Below are positions 1 through 64,000 of a DNA stretch of 64,000 nucleotides, in pieces. The position numbers were made by a program, and so were the translations under genes. The notes under the pieces are model-generated. The model searched no databases, had not been told where the DNA came from, and was given only the letters and a program-made list of their open reading frames with translations. Source of the stretch: Paraphysomonas bandaiensis (Eukaryota; Protista; Chrysophyceae); the NCBI GenBank assembly GCA_965644295.1, contig CBFFRP010000071.1:1-64000 (forward strand), written 5' to 3'. Every line of letters begins with the position of its first letter. Position 1 is the first letter of the stretch.

Positions 1-349
1 ACTATTCAGGGTGCTCCATGCGGTCTATGCATGTATATGTGTGGGGGTGTTCTGTATGTATATGTGTGTATCTGCTGCGGTATTATTCATATGATCATAC
101 GAGTCTCTCTCCTCATGAGGAGCACACACCACTATACACCACTATGACCACACACTGTTGATAGTCCTCACTCGTGTCTGTGAGTAGAGGCAGCAGCAGA
201 GCCTCTGAATCATGTACTCATATATGCATATACCATATCACATTCACTTCGAAGTGAGCCAGAGATATACACTCTTATACGCACACGTATACCTGTGTAT
301 TCCATATACACAGTATACAGAGAATACGTAGCTTCACAGTTGTAGCAAA

Positions 350-397
350 AGCTTCACATATGCACTCATTATATGTATGGACTGCATATGTGAAGCT
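350..397. other. Candidate recombination junction: perfect 15-bp inverted repeat AGCTTCACATATGCA / TGCATATGTGAAGCT around an 18-bp spacer CTCATTATATGTATGGAC (also at 2636-2683 and 4922-4969)
   Basis: Read directly from the sequence. The array terminates inside this spacer at 7227. Confidence 0.75.
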
Positions 398-2661
398 CCA
401 TGGGTTTTTTCCTCATCTAAAAACCCCTAGTGTGAAGCCAAAAGCTTCACATATGCCTCGAATACGGACAAATATATAGTAGATAATCATATTCAATGCA
501 TATGTGAAGCTTTAGGCTTCACACAAAAACCGGCACTTTTATATAATAAAAATACCATTTTACAGGGAAATAGCCACTTTATTTGTTGTAAAACACTGTT
601 AGAATACTCTACTATTCTCCTTGAACATGACAGCCGTTAGTGGCATATATCAATATTCGACCATAGTTACTGCAAACATGAGTGAGACATGTTCAGGCAG
701 GGAGGAAGAGTTACCTCAAAGGGGAAGAGGAAGTGGCCGTATACGCCGACAGCCGGTTGTGTCTGTTGACTCCAATGCTGATAATGTATCTGACTATAAG
801 AAGAAACGAACAATAGCAGGAGTGAAATCAGCATACAAGCAAAGGTTGGCCATATTGCAGTGTGGTGTAAAGCAGAGTACCCTGAAGCTCTAGATGATGA
901 TGAAATTTTGAAGATTCCATTCCCGAAAGACATCTGTCTTGATTACTTTGGCCATATGTAGAACTAAGCCAGGCCGTAGATGGCTACAAGAAAGACATCA
1001 ATGAACTGAAGAAGAAAGAACTCATGAAAGAAGAAGGGGTTAAAAGTCCGTTAAAAATGAATGGCTGTACGATTTTAGCGACGAAGATGATGTTAATGGT
1101 ATCATTGCAGACAGTTGGTCCTATATCTTGTTCATGTGGGAATATTTTGTACTGATGTGGAATTTGATGAGTAGATCTAATTCAGTAGCTTCCTTGATGA
1201 TTGAACTTTTGACTGGGAAGGTGACTCAATGCTTGTTCAAGACCAAGGACACAAAGCGGACAGAAGAGTCAGTGACAAAGAAGAGCATCATGCAAGACAA
1301 AAAATGTAAATGTAATGTGCAATGGTGGAAAACCTTTAACTGACAAGATGGTCAGATTATGCACTTCGTTCCAAAGGGTTGGAGATTTACAGCCAGAATA
1401 CCATTGATCCGTCTGTATGATTTATGGTTCTATGGAGATAGGGTGAGCTGAATAAGACCATATCGTCTCATAAGTCGTCGGTTTGACGTTTGACATACAG
1501 AAGAGTGATGTTATTGCTTTTATTCGAGCTAGTACAGTGCGTGATGTCATTTGTTAATACCATCGTGAGTGATAATGGGCTGCTGCCAGATGGATACAGC
1601 AACTTCAATAATGTTCCTCCACGTGCTAATGATGAAATATATTCTAGTGTGCTGGATATAATTGTGAATTTCGTACGTAGCTTGTACAATGAAATCTGCA
1701 TGTTGAATCGTGTACGGCATTGATAGTTCTTTAATTTTAAGTGTGCATATCAAAAGCTACAATTTCTTAGCTACAACAACGTCATCTTGATAAATGATAA
1801 GTAAACAACTCTACACGGTATGACACACAATGATAAAAACATATGTACATACATACGTTATCTACGACAACACCTTCATACAAACATGCACACACATCTT
1901 ATGTACGACATCACCTTAATCTTGATTAATGATATATGTAAACTTCAGTCATATTTACAGGACACAGCAGATCATTACGAAGGATAGAGTAGTAGAAGTC
2001 ATATCGTCGACAGGCTCTTCACTGGTTGGGTCGTAAGAGGCGTCCCTATACCACATACATACACTCCCACCACCCCCACAACTCATCCACACTCTCATAC
2101 TACTCATATGCTATCCTTATAGAGGAAGTCCTCATATGGATGATCACCACCAGCTCCATAAACAACATCGTCACAGTCTTCTAACGGATACATATGCTTC
2201 CACAGCACCATTAATGCAGATACACCATATAAAATAACATACTCAGAGGCGCATTAGTGGTGAACACTTCTAGTGCAGTTGTATGACTATTCAGGGTGCT
2301 CCATGCGGTCTATGCATGTATATGTGTGGGGGTGTTCTGTATGTATATGTGTGTATCTGCTGCGGTATTATTCATATGATCATACGAGTCTCTCTCCTCA
2401 TGAGGAGCACACACCACTATACACCACTATGACCACACACTGTTGATAGTCCTCACTCGTGTCTGTGAGTAGAGGCAGCAGCAGAGCCTCTGAATCATGT
2501 ACTCATATATGCATATACCATATCACATTCACTTCGAAGTGAGCCAGAGATATACACTCTTATACGCACACGTATACCTGTGTATTCCATATACACAGTA
2601 TACAGAGAATACGTAGCTTCACAGTTGTAGCAAAAAGCTTCACATATGCACTCATTATATG
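376..2661 (+). mobile_element. Non-autonomous, decayed CryptonS-like tyrosine-recombinase transposon (unit of the array)
   Basis: Across frameshifts and stops it translates as AYKQRLAIL..WCKAEYPEALDDDEILKIPFPKDICLDYFGH, then YFVLMWNLMSRSNSVASL..FDWEGDSMLV (YR first catalytic Arg region), then TFN*QDGQIMHFVPKGWRF..LYDLWFYGD..*IRPY. These resemble stramenopile Crypton proteins as I recall them. The ends carry 15-bp inverted repeats. Confidence 0.75.
678..1800 (+). pseudogene. Tyrosine recombinase pseudogene with frameshifts, in-frame stops and internal deletion of the H-x-x-R/Y half; repeated at +2286 and +4572; 3' end approximate
   Basis: Begins MSETCSG at 678, frameshifts near 860, has TGA where W/G is expected (TFN*Q, VS*IRPY), and jumps from DSMLV straight to the C-terminal domain. 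Confidence 0.7.
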
Positions 2662-5600
2662 TATGGACTGCATATGTGAAGCTCCATGGGTTTTTTCCTC
2701 ATCTAAAAACCCCTAGTGTGAAGCCAAAAGCTTCACATATGCCTCGAATACGGACAAATATATAGTAGATAATCATATTCAATGCATATGTGAAGCTTTA
2801 GGCTTCACACAAAAACCGGCACTTTTATATAATAAAAATACCATTTTACAGGGAAATAGCCACTTTATTTGTTGTAAAACACTGTTAGAATACTCTACTA
2901 TTCTCCTTGAACATGACAGCCGTTAGTGGCATATATCAATATTCGACCATAGTTACTGCAAACATGAGTGAGACATGTTCAGGCAGGGAGGAAGAGTTAC
3001 CTCAAAGGGGAAGAGGAAGTGGCCGTATACGCCGACAGCCGGTTGTGTCTGTTGACTCCAATGCTGATAATGTATCTGACTATAAGAAGAAACGAACAAT
3101 AGCAGGAGTGAAATCAGCATACAAGCAAAGGTTGGCCATATTGCAGTGTGGTGTAAAGCAGAGTACCCTGAAGCTCTAGATGATGATGAAATTTTGAAGA
3201 TTCCATTCCCGAAAGACATCTGTCTTGATTACTTTGGCCATATGTAGAACTAAGCCAGGCCGTAGATGGCTACAAGAAAGACATCAATGAACTGAAGAAG
3301 AAAGAACTCATGAAAGAAGAAGGGGTTAAAAGTCCGTTAAAAATGAATGGCTGTACGATTTTAGCGACGAAGATGATGTTAATGGTATCATTGCAGACAG
3401 TTGGTCCTATATCTTGTTCATGTGGGAATATTTTGTACTGATGTGGAATTTGATGAGTAGATCTAATTCAGTAGCTTCCTTGATGATTGAACTTTTGACT
3501 GGGAAGGTGACTCAATGCTTGTTCAAGACCAAGGACACAAAGCGGACAGAAGAGTCAGTGACAAAGAAGAGCATCATGCAAGACAAAAAATGTAAATGTA
3601 ATGTGCAATGGTGGAAAACCTTTAACTGACAAGATGGTCAGATTATGCACTTCGTTCCAAAGGGTTGGAGATTTACAGCCAGAATACCATTGATCCGTCT
3701 GTATGATTTATGGTTCTATGGAGATAGGGTGAGCTGAATAAGACCATATCGTCTCATAAGTCGTCGGTTTGACGTTTGACATACAGAAGAGTGATGTTAT
3801 TGCTTTTATTCGAGCTAGTACAGTGCGTGATGTCATTTGTTAATACCATCGTGAGTGATAATGGGCTGCTGCCAGATGGATACAGCAACTTCAATAATGT
3901 TCCTCCACGTGCTAATGATGAAATATATTCTAGTGTGCTGGATATAATTGTGAATTTCGTACGTAGCTTGTACAATGAAATCTGCATGTTGAATCGTGTA
4001 CGGCATTGATAGTTCTTTAATTTTAAGTGTGCATATCAAAAGCTACAATTTCTTAGCTACAACAACGTCATCTTGATAAATGATAAGTAAACAACTCTAC
4101 ACGGTATGACACACAATGATAAAAACATATGTACATACATACGTTATCTACGACAACACCTTCATACAAACATGCACACACATCTTATGTACGACATCAC
4201 CTTAATCTTGATTAATGATATATGTAAACTTCAGTCATATTTACAGGACACAGCAGATCATTACGAAGGATAGAGTAGTAGAAGTCATATCGTCGACAGG
4301 CTCTTCACTGGTTGGGTCGTAAGAGGCGTCCCTATACCACATACATACACTCCCACCACCCCCACAACTCATCCACACTCTCATACTACTCATATGCTAT
4401 CCTTATAGAGGAAGTCCTCATATGGATGATCACCACCAGCTCCATAAACAACATCGTCACAGTCTTCTAACGGATACATATGCTTCCACAGCACCATTAA
4501 TGCAGATACACCATATAAAATAACATACTCAGAGGCGCATTAGTGGTGAACACTTCTAGTGCAGTTGTATGACTATTCAGGGTGCTCCATGCGGTCTATG
4601 CATGTATATGTGTGGGGGTGTTCTGTATGTATATGTGTGTATCTGCTGCGGTATTATTCATATGATCATACGAGTCTCTCTCCTCATGAGGAGCACACAC
4701 CACTATACACCACTATGACCACACACTGTTGATAGTCCTCACTCGTGTCTGTGAGTAGAGGCAGCAGCAGAGCCTCTGAATCATGTACTCATATATGCAT
4801 ATACCATATCACATTCACTTCGAAGTGAGCCAGAGATATACACTCTTATACGCACACGTATACCTGTGTATTCCATATACACAGTATACAGAGAATACGT
4901 AGCTTCACAGTTGTAGCAAAAAGCTTCACATATGCACTCATTATATGTATGGACTGCATATGTGAAGCTCCATGGGTTTTTTCCTCATCTAAAAACCCCT
5001 AGTGTGAAGCCAAAAGCTTCACATATGCCTCGAATACGGACAAATATATAGTAGATAATCATATTCAATGCATATGTGAAGCTTTAGGCTTCACACAAAA
5101 ACCGGCACTTTTATATAATAAAAATACCATTTTACAGGGAAATAGCCACTTTATTTGTTGTAAAACACTGTTAGAATACTCTACTATTCTCCTTGAACAT
5201 GACAGCCGTTAGTGGCATATATCAATATTCGACCATAGTTACTGCAAACATGAGTGAGACATGTTCAGGCAGGGAGGAAGAGTTACCTCAAAGGGGAAGA
5301 GGAAGTGGCCGTATACGCCGACAGCCGGTTGTGTCTGTTGACTCCAATGCTGATAATGTATCTGACTATAAGAAGAAACGAACAATAGCAGGAGTGAAAT
5401 CAGCATACAAGCAAAGGTTGGCCATATTGCAGTGTGGTGTAAAGCAGAGTACCCTGAAGCTCTAGATGATGATGAAATTTTGAAGATTCCATTCCCGAAA
5501 GACATCTGTCTTGATTACTTTGGCCATATGTAGAACTAAGCCAGGCCGTAGATGGCTACAAGAAAGACATCAATGAACTGAAGAAGAAAGAACTCATGAA

Positions 5601-7225
5601 AGAAGAAGGGGTTAAAAGTCCGTTAAAAATGAATGGCTGTACGATTTTAGCGACGAAGATGATGTTAATGGTATCATTGCAGACAGTTGGTCCTATATCT
5701 TGTTCATGTGGGAATATTTTGTACTGATGTGGAATTTGATGAGTAGATCTAATTCAGTAGCTTCCTTGATGATTGAACTTTTGACTGGGAAGGTGACTCA
5801 ATGCTTGTTCAAGACCAAGGACACAAAGCGGACAGAAGAGTCAGTGACAAAGAAGAGCATCATGCAAGACAAAAAATGTAAATGTAATGTGCAATGGTGG
5901 AAAACCTTTAACTGACAAGATGGTCAGATTATGCACTTCGTTCCAAAGGGTTGGAGATTTACAGCCAGAATACCATTGATCCGTCTGTATGATTTATGGT
6001 TCTATGGAGATAGGGTGAGCTGAATAAGACCATATCGTCTCATAAGTCGTCGGTTTGACGTTTGACATACAGAAGAGTGATGTTATTGCTTTTATTCGAG
6101 CTAGTACAGTGCGTGATGTCATTTGTTAATACCATCGTGAGTGATAATGGGCTGCTGCCAGATGGATACAGCAACTTCAATAATGTTCCTCCACGTGCTA
6201 ATGATGAAATATATTCTAGTGTGCTGGATATAATTGTGAATTTCGTACGTAGCTTGTACAATGAAATCTGCATGTTGAATCGTGTACGGCATTGATAGTT
6301 CTTTAATTTTAAGTGTGCATATCAAAAGCTACAATTTCTTAGCTACAACAACGTCATCTTGATAAATGATAAGTAAACAACTCTACACGGTATGACACAC
6401 AATGATAAAAACATATGTACATACATACGTTATCTACGACAACACCTTCATACAAACATGCACACACATCTTATGTACGACATCACCTTAATCTTGATTA
6501 ATGATATATGTAAACTTCAGTCATATTTACAGGACACAGCAGATCATTACGAAGGATAGAGTAGTAGAAGTCATATCGTCGACAGGCTCTTCACTGGTTG
6601 GGTCGTAAGAGGCGTCCCTATACCACATACATACACTCCCACCACCCCCACAACTCATCCACACTCTCATACTACTCATATGCTATCCTTATAGAGGAAG
6701 TCCTCATATGGATGATCACCACCAGCTCCATAAACAACATCGTCACAGTCTTCTAACGGATACATATGCTTCCACAGCACCATTAATGCAGATACACCAT
6801 ATAAAATAACATACTCAGAGGCGCATTAGTGGTGAACACTTCTAGTGCAGTTGTATGACTATTCAGGGTGCTCCATGCGGTCTATGCATGTATATGTGTG
6901 GGGGTGTTCTGTATGTATATGTGTGTATCTGCTGCGGTATTATTCATATGATCATACGAGTCTCTCTCCTCATGAGGAGCACACACCACTATACACCACT
7001 ATGACCACACACTGTTGATAGTCCTCACTCGTGTCTGTGAGTAGAGGCAGCAGCAGAGCCTCTGAATCATGTACTCATATATGCATATACCATATCACAT
7101 TCACTTCGAAGTGAGCCAGAGATATACACTCTTATACGCACACGTATACCTGTGTATTCCATATACACAGTATACAGAGAATACGTAGCTTCACAGTTGT
7201 AGCAAAAAGCTTCACATATGCACTC

Positions 7226-7595
7226 ATGTATGTATGTATGTATGTATGTATGTATGTATGTATGTATGTATGTATGTATGTATGTATGTATGTATGTATG
7301 TATGTATGTATGTATGTATGTATGTATGTATGTATGTATGTATGTATGTATGTATGTATGTATGTATGTATGTATGTATGTATGTATGTATGTATGTATG
7401 TATGTATGTATGTATGTATGTATGTATGTATGTATGTATGTATGTATGTATGTATGTATGTATGTATGTATGTATGTATGTATGTATGTATGTATGTATG
7501 TATGTATGTATGTATGTATGTATGTATGTATGTATGTATGTATGTATGTATGTATGTATGTATGTATGTATGTATGTATGTATGTATGTATGTAT
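7226..7595. repeat. (ATGT)n microsatellite, about 92 perfect units
   Basis: Read directly from the sequence. Confidence 0.99.
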
Positions 7596-7721
7596 TCTAG
7601 AATTCAGTGTATGGTTGTATCTAGGGGTGTGCTGTGTGTGTGTATATTCATACAGGGTTAATCGTATAGTGTGGATCCATATACTCATCCTCATATATAG
7701 TTATCATATCTACCATAAGTC

Positions 7722-10700
7722 ATGATAACAAGTACATCAGATATGAAAGAGCCTCTAATGGTTAATGATATCATAGCCGAGGTGGAGGGCGATCATGAGA
7801 TGACAGAGAGCTTCAGCAGCCCCGCAGACACACACGAGACCTTCCCAAAGCTACTAGAGGAGCATAAGTCACAGCTAGATAAGGCTGCAGAGTATGGTAT
7901 GGACTGGACTGTATTAGCCGTATATCTTTCATATGACTATACATACATACATAACACACGCATGTATATACATACATTGCCATATATAACACACATGTAT
8001 GTGCAGATTACTGTATGGTGTTTCCTGTTGACAAAGAAACACGTGGTCTAACTCGAGATGCCACTCGTTTCTTGAACAAGATGCGTGCAGCAGGACTGGA
8101 TTTGTTTCTCTTTTACAGTATTCGGAAGAATTATATATTTGCAATGATTCGATTGAGTCTCGAGCGACTGCGCATTCTCGCTGATAAACTAGAATTTAAA
8201 ATGCTTCTTGATGAATACAAACTACATGAAGCGGCTTCTGCTGGTAATGAAGAGCTTGGAATTGGTCCGATTGATATTTCACATGAACCGGAGGAAAGTT
8301 ACTTGAAGCCCTACGAGTTAATATACGGGAAGTACAGAGATGAAATCGATGAAAATTTGTACTGGAGACCAGAAGGCCTCAAACATCCATTCCGGTAAAC
8401 TATCTGCAGTGTATCATATATTTGCGAGTGCACTGTATTCGAAATTGACTTCTAAGGATGTAGTCTAGGTAGCCATATGTATTGGTTGCCTTTGTACTGT
8501 ACCTGAGCCATGAAGAAAATACAGTGAACTGACTATTTGACAGGGAGTCCGTGCGTCTTAAACTAACGCAAATCCTTATTGAGGCCAAACCTGAAAATGG
8601 TTCCAATCCAATTAAAGTCCGGTGTGTACTGTTAATCCATACGTGTTAGTTCTCCAACATTGTGACTTGAAACCTACTGTAGTCATCAAATGCTAAAGGG
8701 ACGCATAGCTGGATTTTTTCCTTTACACAACATACCGAAATTAGAAGCCGTGAAAGAGAAATGGTTGCAGCCTCGAAGCCTCCCTTGGGAGCAGCCTTTG
8801 TTCGATATAAAGGTGGTAGCCATGACTATATTTAATTGTGCAATGTGTGGCCTGTAATGTATGCGCATTGGTAATAATTGTTAGAGTTTATATCGCATAC
8901 TGAATTAGCATTCAACATGCATGACATCTATATGCAGGAATATTTCGGTGAAAAAGTGGGGCTGTATTTCAAGTTTATGGGCCACTTCAACTTGTGGTTG
9001 ACTGTTCCTGCAGCGATCGGTATTCCTCTACAGATCTATATTTTGGCTATTAATGACTTCAGTAACCCGACCCAGGTACTGCTATTAGCTTACTAACCGT
9101 GGTAGTATTTGCACATGTGTTGAGCTAGACGATTCATAACTGTATATGGCTACGATTTTGTCTGTTTGTTTACGCTGCTTTTACACAGATAGCGTTTGCG
9201 GTGTTTATCGTCATATGGGCAATCATTATGCTTGAGTTTTGGAAAAGGAAAGAAAAACTTACTGCTCTGGAATGGGGAATGATTGGATTCGAAGATGAAG
9301 AAGTCAACAGGCCTGGTATGTATCTGTATACACTTTATGAGGGCGATATATGTTCAGTATAATTGTTTCTTAGCAAATTGATTGCCATACGATTTCATGT
9401 AGTACTATGTGGAGACGCTATTGTGAAATTCTTGTTCGCCTGTTTACTCTATCATAACATATTTTTTGTGGTACTAACTGCGTATCGCGATATTAGAGTT
9501 CAAAGGGGATACCATCAAGTCATTCGTGGATGGCAAGGAAATAATGCACTTTCCCCAGAAGAAGCGGAACTCACTCATTATCGAAAGCTGCGTCGTGATT
9601 GGTGTTCTAATTGCTGTTGTAATTGGGGCGGTAAGATCTGTGTGAACATTGTCTCAATCGTACTGTATACCGAGTATTCATACACCAAAAATACGCTTAC
9701 AATGCATGCCAAATGGACTTAGTAGCAATATTTCCAACTTAATGGTGTTTATAACTTTTTATGAATGAAACATAACATGCCACAGGTCGTTAGCATTTAC
9801 ATTATGCGACGAGCACTATCCAAGCCACTTGGATCTAATGCCCAAACAGTTGCATCGATTGCAAACTCAGTACAAATTAGTATTTTTAATGCGATATACT
9901 CTCTTGTGGCGGACTGGCTTACTACCCGAGAGAACCACCGCACGGACACAGAATTTGAAGATAGCATGATATCCAAACTGTTTCTGTTCCAGGTCAGTAC
10001 TACTACTTTACGATCGAAAGTTATTTTATCACGATTACTTGTTTTGTCGATATCATCAAACTAACTTGATATCACAGTTTGTGAATTCATACGCTTCCTT
10101 CTTTTACATTGCCTTCATCGCGCCGTATCAGCCACCGTCCCCTGATGCTCAGGATAACTGGAAGGGGGATTGCGGTGCTGTGAACTGCATGAAACCTCTT
10201 GCTGTCAATCTCGCCATCATATTCGGTACGCGGTTAACTACGAAGATGTCGTTGTCGACACTGTTCAATAAACCATATGCATGATTTATTCTTGTGTGGT
10301 GATTGAGATACTCATAGAACTCACTTTTAATTTGAACAGGCATACGATTGACTGTGGGAAACATTACAGAGCTTGCGATTCCTTATATTCTCTTTCTTAG
10401 GTAGCTGTTCGTGATTATGTTTGATAGTATACGTCTTGTGCGGTGTAGTTTTGTACACATTTTCATAGATATGGTTGAAAGTATACGGTTTGGTTATATC
10501 TCACTCGTCTCATTGTATACAGGAAGTATGCCCAAGAGATGGCGTTTGCTGACGGCGAGCTGCTGCGACCAGAAAGGGAGTTTATGCTATCCCGGGTGCG
10601 CAACATTGCATGTCACTTCACTTTTCATACTTCTGTGTCAATTATGTAACGTTTCAGCTTTTGACATTGTGTTTATTATATATATTCAGTATAATATTAT

Positions 10701-11578
10701 GAAGTCGAGTCTCAATGACTATGCGGAAATTGCAATTAATTTCGGGTTCATTGCTTTGTTCGTGACTGCACTGCCAATTGCCGCCCTGGCTGGCTTTGTC
10801 TCCAGTTGGCTGGAGATCAAGGCAGACGCCTGGAAACTGATGTTGATATATCAGCGCCCAATTCCAGCTGGTGCAGAGGACATCGGGATGTGGTACGTGT
10901 ATCACAGATGCGTGTTGTGTATTCTAGAATTTTAGGGGGATAGCGTCTGTTGCGCACATCTGTACTCTTCTTACATTTGTACCCTTTTGTTACATATTTT
11001 GCAGGCAGGAGATATTTACCATAATATCTGTATGTGCATGCGTCACCAATGCTGCATTGTCTGTATTTACCATGGATGTGCTCAACGACTACTCGGACAT
11101 CACACGTATGTGGTTCTTTGTAGTGTTCCAGTGGGCATGTTTTGCCATTCAGGTGGGGATATGATTTCAATGTAGTACTTGTCACTATTGACTTCTCTTA
11201 AGATGTGTGCGATGGCTATTGTTCCTGATGAGCCCGCTGAAGTAGCCATACAAAATGCTAGACGGTATGGAAATTTTCTCACGCATTATTTGTACACATT
11301 GGGTACTATGACTTTTTCTAATCGTTATGTAGACTATGTCTTTTTGTTGTTCATGATACATATGTTGCCGTTGATACGAAATGACACTCTTTATACGTCA
11401 CAGGGAGTTTTTGGTGAACAAGGTTGTGATGCAAATTGCTGATGAGCAACTTGGTGGAGGAGAGGCTGAAACTTCTCCCCGTGAGGAATTGGGGCAGTAC
11501 ATATTGCATGAATATACAAAGAATGCTGACGAAGTCAGGGCCGAATTTACCCCAGTACAGGACAAGAAGGATGCATAG
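7722..11578 (+). CDS. Anoctamin/TMEM16 family Ca-activated chloride channel or scramblase, multi-exon
   Basis: Motifs EYFGEKVGLYF, ENHRTDTEFEDSMISKLFLFQFVNSYASFFYIAF, DYAEIAINFGFIALFVTALP, YQRPIPAGAEDIGMW. First intron 7897-8006 is GT-AG. Ends KKDA*. Confidence 0.93.
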
Positions 11579-12761
11579 TGTGCAATGAGTGACCTCAAAT
11601 GAATTCAGTGTAATGTGCGCAATCATGAATGTATTTCAGTAGGACCCGTATTGACACGTTGGTGCCATTTTTGTATTTTGGTTACGATACTCGTGGTGCT
11701 AGAATTGTGCCTAGCGGAGCATCATACATTTTAATATTGGTACCATAGAATGAATATAATTATTTTTGACGTGTTACTTTTTGCGCTTAGGAGAGCTAGT
11801 TAGTTTCAAATCATGCTTAAGTGTGCATTGATTCCAGAAATATATATTTATTTAGGTTTTAGTTGAAGCGATTATGCTCGAGTATAGAGAAAATGCTCGC
11901 TGATCGCTGACTACGATAATATCTTCTGCTCAGCACAGAAAACTTATTATCGCAGTGTTGCACAACAGTATGCATCATGCGTACTTATACGATGCTGATT
12001 CTGAAGAGGCTTATCGACATTTGTGGTCGTATGTATGCATATTTCAATGAATTTTAAACTAAGGTGATGGCGATGAGATCATCGATAGCTCAGAGGGTGC
12101 GTATCTAAGCGGTTGGCAGTATTTGTTTGGCAGTTTTGTTATCATCTGATCTTAATTACTTATTTACAAGTACTTGCTGTGCTGGTGTGCAATGTACGCC
12201 TGTAGCCAGATGTTGAGTAAATATACTAACGTATTGCAATATAATTCTGGAATCAGTTAGAACAGTACTGCCATCTGCCATATTATTGATGGGACACTTC
12301 TTTATAACTTTTTAATACTATTGAAATAGATTGTTTCCCAGCCTGATGCGTACATTAACAAATGTAAATTAAGTGTTTGTGTGGCCAAAGGCAAAGATAG
12401 TACTTGTAACAGTACTTATTTGACTACTTGCTGCTTGCCTTGTATAGGTGCAGAGCAGAAAAACGTATCTGTCAATACACACTCGAGTATATCACAGATT
12501 AGGAACATGTGATAATTTCTTTTGAATATTGTCCTCCACTCAAAAGTCGTAAAACTCAAATTTCAGATCATAACTGAAGTACTAGACACTAAATTACTAA
12601 ATTAACCGTAGCAAACAAGAATCCGATTCAGTAACAATACAGAGAAATACTGAGCAGCCAGGTGGTGTCTCAGCGCTACACGAAAATAATGTACAAATCC
12701 GTCTCCAGCAGATAACAATACTACATAATATTGAATACACAATAACTTCAACATATTACGT

Positions 12762-13634
12762 TCATAGATTATAGTTCCCACAGTGTATATCATATTCTCC
12801 ACTTGATCTAGGTATTAAATGAGGATCCGTCCCTGTCAAAAGGAGTACCGCTTCACATAGTTTCGATCGAAACGCAGCACATCCTTCCTCCGTATCATCT
12901 CCTTTCAAATGTCGATTACCAACGTTACACGACCTTCCTTTCAGAAACTCAACTAACACGGTTTTCACTAAGTCGCGAAGGTTAACTACTGGGCTATTGA
13001 GGCCTGCACCACTACTCTGACATAAGCATGACTCCACAAGCTCTAAGTTCGCTAGTCCCCATCGAACAGATTGGAGTTTAGTTTGGCAGTTGATGACAGA
13101 CCGCAGAGCATACAATTCTTTAATAATCACCTGATGATTTTCATCACGAGGTGAGTTATTTGTAGTCTCAGACTGCACATTGACTCCATCCGATTCTATA
13201 GATGGAGCACTCTTTGCATCAGTGGATCTGACTGCATTCAAATCACCCTTTTCCTTTCCCGTTGACTCATTTGTTGCGTCATTAGAGGTGTTTGCTGTGT
13301 CATTAGAGGTGTGTGCTGTGTGTGTATGTGGCGATAGAGTCTCCGAGGCCGTTACATGATCCCTGTGCATATCTCTATAATCAAACATACCACTGCGCTT
13401 CTTTCTGTAATCACCAGTAGCATGAAGAGGTCTTTCTTCATCCATATGACTCATATCAGCCTTTAATACACGCCCTAAATTAGTAATCTGTGAGCCTGTA
13501 TGTATACACTTCACAGGGTCCCCTCCGCCTCCCCGGCCCCGTCTGTTGGACCAGAACCAGTCATCAGGGACAGGGGTAATGGGTTTATTGGATGGGGTAT
13601 GTGGATGATGAGATGAAGAAGGGGAACCTTTCAT
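12762..13634 (-). CDS. Hypothetical protein, 290 aa, low-complexity N-terminus
   Basis: Long ATG-initiated ORF preceded by a (CATA)-rich leader like other genes here. No recognised domain. Confidence 0.6.
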   Translation of the reverse strand: MKGSPSSSHHPHTPSNKPITPVPDDWFWSNRRGRGGGGDPVKCIHTGSQITNLGRVLKADMSHMDEERPLHATGDYRKKRSGMFDYRDMHRDHVTASETLSPHTHTAHTSNDTANTSNDATNESTGKEKGDLNAVRSTDAKSAPSIESDGVNVQSETTNNSPRDENHQVIIKELYALRSVINCQTKLQSVRWGLANLELVESCLCQSSGAGLNSPVVNLRDLVKTVLVEFLKGRSCNVGNRHLKGDDTEEGCAAFRSKLCEAVLLLTGTDPHLIPRSSGEYDIHCGNYNL

Positions 13635-14252
13635 TGTTATGTGTATGTATGTATGTGTGTGTGCTCAGATCATATGCACGTATCTCTCTACTGCCTCCTC
13701 TCACTATACATACATACACAGCTATGAACTGGAGTAGGAATTCCTGTAGAGTATACATGTAGATATGTACTGTACAGTATCTATCAGTGCAAGATGCCCG
13801 ATCTAATAAAAAATCGCCCTTTTTCGTAGATTGTGCAATATATCGGTCATTAAAATACATAAAATCCGGGAGTTTTGGGCCTGATTGACATAATCGCACC
13901 ACTGACAGATAGTCTTTCCACACAGCAGCAGAATATGTCCGTATATATATACTGTACTGTAGCAACGGAAATGTGATTTTTTAATGTTTTTAAATATAAA
14001 AATTGCCTATTTCTATAAAAACTGTCCTTTATATCATCTCTTCAACAGCAGACGGTTGGATCTTCTGTATATGTATGTATGTATGTGTATGTATGTATGT
14101 GTGTATGTATACGCTGCTGCAGCATACCATACCACAGTGTAGCATCATACATACATACACGCCATATCATACATAACGTAAAGATCGATCCTCACGCATT
14201 GTCTATATACCAAACTATCCCTGTTTAACCAATCTACCAAACTATTATCACA

Positions 14253-16332
14253 ATGGAGGTAAGCTTATGACCGCATAGCATGCATGTCCCCGTGATGTCC
14301 CTCTATACACACACACACATACATACATACACTCCTCTCATATACATACTCAGACTATACTAGCGGGTGACATCGGAGGCACTAATTCACGATTTGATTT
14401 ATATCAAATTAACACAAATGAGCATCAAGAGCTCATCAGTGGGAAGAGGTGAGATGCTTCATAGGGTCCCTATAGGGTCCCAGTGGCTCATAGGGTCCTA
14501 CTGGCTCATATTGTCTCACAGGGCACCGGGAAAACTCATCTTTGAAAGACAATATATGAACTGTGACTTCCCCACTTTTAATGACGTTGTGAGGAGGTTT
14601 TTAGAGGAGTCTGGGATCTCGAAGCCTCCAATCACTGCGTGTTTGGCTGTAGCTGGTCCTGTGTATAACAACTCTGTTGAATTCACGAACAGAAAAGAGT
14701 GGAAAATTGTTGGAGAAGCTGTGGCAAGAACATTTGGTATTCGCACTGTTCGACTTATCAATGACTTTGTTGCTGTGGGATATGGTCTTCTAACTCTGAA
14801 TGAAGATACAGAGTGCATTACTCTACAGGTGAATCTCACTGTAGGAGTGCCTGCGGTATTCTTTTGAGTGTTAGCACTTCAAAAGCATTTGCTTTAAATC
14901 GGCAGTCTATTTTGCTTCTTCTTTAAGTGCATGACAAAATGTACTTTAGGCTGCCCCTAAACGGGAAGGTGCACCGATTGCTTGCATCGGAGCTGGCACC
15001 GGTCTGGGCGAGTGCTACTTGACCCCTAGCAATATGGGGCAATATGCCTGCTACCCCAGCGAAGGGGGACATACTGAATATGCCCCTCGCAGTGAGGTAA
15101 GGATATATATTCTGTTGTAGCTTGTTAAATATACGAGGAGATTGAGTATTGTGATACTTCCACGACTACCACGGGATCTGGTTATGCGTTATTATATCAG
15201 AATAGAGTGCGTAGTTTTTTCTGCTTTTGATATTCTGTTTTTGTTTTCAAGTTGGAGATTCGACTGTTGGGATATCTAATGAAGAAATTCAACGCTAATC
15301 ACCGTGTGTCTGTGGAGCGCGTGGTGTCGGGCACAGGGCTGTTCAATGTAGGGGAAGCGTTTAATGAGTTTCGATGTATATGTGTGATGGTATCGGCGTG
15401 TGTACAGGTGTACGAGTTTTTGTCTAAAGAAATGCCGGATAAAGTTGATCGTAACCTTCATCGTGAGGTAAGTGAGGGTTATTACGATATATTATGACAT
15501 TCTCTTCGATTGTGGAACATTTTCATCTTGCGTTTTCGCCTTATGAATGTGAATAAAACTTAGATACTGGATGCTGGTGATATGAAGGGGAAAATAATTG
15601 CAACCAATCAAGAGAACGAACTATGCCGTCTAACAATGGAGATATTTGCTGGAGTAAGTCGTAATTAGAATAAACATTGTTTAATTTGTGATATCATCGC
15701 GACAACTGTCGTACCTACTTAAACATTGAATTGTGTCGCTAACTGTTTACATGCAGGCCTATGGGTCTGAGGCGGGATGCGCCGGGCTAAAGTGGCTTCC
15801 CCAAGCAGGTTTTCGAGTGTTTTTGAGTTGAGTGCCCTGTGCGTTCTGATGTACATGTACGCAGGACTCTATATCACGGGTGGTTTGACCCCCAAGAATA
15901 TAGATCTTATTCGTCGAGAGGACGGTCCCTTCCTTCGTGCCTTCAAAGATAAGGTATGTCATTGACACGACGGATTGTAGATGTCTTTGTAGTTCGTGAA
16001 TTTTGAAATAGATTTTGGTGACTTCATATACGAGCAATTATTTCTTTTGAAATGTGCTTGAACAGGGACGTGTGAGCCACATGCTGAACTCTGTTCCAGT
16101 TTACGCAGTCATGGTCGAGGATATGGGACGTCGTGGAGCCCACCGCACAGCCTTCATTGACTTTCTGTCAGTGGAAGACATCAACATATTTAAGAGAAAT
16201 GTGGGAAGTCATGAGCATGTGGCAACTAACCTATCCAAGGCATCATCTGATTCCTGCGGAGGTTGCAATGCCAACCTTTGCTTGGCAGCTGCCATCTCTG
16301 CAGCCATGTTTATTTTCGCAAAGTATCGTTAA
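14253..16332 (+). CDS. glk: Glucokinase (bacterial-type Glk family), multi-exon
   Basis: Spliced product reads ME|TILAGDIGGTNSRF, ACLAVAGPV, LINDFVAVGYG, IGAGTGLGE..PSEGGH, RVSVERVVSGTGL, GLYITGG. Introns are GT-AG. Confidence 0.92.
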
Positions 16333-16923
16333 TATTCAAGTGAATGGAGATGAAATATTTCTAATTGAACTCCATGCGAAGTCATGGAGATGTTGTGTCA
16401 ATCGAGTATCGTTTACGATGCATTGATTTATTTCATTAAGAAGTCAAGTTGCAATTTCTTTCTGATGCAGTTTGATCAACGAAATAATAAAATACAGTAT
16501 ATTGTATTATTGATATGCACGAAGGCATGTGCATTCATATTCACTTCTTTACCATATGTCGTGTATATTAAAATGTCGCGAATATGTATTCAATTATTGA
16601 ACAGTAGCGAAGTCTTACAACATTCCACACATATATGAAAGTCTGATTATTACATGAGTACGGTTGCGTACAGAAACTAGTTTATGTCTATAGACTAGCT
16701 AATAACTAGATTTGCTATATACTACTAGTGGCGGACAACCGTGTTCCACACATAAACTAATCTGCACACTTGATGGTTGCAGCTCATTTTCAAATTAATA
16801 CAACAGTTACAAGTTACAATTATATTTTTGCTTCAAGCTGAACAATGAGTATTCCCAAATAGTGCACTCATGACTATGTATATACACCTGGCAAGTGAAA
16901 TATAGTACAGAACTTTCAGTAAC

Positions 16924-19005
16924 TTAATGCTTTTCACAAAATAACATTTCCTTGTATGTAGACAGGGTCCAAAGATGTGCAGGGCAGATTGCTTCGGCTT
17001 TGTCACACACTTCTCTTACAGATACCATTGTTTCTAAGCGAAGAGTTCTTGCAGCTGCAGCACGCTCATCAGAATGCCCGATCTGAAGAACATCATGCCT
17101 GGCCTTTTCCAGCGTTTCCAATGCCTGTTTAAGCTCATCGAGAGGCCCAACACCTGCAGTACGTATAGCAGGAATAACGTGTTGATTGATCATGTCAATC
17201 ATGCACCGCACTTCAATATCAACAACGCCAGTGTAGTTGTCAAACATTACTTCACTGCGGGCCACACACTCTTCTCGGGATAGAACTTTCATCTCCTCGA
17301 ATAAGTTCATGTTCTTTTCGTCCCTAAGTCGCTTCATGGCCTCGATTCCATTATCAATCTGCCAAAGCCCTTTGTCTACGAGCTCTTTTTGATTGTCCTT
17401 GTCGTACCCGTCCCCATTAAACACAATCTTCCAGTGCTCGTCAAGAGCTTTCTGAGCAACAGATCGTGGGGACTCACCAGCCTCAATTTGATCAGCAAAG
17501 TGCTTGAACGCATTAGCACATATCACTCCCAGAACTGTATTAACCATGGAGACGTTTTGAGAGGATCCAACAGCACGGAACTCAAAGCGGTGTCCACCAT
17601 AAGGAAAAGGTGAAGTCCTATTACGGTCTTCCGCTGGAAGAACTATGTCAGGTACAGTTTCGACACCGACACATGTTGGTTTCGGACGAGGATCATATGC
17701 TACATCTTCACCATCTTTGTACCCGGCGAGGTACGTCGTCATACTATCGCCCAGATACACTGACATGATAGACGGGGGAGCTTCACATGCACCCAAACGA
17801 AAGTCATTTCCAGGAGGAGCAATCGACATTCGCATCAAATCACCGTACTCATCTACTGCAGAGAGAACGGCAGCCATTACCACGGGGAAGATCTCAGAAG
17901 TCCCGGAGCGTGTTGCGAGCTGCTTTGGATCAAATAGATTCGTCCCATCATTCGCAGCAATGGACCAATTATTATGTTTACCAGAGCCGTTGACACCTGC
18001 GAAAGGCTTTTCCTGAATCAAGCAAGCAAGGTCGTATTGAGCAGCCACTTCCTCCATGATTTGCATTAGCATTATATTTTGATCGATCTGCGTAGTCACG
18101 AATCCGAAGTACGGAGCGAACTCGTATTGGCCTGGAGCGACCTCTCGATGTCGGGTGATAAGAGGGATACCCATAAGATACGCTTGTCGTTGAATCTCTT
18201 GCATACAGGCTAAAGGGGGAGAAGTAGCTGCAGGAGGGGCCATATAGTGATCACTCATATCTTGGCCTCTAGGAGCCGCGCGACCCATCACGGTGCGCCC
18301 AGCCATTTGCAAATCTGGTCGCTTTAGATATGCCGCACGAGGCACAAAGAAAAACTCCTGCTCAAGGCCAATATTGCATTGCAAAGACTCAACTTCATAC
18401 CCAAGGAGCCTTAACAGACGTACACCCTCACGAGACATAGCATCTACTGATCGAAGAAGCGGTGTCTTTTCATCAAGGGCATGGCCATTGTAAGAGATAA
18501 AACAAGATGGAATAAATATCGTATCTCCACGTAGAAATATAGGAGAGGTTGGGTCAATTATAACATATCCACCAGCTTTATGTGTAGATCGTAGACCTCC
18601 AGTAGGATAGGAGGACCCATCAGTTTGACCATATAGAAGATCATTACCAGAGAAATTCCATTCAAGGTTTCCTTTACTATCAAACTTAAACATTCTCATC
18701 TGTACTTGTGCAGAGTTCCCATGACGGACCATATTAGTCCCTAGAGGTTGAAACCAGTGACAAAACACTGAAGCTCCGTGATCACGAGCCCAATCAAGTA
18801 CTGCTGCTGCTACTAGATCAGTTGTTTCACCATCTTTTGTCCATTCAGAGGTGTTTATAGTGTCTCTATCGAGCCCATGGCGTTCAAGATATGGAGCTGC
18901 TACATCTCCTTTAAACAGATGTTTCCCGTATACTTTACTCATATCATCGATTTCAGATGGGACAGATGAAGTCCCTTTCATGAATTTCTTAATCATTGCT
19001 GTCAT
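16924..19005 (-). CDS. Glutamine synthetase type III
   Basis: Uninterrupted 693-aa ORF with FCHWFQPL, TDGSSYP.GGLRSTH, GLEQEFF, HREVAPGQYEFAP, EKPFAGVNGSGKHNNWS, DRNRTSPFPYGGHRFEFRAVGS. Confidence 0.95.
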   Translation of the reverse strand: MTAMIKKFMKGTSSVPSEIDDMSKVYGKHLFKGDVAAPYLERHGLDRDTINTSEWTKDGETTDLVAAAVLDWARDHGASVFCHWFQPLGTNMVRHGNSAQVQMRMFKFDSKGNLEWNFSGNDLLYGQTDGSSYPTGGLRSTHKAGGYVIIDPTSPIFLRGDTIFIPSCFISYNGHALDEKTPLLRSVDAMSREGVRLLRLLGYEVESLQCNIGLEQEFFFVPRAAYLKRPDLQMAGRTVMGRAAPRGQDMSDHYMAPPAATSPPLACMQEIQRQAYLMGIPLITRHREVAPGQYEFAPYFGFVTTQIDQNIMLMQIMEEVAAQYDLACLIQEKPFAGVNGSGKHNNWSIAANDGTNLFDPKQLATRSGTSEIFPVVMAAVLSAVDEYGDLMRMSIAPPGNDFRLGACEAPPSIMSVYLGDSMTTYLAGYKDGEDVAYDPRPKPTCVGVETVPDIVLPAEDRNRTSPFPYGGHRFEFRAVGSSQNVSMVNTVLGVICANAFKHFADQIEAGESPRSVAQKALDEHWKIVFNGDGYDKDNQKELVDKGLWQIDNGIEAMKRLRDEKNMNLFEEMKVLSREECVARSEVMFDNYTGVVDIEVRCMIDMINQHVIPAIRTAGVGPLDELKQALETLEKARHDVLQIGHSDERAAAARTLRLETMVSVREVCDKAEAICPAHLWTLSTYKEMLFCEKH

Positions 19006-20590
19006 GATAGTGTGTATGTATATATATCTGAGAGCTCTGTATAGTGTGTTGTTACATATGAATTATGACGTAAACATCCTACAGATCCCTCAATAAGGAT
19101 CCGAAGGAGTTGAATTAAATTCACTGACTCCACTTCATTTGATGAAGTTTCTTATTTTCCTATTGTTCCATATCCAATCAAGATATAATGATGGTGTTTT
19201 ATTGGATAGAGTGATGGATTATTTTAATCGGCTGGCGTGTGTTTGAATGTTCTCCAAGGCCAGAATGTCAATTGACCAATCAAATCGTCTTGAGTTGAAT
19301 TTATTGACAGAAGGACCAGCAGCCACAGTATGTGATCTATATCTGGATATGGCTTCGTACATCTCTACGTATCTATCCTCAGTGTACCTATCCACACAGT
19401 ACTTTAGTACATATATATCTCCAGACGTACACCAGTACAGCAGTACATTATCGGCCGTTGAGTGTCAGGTGAGCATCTCATGCATCTGTGTGCATGTATG
19501 TATGTATATATGTATCAGATGCACACATTCAAAGACCTTCTAAATCCTCATAAACACATGCGTTATAGTACTGATATGAGAGCATATCAGCCCCCCTTGT
19601 ATGAGGAAGTAACCCCCTTAGCAGCCCGTTAAGCCTGCAGCAGCTCATAGCAGCCACTCTCCTCTGATGATATCAATGAGGAGTGGGATCAATGAGGTAA
19701 TGCATAGATAACACTGCAGTTCTCATCTCATCATGAACTGGTCGGTTTGGGTCCCCGTAACTGCCAAATATGAATTAGAGACACGTGAAGTGAGCATCGT
19801 TCATACAGCGATATCGTACATTGCCGTTAGACCGCACATACTGTAGAAACAATCTAGAATATAGTCAGTACAGCCCAATCTGGTCAAGTTGTGTCTATAT
19901 CGCAGGTAATGTACATATGTGAGTTGAGTTATACAACTTGCTATAACTATTATTGATTCTCGACAAAATATAAAGATCGAACAATAATCGTTGCAATTGA
20001 TGTCCTATGCAATGTGTAATAGACATCTAAAAATGGCCGAATAATCGTGTACCGACTTCCTAGTAAAATTATGAAAAATAATTTGCACAGCTTTAAACTC
20101 TAAAAAACGTGTTTTCGTATAAACGTTCACTTTTGAGCATAAAAAAATATTATGCTACCAGAGCCGTTGAATGAGATAAACACTCATATAGACTGGACGT
20201 TCAATATACACCTAAAAACACAGGAACAGTGCTATATAAGAAAGCGAGCTAGAGTGAGTTATGTTGTTTACACTGCCTTTCTAAGTGTAGGGTACTCACT
20301 AACTAACATCTAGATATAGTGGTAAAGTAAATTAAGTTATCATCAAAAGCCTCTCTGTTTTACAGCATAATACATAATTAAAATCATATTCAATAGCGAA
20401 GATTTGAATAGAACATTGCTCCCGTTGAAACGTAGAACTGTATCTCCTCATTCTCTACAGTTGTGGTTATGACACATTTTCGTAAAATATAATTAGATCT
20501 TTCCAAAAAAGATTAACTCTTGTGAACTAGATGGGCAATTATCATAAAAGAGACACTAATAGTGTCGCTTGTATAAGGCGTCTTTTGGAC

Positions 20591-20769
20591 TTGACGAATA
20601 AAACAGGCATCACGGAATGAGCCCACCTCAAGGGCATCTGGGGTATTAGGCTGCCCACTGAAGTCAAGTATCCGGGATAGTTCATCTTAAGGATAGAGAG
20701 AAAAAGTTGTTGCAACTTGGTGAGTGCGGAGACGCACAAGCAGCTTTCGTAGCGCTAAATAGTAGGATA
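20591..20769 (+). mobile_element. SINE-like or non-LTR 3'-end repeat, copy 1
   Basis: Colinear similarity to the reverse complement of 52281-52496, for example CCCACCTCAAGGGCATC, GACGCACAAGCAGCTT and TAAATAGTAGGATA. Confidence 0.6.
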
Positions 20770-21304
20770 TCAGAGTTAAGCACTACCTAGGTAAAAGAAT
20801 TTGCTACATAGCTTCTGACTCTTACACGCTTATTGTCAATAATTAGACATTCACTACTGGACATTTATTAACTGAGTTATGACTTGAATGCTAACACTTA
20901 CGCCAAACTATATCTCAATTCTAATAACATCTCTTCAGTTTCTAGAGCCAGTGTCTTATTGCTACTACGTTATATTCCTTCGTATTTTCGTATATTACAT
21001 CTGTATTAACCATAATTTGCTGTACACCACAGCACGTTGTCCACACACATACGCGTATAGCGCAATAAGTACTATATGTATAATCGTATCATGGTTTCAT
21101 GTGCTTCTAACTTTCGCTGCTGATATGCATAAATAATATTTTGATCTTTTTATCATATAATGCTGAAAGAATTAACTGATAGAGATTGCAACTACATAGT
21201 ATTTAATGGTATTACTGATTATTTATTGGTGTACCTTTCATGTTTTACTACCTACTACTTACTTCCCCTCAGTATTAAGCTGTTCAGGCAAGCGTATCAA
21301 CACA

Positions 21305-24300
21305 CTAGAGCACATCCATCACTGACACAACTCCAGCAAGTACCCACTTAGCGGGATCTACTTTGCTTCTTAACTGCATTGAGAACACATAAGTTGGCCC
21401 TCTCTGCTGCGTTTTGTACACTGGGCACTGGAATACGTTATTGTCAAACCGGTCAATCATAGCTGGTCGAATATTAATAACAGGCAGCGTACAATACATC
21501 TCCCGAGGCTTGCTGGACTCCACCGCACCCACTTGAACGTTCCACGACGCACCTTCTAAGAACAGCCCAGTTATGTAAGTGCCATCTTTTGCAGCAGAGG
21601 TCATTTCCTCAGCAGCTAACTTCTTCGTCATATCAGTGAGCAGAGTGAGTTTATCAAGCTCCAAGCCATTCGCCTGAGCCGCTGCCTGCATAACTGCGGT
21701 CAAGAAAGATTGGGGATTGAAAAGACCGGAAATCCATGTCACGACCGGTGTGTCACTAGGATTGCCTGACCATTCCGTCACCTGGGCAATTCTGTTCTGT
21801 AAATCAGCAAGCCAGGAAGACAAGGACCGCATCGATGGGTAAGCAAGGTTTTCCCAAAATCTCGGCACCCTATCCAAGAACAGCGCATTCGACAACTCCT
21901 CCATTGTATCGGACATCGAAAGCTCACCCTTGAAACCCAGATCCAACTCGATGAGCGAGCGCACAATCTCTGAAAGAAGTACATTAGTCCGTTCACATTC
22001 CTGAAGAACAACATTCTGGAATGGCCCGATTTCATCGATACTTTGGGCGATTCCCTCTAGATCGAACTGTGTATCCCTGAACATCTCCAAAATATCCTGC
22101 AGCACAACCTCCGCTACCATCTGACTGTTCTGAGCATCTCCACCGACACTATCATCCGACGCAGATAGCTCCAGAATCATACGCAAAAGCTCTTCTGACA
22201 TTTGCGTGCGGAAACCAATTTCTGCATTTGGATGCAAGCCGAAGGCAACTGGAGTCTCGGTCTTAAGTGAATCGTCAATATGATCCACAACCTTACTGTA
22301 GGTGAGGCTTGTTGAGGGGGCTCGAAACGTATCCCCAACATCTCTATCAAGAAATGGATATAAAACCATTTCATCAAGCAGATCCTCCTTCATATAAAAT
22401 TCCAAATACGTAGTCGCCAGCAGACGATCAAAATCATTCACAATATGACCGCCATACATAATATCCCCAAACAGATATCTCAAGTCATCCCAAGGAACTT
22501 TCTGCGGTGCACTTTCCATGTAGTTTTTGAGTACCGTAGCAGAGCAAACCAAGTCACCAGTGGAAAACGGATACATCATGTTGTACCCCTTGGCACCAAA
22601 CTTCTTCCTCTCTACTAAAACCGCGTGGAATTGGCACAGACCAAAGAGAATACCTTTGCTCCTGGGTTCGAGCTCCTCATACATTTCTTTAGAAAAACAC
22701 GCGAAGGCCTGCTTGAGATTCGCTTTAAGGCCCGACGGTGGGTCAGATGTAATTTTGATTGAGCGTTCGAGAATTGAGACTGGAATAGACACAGATGGGT
22801 CCGATGAAAGCATCACTCGGAAATCAGCATGAGTGCCCGATACTGCATAGCCCTCCAGTTTCTTCTCAAGGGTGTTAAGCCAGCGAGGCATTAGATGAAC
22901 GTTGTCAAGGAATACCCAGTGGCCCTGCCGGTGGCCGAGTTCTAGTTTCTCCTCTGCAATAACATCTTGTCCCTGACCAAGGGAAATGTTGTGATAGTCC
23001 ACTCCTTTCACTTTGCCATACTTTGCGGCCAATTTGTCTACATCAGAAACCACATCTGCTCCGGGTGAGAGAATGAAGTACAAAGTAATAACAGGTGAGG
23101 AATCCTCAAAGCTTTGCTCAAGCACCTGAAAACTATTAAGCTGAGAATCACACTCAACATAATCTTTCCCTTTCGGAATAATATCTCTAATAAAATTCGT
23201 CAACGCAGCCGTCATTCTGTCCGGACGGAGTGTACGAACGGCAAGGAGTTTCTTGAAAGGATTCTTATCGAGTTCTCTCCAATCAAGTGGTAGTTTTTCA
23301 CTTTCTGGATTGTAATGTTGATACCATTCCAAAAATCTTGGACCATTGTCTTCCACATCTCCGGCAAAACGCTCAAATCCTTCTATCGTCGACAGGGCCT
23401 TAACTCCAGCCCACATACTGTCATTCATCCAGGAAACGGGGCTAGATCCCTCAAAGGTAGTTCGAGGACCAAGAAGCAAATAGCGCATACCTTCTGCAGT
23501 GTATCCCGAGTCATCTCCCATCATACCTTGTTGCATCAAACTGAACGTAAGCTGAACCAAGAATATTAGACGATGCTTTTCAAAAAGGCCTCGCACAACC
23601 CACTTGAACACAGTCCACCGTAGAGTCATTTGAAGGTTGTCTACCCTCTTTTTTTTATCACTGGCAGATGGCGAATTTTGAAGTGCCTTGAGGAAAAACT
23701 TCGTGAAGCTGTCAAGTGAAAACTGGTACATATGGTCCACGTTGCACAATTGTAGCATCACAAAATACAACAGTGACGCTTCCATTGCAACCGTTCTGTA
23801 GACCTCACGTGCATCATTGATTCCGATCTCAGTCACTCGTCCTTTTTTCACAGCCTCGTTAATTTCACTCGCAGTTTCTTTGGTAGCTTCAAGGCCTTCG
23901 ATCAATGGGATATCACTTAATATATCCTCAGGTGCATTGGCCAGCCTCTCGAGTAGGGTATCCTCCAAATCTTTCAATTGGACTTTATAATTATTAAATG
24001 CCTTAACCAGGTCATTACGAGTCTGTTCCAACTGTGGCTCCTCTTCAGACACAATGGTAGCAAGTAACTGGTCCTCCAACCCCTTCTTTGTAACAATAAA
24101 GTTGATTAGAGTGCACTGAGCAGCAATCTCGGGTTTATAGTGCGGGTTATTGTACTTAGTCTGAAGGTACAGCCTAAAATTACTGTCGTACTCGACATCC
24201 TCTTCACCAATTTTAATGAAGAGTGTTTTACCCTTTCGGTACACTGCTTTACTGAGCACAGGGTCAAGCGATGAGTCAAGCGAATCTCCCACATTCTCAA

Positions 24301-27300
24301 TAATCACAGTATTTCCCTCCTGAATAGCTGCAATCACTTTAGACATCCACTTCTTTCCACCCTGGGTCATCACTACAACGCTGCGGTCATTTTTCTCGGT
24401 GCGTATTTCCTCGTGCCTCTTGAGCCAGCGTATGCCTTGAAGTTGTGGATCAATCAAAAGTGGCCACCTCTTGCAATTCGTTAAAATAGCACCATTCTCA
24501 ATTGATATCCTATCAGCAGGCAAGCCTTCATTTTGCCACTCGGCGACCTGCGCTTCTGTTGTCAGCACCCAAAGAGGGTCTACATCAGGCGTAATAGGCA
24601 CATCACGCGAGGTTAAGTCGTGTAGCCATTGTTCACTCCATAAGTCTCGCCTAAATACCGCACCAAATGCACCAATGTAGGATGTGAACGCTGCTGCCAG
24701 CATGACATCTCCTGCCAGGGTTTCCTCACTCTTTCGCAAATCCTGAACAGTCACTGTCCACCGATCATTCTCTGAAGCCAAGCCCGTAGTCAGGCGTTCT
24801 GCCAATGACAGTCTATCTAGGCAATCCTGGGCTTCCTTCTCCACCTTAGCTTTCTCCTTTGTTGCCTCCATGAAAGATGCCTGAAGTTTGTTTAATTTTG
24901 ATTCAATAACAGCGAGGTGCTCTTCCACGACAGCGAGATCTTCCTCTGCTTTCTTCTTGCTTTGGGTTGCCACTTCTAAACTATCCATAAGGGGCTTTAC
25001 CCGCTTATAAATTCCATTGAATGCAACAATGTTGACAACCCAATTGCATAAATTAGCGGCAGCGGCAGATTTAGTCTTCATTCTCTCGTAAGTGAAGTCC
25101 GGATTTTCTAGGTAAGGTGCTACCCTGTTGATAACATCCTCGGGGATATCCTCACCTATTCATAATTAAATACTTAGTAAACTACTTATCACATATACAA
25201 TTCAGCTTCGCACCTCGGTAGGTCTCTAACTTCTCCTTGAAACCATCAACTTTGGCCATCATTTTCTTTGCATTATCCCACGAAAAATCTTTCTTTTCAT
25301 CCTTTATCATGATGAGAAGAGCACTTGTCACTTTGTCAACACCAGCTGGTGGTTTACTGAAGCTCTTTAATTCTGTCATGCTACCTTTATCAAGACAATT
25401 TACCGCTTCGTTAGCTGCATCCAATGCAGGCCGTGCAATCGCAAGATCTCCCTCTGCCTGTTGCTCCAGAGCTCGTGCTTCTGTCGCAGCGGCATCAGCT
25501 TTTGCTTTTTCTATATCTGCTAACTCCTGCTGCGCCTGAGCCTCTGAGCGTTGTTGACCCATCTCTTCTAGTAGTTTATCTGTGGCGGCTTTTTTACCCT
25601 CAACTTCTTTCTTCTTCTCAATGAGGAAGGCTTGCAGCTCCTCCACATCCTTGTTGGTGCGCTGAAGAGTGGTCAGACCGGTATCCAAACGCTTAATATT
25701 GGCATACATGTCGTTACGCCGAGACAAAAACAGCGACTTATAGAAGTCGATAAGCTCCAAAAATGATTTTGGTGTGGTGTAATTATAACGGCGCTCAACT
25801 TTCAAATACTCCTTCGATGCTGCACCGACAGACGTGTGAACCTCAGCCATGTGATAAGCGATATTATCTTTTATGTCAGATCGTTCTCCCATATCAATAC
25901 TTTCCAGAAACCTCTGTGCGACAGATACAAGTGCGTCCTTGGGCCATTCCTGGAACCAATCTATCGAGGTACAGTTAATTATACCCGGGAATTTTCTAGC
26001 ACGTTGGCGGAAAGCATCTCCGACAGGACTAAAGCACAGCACGACATGAAGGTTTGCTCGGACACGGCTGATAAAGAAATTCATCATTGACTCTCTACCA
26101 TCTGGAACACCCTCCGCTTTCGCAACATTGCGGAGAGAAGCAAATATTCCATCATATTCCTCTTTTGTAAAAAGATCTGGTATGCGGCCAGAGCTCAAAA
26201 GATCATTGATGTATACCAAGAACCTTTCGTCGGTAATCTGTGAGTCTGTCAGCAAAAAGACTAGCGGCTCGCCAGGTTTGACTCCAGCTTTACGGTACAT
26301 GTCCTTTAGATTCTCCTTCAGATCAAGAACCGTGAAGTCAGTGGTAATTGATATTTGAATAGTTTGGTATCCACATATAAATGCGGCAAGTTTGCTCAAG
26401 CTTTGCTTTCCACTGCCGCCAACACCAACCAACAAAGCATTCCCACCTGGAAACATTAGAATTCTTGCAATTCTAGTCACATGCATCATCGCCTGTTCAA
26501 ATAGAACTAAGTCCATTATGGGGTTAGTTTCATTGTATAAAGACAGCATGGTCTCGACAGATTGCTTCAAGATATCTAAACTTTCACAAGCCATGTAGGT
26601 ACCCAGTTCGTCGCCTCTTGACTGAGTGAAGTGTGTAAACACAACAGGATCACGATATACTGCGTCATTCTCGTCCTCCATTGCTCGCTTCCCATTATCC
26701 ACTGCAATATCGCGGCAGCGCTGCACCTCTACGTCGGTTACAAGTCGGTCTCCGAACACACGCATTACTTCATGGTACCATAGTCGGTTCAGTTGGGAAG
26801 TTGTCGTGTATTCCTTACTGCGCGCATTCAGCAATCCTTTAATCACATTGGACAAGTCCCGCATTGTAAAATTGTAGTGAAATTTCACAGCTGATGGCAA
26901 AAACTTCTGCGAAACTTCCTTATGTAGCGAGATAGTAGCAGCAATCAAGTTCTTCGTATGCGCTTGGATTTTCTTGTCAAAATTGTAGAAATGGTGACTG
27001 AGTATGGTGCCAAAAATCGTAGACAAGTCTTCTTCTTCCGGCATGTGACAAGAAAATGTCACAAAATGTCTCTGCAATCTAGGATCAATAAAGAAACTAC
27101 CACTCTTGTGATTCATGCAGCAAATATACTGTGAATCGACAATTGTCTTCTTCAATGCGACGTCGCTACGATCAAACCATGTACGATGGTCAATGTGTTG
27201 GCGCATAAGTGCCATGGGGGTCTGAGTACCATAAGTCTCAACCTGGGGAAGATTCAAATCGTCAATGAAGTAAATCAAACGTCCCGAAGGTGGGCCATAT

Positions 27301-30300
27301 GATTTTCCGGACCTCTTGTCAATATGTTGTTCCAACTGCTGCTGGAGAGCCAAGGAATCAGTGTAAAAATTCATGTTAATGGAGGCAAACGCCCATCCGT
27401 CCTCATTAGTTGTCAGAGTGTTTAAGTAGTCACTAACAAGAATTGTTTTGCCTGTTCCAGCTGAACCAACGAACATAACATGATGTCCGTTTATAGCGAG
27501 CAAGTTCATCAGATACACCAAGCGGGTCGTGTCGGCTGTGGGTACCATTAGACTAGCAGCAGATTCAACAGACATTTCCGATATCATATTATGCCATGGG
27601 ACGCACTCGCCAGTTTTGAAGTCAATGGAATAATCAAATACGAGGCCACTGTCGGGAAACTTAATATCTTTTGCGATACCTTTGAAGTGATTGCTGAACT
27701 GCTTACGATAGTCGGTTTGTTTCTCCATAGAGAGAGCTCCGCCAAAGGCCCACATGGCAGCGAAAACAAACATTCTTTCCACTGTATCTTTGTTCTTCTC
27801 CACTTTCGTTGATAGCAGTATGCCATCAAGAATATAACACAGACTTTGAACCAAATTTATAAGCGGAAGCGGTACAACGGTAACTAATTTGTTAACCAGT
27901 GCCACTAAACTTCCGAGATACTTGTCGAAGAGGTCGACCAATGGTAACATTGAAGCGTTATTATCTTTTTTGTTTTCTACATCAACAGTCTTTGTTCGTA
28001 ACCAGCTCTCAACAAAAGGGGAGTATCCAATATCCGTGTCGTTAATGTACAATATACCAGCCCGAGATACTGTTGCAGGTGTAGCATTCTTAAGTGAATG
28101 AATTTCGAATACCATTCGCATAGATTCACTGAGAGGGATTCTCTCATTGGAAACAAGAGTAAGCACTTTGTTATCGTCCATAACAGTATTCATACTTTCA
28201 ATCCACACTGTAAACATGAAAACACACAATTACAAAAGAAAAGATGCTGACATCTACATACCTGAGTCAATATCACCATCCAAAACTACCCACTTTCCAG
28301 TTTGGTTCTGAGAGTACGGCGACACATTTTTGGACATATTTCTCATGATGATAGAAAGCACCCCATCTCTCCAGTCTTTCGTAAGTGTCATGTAACCATA
28401 TAGCTCGTCAGTTGTGACAGACTTCGGATTTACAACATCATATACTGTTACTGGCTTCGGCTTGTCGAGATTATGGCATCCTGCGAGAGTTTTCCAGACT
28501 GAGGTTTTACCACATCCTCCAGGCCCTAGAAGCATTACGGAGTGACGTACATCGAGAATCTCCTTATACTGCAAAACCTTCGCAATAAAGAGCTGCTCTG
28601 GCTGCAGACCTGTAGCTTTACAAACCTCCACACACTGCTTTTCCAACTGCTCGTTGACTTCAGTCTGAAGGTCCAACCCAGGAAACAAATCCGCAATTAA
28701 ACGAAGAAAGATAGGTATATCGTTGTTAGGTATCTTAGGAGTATTGAAGTCTCGTAATGCTCGCATCATGACTGCCTCTTCTTCGAGAAGAGGGTTAGCT
28801 CTCTTTAGAATACCAGCTACACACAATACAGACTTCACTGCACGCAGCCCCCAATCATAATGGTGCTGTTTAGAGAGTAACTCCGAGGATAGCCGATATA
28901 ATGTCACAAATTTCACAGATAAAGGGGTGGCTCGGACAAATCCTTCAGCCATGAGCATATTCTCCGCAATGGGAACCAAATCGGGGCGAATCATTGCACA
29001 CGACCGGAAGAGCGACTTCAAATTTTCGGGAAGCTCCGTTCTTCCAGCGTACCCAGGATTCATTGTAATGAATAGCCCAACCGTAGGGACTAATGAGAGG
29101 TTATCTCCGAAAAACGGGAAAGTTCCTACTTTAACGGGCGGAGTACCTGCAGGGAGTGACTGATATTCTTTAGCGCGATTTCCAGGAACCATGTGGAATG
29201 ATATAGCATCTAGAATTGTTCGCACTTGAGATGCCACCACAGACAACACTTCAATCTCAATACGGTTAAATTCGTCGAAACAGCCCCAGGCACCCACTTG
29301 AGTAAGTCCTTTAAATATGTCCGCCATTGTTTGGTAGTTCATTTGGTCAGAACAATTGAAGACATAACACGGGAGGCCAAGACCTCTGGCCAAATCTTTC
29401 GTAGTTTCGGTCTTTCCCGTTCCCGCAGGTCCAGCCGGAGCACCACCTAGACATAGTCTCAGTGCTACCGTGAGTGTAACATAACATCTGTCCGTCAAAG
29501 GTGTGATTACTAGGCGGCCACAATTGCCCACGTATTCAAACGAGTAAACTGTTGCATAGTCACATATACGAATGTTTACCGCCCGGTCTTCAGGTATCCA
29601 CATGTAACGCAACTGACTTTGCCACTTAAAGTCAACGTTATTCTCTACTCTCTTGTTTACCAGTGCTAACACGACATCCCTATTATGCACATCAATGGTA
29701 ATGATTGTGATAATTTTCACACGGTCACTTTGGGTCAATGAACCCTGTACAAGTCTAATCAGGCCTTCCAAACGACTACTACACACTTCAGCATACTTCT
29801 TCACGGCATCCTCCTGTCCCGCCTCAAGATTTTCCAGGGCACCTTCCACTTCTTCTGTCCAAATGATTTGAGAGGTGACCAAACCAATTTGAGCTGGGTA
29901 AGAAAATACCCATTCCTCACGCGGTTTGTCTAACTCCCATGCCGCGGCGTCAGCCACACTTTCAATCAGAATGAGGCGTAAGGTCTCCTGCATGAAAAGT
30001 ACGAGTTCATTCAGCCACATCTCTACGGCCCCATGGATTTCAAACGGAACATGGAAATCGACCTTTTCCTTATCTTTCGAAAGCATGGCCTTGGCAGCTT
30101 CCTCAGGACCTGGATTTACAGTGGAGTCCTCCTGTAGCATCTCCAGTTGTCGCGAACTTAGACATAGCTGAAGGTTTCCAATCCCATCGAAAACAGACCC
30201 AATATGGGGCATGATCTTGGAAGGGTTGTTCCCGTTGGAAAGGATATCCAAAAGGGCTGCGTTTGACACAAAATAAAATCTTGGGAATATAGACTTCTTA

Positions 30301-33300
30301 ACTTCCAAATATTCATTCAAAGCTTTCTCACACTTCTCGAGTTCTTTGTGCATCAGCAACAGGGCACCTTCCCTTCCTTCGGTTGTGCAACAGGTAACAA
30401 CATCTGGTTTCAGCTGCAAAGATTGTTAAAATGCCAATGAAATAACACACAAGCACACCTGAATCTCTCTCATTAACTCTTTAAATTCAGAATCAGTTGT
30501 TTCAAATCGCTTCGTATCATCCGGCAGTTGGGTACGTATATCTTGTGACCCCAAGAAAATACTCTCAAGAGAACCCCACTGTCGCTGTACCATGAGTAAC
30601 AGCTTTAATGTAGACTCCACATTGCCAAGAGTGGTCTGCCATTCCAACACAACATCACGAAAGAAATCCACAAACTTTCCCATTCCACTCATGCTTTGCA
30701 ATTGTAAATGGTGCTCCTCAAGTGCATCCAAAACATCATCAGGTGGAGAAACAACGAAGACTTCACTGTCACGATGTCTATCAAACCGCAAAGTGAGATT
30801 GTGCCAAATGTCTTGAATGTTATTCAAGCGCGCCTCAATCTTGAGCTCTTTGTTAGCAACCTCAACGATCTCCAGTACGTTCTCAACATGGACGTACAAA
30901 TTAAGATTCAACAAGTCGTCAAGACAGAAAGTAGGACCCTTGTCAAATACAGTCCCCGTTGTAAGCATTAGAGTTTTCCAATGTCGTTCTCTCATGGCAG
31001 GGCTGTGAAGTTCATGCACCAAAGGCAGCACAGTGTACATGTTCTTTACGTGCGTACTAAGCTGAGTGCATACATGCCAATCTTTGGAGCGACGGGGCAG
31101 CTTCTTGATTTGAACCTGAAGCCTTCGAACCTCGTCAATGAGATCATCTGTATTGATATCAGCCCAGAGGGTATTCTTCCATTGACTAAAAAGAGAATTG
31201 ACCATATATACAAAATCCCACACTTCTTTCAGACTACGGAGATCTTCCTTAACTTCGTCTAGTAATGTGTACTGCGATAGCGGCAACTCAAACAGATCCT
31301 CCAACTCATGCAATTGCTGGGATCGGGATATCATTTCCGTGAGTTGCCTCTGATACCTGTCTATTCCTTTATACGCATCCTTGATCTGTCCCATTTCTTG
31401 GATCCAGTTGAACGGTCCGTTAACACGGAATTCTTTGAGGAACTTGGCAATAGCTGCCTCAAAAGCACGAATTTCCTTTCGAATTCCATCAAGCATACTG
31501 TTTTGTAGTGGTTGGATTTCCTCCTTCACTCTGAATGCTCTGTTGACAGTATTGTCCCATATCATCTTAGCAGCTTCGAGGAAGTCAAGAGCCGCCTGTC
31601 CTCCTATTGCCGGTAAGTCAATTGGGATAGAGTGCTTCTTCAGCAACATTACAATGTTACGCAACGGGTCAAATATGACGGCTATCTCAGGCATTCTTTT
31701 TCTGACATCTCGAATATGAGTCATTACAGCCATCAACGCTTCACGATCACCAGACTCTATCGTTTGCTCTAGACCAGTGTTCACGTTGTTTAGAAAGTTA
31801 TACAAATCTGATAACTTATCTCCAATAAAGTTTTGCAAGTACTGAGTATGGCAATAGAGCCACTTAGTTACCCACGTGGATATTGCCTGTTTAGCTGGCT
31901 GAGTGTTGACCTTAAGGAAATCAATGTCGTATTGCGATTTGAACTCTTGCACATCAGCTTGCATCTCAAGAAAATGATTAATGCGGTCATTGAACATCTC
32001 GAGGTTGATGACAGTATTTTTCCAAGTGTTTTTATGCTTCTTTTTGGTGACTTCTTTCGCGTTGGTATTGCCAGCAGCGGTATCAGCAGCTCCTTCTTGT
32101 TCTACCTCAGCAAATTCCACTTCTTCTACACGAACAGCTTCTTTCAAAAATTCAGCAAATATGGCCTGTAAGTCGGTGGTCCATAGACTCTCAAATTTCT
32201 TGAATTGACGCCTGAGTTTATCAGTGTTTTGTTCGGTTGCACGAAGAAATTTTCCGATTCGAGCTTTTTGTATCTGAATTGTTGGAGCATCCGACAATTC
32301 GCGAAGGTATGATCCCTCACTGGTGTCCAAGCGCTTGAAACAACTCGATACACCAAGCATCCCGTTTATCCAAGTCTTTACAAGGTTATGTATTCCCATC
32401 TTATTTGGGTCCTTTGTTTCTACACTAGAAAGTGGTGCCATCGGGGGAACGCACACAATTTCGTTGTTTACAAGATCTAGCTGAATTTCCAGCAGTGGAG
32501 GAATTCCATGCGCATCCATATATTTCGGGCTGAGTTGATTGGCAAGAGCTTTGATTGAGCTCGCTAGCACTCGAATCAAACCAGACACAACAATGTTATT
32601 GACGAAGTCAATGTAAGACTTCCAATCAGGCAGTCCTTGTGACACTTTGAGCTTCTTGTTCGTATCTTTAAGCAGTCTGTGAATTTCCTGGCCACTTTCC
32701 TTGATAGCCTGTACCCTCTGTTGGCGAAACTTCTTGAATAAAGTAACATAGTCGGTCACAAGGGCAGTCTTCGGTCCACGTTCAAAAATCGGTTGCATCT
32801 CCCAGCTGTCTGTAATTTGTTGAACGCGTTTCAAGTTACCTTTCAGAACATGTAATACTTCGCTAGCTTCCTTGGACTCTGCCATTGCCTCACCAATAAA
32901 CAATTCAATGCCATTCGATTTCCAGTTGAGGCCACCACTTTTCCCTTTTCCCTTGCCGTCACCAATACCTTGTGCAAGACACTTGTCAATCCTCTCCAAT
33001 TGATTTTTGACTAACGGTCGTTCTACAGGTAAGAGAGAGGTTTGAATGTCATTATACATATTAACAATCAGGTCTAAATTGCCAGTATGTCTTCTGAAGA
33101 CTTCAGCACGCTGATAAATATCCATTGCAGTGTCGGGTACTTGGAGACCAAGTAACAAAAAGTACTTCACCTCACGGAGAAGTTGAACAAGGACGGGATC
33201 AAAATTAACATGAAGTAGGGATACAGGGCTGTCGTCAGACTTCTGCCGACGCAAAAGTGGGTTTCGTAGTTTCGCTTGAGAAGAAACTTCGATGCTCTGC

Positions 33301-35374
33301 CCCCAAGCTTCGATCTTTTCTTTCTCAAAATCACCCAGTTGACCAAGAAATGCTGCATACATTTTTACAGACTCTCGAGCATCCTCTCGTTCTAGTATCT
33401 TCTTATCAAGTGACTTCAGCTTCTCCAGTGGTAACTGGATTCGCTCCAACAGTCCCCTGCACCATGTCAAGGCACCGGCTATTGGGGGTAAGTTACTCGC
33501 CACTGGAGGGTTGTGCCTCCAGTCGTTGAAAAATTTCTGCACCTCCTCTGCGTCCTCCCGTACAGCGGATATCATGACACCATGTTTCTTCTCCAACTCA
33601 TCTGCAATGATTGGGCGCAGCACGAGACTGTCGAATGAATCTAATAAGCGGAACCTGCCAGCAACAGTTGATGCATCGTCAAATCCTTGAGTTATGACAC
33701 TTCCTAGACGACGATCTAATTCCTTCATACGACACCTGAAGTGCAGAAATTTACTTACAAGCATTCTACACATCGCATTCTACACATCGCATTCTACACA
33801 TCGCACTACCTGAATTCATAGAATGCATCATCAAACTTTTTGTTATCCAAATCGAGGATTCCTTTGCCTACAGACTTCACATTCTCGACGGCCTGGGTAA
33901 AGTCGAAGTGAATCTGCGCCACCGATGTCGTCAGGGTTTTGCCTTTGGTCCCGCCGACTTCAATCTTCGCTAGTTTAGTGAATTGAAGAATCGTTTGGGC
34001 AAGATCTAGAATATCATGACATCGTTCCAAGAAACCATCAAGACGAACAAATATCGCATTGTTTTGAACACGCCATGGGTTGTCAGGACATTCCACATTA
34101 GCCTTAGCTTTATAGTCGAAATATGTTGACTTAAATTTTCCAAATACCCTTAAAGTAGTCTGTAGAATCTTAACTGCCTGTACAGTTTCACCCGCTTCAA
34201 GTAAATCAAATATGGTATCGCCATTGAGGTACTCAGTTGCCTGTCGTATTAACGTGTTACATATTTCTCTCATAAGAACTACAAGTCGAGCAGGTGAATT
34301 ATAGTATGCCGACGATTTCCACACAAGAAGTACAAGATGAATAATCGGTCTAAAGTGATTCATCAGTCTTTCGAAATCGCTCTCATTTTCAAACCCCTCA
34401 AACCACGCTACCAATGGGCGGAGGTATTTGACGATATTGTTCGCCTACGATATACAGCAATAACAAACTACATTGACGACATAATTAACTCATACCTCTG
34501 CGCGAGCATGAAATACTTCCTTGCATAGCTTAGCAAAGGGTTGGTTATACGTGCTCTTCGAACGATCTAAAATCTTTAAAACACGTCTGACGCGCACGGA
34601 CTGCAGCTGATCGAATATTCCATTCAAATTTCCAGCCTTGGAGGTCCAAAATTCAATTTCCGCCATGGGTCCAGGATTTTCTTGATTTTGAAATACACTT
34701 TCAGGATCCATTTTGAGAATATTTTTTATTTGCTTCGTCCATGTGATGATTGCACCCTCTAGCGCGTGAATTTGACATGCGCCATCATTCTCCACAGCAT
34801 CCTCCGAGTCGATCTTGGAGGCCTCTGATCCTGGAATTGGTAAACACGTAACCCCTCGAACATGTCCTTGGGTAATCTGAACATTGGCAACAAATGTGTC
34901 AAAATTATCTCTGACTTCCTTTGCGATAGCTTCTGACCAAAGTTGTGCAGTCTCCTTACTACCAATGAGTGGATGGTATATCTTTTCAGATAAGACCGCT
35001 AAATGCTCCAATGGATCAGAAAATATATCACCATATATAACCTCTTGCGCAATCTTCGCATCAGAAATTTGAGACTTTACCAGTTTAACAAAATATAAGA
35101 GTTGTCCCTTTCCTTCACGAAGTGGGGCATCAGAGACTTGTATCGATCCTCGACTCTCTTTAAAAAATATAGCAGGTGTATCGCTTGAGTTGAGGAAGTC
35201 ATAAATCACCCTACAAGCCGTGTCTCCATTCAAGTATTCATTGATCTTCTCAAGGGGGATATGTCTGAATGCCTGAAGTACCTATAGCATGTGTTATAAG
35301 GGGAAATCAAGGCATGTATGTGGATACTTTACCTGGCGAGATATATACTCAAATCGGCTGTCTTCTTCGGACAT
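21305..35374 (-). CDS. Axonemal outer-arm dynein heavy chain (alpha/beta class, DNAH9/11/17-like), 7 exons, about 4600 aa
   Basis: Start MSEEDSRFEYISRQ at 35374, DHC_N1 tail, P-loops GPAGTGKT, GPGGCGKT, GSAGTGKT and GVGGSGKQ, stalk, C-terminus CPVYKTQQRGPTYVF..KWVLAGV. ORFs are joined by 45-75 nt GT-AG introns. Confidence 0.97.
33761..33802. repeat. 3 x 14-bp tandem repeat GCATTCTACACATC inside a dynein intron
   Basis: Read directly from the sequence. Confidence 0.9.
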
Positions 35375-35919
35375 TATTCACAATCAATTCATGGAGTTGC
35401 TTACTGATTTATAATACAAGTCGATCGCTGATTGAAATAATTGCAATCGTTGCTCGGTAAGCAAGTTGGTTATGTCACACGTCTCGATCTCGGACTATAT
35501 GGCGATATGCATATATAAGTACCATCATATCATACGGGTAGAGGTACTATACGTGTGTGTGTAGAGGAGACGTGTGTGTGTATATGTATGTATGTGTAGT
35601 CACTTCACACACTTCGACTTAATGTGAAACTGCTGAAGGATATACGGGGAATACAACAGCTAATACTGTATTATGAGCGGCCTGGAGAGGGCGTGTGTGC
35701 ATTATGCTGCTGTACTCTGCATATATATGTACTCTGTGTATGTAGAGTACTGCTGCTGTATGTATATGGATGTGTGTACAGTGAGTGTATCTCTACATGT
35801 CGTTTGTATGAATATACACAAGCATTTGACTCTGACTGCATTCAACTCATATTAACAGCAATTCTCAAAGAAACGAGACTAACACAGACTGTGTTAAACA
35901 AAATCTATTTAAATTCAAA

Positions 35920-36286
35920 ATGACGATGTATGTTAGACTTAAACGGAAGAATCAAACAGTGTTTCTGCATCTCGATGGCGCAGATAACTTCTTTCAAGTT
36001 AAATCAAGATTAGGAGACATCTTCGGTATGGAACCAGAGAAAATACAATTAATTGCCAGTGATAAGGTTGAATATTACTATGTATTTCCTGTCAAATGTA
36101 ATTTCGATACAGAAGCGTGAGCTACTAGACATGGCGACTGTCTCCGACCAAGAAGTCAAGAATGATGATATATTGTATTTCGTTTTCCAAAAAGAAACAG
36201 GATCAGGCTTTGAAGAGTTGCAAGTAGATTCTCTCACACATTTTGGTGAAGAAAAGGCAGAGGACCCATCTGGAATGGTACCGTAG
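35920..36286 (+). CDS. Elongin-B-like ubiquitin-fold protein; intron 36067-36112
   Basis: MYVRLKRKNQTVFL...DK|KRELLDMATVSDQEVKNDDILYFVF...FEEL matches the Elongin B pattern. The 46-nt GT-AG intron restores the frame. Confidence 0.75.
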
Positions 36287-36481
36287 TCATAGACTCAGTG
36301 TACCCTTAAAAGCTGGCCAGAAAATTTGGTTGTATATTAGTTGTTAAACTCTGTAGTCGTCATCGAATATTGCACTCCAGCCTATTAAGGGGTTTATAAT
36401 AATCAATTATGGTGTGTTGATGACCATTGCATATTTGCCATATATTTTAATGTTCAATGAATTCTCCGCCTCTAATAGTAC

Positions 36482-37064
36482 TGTAACGACTACGGGTGAT
36501 TGAGCCTCGCTATCATGACTAACATTGCTGGTCTTATCATCCCTGTCCATGTGCACAGGTGATGTGGGGTAGGATAGTCTTCTCACAACACTCTTCACTT
36601 AACTTCCTCTTCTTACTCTTTACTTCGCTACTTCTTAACTTTCAACTCAACTACGATATCAACTTTCACTATTATATCTAAAACTCCATATCCTTCTACC
36701 TATATCCCCATAGTTAATTCTAGAAGTGATTTCCCAGCCATAAATAGCTAGTTTTCTACTTCCAGAAATAATCATATAGAAATCCCTTAACATCCTGCTA
36801 TCTACTCCTATATCATCCTACAGAATACCTACGTATACCATCATAATACTGTACGGGTTACCATGAACGTCCGTTACATCCGTATGTACGGGTAGTTCCG
36901 GTACACTCCAACCCTATATCTGGCCTTAATACTCGTATCTTCTGATCTAATCATAACTACCATCTACATCTCATTTCATACTACAACCTACATCACTTCA
37001 TCTTATTCTTCAGCCATAACAACCTCCTAAATCACCCATACTTGTCATACCCAATTTTGCTACA
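36482..37064 (-). repeat. 3' LTR (583 bp)
   Basis: Copy of 40467-41049, preceded on the minus strand by a purine tract. Confidence 0.95.
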
Positions 37065-37073
37065 CTTCCCCCT
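37065..37073 (-). promoter_or_regulatory. Polypurine tract AGGGGGAAG
   Basis: Abuts the 3' LTR on the minus strand. Confidence 0.8.
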
Positions 37074-37154
37074 AATCCAAGACCTGAATAGGTCCAACAG
37101 CATAACGATCTGGCTTCATATTGACCACTTGAACTCTTACAGATTCATCCTGTA

Positions 37155-40100
37155 TCATTGTCTTACACAATACTGGTTAGGGCATTGTCTTGTCTTCCAC
37201 ACAGTATTGACCCTCCGTTCTTCTGTGATATTACCTTGATACACTGGATGTTCTGCTACCCGATGTCTCGTCTTAGCCATCCATTTCATTGTTTCTGCGT
37301 ATGACTTCCCTTTCATGACAACAGGTATACCCTCTGGTGTTCTCACCACAAAGGCACGATGCTCTTTCAACTCCTTCACTTCCGCTCCTCCCCATAAGCA
37401 TGAAGCCGTCATATTAGGTATCAGATCAAACTTACACTTCCATATACTCTGTATCGGATGTCCAGTCTTCAATTCTCCCAACATTTCACCATAATACTCC
37501 ACTCCGTCTATCCGCATACATAGATATACATACTTTGTCACTCGTTCCGGACATCTTCCTTGTCCTGTAGCTCCCATCACCAGGTATTGTTGATCCCTTG
37601 GATACTCATGAACTTCTAAACCCATTTCCTCTGCTAGCCCTTCATGCATGAATGCTCCTTCTGATCCACCATCCACATGAATTGCCATCGGTATTGTCTC
37701 TCCTCTTACAATCGATTCTCCACACCACCAAGTTAAAGTATCCATCCTTATCTTCTTATCATCATGTTGTGCCGGTGACGTCATCGTATGTGCCACACTG
37801 ACTTTTCTATTAGACACTTGCTGGTTTCCATCTTCTGACTTCACCGTCTCTAATCCTCTGGTTTCCTCCTCTACCCTTTCCTTGGTCGGCTCTCCTACGG
37901 TCCGCACATGATGTAAGACATTCCTCATACTCTTCACCTGCTCTTCTTTTGCATCGGCTACCATTTGTACGAATTTTCTTTTCAACACATCTCCAAGATC
38001 TTGCCATGCCTTGCTATTTTGCTTCATGACCTCAAAGATCTTCTCTAAAGTCTTCGCCTCAAACTTAGCAAATCTCCATGGCTTATATCCGTTAAACTCC
38101 GCACATTTCATATATGTCCCATCATCTTTCTTCCTATCATCTCTAAATGGACAAAAACGGTTCATATAGTGTTTAAACCCACATGTCTCACACTTAAGGA
38201 ACTTCCATGGTCGGGTACTTCTATCTAGTCCATCTATCCTTCGTTCACACTTTTCTGGAGCTGCTCTTCCCGCATACACTCCATGCGACCTTACCACCTT
38301 CTCATTCTTACTGTTCAGACTGTCTTGATCCACTATCCGAGGTACAATCTGTGCCACAGTAGACACTAAAAAGTTCCGACCATATTGCACGTTCCTCACT
38401 CCCATACACTGCTTTATTTGGATAATGCTCTCCACTTCATCTGCTACTCTTTTACCTACTCGTGGCATATCTATAGTCTTCACCTTGAACTTGTGATATA
38501 ACTCTCTCTCTGGCTCAGTTACTCCCGCTTGCGTAATTAAATATCTTAACTCCATCAGAGACTTCTCAAACGCCTGTGGTGATTCGTCGGATAACTCGAA
38601 CCTATCGAGCTCCATCATTAATACTGCAGGATCCATCTTTACCCCGAAGGCTTCTGTAAACAATATGGAGAACTGATACAGTGCATATCCCCATGCCACA
38701 ACATCCGTCTCAGGGGTATCCTCTGCTCGTCTGTTCCTATCTATGTCCATTTCGAAGTCACCTGATGCCATTCTCCATCTTACCTCTTCAGCTAACTCTC
38801 CTTTGAATACTGTTCCTCCTCTTATCTCCGCTAATATTCTCATGGGTGACATATTCGCAGTATGCGCTGCTGCATAAAGACTATCAAAGAACTGGACACA
38901 ATCCACTCTCTTCACCATTCCTGTTGAGCGTCCTAAAGCATCAAAGTCTATAGGTTGGAATCTCAGCTTTCCTGCGGTCTCCATCCTCATCCATCGAGGT
39001 ATGGGTATCTTCCCTAACAAGTCAAACACATGCTGCGCAACATTCCGAGTCCTCAGAAAACTCTGACACTTTTCCTCTAATTGCCTATCCAAACTACTCT
39101 TGTACTCCTTTCCCACCATATTACACCAGCGGCAGAATGTCTTATATCCACATGTCTCTGCTTCTTCCCGTGTCATAGTCTGTATTCCTGATAAAGGCCC
39201 TCTCATAACTCCCTTCCTATATACTCCTGCGTCGTTCTCCCAGTCATCACTATCTGTTTCATCAACTTCCTCCATTACACGCATCCTGTCTAAGGTCCTT
39301 CTATTGCTATCACACATGCTCTCTCCTTTCTGTATCCACAACATCCTTGCCTTCTCTGATAACTCCTTCCTAGCAGCTAATAGCGCCTCTTGCTGAGCCT
39401 CCACATACTGTATCCTCTCCCCTATTCGGTTTAGTTCAGTCAGCTGGCTGAGCATCTTTATACCCGTCTCCATACTACCACTCAATAGTCTTCTTCGATT
39501 CCGGAGCCAATATTCACACGCCTGACGGTGCGCTGCAGTCAACCCTTCATTCCCTACTCCTATTTCTAATTCTTTCATCAACAGTCGATGCAACTCTCTT
39601 TCACTCTGTACACTTCTACTTAATCTCCCAATCTGTCCTTTTACACTCCGTTCTCTACTAGGCTCCACCAGCCATTCAGGTACTCTCATCTGCTTTTCTA
39701 TCTCTTCACCATGACCTCTGGATAGGTCCCTAAAATTCACTTCTCTCACATAATCCTCTCTTTTACTATATCCAGGACCTCCTGATGGGCCCCTCACATC
39801 TTCTGCACTTGCATACTCATCTATTCTACTATATCTAGGACCTCCTGATGGGTCCCTCAAATCTTCATCTTTCATATAATCATCTCTTCTACTATATCTA
39901 GGACCTCCTGATGGGCCCCTCAAATCTTCATCTTTCATATAATCATCTCCAGGACCTCCTAATGGGCCCCTCACATCTTCATCTGTTGCATAATCCTTTC
40001 TTCTAATATATCCAGGACCTCCTGACGGGCCCCTCACATCATCTGCTCTTGCGTAATCATCTCTCCTTTTAATTTTCTCTTCTCTTCCTGTGCTCCTCCA

Positions 40101-40583
40101 CGAGCTCTTCATATCATCTCTACTACTCCTATCCCCCATCTCCAGGTCTCTGCCTCCAAGAATAGGATCACGCATCCATTCTATCTGCTCTGTAGACCTT
40201 CCAGACCAATTGGGTTGGGTTCCACCTTTCCTGTCATCCATACTCTGCATCCTCAGCCCGTGCTCCAATAGGTCCTTCTGTGCATGGGACCGCAGTTCCT
40301 CCTTATTCTCCTGTCTCTCCTCTCCCTCATGGTCTAGGCTGATACTCTCAATGTTTCCCTCTTCTGGCAAAAGCTCTCTCCGAGATCGTGCCGATAGTGC
40401 GCTGGGTGACGCATGGCTGAGTTGATCACTCTCAACCACTGTACCCAGCCCACGTTGTCCACCAAGTGTAACGACTACGGGTGATTGAGCCTCGCTATCA
40501 TGACTAACATTGCTGGTCTTATCATCCCTGTCCATGTGCACAGGTGATGTGGGGTAGGATAGTCTTCTCACAACACTCTTCAC
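37155..40583 (-). CDS. Gag-protease polyprotein (1142-codon ORF; first ATG near 40535)
   Basis: Zinc knuckle CETCGFKHYMNRFC and retropepsin-like IHVDGGSEGAFM..LAEEMGL. No RT (YxDD), RNase H or integrase motifs seen before the stop, which is 90 bp from the 3' LTR. Confidence 0.85.
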   Translation of the reverse strand: MKSVVRRLSYPTSPVHMDRDDKTSNVSHDSEAQSPVVVTLGGQRGLGTVVESDQLSHASPSALSARSRRELLPEEGNIESISLDHEGEERQENKEELRSHAQKDLLEHGLRMQSMDDRKGGTQPNWSGRSTEQIEWMRDPILGGRDLEMGDRSSRDDMKSSWRSTGREEKIKRRDDYARADDVRGPSGGPGYIRRKDYATDEDVRGPLGGPGDDYMKDEDLRGPSGGPRYSRRDDYMKDEDLRDPSGGPRYSRIDEYASAEDVRGPSGGPGYSKREDYVREVNFRDLSRGHGEEIEKQMRVPEWLVEPSRERSVKGQIGRLSRSVQSERELHRLLMKELEIGVGNEGLTAAHRQACEYWLRNRRRLLSGSMETGIKMLSQLTELNRIGERIQYVEAQQEALLAARKELSEKARMLWIQKGESMCDSNRRTLDRMRVMEEVDETDSDDWENDAGVYRKGVMRGPLSGIQTMTREEAETCGYKTFCRWCNMVGKEYKSSLDRQLEEKCQSFLRTRNVAQHVFDLLGKIPIPRWMRMETAGKLRFQPIDFDALGRSTGMVKRVDCVQFFDSLYAAAHTANMSPMRILAEIRGGTVFKGELAEEVRWRMASGDFEMDIDRNRRAEDTPETDVVAWGYALYQFSILFTEAFGVKMDPAVLMMELDRFELSDESPQAFEKSLMELRYLITQAGVTEPERELYHKFKVKTIDMPRVGKRVADEVESIIQIKQCMGVRNVQYGRNFLVSTVAQIVPRIVDQDSLNSKNEKVVRSHGVYAGRAAPEKCERRIDGLDRSTRPWKFLKCETCGFKHYMNRFCPFRDDRKKDDGTYMKCAEFNGYKPWRFAKFEAKTLEKIFEVMKQNSKAWQDLGDVLKRKFVQMVADAKEEQVKSMRNVLHHVRTVGEPTKERVEEETRGLETVKSEDGNQQVSNRKVSVAHTMTSPAQHDDKKIRMDTLTWWCGESIVRGETIPMAIHVDGGSEGAFMHEGLAEEMGLEVHEYPRDQQYLVMGATGQGRCPERVTKYVYLCMRIDGVEYYGEMLGELKTGHPIQSIWKCKFDLIPNMTASCLWGGAEVKELKEHRAFVVRTPEGIPVVMKGKSYAETMKWMAKTRHRVAEHPVYQGNITEERRVNTVWKTRQCPNQYCVRQ
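40449..40464 (-). promoter_or_regulatory. Primer binding site TGGTGGACAACGTGGG, probably tRNA-Ala
   Basis: Lies 2 nt inside the 5' LTR end. Complementary to ...GUCCACCA, the U70-C71-C72-A73-CCA end typical of tRNA-Ala. Confidence 0.75.
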
Positions 40584-41049
40584 TTAACTTCCTCTTCTTA
40601 CTCTTTACTTCGCTACTTCTTAACTTTCAACTCAACTACGATATCAACTTTCACTATTATATCTAAAACTCCATATCCTTCTACCTATATCCCCATAGTT
40701 AATTCTAGAAGTGATTTCCCAGCCATAAATAGCTAGTTTTCTACTTCCAGAAATAATCATATAGAAATCCCTTAACATCCTGCTATCTACTCCTATATCA
40801 TCCTACAGAATACCTACGTATACCATCATAATACTGTACGGGTTACCATGAACGTCCGTTACATCCGTATGTACGGGTAGTTCCGGTACACTCCAACCCT
40901 ATATCTGGCCTTAATACTCGTATCTTCTGATCTAATCATAACTACCATCTACATCTCATTTCATACTACAACCTACATCACTTCATCTTATTCTTCAGCC
41001 ATAACAACCTCCTAAATCACCCATACTTGTCATACCCAATTTTGCTACA
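40467..41049 (-). repeat. 5' LTR (583 bp)
   Basis: No difference seen by eye from 36482-37064. TG/CA termini. Confidence 0.95.
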
Positions 41050-41468
41050 GTACGGTATGTGAGGTTGTTGTCAATTTCTCACTGGTTTATATAGAATGCA
41101 GTATGAAACCATACCTACAAGCTAAGCTTTGATTATATTCTCATCACATTGTAGTAAGTTATAAGCTACGACAGGGATTAGATATTAACTACAAGACAAC
41201 AGGGAATGTGTAAGTACTTTGTGGTAGTTATGACTAGAGCAAAATCCTTCTTAGTATAACTTGAATAGCACCACCTCGTGGTATAGCTACAAGGCAACTC
41301 ATCATATTTCTTCGCTATAAAGCAACACTATAGTACACAAATGCGAACTAAAGTGCAGTGTTGCCCTTATCTTAATGCATTTTTCATTTATATCAGCTGC
41401 ATTCAAACTATGTACAGAAAAACTAGTACTCTACACGATGTCATAAATATAGTGGTACACACATAAAC

Positions 41469-42464
41469 TTAAAACATCCCTTCACTTGAAGACTTGTCTT
41501 GCCTTCTACGGGGCTTTGGTGGTGAATTTTTTATCTGTACAAAAAATTCTGCCTCTCCCCATGAAACTCTACACGAGTCATGTATTAACAACTCAAAATT
41601 GGGGTTCTGTACTGGATGTGTGAATGCCACCACAATGGTCCCCTCATCACAGTATTCCATCTTGTTCGATACAATTCGCGTCTGCTCGTTGTTAAGAGCG
41701 GTCCAATGAAGTAAAATGAATGTCGCTTCCACCCATTCATCAAACTTGATAAAGTCGTCACAGAACCAGTTCATTTTTAACTTTCGCATGTTTTCAGGAA
41801 ATTTTGACTTTATTTTATTCCAGTGTTTGGTCTTCCGTTCTCCCGCTTCTAATAGTGGTGTTATCATTTCAATCCCATTGCATTCAGAGAAGTCTCCAAT
41901 GAAGGCTGCAGTATAGACAAGTTGACCGACACCACAACCTAAATCGTAAAATTTACCGCTTTTCCGTACACCATATGCCTTCGAAACCTTCTCATATATG
42001 GTTGCAAACACCTCATTGTTCAATTCTCCATATGCCCACATGTCCTCACTCATTTTTTTCTCATTCCTCTCCTTTTGAGATACCCTTTTTGCTTTGGTCG
42101 CATCATGATCTTGATACAATCTAGGATAATGTTCACGCATAAGTACGATACCATCAGATGCTGCCGACGAAATGTTATCATAAGTTGCTTTTAAAACGAC
42201 TTTTAATTCCTTCAAATTAATATCTAATCGTAATGGATCAGGTTCTTCTTCCGTTGGTGGATAGTCTCGGTTGACGACCATTAATAGAGTAGCCCATCTA
42301 TTGGACTCTCCTGGTGGGACCTCCTCAACGGCATCTTGAACACGTTTTATTGCTTCAGCACTACCTAAGACTTCCTCAGCAAGAGTAAGTGGGGGTCGTC
42401 TTTCAATAACTTCTTCTTCTACTGGTTTGCTATTGCTCCTGAAGCTACTAGCGGCACCTCCCAT
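41469..42464 (-). CDS. DOT1-family (H3K79-type) SAM-dependent methyltransferase
   Basis: AYGEL...KFYDLGCGVGQLV..A....FSECNGIE, DDFIK, and C-terminal VSWG, typical of short protist DOT1-like proteins. Confidence 0.8.
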   Translation of the reverse strand: MGGAASSFRSNSKPVEEEVIERRPPLTLAEEVLGSAEAIKRVQDAVEEVPPGESNRWATLLMVVNRDYPPTEEEPDPLRLDINLKELKVVLKATYDNISSAASDGIVLMREHYPRLYQDHDATKAKRVSQKERNEKKMSEDMWAYGELNNEVFATIYEKVSKAYGVRKSGKFYDLGCGVGQLVYTAAFIGDFSECNGIEMITPLLEAGERKTKHWNKIKSKFPENMRKLKMNWFCDDFIKFDEWVEATFILLHWTALNNEQTRIVSNKMEYCDEGTIVVAFTHPVQNPNFELLIHDSCRVSWGEAEFFVQIKNSPPKPRRRQDKSSSEGMF

Positions 42465-43052
42465 ATCGGCCTCTAGTTAATCAAAATACAATCAAACAAG
42501 TAATCATTACAGTCTGATCATCATTTACAGACACTCTATAGTTGATAGATACGATTGGTTGGCAGTCTGCCTCATAACTCCGCTGTAATGGTGTATTAAC
42601 ATACAGTATATATATATATATGCTATCAGATCGTTTCGTTTAACTGTGACTTTGTATATATACAGTATACACAGTATACAGTACCGTATAGGAGAATAGA
42701 TACAGAGAGGACAGTCCGAGCATATCTCTATGGCGGTGTAGTATAAGAATACAGCTCGAAGTATGTAGTTTGTTTTTTTGTATGGGAGGTTGTGTAGGCA
42801 GGAGGGAGTTGAAGTGGAGATATATCTTTGTTCTGTTCTTGACTTCAGAATTACACGCTCTCTTCAATCCACCATATCGAGCGTATGACTGCATAAAGGT
42901 ACTTATATATGCATATATTCATGTAGAGGACTCTTATTACTACTCTGTGCCGTACTGACAGTCTCTAACGAGTGTAATCAGGTCAGTATACCCAGTGAAT
43001 ATGCTAACGTCATGACAAAACAAATATGTTCCAGTGGCCACCATAAGGCGCG

Positions 43053-43844
43053 ATGACAACACCTAAAAACTCTTTAAGTGTCGATATCAGGCAGTCTAAT
43101 ATGCCCTACCTCTCCCTAGGTGGCTTCATGCTCCACTACGTTGACCACAAGGGTGTCTGGTATTGCCACTGTGCCGACTTATTCAGTTTCCTTGCGGCAG
43201 CTCTAGGCGTCACACTGGGAAGTCAAAAAACCTGTGAAAACAAGAGAGCATATGTTAAGAAAAAGTGCAGAGAACATGGTGAATGTTTGCATGTTGCAAG
43301 GTATTATAGGGACATAACATGCAGTGAAATGTTGCCTTGCCGGCAAGTTGTTGCTGCCGACTTCATTCCGTTTAAACGAGGGCTCGACTGTTTTGCTGGA
43401 ACAACCAACAACGATAACGATTCTTCGCAAATATATGTCAATTTGCTATGCTTTAGCAAGACCGAAGATGATACAAGTTTTGGGTTTTGTTTCCAGCCAG
43501 GGGGTGTCCGAACTCCAGCACCCTCCTATGTTAGCCCGAGTGCGGGATCTGGTAATACAATGGCCAGTGAAGCTGACGGTAGAATCACCACACATATGCA
43601 CACATATATAGCGTATATATTTTATTTAGTAGCATAACCTTTGAGATTTTGTTTAATTTATATTACAGGTGGCGCGAGTACTACATATAGTGATATAGAC
43701 AGTATAGAAACCTTAATGAAGGCTGTTGACAATGAGCTAGAGGAAATATGTCAACGCTACCAGGCTGAATATGGCTCGTATGATGAAACGTCAAATGATC
43801 CCAGCCTTCGAGATGTAGCCAACCTTTTATTATTGTTTCGGTAA
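43053..43844 (+). CDS. Hypothetical protein, two exons (intron 43579-43668)
   Basis: A GT-AG intron joins the 194-aa ORF in frame to GGASTTYSD...LLLFR*. No recognised domain. Confidence 0.6.
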
Positions 43845-44866
43845 TTAAGCGTTTGAATAATCGCTTGGGGTTTTATGAGCTGTCCGAGATTGTTTCTGGT
43901 AGTTAGTTTTAATATTTATTGTGTGTATATAATGTGCTATATCATCGTATTAAACTGTAACCAACTCCATATCGGTGTAATAATGTAATACAAGCATATT
44001 GAAGTTCTCGGGAGAGGTTGTAAGGCTCTGCAGGGCATCGGAGGTAGCGTGTATGGGTGTCTGTGGCGAAACCTAGAAATAGGAGTGCGAAAAACACATA
44101 TATAGGAAATGTCAATGTTATAAAATCATTATAGACATAGTATAGAGTGTACAGAATGCTTCTATGGTGTCTGTGAAGGTGTACTCGGCTGCAGGGCGGC
44201 GCTCACAGTAAGGAATCCATATGATATGTATATTAAGGGTGTCGGCGTGTTTAAGTGTGTTCTTACTCTGTACATATTTTCATACTCTCTCTATAGAAGA
44301 TATAAGAGTTGTACACACTATGAGTATAAAGATATATAGAATCCGTATTTTTTCAGTCAACTTTTGGCCTTCGACTGCCCTTTTCTTCATACATACCAGA
44401 TTGTCTGCTTGCTCAGTAAGATGCCTAATAACGACTGGAATGACCCACTAATGATGCCACGATAAACTTCGTGCTATATTTCCTTAAAGGGCTGTTTTAT
44501 TGCTGTCTTAGGTCTATATTGTTTTCCAGTCTAGTATCACTTCCACACCATATCGAGCTCTATTATTGGGGAAAACCGTATGACTGGAGATGTATGTACA
44601 TGTATACCAGTGTACTGCTGTACACCCACTGCCTGAACATATGTGTGTATGTACAACCAGCTTTGGTACCGCAGTACATATTTGTATACAGTAGATAGGT
44701 ACCACAGTACATATATGTATATAGATACTGTAGGTACACAGAGCGCTATGTCCATGCATATATATATGTACAGCAGCACAGTCACACTACATTCCATCCG
44801 TGTAATTATTACATGCTCTGTAAATAACCCCACCACATCACCCCCTCACCGAACACCTGCCTATCC

Positions 44867-47481
44867 ATGGCCGGTCTCTTGTATTATTCATGGTCTGTAT
44901 CGTTTATTCTATTAGCCCATACGGCATGTACAGCATACGCCTCTACATGCACCCTGTACATCGCCCCATCACTAAGTAAGCTCTATTATAACCATTATAT
45001 CGATTAATTTGATTGAATTGGATCACAGTTCCTGGTGCTGGTAAAGGCATATATGCGGGAAAGCCGTTAGTCGAAGGGAGCCCTGTAGGACTGAGTCATA
45101 CGGTCATAGTGGACGACTATATCACTGAAGAACTACGACTCATGAATTATGTATTCACAACACATTATAACTTCTATGGTGCTGTATTGCTTGGACCTGC
45201 ATTAATGCTAAATCATCGTCCTGAGAGATCTAGTAACTTGGATAGGGTGTGGATACCTGGGATAGTGCCAGCTCTCTCAACCACTGCACTGCGTCCATAT
45301 ACTACCTACTCCAACATAGCTTTTCGAGTGAGACGTCCAGTTGCACCTGGAGAGGAACTCACATTTTCATATGGTGATGATGATTATTTTGAGGAGAGAA
45401 ATGTGGCCACAGATTTTTCCAATGAGAATATTGCTAGGGAACTTACATACAGCCCGGAGGAATTAAGTAGGGTTGGTCACTGCCTTACCGATGTATTTGT
45501 GAACTCGTCCACTATCCCAATGGCTGGTAAGGGAGTATTCACCACTCGACCAAGGAAGATCGGTGACCTTGTCTCTGTGTCAGCCGTGCTTGTTGTTCCG
45601 AAGCATGTGGTAGCTAGAGCTGGGAGAGGCTCTGTGCTACTGAATTATATATTTTCCAGCAATGAAACCGACATTGCTTTATTACCCACCGGGACTGCAG
45701 GTATGATTAATCATGGAGGACGTAAGGCTAACGTAGAAGTGCGTTGGTTTGACTGGGAAGGTGTCTCAACACTTGAGAAGTTGGGTTCGATGGATGTCGA
45801 GAAAGACCTAATCGGAGCGCAGTCTGCGCCATTATACTTCGGATACTACGCCACTCGCCCTATCGCGCCAGGAGAAGAATTATTACTCTCGTACGGATCG
45901 GAGTGGGAGACTGCTTGGGAAAGTTACGTTGGCGTGATGTCATCATGGTTAGAGAAGTTTGGTGACGAAGATATGCTTTCTGCTCCTCAGTTCAGACAGC
46001 CTGTTAACATACCTTCTACTATGCTTCCGCAGGAATGGATGGGAGTGAAGTGTGTAGGTTCACGAGACTGTCGTGAGCCATTTAGTGCTCGCCAAATTGG
46101 GGTTTTCAATTCCCAGTTGAATTCAGCCACTTCTCATGAGTTGAGTGTGACCTCTTTCTCCCCAAAAGTGTGTGAAAACAGATTAGATAGCGAAAGTGCA
46201 GTGGATAACCAAAATGTAGAGAGGGACTATGGAGTATGTGGTTTATATTTGGCTCCGTTGCGTAGTAACGCAGGTAGTGGTTTTGCAGGCGTCGGTGTTT
46301 TTGCTGGCTCATCGATAAAGAGTGGTAGTACTGTTGACAATTCTCAAACAGTTCTATTCCAGCACATTCATCTGGTTAAGAATCCACAGCTCCGTAGAGT
46401 TATAGCTTATGCGGTGCATAGGAACCATGCCGTAGCTACCCTCGGTGTCGGTTCCGCATTCAGATCCTCTCCACATCCAAACACAGATAAAACTTTCAAC
46501 TCAAAGGATACTCTTGTAGATGTACCGTACCCACAGACCCAGGGGCTGCGACCATACACTTTGAATACCGAAATGTTGTATTATGCTACTAAAGATATTC
46601 ATCCCGGAGAAGAGCTTACAACTTTGCAGAGTTTTGATCCCGACATTTTGAATGGTAACCCCAAGCCGTACACTCTGGAGGAATTAAGTAGGGTTGGTCA
46701 CTGCCTTACCGATGTATTTGTGAACTCGTCCACTATCCCAATGGCTGGTAAGGGAGTATTCACCACTCGACCAAGGAAGATCGGTGACCTTGTCTCTGTG
46801 TCAGCCGTGCTTGTTGTTCCTAAGCACATAATTGTTGAAGATGGCTCTGTGTTACTGAATTATATATTTTCCAGCAATGAAACCGACATTGCTTTATTAC
46901 CCACCGGGACTGCAGGTATGATTAATCATGGAGGACGTAAGGCTAACGTAGAAGTGCGTTGGTTTGACTGGGAAGGTGTCTCAACACTTGAGAAGTTGGG
47001 TTCGATGGATATCGAGAAAGACCTAATCGGAGCGCAGTCTGCGCCATTATACTTCGGATACTACGCCACTCGCCCTATCGCGCCAGGAGAAGAATTATTA
47101 CTCTCGTACGGATCGGAGTGGGAGACTGCTTGGGAAAGTTACGTTGGCGTGATGTCATCATGGCTAGAGAAGTTTGGTGACGAAGATATGCTTTCTGCTC
47201 CTCAGTTCAGACAGCATATTGACATTCCTAGTAGCATGTTCGTTCAATCTTTCCGGTCTAGAAATGTGAGGCTGTGTGCGGGACAGATGGACTGCAAAGG
47301 AATTTCGAATTTAAGTCGTCCTCCCTACAAATTGAAAGAGTTGAACAAGTTTACGAATACAAAGTTGGCGATTGATGCCATCACAACGTGGTTTACGTGG
47401 AAGGATGATGACAAGGATGTTTTTTTTCACCGGGTTTATGATTCGATTTTAAAGTTATTTAGATTTGTTGGTGTATATTAG
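44867..47481 (+). CDS. Signal-peptide-bearing protein with four tandem SET domains, about 853 aa; intron 44976-45028
   Basis: Exon 1 MAGLLYYSWSVSFILLAHTACTAYASTCTLYIAPSL splices in frame to IPGAGKGIYAG. SET motifs GxG..A, (L/I)NH and GEEL..SYG recur. Confidence 0.88.
45456..47215 (+). repeat. Near-identical intragenic direct repeat: 45456-46000 versus 46677-47215
   Basis: Read directly. One short divergent patch and a few single substitutions. Confidence 0.95.
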
Positions 47482-48203
47482 TGATATGAATCGGTAAACT
47501 AAGTAGACATTTCCATAGGTTGCCACCAATTTTAGTTGGTTGTTGGGTTTGTTTGATAGAAACAAATCTGTTATTTTCTAGTATGCAACCCACTTGATAT
47601 GCGCACACATGTTATGTATAAGGAGTCTGGTAATATTTTACTCGATTATACAGTTTTCGACACATGAAAATGTCATTGTAGAATATAGCCAGAAATATTT
47701 AATATTAATCCTGCACACTTCTATTTACTTTTCAGTCTGATGACTAAACTTACCGCTTATCATGTGTAGATCTCAAGGCTTACCAAAAAAGTACAGCGGC
47801 AATGCCATTATAATTGCAGGGAACCGGGCGCCTATTAAGGGTACATTTACGGTTACCAGTTATCAGGCCCTGACGTTTATTATAAGCAAATATATAATCG
47901 AACGACCTCATTCTTGAACTCAAATTCATGATTATTTGATGTTGAGGTTTCTTATCTACTTGACGAGGTAGATACACCATAATAGGCGTGCCAAAACTTT
48001 TCAACCAGTTTGACTAGGTTAAATAATACATCTTGTCAAATCAACACCCACTATGATGGCTTTAATTCTATAAATGGCTTATATTAACAGTTAATCGTAT
48101 TCAGCAAGACTACTACACACTTCATGTCTAATTATACATCACTTAGAGTGACATGAAGTTTGTACAAATTTCCTGTCATTCTGTTATTCTAAATCTAAAG
48201 CAA

Positions 48204-49157
48204 TCAAATAGAATTTGTTGTCGACGTGTTGCCACGATCGCTCCCGGAATCATCACTTCCTTGTGTGTCATTGAAGCACGACGAAGTTCCCAGACACGCT
48301 GTCGTATCTCTCCATGACTCATCACCTAAACAAGCACCGATTGGAGATTCGTAGTATCCTATGGAGTGAAGGAAGAGACTGCGGTTCTTAACCAGGAGCA
48401 TTGTTACCCCAGCTAGGACTACTCCGCCCATTATCATTCCGATAAACACTCCACTGAACATAACCACTGCATGTGTACCAGATGACCCTAGGCCAAGTGA
48501 CTCACTCAAGAGACCATCGTAATGTCCTCCACCATGAGGATGTGCGTACTGGAGAAACCCAGCAACTGTGCAATCTGATTCAGGCATAGCATCGTCAGTA
48601 TCATCATTGCTAACGGACAGCAAAAAGCTATCGCTATTAGCTAAGCCAAGGTAGTAACCATTAGAGGTGAGGATTGCACCAGTACCATCCGTCCCCACGT
48701 CATTACCCGTACCAGCACCTGCAGTCCACTCAGCAAAAAGCAAATTCACCGAGCTTCCTGCAGGTAATATATGTGCAGAGGCTTGATCAACAGCACCTTT
48801 AGCAAATGTACCATGATATGATATGGGAAATGAATTGGAGTTCGAGACAGTGACGTTGAATGAGACAGACGCATCAGTGCATGAGAAGACAACTTGAAAC
48901 GGTCCAAGATCACTTATAGTAATCGACTGACCATAACTGAGAGTCTTTGCGTAGAATCGATTGTGTTCATGAAACTTTAAGTCATTAAAGTTAGCCAGTT
49001 GTCTGATAATAGGGGCGGGTTTAGCCTTCACCAGACTGCTGTCTAACTGACGGCCAGAGCTCTCATCTTTACGAGCTGATGAAGGAGCGGGGAATACCTT
49101 TGCGCATTCTGATAGTGGAAGAGTTAGAAGCAAACTATAGAAGAGAATATACAGCAT
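48204..49157 (-). CDS. Type I membrane protein of unknown function (signal peptide, beta-rich ectodomain, one TM helix)
   Basis: N-terminal MLYILFYSLLLTLPLSECA and hydrophobic AVVMFSGVFIGMIMGGVVLAGVTMLLV near the C-terminus. Confidence 0.75.
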   Translation of the reverse strand: MLYILFYSLLLTLPLSECAKVFPAPSSARKDESSGRQLDSSLVKAKPAPIIRQLANFNDLKFHEHNRFYAKTLSYGQSITISDLGPFQVVFSCTDASVSFNVTVSNSNSFPISYHGTFAKGAVDQASAHILPAGSSVNLLFAEWTAGAGTGNDVGTDGTGAILTSNGYYLGLANSDSFLLSVSNDDTDDAMPESDCTVAGFLQYAHPHGGGHYDGLLSESLGLGSSGTHAVVMFSGVFIGMIMGGVVLAGVTMLLVKNRSLFLHSIGYYESPIGACLGDESWRDTTACLGTSSCFNDTQGSDDSGSDRGNTSTTNSI

Positions 49158-49646
49158 GTTAGTATATGTATGTATATGTAACCCTCAGCTGTGTGATTAA
49201 TAGCTGAGTATATATACATAAGAGAACGACTCTCCTGTACATACATACATACTGCTACATACACACTGTACATACTGCTGCTACTGCTGTGCACTCTGGT
49301 ACTCCAGCAGTATGATGTAGACTGCGGTAGGCCTGTAGGGATGGGTAGGGATGGGGGTAGAAATTTTCAACATATATCCCATATATGGGATGAATATACA
49401 GATATATTTATTTTCAGTTTTTCGAAATTTCAAATACTGAAAAGTGTTCCAATTAATCCCTTGATCCCTCCACTGTAGTCTACTGTATACTCCATATGGG
49501 TGGTAGATAAGATCCACACATACATACAAGTGCAGAGGAGGCACGTATGTGTATATAACATCAGCTCAGATTAAGATTCACAGTATAGAAAATGCAAATC
49601 CTGCCTAATCTTATTAATGAAACGTAGCTGTTGATCATCATCAGCT

Positions 49647-50988
49647 ATGGGAGGGATTGTATCAGCGTCTGTGTCTTCAGCAAGCGTCTCGTCTATTAAT
49701 AAGAGCTTCCTGCATGGTCCCACTATAGGCGAGGGCTCATACAGCATTATAAGACGCACAACACATATTCCAACTAAATCACAATTTGCAATGAAGTGCA
49801 TTGATATTGAACAGTGTGTATCGAGTGACACACACAGTGCAGTTCATGCGTTCAATGAACTCACAGCACTGAAGAGATTGACACACAGTCAGTTTATATG
49901 TAACTTATACTACGCTCATCACGACTATAGAGATTTCACTTTAATACTGGACCTACTAGAAGGAGGAGATCTAAGATACCACCTCAATGATAACGTTCAT
50001 TTCACGGAGTATGATGTGGGATTCATAGGGGCATGCATAGCATCCGCGTTAAACCATATGCACAATTTAGGAGTAATTCATAGAGGTAACATTTGTGCTT
50101 TTGATTATGAATCTCAAAATTAAAGACGTTATGGTAGATGTCAAACCGGAAAATATTGTACTGGACGGTCAAGGATATCCGAGACTTACGGATTTTGGGA
50201 TATCCCATACCTCAGCCTCATCTTTGGTATGCACTTCTTACAGTGGAACTGTCGGATACATGGCCCCTGAAATATTGACCACAGTCCATGCGCATAGCAT
50301 TGAATGCGATTTTTGGAGTTTAGGGGTGGTTATGTTTGAACTGCTGTTTTCGGAAAGGCCGTTTCATGGAAATTGTCCTGGGTCTTTTGTTAGTTTCGTC
50401 GAAAACACATATAGTGGCTTGTGGAATATGGATAGATACATCCATATTGTTTGTGATACTGACACGACCCAGGCATCAATACGTACAAATATTGATGATA
50501 TTTCCTTTAAATCGAAAGAAGGAAGTCTATTGGATTGTGGGGACGATGCTCGGTGTAACAGAAATATCAACACTATAAACCTTTCGAAGTCAATGATGCT
50601 AAGAGTTCCCACAATGACCCACCGCGGCAATCGTGTATCTGCGGCTTTTGTGTCCGTTATTCGCGGTCTGATGGATGTAAGAGTTCCTCAGAGACTAGGA
50701 GCTGGGAGTAATTACACCAATCTCCAGCACCATTCCTTTTTTCGTTTGATTAAATGGAATGACTTATATGGGAAAAAGGTCATCTCACCGTTGCATATTG
50801 ACGTCAACATCACCCGACTTAGTCTTGAAAACAAATACACTGAAAAGAGTTTGAAGAGTGTAGTGAAATCACCAGTAAATACTACGAAGCTACCACGACA
50901 CGTGCAAGAGATTTTACAAGATTATTCGCATGACACTTTTGGGACTAGTTCTCGAAGCCTGAAAAAAATGGCCAGCTTCAATGTTTAA
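49647..50988 (+). CDS. AGC-group Ser/Thr protein kinase (STK32/YANK- or PKA-like); intron 50086-50137
   Basis: IGEGSYS, FAMK, LLEGGDLRYHL, spliced HRDVKPEN, LTDFG, GTVGYMAPE, DFWSLGV. Confidence 0.92.
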
Positions 50989-51892
50989 GCTACCATTCTT
51001 TGGGTTATAAGGCCAACCAAACTTTGTTTATTATTATTATCTTCTCCTTGTTTTTTGCTTTATCTTGGTCACTGCGGTGGCTTTTCATGTTTTTTGATAT
51101 TTTGTTGCCCCCTTGTACGATAAGTGGATTATATACATTGTTTTTGGCGTCAGCTCTCAGTTCTGTACGAGCTGCTTTGGCCTTGTTTTAGTCACATTCA
51201 GGTATTCTCGTTATTATCTGAAGTGACTGAGACTTTACTAATATTCTGGAAGAATATTAGCGAGATGAAATGTTGGTTACTGATAATAAGTTATCTAATA
51301 AGTTATTTAATAAGTTATTTAATACTGATACTTTTGTTTTCTTCCATTGTGTATATAATTTTAATGCGTTTCATTTAGATGCCTACAATACGCGTGGTTT
51401 AAGGTGATATCTGTGTTTGTACTGTCATGTTTGGATGGTGAAATAACTTAAAGAACTGAACTTGATATTCACTCAATGTTCGAATTTTAAATTATGATCA
51501 ATATCACTATCATTCATTGTTATTCTCTAAACTCATGTTATCATATTTCATATAGTCTTAGATAGTCGCGATCTTATGCGGTCAATATGTTATATATTTC
51601 AATTTCACTGCTGTAATCACTATATTTAGTTCTCACAATATATAGTTAACCACTATTGTATTTTTCATTCTTCGACTAACACGGCAATAATTCATATACG
51701 TTAGAACGTAGAACTACAGCTTTCTATTGCTTACAAACAGCAAATATCAACAGAGCCGAGACAGCACTTTTACAGTCTGCGACACAAAATTACAGATCTT
51801 GTTAAGGGTTAATAAGAAATGGGACATGGTATGAAACAGGTCACACTACATATATACTAAACAGCCGCCTTATTTTCGTCGCGATACAATCT

Positions 51893-52148
51893 AGTCTACA
51901 CATGGTGCCGACCGCAGAGAACCTCCGTTTCACCGTTACCTCCGTCCACTCTATTCCACTCAACACACACACCGTCCTATTTCGAAGCCGCTGTTGTGTT
52001 CCATGCTACCTGAGCCATAATAAAACCTTGTCTACTGTCTACACCTGGTGCTCAACGCAGAGAGCCTACGCGCCATTGTTACCCTCGTCCAATACATTCT
52101 ATCCACGACATCCTCATTGTCCAACCTCGGAACCGCTGTGTTCCATAC
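51893..52148. repeat. Two diverged direct copies of a ~115-bp GC-richer motif (about 51893-52006 and 52036-52148)
   Basis: Shared blocks GTCTACAC.TGGTGC, CGCAGAGA.CCT.CG, GTTACC, CGTCCA, CCGCTG and TGTTCCAT occur in the same order. Confidence 0.75.
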
Positions 52149-52280
52149 ATGTCCCCCAGAACACCATATATTGAAAGTCTTATTATTAGCAATAGGCGTT
52201 AAAAACCTGCACCAACTTCGTAGCTAGATGAATGCTAGACAAACTAGTTAGACCTCTACCTGAAACTAATCAGTACACAC

Positions 52281-52496
52281 TTTTTTTATCCTACTATTTA
52301 ACGCTACGGAAGCTGCTTGTGCGTCGCCGCAAGCACCAAGGTGCGACCACTTCCGCTCTGAGATCTTAAGATGAACACCCGGATGCTTGACTTCTGACTT
52401 CAGCAGGCAGCCCAATACCCCGGTTACCCTTCATGTGGGCCCTGTCACGGATGCCCTTGAGGTGGGCCCATTCCCGGATGTCTGCTTATTCGTCAA
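52281..52496 (-). mobile_element. SINE-like or non-LTR 3'-end repeat, copy 2, with short poly(A)
   Basis: Homologous to 20591-20769. Ends ...AAATAGTAGGATAAAAAAA on the minus strand and has a 3' stem-loop TGCTTG..CAAGCA. Confidence 0.65.
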
Positions 52497-52869
52497 CTCG
52501 AAATCAATATTATCTGGCGTTAGATTGTCACGATCTTATACAACCAATATATTTCAGTTTATCTAAAGTATATCATTGCCAATCATTAGTTTTTATATAT
52601 TGCGGCTGCAGTATTCAGAAACCTTAAAATACGGTTTTCTATGCTTAAAACACGGTTGAGCTCTCTTTTCAACCTCTTGCTGGTAGTTACTCCGTGCTTC
52701 ATGTTTTATTTTCATAAATGGCCTCATCGAATTCCTCAACCACATAGCTTCTCTTCGCTTAATACAGACGTAATTCGTTCAGGTTCGGTACGGGCGTATA
52801 TAATTACTTCAAGATTATATATACGTCCTTCGATATTCCAAAGACGAAAATATATTCTACCAATAATAA

Positions 52870-55809
52870 CTAAAGACTACCACTAGGTGATGAATTTCCT
52901 AAACACATCGCGTATGATTCTATGATATCACGAGAGCATATAACTATCAACTCGTCATCAGAATTATAGTCCTTTCGAATTAACAATTCAAGGCGAAATT
53001 CTTCGTTTATGACTACCGACTGATTCTTGCTTTCATATTGAATATCCCCAGTGTCCCCAAGCCTTTCCGCTTTCTGATTAAGTTTTCGGTTGTTTAGCTT
53101 TTTTCGTTCAGCTTTCGACAAACGACGCTTTCTTGTCGGCTCATCTGTGGAACTCATAGGGAATGATGTACAGCTTTTGCTACCTAATGGATGATCACTT
53201 AAATCCGTAGGTAACTTCATTTTCGCTTCCAGTAAGGCATATGATAACCCAGGTATGCACTCTAGTAACTCCCTTTCCGCATTCTCATCACCTACCACGT
53301 CTATAACAGGTAACGCAATTTCGCACATCTCCTCCGGCTCTGACAGCTCCTCTTTAAATTTCATTAGCGTGTGAATGATTCGACTCATAACAATAGACGA
53401 AATTTGAACAACCCTTTTAATAAAGCAATATCAGATTGATCAATATTCATGTCAATTACATACCTCCCTCCAAAGTACTTTAAGATGATGCCACCGTTAA
53501 TTCCATCAAGACGAAAGTTTTCGTTCGCAGACCGCCGTTGCCTTTCGTCCATTTTCACTCGCGACGATACCACCACTCCAGCCTGTAAAGCAACAATATA
53601 ATATACATATCTGACAAAGAGTTGCTAAAATATACCTGAACAAGGATATCGCCCCCACTACCCCAATTCTGTACTGCCGCAGCCACACTGTTGTCACAAG
53701 TTTTAACGAAGTAAGATTTGACAAACGCACGCATACTTTGCTGACATGACCACTACATCTTCAAATTTTGGCTCGGATACATCACGACGAGAACGCTTCT
53801 TCTCTTTTAGCGACTCCGTTTCAAATGGTGTGGCTAACATCTGCATATATGTCAAAGTCAACACGATGAAAGGCCACACTACTTACAACACGGTACTGAG
53901 ACTGCTGCGACAGACAAATGCCACATATGTTTTCGATATCCGCACACACATCAGAACCTTCTGCTGTGTTGAGTACATCCCGATAGTCAGCAGCACCACT
54001 ATCAATTCGCCATCTACTCATGTAGGCATAAGTTACAAGTACATAGATGGTCAGTCACGGATACACCTTTGCAGCTTTTTAAGGTCAGTCTTTCTCTTGG
54101 AGTCCGTACTGCAGGTGCTATCTTGGTGGGGATTATACCCTAGTTCACGGAAAGCCTGCATTGACCGTTTATTACGAGTAACGTCAACTTCCTTCTCTGC
54201 TTCGCACAATATCTTGCGTTTTCTGGAAGAACACTTGTCACTTTCGACAGTACGCGACATTGTATCTGGCTTCCGTAACTCCAGAACCGCTACAAAGAAA
54301 CCTCCTGTATTCATGTCTTGTGGCACAAAGCGCATGCATCTCTCAAGACCGAGAAGAGAAGGATCACTAGGGGGATACATAGAGGCAGTCACAGGAGGGA
54401 GCCGCTGCCTACTCTCCTCAAGCTCAGCGGGGTCGGTTTCACCAGCCAAAAGTGTCTCTTCATCACAACGCCAGAATGATACCCCAGGACGGTATCGCAT
54501 ACCAGGTAGTCTACTATCCAAAAGTGGAACGGCTCCTGACTCGCCTGTCATCAAATCCTCTGGAGCAACTAGTTGCAGGTTGAGACCCTCTCGCCATGCT
54601 CCAGTGAGCAAAGCCGCGACCACAGCTTCATCTTCTATGGGATTTAATGAGCAAGTCGAATATACCAGACGCCCACCGACATGTAGAAGACGCAACCCAG
54701 AGCGAGCTATCTCCAACTGCAGTGGGTGAAGCTCAACAGCAAATCGAGGACGAAATAGCCGCCATAAATGTGGTGACTTCCTGATGTAATACATACCAGT
54801 AATCAAATTGGGATTTCGGGGCAGTCACGAAAAAACACATAGTGTGACATGAGTAGGCAATATACCTGAACGTCCCATCTCCAGTACACGGCACATCACA
54901 TATAATCCTATCAAAACTAAAACGTCCGTGTAAATGAGATTCCAGATTAGCCGCAGTTGCGCAGGTGAACATAAGGTTAGGGGCAGTACAATTTCTGTAT
55001 CGCTTGCGGAGTGTTGCAAGCCTCTTCGGATCGGCATCGTTTGCTACAACTAGGCCTATAATTACAAGAGTCAAGTAAGAGTAACAAAACTACTTCTATA
55101 AGTATGAGATTACCACCTGAATATGAATCAGTCAAGTTTGTGGGGTAAAGGGCTGAGATGAGTTGTTCTGTTTTGCTGCCAGGAGCGGCGCACATATCTA
55201 GCACGTAGTGGTGTGGCTGTGGATCCAACAGTATAGCTGGAATCATAGACACAAGCTCCTGTCGCACTACATGACAGAGGCGGACTTCTCGACACAAAAA
55301 ATAATACAGTGATGAAAAGCCGGGATCTTTTGCAAGAGTAGAAGAATCGGCATTCACTTGCCAGGCATTCACACACCACTCCACTGGCACTACAACCTCA
55401 TCAATCACTTGTCCCTTGACACTCGTAAAGCGTCCTCTCATACGTCTAAACTATAAATATAATATAACATACTTACATATAAACATATACAGAGTTGACA
55501 TACTTCTTTGTTGAGCTTGTGAGTTATACAGAGAGCAGCGAGAGGGCTCCTCGTAACACACAATCTAAAGGTCACTGGAAGATCTCGAGACATGAACTCT
55601 TTCAATTGAATCCATTCAGAGGATATATCAGGAAGCTGTATGGCATAATAAGCTGTATGTCTCTTATTAGGATCGAATGTATGTGTGTCTGTGTATGTCC
55701 GTATCTTCCAGACAGTGTTATGAAGCTTCCTGTCCTCTAATCTCTCTGCTTTACTCTTATGAGTAGTGGGGGAGGTGGTGGTATTGAAGTCAATGATAGA
55801 TTCTTCCAT
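52870..55809 (-). CDS. NSUN2: NSUN2/Trm4-like RNA m5C methyltransferase, multi-exon
   Basis: RQELVSMIPA..LDPQPHHYVLDMCAAPGSKT, VVANDAD, FDRIICDVPCTGDGTFR, GGRLVYSTCSLNPIEDEAVV, RFVPQDMNTGGFFVAVL. Confidence 0.88.
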
Positions 55810-56905
55810 GTGGGTATGGAGAGAGAGGCGGGGTGGGTATATAGTCTGGTAGAGTTATAGATGGATGTCAGTGAGGTAGGAATGAATGTGTATGTATGTA
55901 TGTGTGTAGAGGGATGGCTGTACTGCACTATACATCTGTACGTATGTACATATATGTTGCTGCAATACATACATATATACATACATATACATGCTTACAC
56001 AGTATGCTGTACTGTACGACATGTGACTGTGTACGGCTGTACGGCTATACGGTGTATGACTGGTATACAATGAATCTCTTTATGTATGAACAAGACGTAT
56101 ACAATACTCCTATACAATACTCTCAACCAATCAGATTGCTCCATCTATGGATCTGCACAGCCAAGTATGGATTCCTGCATTCCTGCATAGATATTCCTCT
56201 ACAAGGGATGGATCATTGCATTGGGCACCAGTAGAAGAGATGGGTAAGTGAAGCACCGATATTTGAGTCTTTTAGGTTTTGATTCAAGAGAAGTCATGTC
56301 AATGCCGTGTTAGTAGAGTCCATACAGCTCTAGCTAGGGGCAAGGCAAGAGAAACTCTGCATACCCTCCATAGCATTGATACGATATGACTTCTATTTAG
56401 TAAATTATTGGGTCTGATGTGTAGCTACAACTTCGCTCATGCACGATACGAGGAATTCAGTAGCACATACGGCTAGGAAGCAAAACACCATTAATTTATA
56501 TACGGTTAACCTTGATATTGATAGGACATGAATTTTAAGGAACTCACAATGTTGAAATACTACTGAGATAGCACAAGCTTGAACTTATATACTGCATACT
56601 GACCAGCTAACGTACAGTGTACAGTGTGAGAACCTTCCTTGTCTTCTTCGGTGCTGCATAGATACAAATCAAGTGTTTTAAAACCTGATAAAAGTAATGG
56701 AAACGATAAAAGTGCAGAATTTTATTATGTTGCTATAATAAATAAGAAGTATATCAAGCACTACGGATTATAATTTTAACACTGGACGAGTGCTATGAGT
56801 TCAAAGATCACACCTCGAACTCTTATTAAATAGACCGGGCGGCTATGAGTAACGAAGAAAAGGCGGCTTAGTATAGTTACTACAAACATGTTTCATCACC
56901 AGTAT

Positions 56906-57847
56906 TTAATCTACCCTAAACTTCTTAGCTGGTCCAGACTTTTTCTGTCCCGCATACCGTGCAAACCTAAACCAACTTTTTACAAATAATCACTCTTCAA
57001 GGAAAGGCTTACCGAATGCGCGGTACCCTGTCGTCTTCGTGCTTCAAAAACTCTTTTGCAGGCGCTGACATAGTAAACGCCTTCGTGCTATTCTTCCTCG
57101 TACTATTTAGAGTTGAGACGGTGATGTGTCCTCTGTGAATAATGCATGCATTAGTAGTGAAAATATCATGCATACCACTCCTCACATTTTCTTGACAGTA
57201 CTATTAACCGGGGCAATAGTCATCCCCATACCATCCTTCTTCCTCCGATTGTTATCTTCCTCATCAGAAGGAATATTGTCTTGTTCCAACTGTCTCTGCT
57301 TCTCATACAACTCCACCGCGTCAAGCACAGCATCATCAATATCCACAACAGCGTCCTCTGTCGATCAGAATAATTTATCGGATATTTAACAAATACGACA
57401 TAATACTTACCAGAACTAGTGGCTTCATTTCTGCGCCTCTTTCTCTTCTTTTTATTGGAGCTCTGTGACTTGTACATCTCATCATGCAGTTCTTTTAGTT
57501 TCTGCACTTCACTTTGACCTGCATGTACCACTTCTGGGGCCTCATCGTCGCTGGCATCTAAATGAAAAACTTAATCACAATAATACAAATACAAAATTTA
57601 GTAGACTACCCATAGCAGTTTCATTCGGTTGGGAATCTGTACTCAAGTTCGATCCGGCTCTAATTCTAGCGCTCCTTCTGGGTTTCTTCTCCGCTTTAAT
57701 TGGCTCCTCCTTAGCCGTGTTAACTGTAATAGGTGTTTCAGATTCATCATTTTCTTCAGAATCGTATATAATTTTCTTGCTGTTCTGAGTGTCCAGACTA
57801 ATAGAGGGAACTTTATCCTTTCGTTTCGTTGCTTTGGGTCTTCCCAT
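56906..57847 (-). CDS. Basic/acidic nucleolar-type protein (NOL7/Bud21-like SDDEAPE motif), 5 predicted exons
   Basis: MGRPKATKRK... joined by GT-AG introns to DASDDEAPEVV, NLS-like KKKRKRRR, ending RFARYAGQKKSGPAKKFRVD*. Confidence 0.6.
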
Positions 57848-58103
57848 GTCAATATAGTGCAAATAAAACAAACGTTTAATACAAACTGGACACTAAATGC
57901 TGCAGAATAAACAGCCAAATATATGAACTCCTTGAGCTAGTAAAAGTCACGGAATTCTATTGGGATTAGTTACAGTTCAACCCCATATATATATATATAT
58001 ATATAGCCATGTATGTCTATAGAGTCACACGTCTCTTATATAAGTCACTGGTTCTCTGTCGTGCCTCTCGTCCACTGCTACAAATACAGCTTTGTATATA
58101 TCT

Positions 58104-61100
58104 GTATACCACTGTCGGTCAAAACCATGTCATCGGTCAAAACCGTGTCATTCCCTTTTTTTCAGTTTTTGTATTTTGAGTGATTATTATGATCATATCC
58201 AACTTTGTCACTCCGTATCTCCACTGATACAAAACCATCCACACCTATCAGCATATCCTCATGTTTATCTTGCTCTGCTCTTCCAAATTATCCAAATTGT
58301 TGTGGGGTTTGAGCTAAATACTGCTCCGTTCTGTCCCTCACATTTCACCTCTCCCGCAACTGAGATTCCACGATCCCAACCAACAGAGACAGACTTTAAG
58401 TGATGGGAAATGGTGTGAATGATGGGTGTTGTGAAAGTGGCGACATCTTGCATCTGCTTGTCACCTCCCGAATGTTTCATTGTTGTGAATGTCACACTTA
58501 TAGATCTCTCTGTCGCATGTGTCCTGCACATATACACGTCTTAAGTATACATACATTGCACAAACGTATACGTATATGTGCTATATATGTACTGCGCACA
58601 CATATATGTGCGAATTATATGTATATGTTACATATATAAGTCTCTGTTACATACATGCTGCCCATATATATATGTGTGTGTCTCTGTCACAAATGTACTG
58701 CATATATATATATGTGCCATATGAATACTTCACACTAATACACGTCTGTGACACATATATACTTCAAACATCTATGTATGTATGTCATATATAAACTGCA
58801 AGCTTATATATGTCTCTGTTACATATGATGTGCGATATGTAAATATGTCATGTCTATGTTATATGTACACTGCACACATAAAGTGTATATCAGGGCTAGG
58901 GAACAATATATTGCAATACTATTGTGACGTATCGTCCCACCAATACCTAGTTCAATTGTATTTTAAGAGTCTATTGATACTATTACAATGTATTGCAATA
59001 TACATATTACAATATATTGCAAGAGCATTAATATATATATAAGTAGTCCGTTGCTAATTACTTACGTTCACTTCATTTCTAGTACTGTTTTTTAAGAGTA
59101 CATGAGCTTATCACAAACTGTAATGCCTAACACCATTCCAATACTCGCATTAACGCCATATTCACAATGTATGTCTTCAATTCACTATTATTTGAAAGAT
59201 GTGTGCATCAGGCCACAAGTGGCGATTAGCTCTTGAAAATAGAATCACATCAAGTGTATCGGGATGAGTGTGCAATGAGTACTTTTGCGCAGGACGGAGA
59301 TGATAAGTTTAGCTACGCTGACTAATCTTTCACGTGTATTTGACGTGCAGACAACATGACAGTATACCTGTACCTTGGTGTCTAACGTTTTTCCTCTTCA
59401 GTTTCTGGGAGGCCTGCGTCAACCTTTGTCCAACTCCGAATTTTTTATATTTAATATTGTTCTAACTTGCGATTATTATTATATTATGCATGTTGGGCAG
59501 TTACGGTTATTCATGGAGGGTAGGCTGCAGTATATGGTACGCAATAGTTGAGTCTGTACGTCTGTACTGTGCTATAGTAATTCGTAATTCCTACTTTCTA
59601 TCATCTCTTGACATATTTGGATGGTGAAATACCTTAATTAACTATTCTTGAAGTCACACAGTAATAAATTAATAAAATTATAATCAACATCTCTCACTAT
59701 TCACTGATATTCGTTACAATTATATTCTCTCAACTACCAAAAAATATTATCAGATCTTAGAAGCCACGATCTTATACAGTCAAAGTGTTTCAGGTTCACT
59801 GCTTTTTTCTCATTCTATCTTTAGTTCAAGTAATACTGTATTCACAACTGCATTCTTCACGTAACAGCCGTAATTCAGATACCTTTGAAATACAGGTTCT
59901 AAATGCTTACGAACAGCAAAACTCATCTCTTTCATTCGATGAGTAGTATTAATAATATCGCCAACATCAATGATATTACATTGCAAAAATGTAGACTTAA
60001 TTAGATCTCTGGTCTTTTTAATTAATAGCATGCATATAATTCTCGCGAGTTAGAATAATATTATATATGAAAAATTCTGAGTTGGACACAGAAGGTTGAT
60101 GCAGTCCTCCCAGAAGCTGAAGAAGCGAAAAGTTGAGACATCAAGGTATCTATGAGTAAGGCTCTTCTATTATTCATCAAGCTACGGGAGAATAGTGATG
60201 AATAATCTCTAAATTCGTTATATAGTCATGCGTTTTTCGTGTACACTTCGGTCAAGTAATATAAGTTTTGCAGAATCCATACAAGCTCTGTACACTACAC
60301 ACTACAGACACTATTCGTCACCTTGAATGATCCGTCATCTTGGTAAAGATGTTTTGCTGTTTCTAGTACAGTGGTCCAAGAATTGATGCACCACCTACAT
60401 GATTTCAATCCAAAAGTGATCAACTTTATGTCATTGTGGAATATCGTCTAGTTGATCGCTACATAGAACCCTATGCCTTTAACTATGCTCACAAAATGCA
60501 TCCAAATCAACTTTACGATTTACAGATGATATAGAGACACTATATAAGCAATATTGTCTGCACGTCAAATACACGTGAAAGATTAGTCAGCGTAGCTAAA
60601 CTTATCATCTCCGTCCTGCGCAAAAGTACTCATTGCACACTCATCCCGATACACTTGATGTGATTCTATTTTCAAGAGCTAATCGCCACTTGTGGCCTGA
60701 TGCACACATCTTTCAAATAATAGTGAATTGAAGACATACATTGTGAATATGGCGTTAATGCGAGTATTGGAATGGTGTTAGGCATTACAGTTTGTGATAA
60801 GCTCATGTACTCTTAAAAAACAGTACTAGAAATGAAGTGAACGTAAGTAATTAGCAACGGACTACTTATATATATATTAATGCTATTGCAATATATTGTA
60901 ATATGTATATTGCAATACATTGTAATAGTATCAATAGACTCTTAAAATACAATTGAACTAGGTATTGGTGGGACGATACGTCACAATAGTATTGCAATAT
61001 ATTGTTCCCTAGCCCTGATATACACTTTATGTGTGCAGTGTACATATAACATAGACATGACATATTTACATATCGCACATCATATGTAACAGAGACATAT

Positions 61101-61804
61101 ATAAGCTTGCAGTTTATATATGACATACATACATAGATGTTTGAAGTATATATGTGTCACAGACGTGTATTAGTGTGAAGTATTCATATGGCACATATAT
61201 ATATATGCAGTACATTTGTGACAGAGACACACACACATATATATGGGCAGCATGTATGTAACAGAGACTTATATATGTAACATATACATATAATTCGCAC
61301 ATATATGTGTGCGCAGTACATATATAGCACATATACGTATACGTTTGTGCAATGTATGTATACTTAAGACGTGTATATGTGCAGGACACATGCGACAGAG
61401 AGATCTATAAGTGTGACATTCACAACAATGAAACATTCGGGAGGTGACAAGCAGATGCAAGATGTCGCCACTTTCACAACACCCATCATTCACACCATTT
61501 CCCATCACTTAAAGTCTGTCTCTGTTGGTTGGGATCGTGGAATCTCAGTTGCGGGAGAGGTGAAATGTGAGGGACAGAACGGAGCAGTATTTAGCTCAAA
61601 CCCCACAACAATTTGGATAATTTGGAAGAGCAGAGCAAGATAAACATGAGGATATGCTGATAGGTGTGGATGGTTTTGTATCAGTGGAGATACGGAGTGA
61701 CAAAGTTGGATATGATCATAATAATCACTCAAAATACAAAAACTGAAAAAAAGGGAATGACACGGTTTTGACCGATGACATGGTTTTGACCGACAGTGGT
61801 ATAC
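58104..61804. mobile_element. Foldback-type non-autonomous DNA transposon with ~1251-bp TIRs (58104-59354 and 60554-61804), probable TA target
   Basis: Mirror-image ORFs in the track. Arm coordinates sum to a constant, so there is no net indel, and about 2 substitutions were seen. Termini TA-TACCACTG..CAGTGGTA-TA, with tandem 18-bp subterminal repeats TCGGTCAAAACC(A/G)TGTCA. Confidence 0.85.
59371..60148. mobile_element. Older MITE-like element nested in the foldback spacer, with diverged ~90-bp TIRs (59371-59458 and 60057-60148)
   Basis: TACCTTGGTGTCT..CTTCAGTTTCTGGGAGGCCTGCGTCAACCTT..TGTCCAACTC matches the reverse complement of 60057-60148. TA at both ends. Confidence 0.7.
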
Positions 61805-62040
61805 CCTACCTACCACATCATCATCAGCAGATGGTTCATCTTATCAAATTTCAGTTTTCGCGACTGAAAAAAACATCCCACCACAATTGTATCATCGTCA
61901 TCATCAGCAGGCAGTTCATCATCAAAATTTATTTTCAGTTTTCGTGACTGAAAAGAACGTTATGATCGTTCACAGCAACGTTCTTCTGGAATATTTGAAC
62001 CCATCTGTAGAAACTTTCGAGGGATATTCTTCAAGTATGA

Positions 62041-63528
<1,488 letters not shown>

Positions 63529-64000
63529 GCTTTTGATCTATCCCGTTGGCATACTATGACTCCGCGTTAAGTTTGTTTCATTTCTCGAGGTATAGACATT
63601 TATTACTTGTGCATGGTTATATCTTCATTATCCTAATTCCTAATTAATCAAATTTGTTATCAAAGCCATGAAATAAGTAATTGTTACGAAGAAATTTATC
63701 CAGTAGCACCCTATGTTCTATGTTATCTAGTAGCTACCCTTATTTAAGGATGTATAAAATATAATAGTTCTCTTCGATGTCTATTTACATATTGCTTTTT
63801 CTTAACGAAATATTAATTACTCCTTTGTGACTTACATGTCCTATGTAGTTTATGAGAATGGTATGTGTGCGTATTATTACAATTGTCTAGGTGTAAGTTG
63901 CTATAGTAATAGTGTAATAGTTAAGTAAGAGCGATCAACTATTGTCAATATAGTACTCTTTTTGGTCAATTTTATCAACATTAAGTTAATGTGGAATATT

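Follow-up and report, generated by a model that had tools for sequence, protein, structure and literature searches.

A non-autonomous CryptonS-like element in head-to-tail array at a (TATG)n microsatellite of Paraphysomonas bandaiensis: probable insertion by core match and local amplification

The window, a stretch of 64,000 nucleotides from Paraphysomonas bandaiensis that forms the start of contig C71, opens with copies of one unit arranged head to tail, and the last of these copies passes directly into a long (TATG)n tract. This raises the question what kind of element is present, how it comes to lie in a microsatellite, and whether the array was built up by the arrival of separate copies or at the locus itself. 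The assembly searched comprises 62.6 Mb in 669 contigs; the analysis itself pointed to a marine eukaryote that has axonemal dynein and is probably a stramenopile. In the initial annotation the array was read as a Crypton-type tyrosine-recombinase element whose copies stack by site-specific integration into TATG microsatellites near gene starts.

The array unit has a length of 2,286 bp, and the comparison of the window units showed no differences among the three full ones (Table 1). Each joint comprises two perfect 15-bp inverted arms with an 18-nt spacer between them that includes TATGTATG; repeat and arm coordinates thereby confirm the head-to-tail arrangement described initially. Since the window begins at contig base 1, inside the array, the left end of the C71 array is out of view. 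At the right side, the array stops within the spacer and continues as the tetranucleotide repeat, as had been described, while the last unit is not quite complete, contrary to the same description: its right end is 5 nt shorter than usual, the exact end being present in 14 of 22 free right ends. As judged from its sequence, the subterminal hairpin may offer accessory binding sites.

Table 1. Positions of the array, its joints and the adjoining features in the window.
Feature	Position	Strand	Remarks
3' part of a further unit	1-373	+	corresponds to unit positions 1913-2286, one A deleted; unit cut by contig start
Head-to-tail joint 1, attP-like	350-397		right-end arm 350-364, 8-bp core 371-378, left-end arm 383-397
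Complete unit 1, non-autonomous Crypton	379-2664	+	2,286 bp
Subterminal hairpin	430-524		35-nt arms, 91% complementary; end motif repeated
Recombinase N-terminal remnant, frameshifted	803-1291	+	first catalytic Arg motif (WNLMSR) and HK motif kept; matches P0001 residues 32-83 and 136-249
Conserved C-terminal region, remnant	1323-1717	+	matches P0001 residues 588-643 and 658-733
Head-to-tail joint 2	2636-2683		arms 2636-2650 and 2669-2683, core 2657-2664
Complete unit 2	2665-4950	+	no differences to unit 1
Head-to-tail joint 3	4922-4969		arms 4922-4936 and 4955-4969, core 4943-4950
Unit 3	4951-7227	+	identical to units 1 and 2 except for the right end, 5 nt short
Free right end, attR-like	7208-7227		arm 7208-7222, then straight into the repeat tract
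Perfect (TATG)n tract	7226-7595	+	370 bp with 92.5 units; forms the right side of the target site
Host anoctamin gene, spliced	7722-11439	+	start and end approximate; later exons match Pfam Anoctamin (E 1e-11 to 1e-21); points away from the element

Units that are 100% identical, together with four contigs (C71, C53, C357 and C482) that start inside arrays, could suggest that the array is partly an artefact of assembly or library, produced by reads from free or amplified circles or by a collapsed repeat with a wrong copy number, and metagenome contigs that contain the joint could equally be circles. However, the arrays of C342 and C432 are bounded by free ends left and right, slight differences occur between the units inside C53, C290 and C342, and joint 3 is bridged by a contig of an independent marine metagenome run (X7, record 16, 4880-5198), which has 42 nt on the short side of the joint. 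An artefact of this kind is considered highly improbable.

The identity of the element follows from two remnants that match parts of the intact homologue P0001 (736 aa). The section corresponding to P0001 residues ~250-587, which include the H-x-x-R motif and the catalytic Tyr, is deleted in the window unit directly before the C-terminal remnant, and of the catalytic set R-K-H-R-H-Y the window copies retain the R and K motifs only. A six-frame reading of the window unit gave open frames of at most ~100 codons and, besides the tyrosine-recombinase remnants, no second frame of enzyme length. Since the recombinase is frameshifted and these residues are deleted, the window copies represent a non-autonomous Crypton, which by the reading of its frames cannot encode a working recombinase. 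P0001 and its relatives comprise R210, K237, H322-x-x-R325, H349 and Y359, for which the order of the motifs suggests the respective catalytic roles. The structure model of P0001 (pLDDT 88) matched Cre, XerH, Flp and Ndc10 in a fold search; the assignment to the Cryptons was thus borne out, as the remnants match a protein whose model folds like Cre. This fold search alone was informative, while Pfam and PDB sequence searches with the recombinase returned no useful family.

When the genome was searched with Pfam Phage_integrase, these Cryptons were not recovered; the hits were Polinton-like and other recombinases. A Polinton-like or virophage-type gene cluster occurs twice (L031, G000:C603:6746-10114; L032, G000:C69:337148-340513), with a tyrosine recombinase (Phage_integrase, E 2e-4) beside an A32 packaging ATPase (E 3.5e-14), and the cluster on C69 adjoins the start of a Crypton gene. 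Three loci (L033, L034 and L035) hold small tyrosine-recombinase-like frames unrelated to the window family.

The related C645 protein has named homologues in Phytophthora, Aphanomyces, Lagenidium and an ochromonad. Among 53 homologues no match to GCR1_C was obtained at E 0.1, and two showed weak matches to NDC10_II; the conserved C-terminal block is present in recombinase homologues. The connection between the ends of the family and the recombinase is provided by a decayed copy at C138, which carries a different deletion: since the family's left end and the catalytic second half occur there together, the ends are tied to this enzyme. An intact recombinase gene with the ends of the window family, as looked for on the suggestion of the initial annotation, was found neither in the organism's own assembly nor in metagenomes, where a pattern scan gave 0 hits and a scan of related loci none. 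The nearest candidate in the same genome (C645/L067) differs in its ends, sits at an (AT)n-type site and is interrupted by a stop around residue 620 of ~730.

The joint in the window reads TCAC, 13 nt ending in CATT, the 8-bp core ATATGTAT, 11 nt and GTGA. Intact relatives from unrelated samples keep this TCAC-13-8-11-GTGA spacing with other AT-rich cores, namely ATATATAT in L079, L083, L084, L095, L097 and L108, GAATACAT in L081, CTATACAT in L096 and TTATACGT in L098 (the comparison took in L067, L079, L081, L083/L084/L095, L085, L096, L097, L098 and L108). Where both ends were seen, the last 5-8 core bases are common to them, with no more than 5-6 bases in relatives and 6 bp in the case of L085 from Phytophthora nicotianae; the C645 family of the same genome sits in an (AT)n run. 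Since the spacing is constant and the cores vary, the crossover zone would lie inside the 8-bp core, and the 18-nt spacer, which had been taken as a whole for the crossover spacer, is to be reduced to this 8-nt part; the ends alone place the zone within the core and do not fix the exact cut sites to the base. The core is shared by both ends and present as a single copy at joints, no separate target duplication being observed, and the 15-bp inverted arms are subterminal, 3 and 7 nt back from the shared TATG word. The target sites supply no arms, so the match to the element is limited to the core. With exactly one core copy per tandem joint, the earlier reading of the junction as an attP-like joint holds, and in contigs the joint sequence fits a circle and a tandem alike. 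Neither a free circle nor an unoccupied target site was encountered, Logan contigs being interrupted at repeats.

Some further forms were observed among the relatives and the family copies. In the relative L097 (1857-1900) the orientation of the end-to-end joint is opposite to the gene, unlike in the other relatives, and the intact relative L083/L084 has a left end nearly the same as that of the window family and carries a SET-domain gene as cargo. In four truncated family copies (L014, L028, L051 and L062) a long TATG tract is joined straight to internal element sequence, which in the case of L014 occurs at an internal core-like word. Recombination at cryptic sites or microhomology deletion are candidate readings for these copies.

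The genome pattern search yielded 40 left ends, 16 of them in joints and 24 free, and 37 right ends judged genuine, of which 15 are in joints and 22 free. In the reversed control neither the arm pattern nor the left-end pattern had a match (0), while five loose right-end matches were set aside as chance, since the control gave as many. TATG sequence on the plus strand of the element adjoins each of the 22 right ends that are free and, on the left, 23 of 24; the sole exception is a weak match with 3 mismatches. Since runs of at least five TATG units make up only ~0.95% of the genome (about 0.6 Mb), this flanking lies far beyond chance, and random insertion was rejected on the same ground, long tracts being only ~1% of the genome. 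The expectation of TATG on both sides of the element was therefore confirmed genome-wide, in a fixed orientation.

Repeats of this type are widespread in the organism: (TATG)n is very abundant in the whole genome, and introns in the window often begin with GTATG and carry CATA repeats. The word TATGTATG occurs 183,063 times in the genome, and 147,966 of these occurrences (81%) belong to stretches of at least five units. Such stretches contain 19 of 23 free left ends and 17 of 22 free right ends, a total of 36 of 45 (80%) in which the two ends contributed by a single insertion do not count independently. For an 8-mer the expected share is 81% (p 0.85) and for a 7-mer 69% (p 0.15), whereas a 6-bp word, which would correspond to the 5-6 core bases shared by the ends in relatives, has an expected share of 54% and falls short of the data (p 0.006 on the left and 0.03 on the right); a target of 4-5 bp was rejected, as the expected share of 15-38% is too low. 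Since matching a word of 7-8 bp suffices to produce the microsatellite bias without any further term, a dedicated microsatellite-recognising system, as initially proposed, is not needed. The excess over the 6-bp prediction means that some extra preference or selection may act, and if the true overlap were only 6 bp, an added preference for long tracts or a survival bias is possible.

The position relative to genes has to be considered as well. In the window, the end of the tract and the first ATG of the anoctamin gene are 127 nt apart, which agrees with the close upstream position noted before. Throughout the genome, all 18 Pfam-identified flanking genes (7 left, 11 right) are directed outward, their N-terminal part being closest to the element, a count for which mainly long away-pointing frames were scanned and toward-pointing frames looked like shadows; at C295, C306 and C28 this applies to the neighbours on both sides. 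The occupied tracts lie mostly between divergent gene starts. The insertion sites are thus promoter-side, as had been supposed from the window. However, the window also has short tracts without an element directly upstream of ORF starts (13644 and 49240), so promoter proximity may be a property of the tract.

These observations bear on an alternative in which the site is chosen by the enzyme, or by a host factor bound to long (TATG)n tracts where promoters diverge, for the tract as such and not just for the core word. The share of ends in long runs above the 6-bp prediction, the length of the tracts beside elements (often 100-640 bp), the uniform direction of the neighbouring genes and the microsatellite specificity reported for CryptonV families in the part of the literature covered here (PMC8869645) are in favour of it. 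Against it, the 7- and 8-bp word models fit without an extra term, insertions at short or degenerate TATG sites exist (C360, C608, C279 and C138), element-free tracts of the window are likewise found close to ORF starts, and the survival of harmless insertions would be expected to leave the same pattern. Selection of the tract as such appears unlikely. A wider conjecture, which we regard as equally doubtful, would be a stramenopile Crypton clade with fixed site geometry and an exchangeable 8-bp core, in which the window family has tuned its core to the dominant host microsatellite that marks divergent promoters and the enzyme or a host factor prefers long promoter tracts; a retargetable integrase of this kind would insert between head-to-head genes and amplify itself there.

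Two further features of the window concern other repeats. A large inverted repeat (58115-61793) with mirror tandem-repeat rows at 58115-59022 and 60884-61793 is directly followed by a polyubiquitin gene (62155-63522). The segment 36598-40622 contains a gag/protease-like frame of 1,142 aa on the minus strand with a direct repeat at 36598 and 40583, and is likely an LTR-type retroelement.

Seven arrays of the family were found (C53, C71, C290, C342, C357, C432 and C482). Within the four arrays compared, 0-3 substitutions separate the units, as against 14 to ~240 substitutions, up to 5-10%, between most loci. The single copy at C46 shows 0 differences to a C342 unit. Since the flanks of the two are unrelated, haplotig duplication is ruled out as the source of such identical copies, and the movement is recent. 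Two copies 100 bp apart in one tract of C342 indicate that repeated insertion into a tract does occur. Other Crypton families of this genome (C70, C437, C218 and C478), which have intact genes and no microsatellite, form exact tandems too, and two metagenome contigs of intact relatives showed the same repeated or circular form.

Based on these data, it can be asked whether the arrays result from successive independent insertions of circles from genome-wide sources into a regenerated site, as the initial annotation assumed. If a circle entered a copy already in place at its left end, exactly the joint type of the window would result, the two C342 copies are separate insertions into one tract, and units in C290 and C342 differ by 2-3 substitutions and an indel. 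On the other hand, at least eight variants coexist, yet one variant per array was present in 4 of 4 arrays compared, and the C71 variant is at least 97 substitutions away from every other complete copy compared. Moreover, with 183,000 such words in the genome, a joint has no numerical advantage as a target. Since the arrays are homogeneous inside and divergent between loci, local amplification is favoured, and the occurrence of arrays without microsatellites in other families equally speaks against stacking, which we consider decidedly improbable.

Among the other young Crypton families (L068-L075; C70, C400, C577, C437 and C218), near-identical copies were observed. In the C70 family a 714-aa frame is complete and the core is a loose TCTNNAA; tandem trimers are formed at C437 and C218, and the C218 units carry a gag-like frame.

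Altogether, the locus is probably explained by a non-autonomous, internally deleted Crypton of a stramenopile lineage (CryptonS-like) that is moved in trans by a Cre-like recombinase. According to this explanation, the recombinase would bind the element ends and join them at the core, and the joined ends would cross over with a genomic word matching ~6-8 core bases. With ~80% of the matching words located in long (TATG)n tracts, insertions would end up in microsatellites. The array would be built locally from one founder copy, either by exchange of its right end with the left end carried by the sister chromatid, which would give exactly the joint type of the window, or by re-entry of the founder's own excised circle at the locus, or by integration of a multimer; unequal exchange possibly enlarges the array afterwards.

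The window copies themselves are dead cargo, and their microsatellite-targeting behaviour has precedents. Since Crypton transposition is so far without experimental demonstration (PMC13565253), the useful part is the site at base level together with its natural core variants. From the joints described here and those of nine related loci, a candidate attachment site can be read with single-base resolution, and intact cognate enzymes (e.g. P0001, P0003 and P0006) make excision, circle formation and core-directed targeting directly testable. In addition, the locus illustrates that microsatellite specificity can come simply from a core match and a repeat-rich genome.

An incomplete literature search without Repbase gave no description of exact Crypton tandem arrays or of the end geometry of the window. 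The closest described group is CryptonS, known from oomycetes and a diatom (Kojima and Jurka 2011, PMC3212892). In common with CryptonS, the window family and its relatives show a single tyrosine-recombinase gene, a length of ~3 kb, no GCR1_C match, a conserved C-terminal region and a short direct core at both ends; non-autonomous members are known in CryptonS, and the homologues in Phytophthora, Aphanomyces and an ochromonad fit the host range. TATGG termini, which the initial annotation had mentioned for stramenopile CryptonS, are indeed published, at both ends and for the majority of families, although not required of all (PMC3212892). Unlike CryptonS, the window family has TATGG at its left ends only and shares a core of up to 8 bp; it also combines microsatellite sites and arrays, neither of which is mentioned in the CryptonS paper (PMC3212892). 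Domain features and the host range of homologues fit a CryptonS-like family.

Specific insertion in microsatellites is shared with CryptonV families of cnidarians (Kapitonov and Jurka 2012, known here by citation in PMC8869645). CryptonV is an animal lineage, whereas the window family occurs in a protist and its bias is explained by the core match; as the named homologues are stramenopile, membership in the animal CryptonV recombinase clade is unlikely. For CryptonF-1_cRei of Chlamydomonas reinhardtii, insertion by core match with gain of copies and an enrichment of insertions near gene starts have been reported (PMC9977147). The short terminal word matching the target and the rising copy number are alike, while CryptonF-1_cRei is autonomous and has a 5-bp GC-rich target, the part of that source covered here describing no microsatellite link or arrays (PMC9977147). 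Nimavirus tyrosine recombinases insert in telomere repeats, so that one simple repeat is likewise found on both sides, and concatemers or episomes are possible; these are, however, giant viruses, and their recombinase family is stated to be unrelated to Cryptons (PMC10871703).

With Cre/lox and bacterial integrative elements, the window family has in common the Cre-like fold of P0001 and inverted sites around a core of 6-8 bp. Tandem integration is reportedly known for such bacterial elements, as for SGI1. Unlike in these systems, the target lacks the element's arms and has only the core in common, for which low-specificity conjugative transposons are the closer likeness.
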